Shown: positions 1 through 4,026 of the stretch, piece by piece | How positions within the stretch are numbered: position 1 is the stretch's first letter | How the letters are laid out: each line of letters begins with the position of its first letter | DNA from: a virus | Lineage: Duplodnaviria > Heunggongvirae > Uroviricota > Caudoviricetes | Direction: 5' to 3' (one strand) | Length of the DNA: 4,026 nucleotides | IMG/VR virus record: IMGVR_UViG_2698536418_000015 | Notes under the pieces: model-generated | Databases searched by the model: none | The model's input: only the letters and a program-made list of their open reading frames with translations | Told to the model about the DNA's origin: nothing | Position numbers and translations under genes: made by a program

Positions 1-89
1 CCATCTTTCTGGACAGACACCACCCGTTTACCGGTTAATAAATCAAGGCGCGCCTGACGCAGCGCCTGCAGTTCAGCGACTGTAACCAT
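1..89 (-). CDS. W: Head-tail joining protein gpW-like, N-terminal part only; the gene continues past the window start
   Basis: Minus-strand ATG at 87..89 follows GGAGGAG (revcomp of about 93..99). Translation MVTVAELQALRQARLDLLTGKRVVSVQKDG matches the remembered start of lambda gpW (…LMTGKRVATVQKDG…). Sits immediately downstream of the terminase large subunit, as in lambda (Nu1-A-W), and overlaps its 3' end by 17 nt. Confidence 0.85.
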   Translation of the reverse strand, partial: MVTVAELQALRQARLDLLTGKRVVSVQKD

Positions 90-1943
90 TCACTCCTCCG
101 GACAGCTTCGCTGCCAGTTCTTTCAGGGTTGGCCGGGTCGTCTCTTCTTCCCGGGATTTTGCCAGTACAGCCAGATCAAGCTGCCAGCGTTGCACGGACA
201 CACGTAATGCCGCGTAGGCATACACCAGGCAGTCCAGCGCTTCGTTACGCCGCTTTTTGTTATCCCACAGCAGACGCATCTTTCCTTTTTCCCACTTCTC
301 CACCAGCTCTTCCGCCACCAGTTGCTGCGCCTCTGTCTGCGAAAAAATCTCCGGATCATCAGGAAAACGGATGGCATACGACGTGGCTTCATCCGCAGGC
401 GTGGGATCGGCTTTCATACGGGCATAGAGAATTTCTTTTGCGGTATCCGTTCCCACTTCACACAGATACACGCCCCGCTGATTGCGGGTTTTTGGCATGG
501 TGATCACCGGCTTGCCATAGACAGATGCGCCTTTTACCGGCAGCACCCGGAAAACACCGTGTTTTTTTGATCTCTGATAAACAATTTCACCATCGATCCC
601 CCCGGTGTCCCAGCAGACACGGGAAATAGTCATTTCGGTGCCATCCGCATGGCGGTATTTTTTGTTGATCGCCGCATCCACACGTAACAGCGTCTCTTCC
701 TCATCAGGACGCCCCATAATGATGATTTTATCCACCAGAAAGGCTTCCTCTCCCGGAGCCCATCCCCAGACATACATCTCAAAACGGTTTCGCTGCGAGT
801 CAATGCCCGCCGTCAGATAAACCACCCGGGCAGGCACCGCCGCCGTGTAACGCACCACCTTATCCATCAGTACCTGGTGATCGAGTTTTTCGCCCACGGC
901 CTCTTCCCAGGTCTCGCCCAGCGTGGTGTTCACAAAGGTTTTCAGGCCGTTGGGATCTTTCAGTGCATCCAGCCAGTCATAGACAATCTGTACCCAGGTG
1001 GTGAACGGACTGTACGCCGTCCAGATATGGAACGTGATGGAGCGCGGCGGCGGAATTTCATCACCCCGGGCGCTGAAAAACGTCAGACCGTCACGGGTCC
1101 ACATGCCCGTGTTTTCACAGATCCACCGCCCGTTGCTCTGGTCAAGCTCAGACTGATGGATCACGCAGCCATGATGTTCACAGAGGTAGAAAACACTTTC
1201 AGGGCTGTCCTTCTCCCATTTAAGCCCAAAAGGCGTGGACTCATCGCCAAATTTCAGATACTGCTCCTCCCCACAGTGCGGGCAGGGCACATAAAAACGC
1301 ATAAAATGCGCCGACTCGTTAGCGGCTTTTTCGATCTGGCAGGTGCCTTTGATTTTAGGCGTCGAGCCGCGAATGGATTTTGGCCACACCGACCCCTCAA
1401 TACGCTTATCCCCCAGCAGGGTTGGCGAGCCCTCTTTTTCGACATCCGGCTCGAACGAGGAAAGTTCGTCATAGCAGACCACGTCCACGGATTTTTCACG
1501 GTAGTTTTTGGCGGCAGCGCCGCCCNNNNNNNNCCCAGCCATGGGGAAAGGTCTTTCAGGCATGGCACGTTCCGAATCGTCGCCTCCACGTGAGACTTCA
1601 TAAAATCTTCAGCGGCAGAATCCGTGGGCTGAAAAAGCAGACTGTTTCGGGATTTATGCTCAATAAAATACCCGACCACCCCCAGCAACATCTTTGTATA
1701 GCCAACACGGGCAGATTTAATCAGGTTAACCGTGCGAACCTGGTCGTTACCCATACAGTTCATAATGGCGATCTGGAATGGCAGCGTTTTCCATTCTCCC
1801 TCACCATATGAAGATTCTTTAGGCAGATAATAATTTTGATCAGCCCATTCAACTGCCGTCATTGGTACAACCCTGACCAGAGGCTGCAGCGCAACCGAAA
1901 CGGCAGCCATCATATTATTCAGTTGTTGCTCTGATATATTCAT
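73..1943 (-). CDS. A: Terminase large subunit (lambda gpA family); reading frame interrupted by an 8-N gap at 1526..1533
   Basis: The N-terminal part (ORF 1254..2000, true ATG at 1941..1943 giving MNISEQQ…TAVEWADQNYYLPKESSYGEGEWKTLPFQ…SARVGYTKMLLGV…FIEHK) and the C-terminal part (ORF 73..1563: GGAAAKNYREKSVDV…FLGDKRIEGSVWPKSIRGSTPK…CPHCGEEQYLKFG…FHIWTAYSPFTTWVQIV…FVNTTLGETWE…YLTAGIDSQ…WGWAPGEE…RVCWDTGGID…SKKHG…KGASVYGKP…WDNKKRRNEALDC…) are colinear with lambda gpA as remembered. The two parts are in different frames only because of the N run. Stop TGA at 73..75. Confidence 0.95.
1526..1533. other. Run of 8 ambiguous bases (assembly or masking gap) inside the terminase large subunit gene
   Basis: Literal nnnnnnnn in the sequence. 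Flanking codons give …LKDLSPWL on one side and GGAAAKNY… on the other. Remembered lambda gpA has about 20-25 residues between these two motifs, so the gap probably stands for roughly 60-70 nt of unresolved sequence. Confidence 0.9.
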
Positions 1944-2424
1944 CGAGTAAATCCGGTAATTTATCCCCTGCCCGCGCACACTGATTTGCCCCCTTCGCAA
2001 TAAGGGTTTTCAGATGGTCAAGATGGCGCGGTGTTAAATCAGGAAACTGTCGCTGCATGGATAAAGGGATGGAATCAAGCGTACTGGATAACGCCATTGC
2101 CAGCTTACTGAGGGCAAAAATACAGAACCCGGTGTCAATAAGTTTTCCTTTTGACACCTCATTTTTTAACTGCTGTGTAACAGCCTGTTCTGCTGTCAGT
2201 TCCCATCTGGCAATAAGCAATTTCTCCTCATAGTCGTCTTCGCTATCGCCATCAGGCACATCGTTTTTACTTCTCCTCAGATACGATATGTAAAAATCGC
2301 GCCAGGCATCCAGATCCAGTTGCCCTCGCTTATTCGATATCGGGGCACCCGGCAATTTCTGCAATCTGCGAAGCTGGCGATCGGTCAGACTTAAATGCCT
2401 GGCAACTTCAGTCTGCGTAGCCAC
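1915..2424 (-). CDS. nu1: Terminase small subunit (Nu1-like), with a divergent N-terminal winged-HTH DNA-binding domain and a lambda-like C-terminal gpA-interaction region
   Basis: C-terminal half (TGFCIFALSKLAMALSSTLDSIPLSMQRQFPDLTPRHLDHLK…LPDLLDEYI) matches lambda Nu1 as remembered (TAFCTFVLSRIAGEIASILDGLPLSVQRRFPELENRHVDFLK…IPGLLSEYI). N-terminal roughly 60 aa (ATQTEVARHLSLTDRQLRRLQKLPGAPISNKRGQLDLDAWRDFYISYL) is HTH-like but unlike lambda. First codon is GTG (2422..2424) directly after an in-frame stop, with GAGGTGAGGA upstream. Start lies 196 nt from cosN (lambda 191) and the gene overlaps the gpA start by 29 nt, as in lambda. Confidence 0.9.
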   Translation of the reverse strand: MATQTEVARHLSLTDRQLRRLQKLPGAPISNKRGQLDLDAWRDFYISYLRRSKNDVPDGDSEDDYEEKLLIARWELTAEQAVTQQLKNEVSKGKLIDTGFCIFALSKLAMALSSTLDSIPLSMQRQFPDLTPRHLDHLKTLIAKGANQCARAGDKLPDLLDEYIRATTE

Positions 2425-2470
2425 TCCTCACCTCGCAAAAACTCTCACCTCACAATCACAACAAAACCGG

Positions 2471-2482
2471 TCATGTCCGGTT
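2471..2482 (+). repeat. cosB R-like element, copy nearest Nu1 (R1 position): TCATGTCCGGTT
   Basis: Exact 12-nt direct repeat of 2501..2512. Embedded in AACCGGtcatgtCCGGTT, which has local dyad symmetry. Lies about 138-149 nt from cosN, comparable to lambda R1. Confidence 0.6.
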
Positions 2483-2500
2483 TACATGTCTGTTTTTTGT

Positions 2501-2512
2501 TCATGTCCGGTT
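2501..2512 (+). repeat. cosB R-like element (R2 position): TCATGTCCGGTT
   Basis: Exact 12-nt direct repeat of 2471..2482, about 108-119 nt from cosN. Separated from the third copy by an AT-rich spacer. Confidence 0.6.
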
Positions 2513-2558
2513 CACAGAAGACCTGTTTTTATATTTTTCATATAGTTAACTTGAAGAG

Positions 2559-2570
2559 AAACCGGACATG
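2559..2570 (-). repeat. cosB R-like element (R3 position), inverted copy: plus strand AAACCGGACATG, revcomp CATGTCCGGTTT
   Basis: Reverse complement matches the 11-nt core of the other two copies. About 50-61 nt from cosN, comparable to lambda R3, and inverted relative to the R2-position copy across an AT-rich spacer, as with lambda R3/I1/R2. Confidence 0.6.
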
Positions 2571-2607
2571 GATCCCGGAAAATTTTCATAAATAGCGAAA
2601 ACCCGCG

Positions 2608-2619
2608 AGGTCGCCGCCC
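2608..2619 (-). other. cosN cohesive-end sequence; the minus strand reads GGGCGGCGACCT, the lambda 12-nt 5' overhang
   Basis: Plus strand 2608..2619 is aggtcgccgccc, the reverse complement of GGGCGGCGACCT. It is preceded in phage orientation by …CCGTTACG (plus 2620..2627), matching the lambda right terminus as remembered. Expected staggered nicks are between 2619/2620 on the minus strand and 2607/2608 on the plus strand. Confidence 0.9.
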
Positions 2620-2631
2620 CGTAACGGCCCG

Positions 2632-2650
2632 GATCGCCGGAAAGGACCCA
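2632..2650 (-). other. cosQ-like element (needed for cos cleavage at the end of packaging in lambda)
   Basis: Revcomp of about 2636..2650 is TGGGTCCTTTCCGGC, matching the GGGTCCTTTCCGG segment that sits at the same distance from cosN in the lambda right end, as remembered. Exact boundaries are uncertain. Confidence 0.5.
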
Positions 2651-2654
2651 CGAA

Positions 2655-2671
2655 ATGATAATGATTATCAT
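2655..2671. repeat. Perfect 8-bp inverted repeat with a 1-nt centre: ATGATAAT g ATTATCAT
   Basis: Read directly from the sequence. The same palindrome is present at the lambda right end as remembered. Function unknown; a possible protein-binding site. Confidence 0.7.
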
Positions 2672-2825
2672 CTATATAAGGTTTATCACAACATGTGTGT
2701 ACGCCATCAAACCACGAGAAATAATCAATTATGACGCAGGTATCGTATTGATTGATCTGCGTCAAATTAACGTAAAAGCAACTTCAGATAATACAAATCA
2801 GCAACACTGAATATGGGGAAACATT

Positions 2826-3059
2826 ATGTCATCAAAGAACAGAACCCGCAGAACAACAACCCGCAACATCCGATTTCCAAACCAGATGATTGAACAAATT
2901 AACATCGCTCTTGTTCAAAAAGGGTCCGGGAATTTCTCAGCCTGGGTCATTGAAGCCTGCCGCCGGAGACTGTGCTCAGTACAAAGAGTTTCGCCTGAAG
3001 CAAACAAAGAAAAGAGTGACATTACTGAATTGCTCAGAAAACAGGTCAGACCAGATTGA
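2826..3059 (+). CDS. Small ribbon-helix-helix-like DNA-binding protein (77 aa), homolog of the conserved lambda right-end ORF; possibly YlcI/DUF3950-like
   Basis: ATG at 2826 with GGGGA about 8 nt upstream. The N-terminal 50 aa (MSSKNRTRRTTTRNIRFPNQMIEQINIALVQKGSGNFSAWVIEACRRRL) are nearly identical to the remembered lambda right-end ORF (MSTKNRTRRTTTRNIRFPNQMIEQINIALEQKGSGNFSAWVIEACRRRL…). The pattern basic tail, RNIRFP strand and two helices is RHH-like. The C-terminal roughly 27 aa are unrelated to lambda. The YlcI/DUF3950 family assignment is from memory. Confidence 0.8.
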   Translation: MSSKNRTRRTTTRNIRFPNQMIEQINIALVQKGSGNFSAWVIEACRRRLCSVQRVSPEANKEKSDITELLRKQVRPD

Positions 3060-3116
3060 AGCAATTTAGATAATCGTGCAGACTACGCCCCCTCATATCA
3101 CATGGAAGGTACTACA

Positions 3117-3527
3117 ATGGCTCAGGTTGCCATTTTTAAACAAATATTCGATAAAGTGCGAAATAATTTAAACTATCACTGGTTTTATTCTGAACTAAAA
3201 CGTCACAATGTCTCACATTACATTTACTATTTAGCCACAGAGAATATTCATCTTGTTCTTGAAAACGATAATACGGTTTTAATAAAAGGACAGGGTAAGG
3301 TTGTAAATGTAAGATTTTCAAAAAATAAATGCCTTATAGAAGCCACCTTAAAAGGATTCAAATCAGGAGAGTTATCATTTTACGAATACAGGAAAAATCT
3401 TGCTACAGCAGGGGTTTTCAGATGGATTACAAATATCCACGAAAACAAAAGGTATTACTATACCTTTGATAATTCATTACTCTTTACTGAGAACATTCAG
3501 AACACTACACAAATATTTCCGCACTAA
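3117..3527 (+). CDS. AT-rich moron gene encoding a hypothetical 136-aa soluble protein; possibly DUF1398 (YbcV/YdfO-like), family assignment unverified
   Basis: The ORF is open from 3102, but the ATG at 3117 has a GGAAGG Shine-Dalgarno 7 nt upstream (3104..3109) and is the likelier start. About 30% GC (counted on 3121..3240) against about 58% in the terminase region. No obvious hydrophobic segment. Motifs HWFYSEL and RYYYTFDN. Inserted between the lysis cassette and cos, where lambdoid phages carry morons. Confidence 0.75.
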
Positions 3528-3535
3528 ATCATAAC

Positions 3536-3564
3536 GTCCGGTTTCTTCCGTGCCAGAACCGGAC
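3536..3564. other. Hairpin: 8-bp perfect stem GTCCGGTT (3536..3543) / AACCGGAC (3557..3564) with a 13-nt loop, 9 nt after the moron stop codon
   Basis: Arms are exact reverse complements. No U-rich tract follows on the plus strand; on the minus strand it is followed by GUUAUGAUUUA. Could be an RNA stability or termination element in either direction, but it is not a canonical intrinsic terminator. Confidence 0.35.
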
Positions 3565-3834
3565 TCGCTGGCATGATGAAATATGTGTACCCGGTAACCC
3601 CGGTGTGCATCGTTTTTGATTATTCCCCCACACTTGTGCAGAAGGAGTTCCCCGTCAGGCTACAGTCATAATTAATGCAAGAGTACAGCGACGATACAGC
3701 GCACAGAAATAAATCAGGTATCCATTGACTTCACAAAGACGGTGCATAGCATCGACTGGAGTAATTGCGTAAATTGAACTCTTGGCACACTTTAGCCACC
3801 GGCGAATCTTCAGCGGATTATCCTTGGCCGGTTT

Positions 3835-4026
3835 TTATCTGAGGCATTGCTCTCGAATGTATAGCTGTGCCCCTTCAAGTTGTTTTTGCATTATTATCAG
3901 TCGCGCTCTGAGGGTGAAATAATCCCGTTCAGCGGTGTCTGCCAGTCGGGGGGAGGCTGCATTATCCACGCCGGAGGCGGTGGTGGCTTCACGCACTGAC
4001 TGACAGACTGCTTTGATGTGCAACCG
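3835..4026 (-). CDS. Rz: Spanin, inner-membrane subunit Rz (i-spanin), C-terminal part; the gene starts beyond the window end
   Basis: Minus-strand translation RLHIKAVCQSVREATTASGVDNAASPRLADTAERDYFTLRARLIIMQKQLEGAQLYIREQCLR matches the lambda Rz C-terminus as remembered (…RRLHIKAVCQSVREATTASGVDNAASPRLADTAERDYFTLRERLITMQKQLEGTQKYINEQCR). The frame runs open to position 4026. Stop at 3835..3837. Confidence 0.9.
   Translation of the reverse strand, partial: RLHIKAVCQSVREATTASGVDNAASPRLADTAERDYFTLRARLIIMQKQLEGAQLYIREQCLR
3897..4026 (-). CDS. Rz1: Spanin, outer-membrane lipoprotein subunit Rz1 (o-spanin), C-terminal part, embedded in the +1 frame of Rz
   Basis: The +1 frame within Rz reads …SQCVKPPPPPAWIMQPPPDWQTPLNGIISPSERD, then stop TGA (revcomp of 3897..3899). 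This matches the proline-rich C-terminus of lambda Rz1 as remembered. The start is outside the window. Confidence 0.85.
   Translation of the reverse strand, partial: GCTSKQSVSQCVKPPPPPAWIMQPPPDWQTPLNGIISPSERD

Follow-up and report, generated by a model that had tools for sequence, protein, structure and literature searches.

The stretch of viral DNA analysed here (4,026 nucleotides, from a virus of the Caudoviricetes; hereafter the window) carries on its minus strand, at 2649..2465, what its sequence identifies as the cos site of a lambda-like prophage of E. coli. The reading that best explains all of the data, to which we give a probability of about 0.8, is that of a lambda-type cos with a distinct, exchangeable recognition module and, probably, a distinct packaging specificity, this being the property that determines which DNA molecules a terminase loads into capsids. 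The site is a feature of an ordinary kind and reveals no new mechanism; one point of interest is the apparent pairing of one small-subunit residue with one base pair of the recognition repeats.

Organisation of the cos site

Coordinates within the site are given as nucleotides from the cohesive end, reading along the minus strand, with coordinate 1 at window position 2619. In this reading cosQ comes first, followed by cosN, I2 and repeats in the places of R3, R2 and R1 on either side of an IHF-like spacer, and the genes for the small and then the large terminase subunit lie directly downstream, a location like that in lambda. The cosQ heptamer GGGTCCT (2643..2649, minus strand) is found at -30..-24 from the cohesive end, the same as in lambda. 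The cosN core is represented by the 12-nt cohesive end GGGCGGCGACCT (2608..2619, minus strand), which has only one exact match in the window and is common to the window, lambda, 21 and 434. It is followed by the I2 segment (2575..2607, minus strand; coordinates 13-45), with 100% identity to lambda, and divergence between the two starts at base 46. On the other side of cosN, 210 bp that include cosQ are approximately 87% identical to the right end of lambda. Judged by these sequences, the cutting and termination parts of the window cos are of lambda type.

Downstream of I2 are exactly three exact copies of the repeat CATGTCCGGTT. The first occupies the R3 position (2560..2570, minus strand; coordinates 50-60), the second the R2 position (2502..2512, plus strand; coordinates 108-118) and the third is at 2472-2482 (plus strand; coordinates 138-148); the second and third copies, being on the plus strand, both run opposite to the first. 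The third overlaps a fourth copy, CATGACCGGTT (2475..2465, minus strand; coordinates 145-155), which differs from the repeat by one mismatch, such that the third site as a whole is a palindrome, AACCGGACATGACCGGTT (2465..2482; coordinates 138-155), made up of an R2-oriented exact copy and an R3-oriented copy with one mismatch. With up to two mismatches allowed, the window contains 8 matches to CATGTCCGGTT against 1.0 expected, a number reached in none of 200 shuffles, and the 8-mer core GTCCGGTT is present five times against an expectation of 0.07. A further, degenerate copy, CATGTCTGTTT (coordinates 125-135), was discounted as a site, being unconserved even among close variants.

The AT-rich spacer between the R3- and R2-position repeats holds an IHF-like core, TAACTATATGAAA (2536..2548, minus strand; coordinates 72-84), which is the counterpart by position of lambda I1 (TAACTTAATGTTT, 74-86). 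A scan of the window with the IHF consensus gave a match count no better than chance, with two mismatches in TAACTATATGAAA, and the assignment is made because of its position and its conservation in relatives rather than from the scan of the window. Two short open reading frames that overlap the cos site (2395-2595, plus strand, and 2546-2671, minus strand) were treated as spurious.

The initial annotation of this DNA had described a lambda cosN, a lambda-identical cosQ-like segment, a lambda-identical run of roughly 45 nt inside the left end, and three copies of a repeat, one of them inverted across an AT-rich spacer. Each of these elements was recovered at the position and with the identity given above, including the distances of the three repeats from cosN; to the description must be added the orientation of the site, all of which is read along the minus strand, and the fourth copy overlapping the third.

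The small subunit gene (1915..2424, minus strand) encodes 169 amino acids from a GTG start at coordinate 196, compared with a start at 189-190 in the database records of 21 and 434, and the Pfam domain Phage_Nu1 covers residues 49-150 only. In BLAST comparisons only the C-terminal half of the protein aligns, with 46% identity to lambda Nu1 and 40% to 21 gp1, and the N-terminal domain gave no alignment to either protein. The large subunit gene, of the gpA type (73..1943, minus strand), is split into two frames by 8 Ns at 1526-1533. When these are replaced by the corresponding 66 nt from strain DEC5E an intact frame of 642 amino acids results, and the large subunits of relatives contain both GpA_ATPase and GpA_nuclease domains.

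Occurrence in E. coli and integrity of the prophage

Part of this site has been published before as a putative cos. Asadulghani et al. (2009) aligned the putative cos and Nu1 of prophages Sp4 and Sp14 of the O157 Sakai strain with those of lambda (PMC2669165, Fig S8). The window small subunit is that of Sp14, once errors in the machine-read text of the figure are allowed for, and the Sakai prophages have in common with the window the 169-residue small subunit and the sequence of cosQ, cosN and I2. The aligned cos sequence in that figure runs as far as ...GGGATCCATGT, where the R3-position repeat begins, and the figure marks cosQ, cosN and an IHF site only, with no cosB repeats, covariation or specificity class (PMC2669165). 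No description of the window's cosB class was found in the literature searched, and a search for CCGGACATG or CATGTCCGG returned only papers on p53 response elements. On the evidence of its sequence, we regard the site as a real and complete lambda-type cos with a distinct cosB and recognition module.

The window cosB is present at a coverage of at least 80% in 1147 of 5426 complete E. coli genomes (~21%), with 100% identity in O157:H7 strains. Among 50,697 phage records it was found only in the inducible phages PhiR12_1 to PhiR12_5, which have a small subunit 99.4% identical and a cosB 91.8% identical to those of the window; a literature search for a paper on PhiR12 found nothing relevant. 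Related DNA is present in most complete E. coli genomes, and the best match to the window is in the O55:H7 strain DEC5E (99.1%). In DEC5E (locus L025, 3562-4865) an IS3-family element interrupts the large terminase gene at the equivalent of window position ~560, with the cos site intact. The DEC5E prophage copy is thus defective for packaging, which means that individual prophages of the window type can be defective.

Many E. coli lambdoid prophages are defective, and among the alternatives to our reading the one that survives best is that the window cos belongs to a decayed prophage as an inactive relic, and is now neither cut nor packaged in its source genome. We consider this unlikely, though a serious candidate. 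The insertion in DEC5E would fit such decay, as would the disruption of the Sp4 nu1 gene by an insertion sequence (PMC2669165), and the window's own large-subunit gene is unreadable across the 8 Ns; however, the frame is restored by the 66 nt of a relative, and every subsite of the cos is intact and has identical copies in many genomes, the O157:H7 match in cosB being perfect. Even defective prophages with a window-type cos are packaged in trans: Sp4 DNA was recovered in DNase-resistant particles, which the authors credited to the terminase of Sp14 acting on an identical cos (PMC2669165). Decay would in any case concern the activity of one prophage and not the identity of the site, for which a lambda-type cos with its own recognition module is the reading that we retain. 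Since approximately one in five complete E. coli genomes, and several O157:H7 prophages, carry this cosB class, knowledge of its recognition sites should allow better prediction of cross-packaging among co-resident defective prophages. Such cross-packaging is a documented route of virulence-gene transfer.

Covariation of the repeats with the small-subunit N-terminal domain

A scan of species-representative genomes with the small subunit yielded only four loci, two of which were matches to the C-terminal part alone and two of the N15/Monarch class. Relatives were then obtained through a protein database followed by contig look-up. This gave full-length relatives with 60-80% identity from Klebsiella, Salmonella, Citrobacter, Enterobacter, E. 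coli and metagenomes. Upstream DNA was collected for 11 full-length relatives and for four closer E. coli or phage variants, giving 15 related loci from Escherichia, Klebsiella, Salmonella, Citrobacter, Enterobacter and a metagenome.

The only parts conserved across the 15-locus alignment are cosQ, cosN, the I2 core, the first two repeats and the IHF-like core; the sequence between these parts is scrambled. The cosQ heptamer sits inside a block, GGGTCCTTTC, that is invariant at 15/15 loci, the right half of cosN is variable, and the I2 core TTATGAAAATTT is kept in all related loci. The spacer core is conserved as TAA....TTGA, and two of the loci (L014 and L015) have a perfect match to YAANNNNTTGATW (TAACCAATTGATT) at the same place in the spacer as the window core. 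The two conserved repeats are found at offsets of 19 and 78 from the I2 anchor, within 1 bp, at 16/16 loci. The third copy is confined to the window group, E. kobei (L019) and, in a displaced position, Klebsiella (L014), and is absent from the nine other relatives. Conservation within the family is thus limited to the first two copies, and the third appears to be an optional accessory site. The nine relatives without it (L016-L018, L020-L024) have a shorter cosB with two repeats only; in six of these the small-subunit start is ~40-50 bp nearer to cosN, and in three the spacing is unchanged. Two-site and three-site architectures thus both exist within one small-subunit family.

The R3-position repeat is invariant across the 16 loci except at one position, which is either G or T, and at every locus the R2-position repeat is in the same G/T state. 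This base tracks residue 20 in the recognition helix of the small subunit. Where residue 20 is Arg (helix T(D/E)RQLRRLQK), both sites read (C/G/A)ATGTCCGGTT, and where it is Asp or Asn (RRLRDLQK, RWLRDLQK, RQLRNLQK or RQFRNLQK), both read A(T/C)TTCCGGTT, such that Arg20 goes with ATGTCC and Asp/Asn20 with A(T/C)TTCC. All 15 relatives fit this pattern without exception, and few independent events may lie behind it.

The small subunits are mosaic with respect to the two repeat classes. Klebsiella P0010, a member of the other repeat class, shares 94% identity with the window protein in the C-terminal domain but only 65% in the N-terminal domain. N-terminal identity is approximately 80% within a class as against 69% between classes, and C-terminal identity has no class pattern. 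The N-terminal domain, unlike the C-terminal domain, follows the repeat type; the DNA-binding domain therefore travels with cosB as a joint module, apart from the part of the protein that contacts the large subunit. The recognition part of the system, comprising the repeats and the N-terminal domain of the small subunit, would then be a separate, exchangeable unit. The swap of a specificity module suggested in the initial annotation is supported by this pattern, in which the N-terminal domain and the repeats change together and independently of the C-terminal domain.

The N-terminal 58 residues were modelled as a winged helix-turn-helix with a pLDDT of 84.8, in the order strand, helix (residues 4-10), helix (15-22), wing and helix (38-54). 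The fold search was made with the N-terminal domain alone, as the low-confidence C-terminal half of the full-length model blurred the result. The matches (TM 0.55-0.73 overall) were to terminase small-subunit DNA-binding domains and to MerR/Xis domains, none of them with a significant E-value (all at least 0.28) because the domain is short. They included a terminase small-subunit DNA-binding domain (7lw0, TM 0.61-0.63), the small-subunit chain of a TerS-Rpp complex (6hn7_B, TMq 0.73) and lambda gpNu1 (1j9i, TMq 0.64); the other best matches were MerR and excisionase winged helix-turn-helix domains. A PDB sequence search with the small subunit gave nothing meaningful. Profile alignment of the domain with lambda and 21 using hhalign was marginal (E 0.02-0.03) but in the expected register, with window residues 16, 19, 20 and 23 opposite lambda/21 residues 17, 20, 21 and 24. 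In the lambda/21 pair, specificity is known to depend on residues 20 and 24 (PMC4669245). The pairing of Arg20 with G, and of Asp/Asn20 with T, would parallel the difference between phage 21 (R21, with G at bp 56) and lambda (N21, with T at bp 56). As an apparent match of one residue to one base pair, it offers a simple and testable model of how terminase specificity evolves, in parallel with lambda/21.

By analogy with lambda, the small subunit would bind the inverted repeats at 50-60 and 108-118 as a dimer through its predicted N-terminal winged helix-turn-helix, with IHF bending the AT-rich spacer to bring the two repeats together. The bound complex would anchor the gpA-type large subunit on cosN, which it would nick with a 12-nt stagger to give the 12-nt cohesive ends. 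As the initial annotation proposes, these would also be the physical ends of the virion DNA; indirect support for cutting at this cos comes from the published recovery of Sp4 DNA in DNase-resistant particles (PMC2669165). Packaging would then proceed toward the terminase genes, and cosQ, cosN and I2 would act in termination at the next cos.

Comparison with other cos classes and other roles for the repeats

The R-site core of the window, CATGTCCGG, differs from those of the known lambda-like classes, which are CGTTTCC in lambda and 434, C(G/A)TGTCGG in phage 21, GGTTGTTGTTT in N15 and CAGATCC(G/T)TT in Gifsy-1. In their GenBank annotation phages 21 and 434 have R3 at 50-65, I1 at 74-86, R2 at 107-123 and R1 at 150-166. 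The statement in the initial annotation that lambda R sites differ in sequence from the repeats but are similarly placed is correct in both parts, and needs the addition that the repeats share CATGTC with R2 and R1 of phage 21. Its assignment of three R-position elements is right for the R3 and R2 positions; the third element is optional, and its orientation is that of R2 and not of lambda R1.

With lambda the window shares cosQ, the 12-nt end, bases 13-45, the order and spacing of the subsites and a gpA-type large subunit. It contains no CGTTTCC repeats, having ATGTCCGGTT as its R core instead, its third site is not that of lambda, and its small subunit has 169 residues in place of the 181 of Nu1. 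With neither the lambda core nor the Nu1 helix present, the window would fall outside lambda packaging specificity. K-12 DLP12 (nohD), by comparison, has a lambda-type cosB.

Phage 21 follows the same principle as the window, cosQ and cosN being kept and cosB exchanged together with the small-subunit N-terminus, and its R core CATGTCGG is the closest of the known classes, resembling CATGTCCGG in part with CATGTC common to both. The window could therefore be imagined to carry a phage 21-type module, the two terminases recognising each other's cosB and no separate class existing. The match extends to CATGTC..GG in R2 and R1 of 21 (TTTCATGTCGG), and the centre-to-centre spacing of R3 and R2 is ~59-60 bp in both. 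However, the R sites of 21 (C(G/A)TGTCGG at 53-60, 112-119 and ~155) lack the extra C of the window core, and the window core is ~3 bp nearer to cosN than its counterpart in R3 of both lambda and 21. The shift also weighs against our own reading, the distance from cosN to R3 being reported as critical in lambda (PMC4669245). The recognition helices also differ, being TDRQLRRLQK in the window and DPRTIERWQS in 21, and the N-terminal domains are related at most through the marginal profile alignment described above, which has an E-value of 0.02 for 21. Changes at two base pairs and two residues suffice for a more than 1000-fold discrimination between lambda and 21 (PMC4669245), and with differences of this kind we judge mutual recognition to be improbable; the criteria of core sequence and helix place the window apart from 21 in its predicted specificity.

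The N15/Monarch class likewise combines a lambda-like cos with an R sequence and a small-subunit helix of its own, and it includes tripartite, Monarch-like as well as simpler forms, just as the window family has three-site and two-site members. Its R sequence, GGTTGTTGTTT, is nevertheless unrelated to the window repeat and its small subunit begins MAVLLNKSDMASS, so that by sequence the window does not belong to N15/Monarch specificity either. Two loci, from E. albertii (L012) and an Escherichia sp. (L013), have at ~900-1140 a lambda cosN followed by three copies of GGTTGTTGTTT in forward, inverted and forward orientation, a cosB of the tripartite N15/Monarch type. Their small subunit starts MAFLLNKSDMASS, and its C-terminal part (query residues 26-169) is 71% identical to that of the window.

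The packaging specificity of the window is thus probably distinct from those of lambda, 21 and N15. A broader proposal is that it represents a fourth, experimentally separable lambda-like specificity, divided into sister classes by the G/T and Arg20/Asp-Asn20 pairing, shuffled among at least five enterobacterial genera and setting which of the many co-resident E. coli prophages cross-package one another, those of O157:H7 included; to this we would give even odds.

That the repeats are operators of another DNA-binding protein, or hairpins or terminators within the late-operon leader, is very improbable: the terminator-like third site and the two more GTCCGGTT copies lying 0.9 kb away past a DUF1398 gene (both described below) would suit such a role, but the conserved copies are 58 bp apart over an AT-rich spacer, which makes a compact hairpin impossible, their distance from cosN varies by no more than 1 bp, they covary in sequence with the helix of the small subunit, and the distant pair is not tied to the small-subunit class of the window.

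The palindrome of the third site, AAACCGGACATGACCGGTTT, is followed by TGTTGTGATT (2464-2483, minus strand), and together they resemble a terminator hairpin immediately before the small-subunit gene, with a 7-bp stem, then a T-rich tail, and a terminator-like score. This hairpin might modulate read-through into the late operon, either besides or instead of binding the small subunit.

The two additional copies of GTCCGGTT, at 3536-3543 (plus strand) and 3557-3564 (minus strand), form an inverted pair, 21 bp from centre to centre, just past the stop of the DUF1398 gene. The left arm of the pair recurs after ybcV in K-12 DLP12, next to a cos of lambda type, and CFT073 and K-12 show no conservation of the right arm, hence the lack of a tie to the small-subunit class of the window. 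The predicted RNA fold is not significant (z -1.2). The pair was rejected as a terminase site on these grounds, and is probably a gene-end hairpin unrelated to the terminase.

The DUF1398 (YbcV/YdfO-like) gene itself (3102-3527, plus strand) is preceded by a YlcI/YnfO (DUF3950) gene (2826-3059, plus strand). Both lie between the lysis genes and cos, as they do in DLP12 and Qin of K-12. In the PhiR12 phages these two genes are absent from that position, and Rz is found directly before cos.

Follow-up and report, generated by a model that had tools for sequence, protein, structure and literature searches.

A ynfO-ydfO-Type Accessory Region beside cos in a Lambda-like Prophage and the Junction within Its First Gene

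The question raised by this locus is whether two small adjacent genes, located next to the cohesive-end site of a lambda-like prophage, function together as a dedicated pair, and what is to be made of the recombination junction that falls within the first of them. The DNA that was analyzed, referred to here as the window, is a stretch of 4,026 nucleotides from a virus (IMGVR_UViG_2698536418_000015). The open reading frame (ORF) calls and Pfam searches identify the window as the right-end/left-end junction of a lambda-like prophage, and its features are collected in Table 1. Both genes of interest are found on the plus strand with 57 nt between them. The terminase genes to the left and Rz to the right are all on the minus strand. 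The ORF calls and the RefSeq coding sequences thus agree with a first-pass annotation of this DNA, made from the sequence alone, in which the two genes were described as co-directional, 57 nt apart, and oriented against late transcription. The two genes occupy a variable accessory slot that extends from cos to the lysis genes and is antisense to the late genes.

Over positions 2575-3720 the window matches a prophage of Escherichia coli O111:H2 strain 12A at 99.9% identity. In that prophage the same two coding sequences are flanked by the small terminase gene on one side and by the lysis genes on the other, and they are annotated in RefSeq as "ynfO: YlcI/YnfO family protein" and "DUF1398 domain-containing protein". 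Homology of the lambda type begins at window position 2575. The cosQ site is taken by us to be the sequence GGGTCCT at positions 2643-2649, presumably equivalent to lambda coordinates 48473-48479. An Rfam scan of positions 2400-4026 returned no RNA family.

Table 1. Features of the 4,026-nt window and their correspondence with lambda (L001 denotes the lambda locus used for the blastn comparison)
Feature	Window position	Strand	Basis or remark
Large terminase gene	73..1563 and beyond	-	ORF call and Pfam
Nu1-like small terminase gene	1915..2424	-	ORF call and Pfam
Cos-proximal block (cohesive end, cosQ, palindrome, DUF3950 N-domain codons)	2575..2971		Shared by lambda and every DUF3950 tail class
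Cohesive-end sequence AGGTCGCCGCCC	2608-2619		Located in the window sequence
First blastn segment	2630-2971		Lambda L001 11-345, 89%
Palindrome ATGATAAT-G-ATTATCAT	2655-2671		Perfect 8-1-8; adjoins cosQ
ynfO-type gene, 77 aa, YlcI/YnfO family (DUF3950)	2826..3059	+	Pfam, NCBIfam, PHROG, RefSeq
DUF3950 N-domain, aa 1-49	2826-2972	+	YnfO-type tail is aa 50-77
Replaceable 71-nt segment, YnfO-type tail codons	2972..3042		Gap between blastn segments against lambda
PdhR-box-like palindrome AACAGGTCAGACCAGAT	3040..3056		Core GGTCAGACC at 3044-3052; ends right before the ynfO stop
DUF1398 module common to lambda (leader, gene, 177 nt downstream)	3043..3704	+	Second blastn segment; lambda L001 976-1636, 82%
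DUF1398 gene, 136 aa, YdfO/YbcV/lambdap78 family	3117..3527	+	Inside the longer ORF 3102..3527
Hairpin downstream of the DUF1398 gene	3536-3563		Inside the 3043..3704 module
139-nt segment, lysis-side mosaic junction	3705..3843		In place of 445 nt with bor in lambda
Third blastn segment	3844-4026		Lambda L001 2082-2264, 90%
Rz (end of gene)	3835..4023	-	ORF call and Pfam

The 77-aa protein is identified by sequence comparison as a member of the YlcI/YnfO family (DUF3950). It matches Pfam PF13132 (2.1e-20, 72.8 bits against a cutoff of 25), NCBIfam NF041551 (YlcI_YnfO_N, 35.2 bits against a cutoff of 30), and PHROG 949, and it is 92% identical to proteins named YlcI/YnfO. The gene also has the location that is typical of this family: beside cos and the small terminase gene, on the opposite strand, in a lambdoid prophage. 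The 136-aa protein is likewise assigned to DUF1398, as a homologue of YdfO, YbcV, and lambdap78. It matches Pfam PF07166 over the entire profile (positions 1-119 of 119; 3e-43, 147.1 bits against a cutoff of 22) and aligns end to end with YdfO from E. coli, for which an NMR structure is available (PDB 2HH8; E = 2.9e-67, residues 1-135). The allele in the window is 100% identical to those of phages PhiR49_1, Chlobot, and ev099. The AF2 model of the DUF1398 protein is poor (pLDDT 45), so it adds no structural insight beyond 2HH8.

The description of the DUF1398 gene as a moron is consistent with its atypical composition (31-32% GC against 43-53% in the surroundings) and with its presence in some homologous loci and absence from others. 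The labels "head protein" (PHROG 413 and the RefSeq entry for lambda) and "putative envelope protein", which are attached to this family, appear to have been carried over from other entries; no support was found for either one. The family is small: clustering of 1.84 billion proteins at 50% identity yields 189 clusters of DUF1398, of which many are fragments and none has multidomain members. The more distant members were reached through a search of representative proteins followed by contig look-ups. A contig search for distant DUF1398 loci returned mostly contamination by lambda control DNA in unrelated assemblies.

The position of the junction was determined by comparison with lambda. The blastn alignment stops at window position 2971, and therefore the boundary at about 2972 proposed in the first-pass annotation is correct. 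An ungapped comparison places the collapse of identity at nucleotides 146-147 of the ORF, after ...CGGAGACT, and weak similarity persists for ~20 nt past the break because both tails begin with an xSEKR-like sequence. The last aligned position, 2971, corresponds to lambda 48158. The stretch from cosQ to ~2971 had been thought to be near-identical to lambda at the DNA level; the blastn alignment across it is 89% identical and contains 7 gap positions. The junction does supply the small gene with a new C-terminal tail, as had been suggested, since the protein in the window is of the 77-aa YnfO type and that of lambda is of the 64-aa YlcI type. The lambda ORF, which is unannotated in NC_001416, encodes a protein that matches that of the window at all but two positions as far as RRRL (aa 49), beyond which the two are unrelated.

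Two further statements about lambda do not hold. The junction was taken to be the border of a novel cargo, but lambda homology returns 71 nt past the break, at window position 3043 (the right junction, 3042/3043, is equivalent to lambda 47527), and spans the whole of the 136-aa gene. The lambda homologue of the encoded protein is lambdap78, with 76% amino acid identity, and the region is 82% identical at the nucleotide level. The RHH-like gene was also said to exist in lambda without this partner, but lambda carries both genes, with lambdap79 between them on the other strand. In place of the 71 nt at 2972-3042 of the window, lambda has 630 nt (47528-48157) that comprise the YlcI-type tail, the opposite-strand gene lambdap79/ybcW, and a divergent intergenic region. 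By alignment, then, 2971/2972 and 3042/3043 are the two edges of one replaceable segment. The comparison also reveals a second junction on the lysis side, at which bor is located in lambda (L001 1751-2044).

The closest known system is ynfO-ydfO from the Qin prophage of E. coli K-12. The order and orientation of the Nu1-like gene, cos, ynfO (77 aa), the 57-nt gap, and the DUF1398 gene (136 aa) are the same. Qin also has the YnfO-type tail and, at the stop codon of ynfO, the same PdhR-box-like site; the nucleotide identity over 2575-3565 is 86-87%. The differences are that the DUF1398 protein of the window is only ~80% identical to YdfO and that gnsB-ynfN-cspI is found downstream in Qin, whereas the window goes almost straight to Rz. 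The corresponding regions of lambda (ylcI-like ORF, lambdap79, lambdap78, and bor) and DLP12 (ylcI-ybcW-ybcV) share with the window the block of cos, cosQ, and N-domain, the homologous DUF1398 gene with its leader, and the orientation against late transcription. They differ in having the shorter YlcI-type tail and the extra segment with lambdap79/ybcW; in lambda, bor is found between the DUF1398 gene and Rz, whereas the window is without bor.

Lambda homology resumes at the core of the PdhR-box-like palindrome. The 17-mer AACAGGTCAGACCAGAT is exactly the site that was reported for the K-12 Qin prophage at "ynfO > ydfO" from genomic SELEX experiments.PMC7660256 In the same study a counterpart was found in the divergent spacer ybcV<>ybcW of DLP12, and deletion of pdhR was shown to lower the mRNA of both ybcV and ybcW by ~10-fold.PMC7660256 Lambda, Qin-like, and PhiR49 sequences all retain this site and the 74-nt leader that connects it to the ATG of the DUF1398 gene. 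The leader includes a -10-like GATAAT at 3069-3074 and a GGAAGG before the ATG. Since the leader is kept with either ynfO or an opposite-strand gene upstream, we infer that the DUF1398 gene carries its own regulatory region. The PdhR-like box would be ~33 nt upstream of the start implied by GATAAT, which is an unusual place for an activator. Scans of the plus strand revealed no consensus sigma-70 promoter ahead of either gene, nor any canonical terminator after 3527. The hairpin at 3536-3563 folds no better than shuffled sequences and has no T-run. An 11-nt sequence shared by the R-site-like repeat and this hairpin was rejected as chance-level, with ~0.2 such matches expected per 1.3 kb by our own estimate. 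With neither a consensus promoter nor a terminator found, the separate transcription of the two genes is therefore put forward by inference only, and transcriptional read-through from ynfO into the DUF1398 gene is possible, given the 57-nt gap.

The locus is common. The region 2575-3720 was matched in 4764 of the 5426 complete E. coli genomes, with at least 80% of its length covered in 2642 of the 5426, and the median was two matching places per genome. Three layouts were seen in these genomes. The first, ynfO-DUF1398, is that of the window and of Qin, where ynfO-ydfO lies beside nohA; DLP12 and lambda exemplify the second, ylcI-ybcW-ybcV; and in the third ylcI is followed directly by iss/bor, without DUF1398. 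Among 89 distinct loci from IMG/VR, residues 1-49 of the N-domain are nearly invariant, with 7 protein variants encoded by 23 nucleotide sequences. The variable sites are distributed 5/3/23 over codon positions 1/2/3, and therefore this is a real coding gene under purifying selection. The same count for the YnfO-type tail is 4/1/5, which is too few for a call on selection.

Beyond codon 49 everything varies, and at least four unrelated classes of tail were found among these 89 loci. In 74 of the 75 loci that have the YnfO-type tail (77 aa), DUF1398 comes next, at +56 to +59 nt. The YlcI-type tail (63-64 aa) is followed by ybcW/lambdap79 without DUF1398, or directly by bor. A tail beginning INEK (74 aa, in one case 97 aa) is followed by a 104-aa ORF on the minus strand that may be PerC/Pch-like, and after a tail beginning STESS (61 aa) there is nothing recognizable before Rz. 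Every class diverges at the same nucleotide. In the multi-locus alignment, the ~350-400 bp from cosN to codon 49 form a single conserved unit, irrespective of the type of Nu1/cosB or the cargo. The common point of divergence and the conserved cos block therefore make 2971/2972 a recurrent module boundary; judged from these alignments, it is where the familiar slot for accessory genes, which extends from cos to the lysis genes, has its edge on the cos side. Other morons of this slot (bor/iss, cspI, ybcW, and others) resemble the DUF1398 gene in their low GC content, antisense orientation to the late genes, presence/absence polymorphism, and conserved flanks; they differ in that a clear promoter and terminator of its own were not seen for the DUF1398 gene in the consensus scans.

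The cassette is most satisfactorily explained as the right-end accessory region of lambda-like E. coli prophages in its Qin-type (ynfO-ydfO) form, consisting of two separately evolving genes and not of a dedicated pair. We regard this reading as probable. The cassette belongs to the already catalogued ynfO-ydfO-type accessory genes, which lie beside cos in most lambda-like prophages of E. coli. Homologous recombination in the conserved flanks, which are the DUF3950 N-domain and cos to the left and DUF1398 with its leader to the right, would swap the 71-nt YnfO-type version and the 630-nt YlcI-type version. The N-domain belongs to a block of ~400 bp that always travels with cosN/cosQ, and the tail is whatever follows that block. 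The DUF1398 gene is predicted to be expressed in the lysogen from its own host-regulated promoter and to encode a moron-type stress or fitness factor; the published data on the K-12 paralogues point in this direction. The transcription of ydfO, for example, is strongly but transiently induced by ionic liquid.PMC4077768

The cos-linked N-domain in this scheme is predicted to be a small dimeric DNA-binding protein of the Arc/Mnt-like ribbon-helix-helix (RHH) type, and the RHH fold is our best guess from the sequence pattern and the structural model. The pattern consists of a basic arm (KNRTRRTTTR), NIRFP, a helix, KGSGN, and a second helix, and it has an Arc/Mnt-like look. The elements NIRFPNQMIEQINIAL..KGSGNFSAWVIEA are in register with NLRWPREVLDLVRKVAEENGRSVNSEIYQRV of Arc. 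The AF2 model of YnfO as a single chain has helices at 19-32 and 34-54 (pLDDT ~84) after an extended segment; the tail has a third helix that is modeled at low confidence. The likeness to the Arc/Mnt/CopG repressors and antitoxins thus extends to the in-register pattern, the basic N-terminal arm, and the two predicted helices. The N-domain is different from these proteins in that no RHH relative was detected by sequence and no conserved partner toxin accompanies it. The hhalign comparison with Arc, Mnt, CopG, NikR-N, ParD, and RelB, for which a hand-entered alignment of these six RHH sequences served as the reference, gave the expected register at a weak score (P = 0.023, probability 2%). Pfam at E ≤ 10 returned DUF3950 only and no RHH family model, the sequence and profile searches of the PDB returned no solved RHH protein, and Foldseek likewise gave nothing; structural matches to RHH proteins are weak.

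It may also be asked whether selection by a host defense system has shaped this junction. In a 2026 preprint, lambdap79 is reported to activate the Vulcan NADase defense, and lambdap79 was missing from all seven laboratory escapers of lambda-vir, the probable cause being recombination with the Qin prophage carried by MG1655 (bioRxiv 10.64898/2026.09.04.749371). The product of that exchange is the arrangement found in the window. The Qin-type junction might then be kept because it lacks the Vulcan trigger lambdap79/ybcW, and the breakpoint would be a scar of selection. Both alleles are common in E. coli, and the swap junctions lie in conserved flanks that are well suited to homologous exchange, as this reading would expect. 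However, it depends on a single preprint with a heterologous defense system, and since four or more classes of tail, with other cargo, are found at the same junction, ordinary mosaicism of the moron slot is already sufficient to explain the pattern. A defense-driven polymorphism is thus possible but rather unlikely, and the ordinary exchange of accessory versions described above is preferred.

The conservation of the cos-proximal block could instead reflect a function tied to cos. The DUF3950 N-domain would act on the palindrome at 2655-2671 or on transcription through cos, and the tail and DUF1398 would be passengers. The N-domain and the 205 nt that separate it from cos do behave as one conserved block regardless of the type of Nu1/cosB or the cargo, every tail class retains the perfect 8-1-8 palindrome, and YlcI/YnfO is also listed beside TerS/TerL in the capsid-forming PICIs of Enterobacter.PMC13612085 Against this, the conservation of the block may reflect mere linkage to cos, and in the CRISPRi map of lambda only lambdap79 was found to be essential in this region, with the unannotated ylcI ORF outside the assay.PMC10695390 In that map lambdap78 is non-essential, and the result for lambdap79 is contrary to the earlier literature, in which it is called non-essential.PMC10695390 We consider a cos-linked role of this kind improbable, and slightly more so its specific form, in which an Arc-like N-domain would bind the candidate palindrome and modulate either the termination of packaging or antisense transcription across cos. 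If true, such binding would explain the linkage of the N-domain to cos in every lambdoid lineage, and the YnfO-type tail, as a later add-on, may interact with DUF1398.

The suggestion of a type II toxin-antitoxin or regulator-effector pair fares worse. The two genes would form a co-transcribed bicistronic unit in which YnfO is an RHH antitoxin or repressor and the YnfO-type tail neutralizes the DUF1398 protein. The near-constant association of this tail with DUF1398 is accounted for because the two are adjacent within one exchanged module. The genes are separable: DUF3950 is found in 151 deposited phage records and DUF1398 in 43, and there are five kinds of DUF3950 locus without an adjacent DUF1398 gene. 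DUF3950 also occurs with bor/iss, with ybcW, with the 104-aa minus-strand ORF, or with nothing recognizable downstream. DUF1398, in turn, lies alongside a YlcI-type tail in lambda and DLP12, with the opposite-strand gene ybcW/lambdap79 interposed. The distant DUF1398 genes are solitary: ycgX follows bluF-bluR in K-12 and on a metagenomic contig, and three others are beside unrelated metabolic or regulatory genes. Neither a DUF3950 gene nor a small RHH-like gene was seen upstream of ycgX or in the chromosomal contexts of four distant DUF1398 genes. No toxin or defense family was matched in Pfam, NCBIfam, or PADLOC; at E < 0.01 PADLOC gave no match for either protein, and the only similarity for DUF1398 was a chance-level one to Csx23. 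Overexpression of YdfO was reported to be beneficial, in that it confers higher resistance to oxidative stress,PMC4077768 and YdfO was produced for determination of the NMR structure 2HH8. A toxin-antitoxin or obligate pair is thus not supported, and we judge it to be very improbable.

Programmed read-through of the TGA at 3057-3059 to yield a YnfO-DUF1398 fusion can be dismissed almost entirely: in the window and in Qin-like loci the two ORFs do share one frame, with 19 open codons between them, and database "fusion" proteins do exist (P0014, for example, with 761 members), but the P0014 locus has TGA at the junction codon, so that this fusion is a gene call reading TGA as Trp, and the variation of the spacer between 56 and 59 nt, the in-frame TAG in some loci, and the different frame upstream of the DUF1398 start in lambda rule it out as a conserved feature.

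In summary, the breakpoint within the ynfO-type gene is real but ordinary: it is the edge of the common ybcW/lambdap79 swap. As a discovery the cassette has little value, with both genes belonging to named families, the layout known from Qin, and matches in most E. coli genomes. Few prophage genes of E. coli are as common as these two. What has now been fixed is the pair of junctions of the lambdap79/ybcW swap, at window positions 2971/2972 and 3042/3043, and with them the role of the DUF3950 N-domain as a marker of the cos-side boundary of this accessory-gene hot spot.

In the window, ynfO (the DUF3950 gene) and the DUF1398 gene lie in the same reading frame, and a single TGA is all that parts them (window 3057-3116). 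The DUF3950 and DUF1398 "fusion" proteins found in the large database clusters P0014 (761 members, 233 aa) and P0010 were rejected as genuine fusions, as these are gene calls in which the TGA is read as Trp. The shared frame is not conserved, because elsewhere the spacer between the two genes ranges from 56 to 59 nt. In lambda, the DUF1398 homologue (positions 928-1461 of L001, the lambda right-end locus; PHROG 413) is annotated as a protein of 177 aa with its start at an upstream GTG. An ATG 41 codons after this GTG is where the conserved protein begins. The names given to the lambda homologue, "head protein" or "putative envelope protein," are both without support.

The slot that follows the DUF3950 N-domain was found to carry different cargo in other prophages. 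At locus L162 it holds a minus-strand ORF of 104 aa (MLHDHLAECLEKKGLYRRAAERW...), which we take, as an impression, to have a putative likeness to PerC/Pch-type activators. At locus L159 the slot holds ybcW together with further ORFs that look YnfN-like and cold-shock-protein-like.

Immediately 3' of the DUF1398 stop codon is a hairpin, GTCCGGTTTCT...AGAACCGGAC, at 3536-3563. The hairpin is without a T-run, and its folding is not better than that of shuffled sequences. One arm shares 11 nt with an R-site-like repeat at 2557-2567, and the chance expectation for such a match is about 0.2 in the region. The bor gene is missing from the window between the DUF1398 module and Rz. There are 139 nt at this place (3705-3843), whereas lambda has 445 nt with bor, and therefore the stretch from the DUF1398 module to Rz contains a second mosaic junction.

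Matches to DUF1398/YlcI were also obtained in genome_contigs, in assemblies that bear the names Pseudomonas, Shewanella, Flavobacterium, Cohnella, and Kitasatospora, among others (loci L018-L046). The matches are 76%, typical of lambda, and are located either on ~3.5-kb contigs or at the termini of ~48.5-kb contigs. We take them to be carry-over of phage lambda control DNA into the assemblies rather than real occurrences.

On the terminase side, the large terminase ORF contains a run of 8 N at 1526-1533 (translated as XXX), where the sequence is either masked or unresolved. Only a few bases separate cosQ from a perfect palindrome at 2655-2671, ATGATAAT-G-ATTATCAT. This palindrome is kept in lambda and in all of the DUF3950 tail classes, and is a candidate protein-binding site. 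Three repeats are placed between the start codon of the Nu1-like gene and cosN (within 2425-2600).

Positions of the CATGTCCGGTT repeats in the window
Repeat	Position	Orientation
Copy 1	2472-2483	direct
Copy 2	2502-2512	direct
Copy 3	2560-2570	inverted

Homology to lambda ends at 2575 on the Nu1-like side, and the Pfam Phage_Nu1 match of the Nu1-like protein covers the C-terminal part only. This arrangement looks like a non-lambda cosB/Nu1 specificity that is joined to a lambda-like cosN/cosQ.

Follow-up and report, generated by a model that had tools for sequence, protein, structure and literature searches.

A ynfO-DUF1398 gene pair between Rz and cos in a lambda-type Escherichia coli prophage

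Background

The DUF1398 (YbcV/YdfO) family includes the proteins YbcV, YdfO and YcgX of Escherichia coli and lambdap78 of bacteriophage lambda. The first three are paralogs of strain K-12, YbcV being encoded in the prophage DLP12 and YdfO in the prophage Qin, and both of these cryptic prophages have kept intact copies of the gene. The earlier note on the locus described here called the family uncharacterised, and in the literature it still is; DUF1398 is thus among the few genes of lambda without an assigned role, and a defined phenotype would be of interest to phage biologists.

Several studies report on the expression of these genes. In K-12 a site of the regulator PdhR was located by genomic SELEX between ynfO and ydfO, and the level of ybcV mRNA was decreased 10-fold in a pdhR mutant (PMC7660256). 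The ydfO gene was the top-induced gene after shock with an imidazolium ionic liquid (12.5-fold on the array and 117-fold by qPCR; PMC4077768), ybcV and ybcW were up-regulated more than 1000-fold by the over-production of the T4 protein MotB, which co-purifies with H-NS (PMC7827196), and ybcV was up-regulated along with bglH, bglF and kilR in an evolved strain (PMC7181518).

As for phenotypes, a screen for glycogen picked up ybcV on over-expression (PMC2853380), a mild depletion of ybcV insertions was seen under colistin (PMC9687012), and ydfO was called 'essential' by transposon sequencing only (PMC5821084), which, as we infer, would fit the exclusion of transposons from H-NS-coated DNA. In a genome-wide CRISPRi study of lambda, the knock-down of lambdap78 gave plating efficiencies of 1.9 and 1.3, and the gene was scored as non-essential (PMC10695390). 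The statement that over-expression of YdfO protects against oxidative stress (PMC4077768) was rejected as a mix-up of gene names, because the cited work of Wang et al. 2010 (PMC3105296) reports YfdO of CPS-53 and never ydfO. Finally, according to a 2026 preprint, the 'Vulcan' NADase defence system is activated by lambdap79, a neighbour of the DUF1398 gene in lambda, and lambda escapers shed lambdap79 via recombination with Qin.

Results and discussion

The window and its packaging landmarks

The 4,026-base stretch of DNA analysed here (the window) is the lysis/packaging junction of a lambda-type E. coli prophage (Table 1). In E. coli O111:H2 strain 12A there is a prophage that shares 99.9% identity with positions 2400 to 4026 and carries a complete holin-lysozyme-Rz cassette and head genes. 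The cohesive end was located by the reverse complement of GGGCGGCGACCT, which we take to be the 12-base cohesive-end sequence of lambda. In the mechanical list of open reading frames the gene of the terminase large subunit is split by eight N, and a match to DicF (Rfam) that runs across these N was sub-threshold and is ascribed to chance.

Table 1. Features of the lysis/packaging junction in the 4,026-base window
Feature	Position	Strand	Remarks
Terminase large subunit (gpA-like)	73..1943	-	Contains 8 N in a row (1526-1533)
Terminase small subunit (Nu1-like)	1915..2424	-	
GTCCGGTT repeats, three	2475-2482, 2505-2512, 2560-2567	+, +, -	Between Nu1 and cosN; probably small-terminase binding sites
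cosN cohesive-end sequence	2608..2619		Reverse complement of GGGCGGCGACCT
ynfO, 77-aa YlcI/YnfO (DUF3950) protein	2826..3059	+	PF13132, E=2e-20; NF041551
AACAGGTCAGACCAGAT, 17-mer, sequence of the PdhR SELEX site	3040..3056		10/14 to the PdhR consensus; exact match to K-12
Shine-Dalgarno GGAAGG	3104..3109	+	7 nt before ATG 3117; conserved in lambda
DUF1398 (YbcV/YdfO/lambda p78 family) coding sequence	3117..3527	+	136 aa and stop; ATG 3117, stop 3525-3527
Hairpin just 3' of the stop	3536..3564	+	Arms GTCCGGTT / AACCGGAC; 8 bp and a G-U pair; -13.4 kcal/mol
Second hairpin, followed by TTTTT	3583..3617	+	-16.4 kcal/mol for 3575-3625
Rz (i-spanin), 3' part	3835..4026	-	PF03245; truncated by the window end

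The 8-mer GTCCGGTT occurs five times in the window, with 0.07 copies expected. The function of the three repeats between Nu1 and cosN is probably that of binding sites for the small terminase subunit (cosB). The other two copies, at 3536-3543 and 3557-3564, form the arms of the hairpin that follows the DUF1398 stop codon, and this link between the hairpin and cosB may be coincidental, since lambda has the left arm and not the right one. The Nu1-like protein covers positions 62-163 of the 164 in the lambda Nu1 profile, that is, only the C-terminal two-thirds, and the DNA between Nu1 and cosN (2425-2630) could not be aligned to lambda, whereas both neighbouring sides could. Together these suggest that the packaging specificity (cosB and the N-terminus of Nu1) is unlike that of lambda.

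Structure and composition of the gene

The open reading frame of 136 codons proposed in the earlier note for the stretch between the lysis genes and cos is borne out by the annotation of the 99.9%-identical prophage, in which RefSeq gives the same ORF coordinates to WP_000079508.1, a 'DUF1398 domain-containing protein'. When the AT-rich stretch was shuffled 5,000 times, a stop-free run of this length arose only once. The start is preceded by a Shine-Dalgarno sequence of its own, as had been noted, and lambda shares it; the alternative in-frame ATG at 3102, which would give a protein of 141 aa, has no Shine-Dalgarno sequence. The gene lies on the strand opposite to Rz, Nu1 and terL, against the late operon and in the slot between Rz and cos, as described.

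The GC content of the ORF, put at about 30% before, was measured at 31.4% (30.7% at third codon positions). The backbone value of 55-58% set against it was slightly high: 200-nt windows reach 57.5% in places only, the terminase large-subunit gene and the Rz fragment have 53.1% each, and the immediate flanks of the ORF have 41-48%.

The hairpin reported downstream of the gene is real, but it has no T-tract after it and so is no canonical terminator, nor was it flagged by the terminator scan. The second hairpin, at 3583-3617, was not flagged by the scan either, and, judged by its run of T, it may be the better candidate for an intrinsic terminator of the ynfO-DUF1398 unit. The promoter scan found no sigma-70-like site on the plus strand upstream. 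The PdhR-type site lies across the 3' end of ynfO, with 60 nt between it and the DUF1398 start; lambda shares its core GGTCAGACCAGATTGAA.

No hydrophobic or membrane segment was found in the DUF1398 protein (the maximum 19-residue Kyte-Doolittle mean is 0.39), and no signal peptide or lipobox, the N-terminus having no hydrophobic core, so that it does not resemble an envelope lipoprotein of the Bor type. The absence of a transmembrane segment and of a catalytic motif, already noted from the letters of the sequence, is thus upheld by the hydropathy profile and by the pattern of conserved residues, to which we turn below.

Family assignment and fold

The assignment to DUF1398 (YbcV/YdfO), which the earlier note had offered as a suggestion, proved correct: the protein matches PF07166 over its full length (profile positions 1-119 of 119, E=3e-43, 147.1 bits against a cut-off of 22), and its match to YdfO of E. 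coli, as solved by NMR (2HH8), has E=2.9e-67. The structure was predicted with AlphaFold on an alignment of 43 sequences (pLDDT 89.6), and the fold of YdfO, as in PDB 2HH8, was recovered for the window protein; a model built from 18 close E. coli sequences had a pLDDT of 46.9 and was discarded. The predicted topology consists of two tandem helix-helix-strand-strand-strand units. An internal duplication at the sequence level was not significant (hhalign probability 3%; shuffle z 1.3). The fold search against BFVD gave no match at E <= 0.001, and the DUF1398 fold is an orphan one.

Across the family N43, A98, G99 and Y114 are invariant, and L27, Y35, T41, V100 and W103 nearly so; all the family-conserved residues (N43, A98-G99, W103, Y114 and the others) are present in the window protein. 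No Asp, Glu, His, Cys or Lys that would point to catalysis is conserved family-wide. The E. coli prophage copies are basic (pI about 9.4), but the binding of nucleic acids as a property of the family was rejected on this ground, because the pI ranges from 5.2 to 10.1 across the family.

The window protein also matches PHROG 413 by sequence, and the label 'head protein' of this group is unsupported. The same label is found in RefSeq phage records (NC_001416, NC_019711 and NC_049953 among them), and older records have 'putative envelope protein', which is likewise unsupported.

Distribution among genomes and phages

About half of the complete E. coli genomes (2,717 of 5,426) have a copy within the range of megablast, and the same allele (at least 99% nucleotide identity) was found in 1,063 records from this set, roughly a fifth. 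Forty-three cultured phage genomes encode a DUF1398 homolog, and the identical protein is present in six phage records, namely PhiR49_1, PhiR49_1_star, Kati, Chlobot and two of ev099. An exhaustive search of 1.84 billion representatives gave only 189 clusters, which means that the family is small and, at that sensitivity, essentially enterobacterial. Beyond Escherichia and Shigella, genuine homologs occur in Citrobacter, Klebsiella, Kluyvera, Raoultella, Pseudocitrobacter and Salmonella enterica subsp. diarizonae; in further taxa the genome scan, which used a 6-sequence alignment, returned only weak partial matches. The copies of Kluyvera and Pseudocitrobacter stand alone in the chromosome, among genes for stress and housekeeping functions and without a partner that is conserved, and the genomic context of these distant homologs is therefore uninformative as to function.

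Some database entries of wider taxonomic range were also met. Assemblies of Pseudomonas, Kitasatospora, Bradyrhizobium, Flavobacterium, Cohnella and further taxa contain copies of about 71-76% identity, which lie on contigs of about 3.5 kb or about 48.5 kb; these copies look like lambda control DNA, used as a sequencing spike-in, that contaminates the assemblies, rather than genuine occurrences. A metagenome-assembled genome labelled 'Candidatus Nanosynbacter' carries the E. coli allele unchanged, which probably reflects an error of binning.

Selection, recombination and the question of acquisition

Judged by its alleles, the DUF1398 protein is clearly maintained by purifying selection: dN/dS is about 0.26 across the alleles, and within the allele of the window 12 synonymous and 1 non-synonymous segregating sites were counted among 85 copies. 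In the central block (residues 57-90, a loop and helix 3) dN is 0.33 and dS 0.87, and no diversifying selection was found there, the ratio being about 0.4. As both rates are raised, with a synonymous divergence about twice that of the flanks, the block would be an older mosaic segment and not the result of positive selection. One allele (P0005) combines the central block of the window's allele (residues about 57-92) with the flanks of another allele, and from such patterns recombination evidently shuffles segments inside the gene.

The earlier note had taken the gene for a moron of foreign origin. Two features by which morons are recognised were indeed found, a composition distinct from that of the neighbours (31.4% against about 53% GC) and a variable presence among related phages (43 against 385, with VT2phi_272, vB_EcoS-640R1 and cdtI lacking it). 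In most of the Enterobacteriaceae examined, the gene has 33-43% GC in flanks of 46-55%, with the lowest value (31%) in the lambdoid copies; Klebsiella pneumoniae is an exception, with 55% in the gene and 59% in the flanks. Low GC thus characterises the family in most of these hosts and is no sign of recent arrival. Fresh acquisition is further contradicted by the presence of the gene in wild-type lambda and by its constant pairing with YnfO/YlcI, and DUF1398 is a long-standing part of the right ends of lambda-type genomes.

The Rz-to-cos slot and the YnfO partner

The gene ynfO lies upstream on the same strand, 57 bp from the DUF1398 gene. In lambdoid contexts a YnfO/YlcI partner is always found upstream of DUF1398, and the order terL-Nu1-YnfO-DUF1398-Rz is seen in all IMG/VR loci that carry the allele and are long enough to show the flanks. 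In phage Kati the pair stands beside differently organised packaging genes.

A survey of the slot had been suggested, and it shows a variable site: the Rz fragment is shared by 385 phage records, as against 43 that encode DUF1398. The slot holds only bor in VT2phi_272, and bor with an HNH endonuclease in vB_EcoS-640R1, neither of which has DUF1398; in phage cdtI, which likewise lacks DUF1398, the retrieved sequence covered only the end of the slot near Rz, where an unrelated ORF adjoins Rz.

In lambda the order is YlcI-like gene (48109-48303, minus strand), ybcW, DUF1398 (47042-47452, minus strand), bor and Rz. The alignment of the window to lambda consists of three conserved blocks, that of DUF1398 (3043-3704) matching lambda 47527-46867 at 82%. 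Between these blocks lambda alone has a 445-bp segment with bor, which lies between DUF1398 and Rz and is absent in the window, and a 630-bp segment with ybcW/lambdap79 between DUF1398 and the YlcI-like gene (window 2972-3042 against lambda 47528-48157). From these two lambda-only segments around conserved sequence it follows that the stable element is the YnfO-DUF1398 pair, while bor and ybcW come and go. Having no ybcW/lambdap79, the window shows the Qin-type, trigger-free arrangement.

The window almost certainly carries an intact, selectively constrained DUF1398 allele as the second gene of a two-gene unit, ynfO followed by DUF1398. This unit is located at the right end of lambda-type genomes, from Rz to cos, and is read against the late operon.

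Possible functions of the pair

The product is a small soluble protein without a catalytic signature, to judge from its sequence. It would be neither an enzyme nor a part of the virion, and may act in the cytoplasm by binding a partner, either a protein or a nucleic acid. The gene would be an accessory one, not needed for lytic growth of the phage, since lambda still plates at 1.9 and 1.3 on knock-down of lambdap78 and intact copies persist in DLP12, Qin, Kluyvera and Pseudocitrobacter. In the prophage the unit is probably quieted by H-NS, as proposed from the AT-richness of the gene, and then turned on by host signals such as stress or PdhR; with such silencing and switching, any benefit would go to the lysogen. 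Indirect evidence for expression from the prophage comes from the paralogs ydfO and ybcV, which are transcribed and regulated in their cryptic prophages, and the PdhR site is present in the window as well. Taken as a whole, this reading of the product as a cytoplasmic protein that binds rather than catalyses, and that the prophage expresses under certain conditions, appears to us reasonably probable, its mechanistic part being put forward tentatively.

A bolder possibility, which we consider rather improbable, is that ynfO and DUF1398 form a conflict module built on an orphan fold, in which DUF1398 would be either an exclusion factor expressed by the prophage or a counter-defence or host-takeover protein read early from the end near cos, and YnfO its DNA-binding regulator. 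If true, this would account for the retention of the pair in lambda-type phages, for its dispensability in the laboratory and for its place beside other genes related to conflict, namely bor and the Vulcan trigger lambdap79.

The first of its components, superinfection exclusion or anti-phage defence, was among the candidate roles given in the earlier note; DUF1398 would act alone or with YnfO. Such a role would suit an accessory slot next to the place of bor in lambda, a gene that stays intact in cryptic prophages and varies in presence among lambdoid phages, and a neighbour, lambdap79, that triggers a defence system. However, PADLOC-DB 2.0 gave no credible match to a defence model (a single stray one, to Csx23, at E = 0.023 and 12.7 bits), the central block shows its raised dS in place of diversifying selection, the homologs of Kluyvera and Pseudocitrobacter are not located in defence islands, and among the papers searched only one listing of gene loss ties DUF1398 to phage resistance. 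With no positive support from PADLOC, selection or literature for exclusion, defence or lysogenic conversion, we regard such a role as unlikely.

The same low probability is given to a gene of benefit to the phage itself, acting early or against host defences: lying at the cohesive end, it may be among the first DNA to enter the cell and be read by the host RNA polymerase ahead of the remaining genome. According to the accepted last-in-first-out model, the right end of lambda leaves the capsid first; the cassette begins about 200 bp from cosN and reads inward, and dispensability in a laboratory host is what would be expected where the target is absent. The abstract of a 2023 in vitro study restates this model for lambda, and the study is there at odds with it, reporting that either end is ejected first in about a 50:50 ratio (PMC10287942). 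The failure of the promoter scan to find a promoter also speaks against early expression, and for a gene of the lytic cycle only, intact copies in defective prophages and as chromosomal orphans are unexpected.

A toxin-antitoxin-like pair, in which DUF1398 would be the toxin and YnfO the small DNA-binding antitoxin or repressor, is very doubtful. The small upstream gene on the same strand, its invariable linkage in lambdoid loci and the look of YnfO residues 13-50, which by eye might be ribbon-helix-helix-like, would agree with it. The obligate pairing that it calls for is nevertheless broken by DUF1398 genes without YnfO in the ycgX-type, Kluyvera and Pseudocitrobacter loci, ybcW on the opposite strand separates the two genes in lambda, and a clone over-expressing ybcV was viable enough to be scored for glycogen. 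The idea of a ribbon-helix-helix protein gained no support from the searches: YnfO has no detectable BLASTP similarity to Arc and no such match in Pfam or PDB, DUF3950 being the only one, and its homologs are too uniform for a useful profile.

A structural protein of the virion, suggested by nothing but the database labels quoted above (PHROG 413 and RefSeq phage records, or the older 'envelope' name), can practically be dismissed, as the gene is transcribed against the late operon, its lambda homolog is non-essential for plaque formation, the product has no signal peptide or membrane segment, the gene is also found on its own in the chromosome and in cryptic prophages that lack a head, and the lambda record itself says merely 'Predicted by GeneMark'.

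Comparison with known systems

A conditionally expressed, non-enzymatic binding protein remains the preferred reading. The copy is ordinary and already known, since RefSeq annotates the identical protein, the structure of a paralog is solved and lambda has a homolog. It adds nothing new, and the value of this check lies in the correct placement of the gene and the removal of misleading labels; the question of its role is no easier here than with lambda or K-12.

The closest described counterpart is lambdap78 (NP_597781), a protein with 76% identity, whose gene agrees with that of the window in map position, orientation, Shine-Dalgarno sequence and flanks. It is annotated from GTG 47575 as a protein of 177 aa, which is 41 codons too long; homology, the Shine-Dalgarno sequence and all relatives point to ATG 47452, giving 136 aa, as the probable true start. 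The YnfO-type partner of lambda is a 64-aa version, compared with 77 aa in the window. In NC_001416 this YlcI/YnfO-type protein is unannotated, and its exact ORF was found at complement(48109..48303), between lambdap79 and cos.

The YbcV locus of DLP12 has the lambda-like arrangement with borD and ybcW, and ybcV-type copies likewise have 31.4% GC. YcgX, whose gene adjoins bluR, is more distant, with about 44% identity, no YnfO partner and a location outside the lambdoid late region. The bor gene of lambda shares with DUF1398 the slot and the orientation against the late operon, but Bor is a lipoprotein with a signal peptide and is unrelated to DUF1398, and either gene is found without the other. 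YdfO of E. coli K-12, the structure of which (PDB 2HH8) was determined by NMR in structural genomics, represents another allele, most diverged from that of the window at residues about 57-90. Its home, the Qin prophage, is defective, whereas the prophage of the window has a complete lysis and packaging region.
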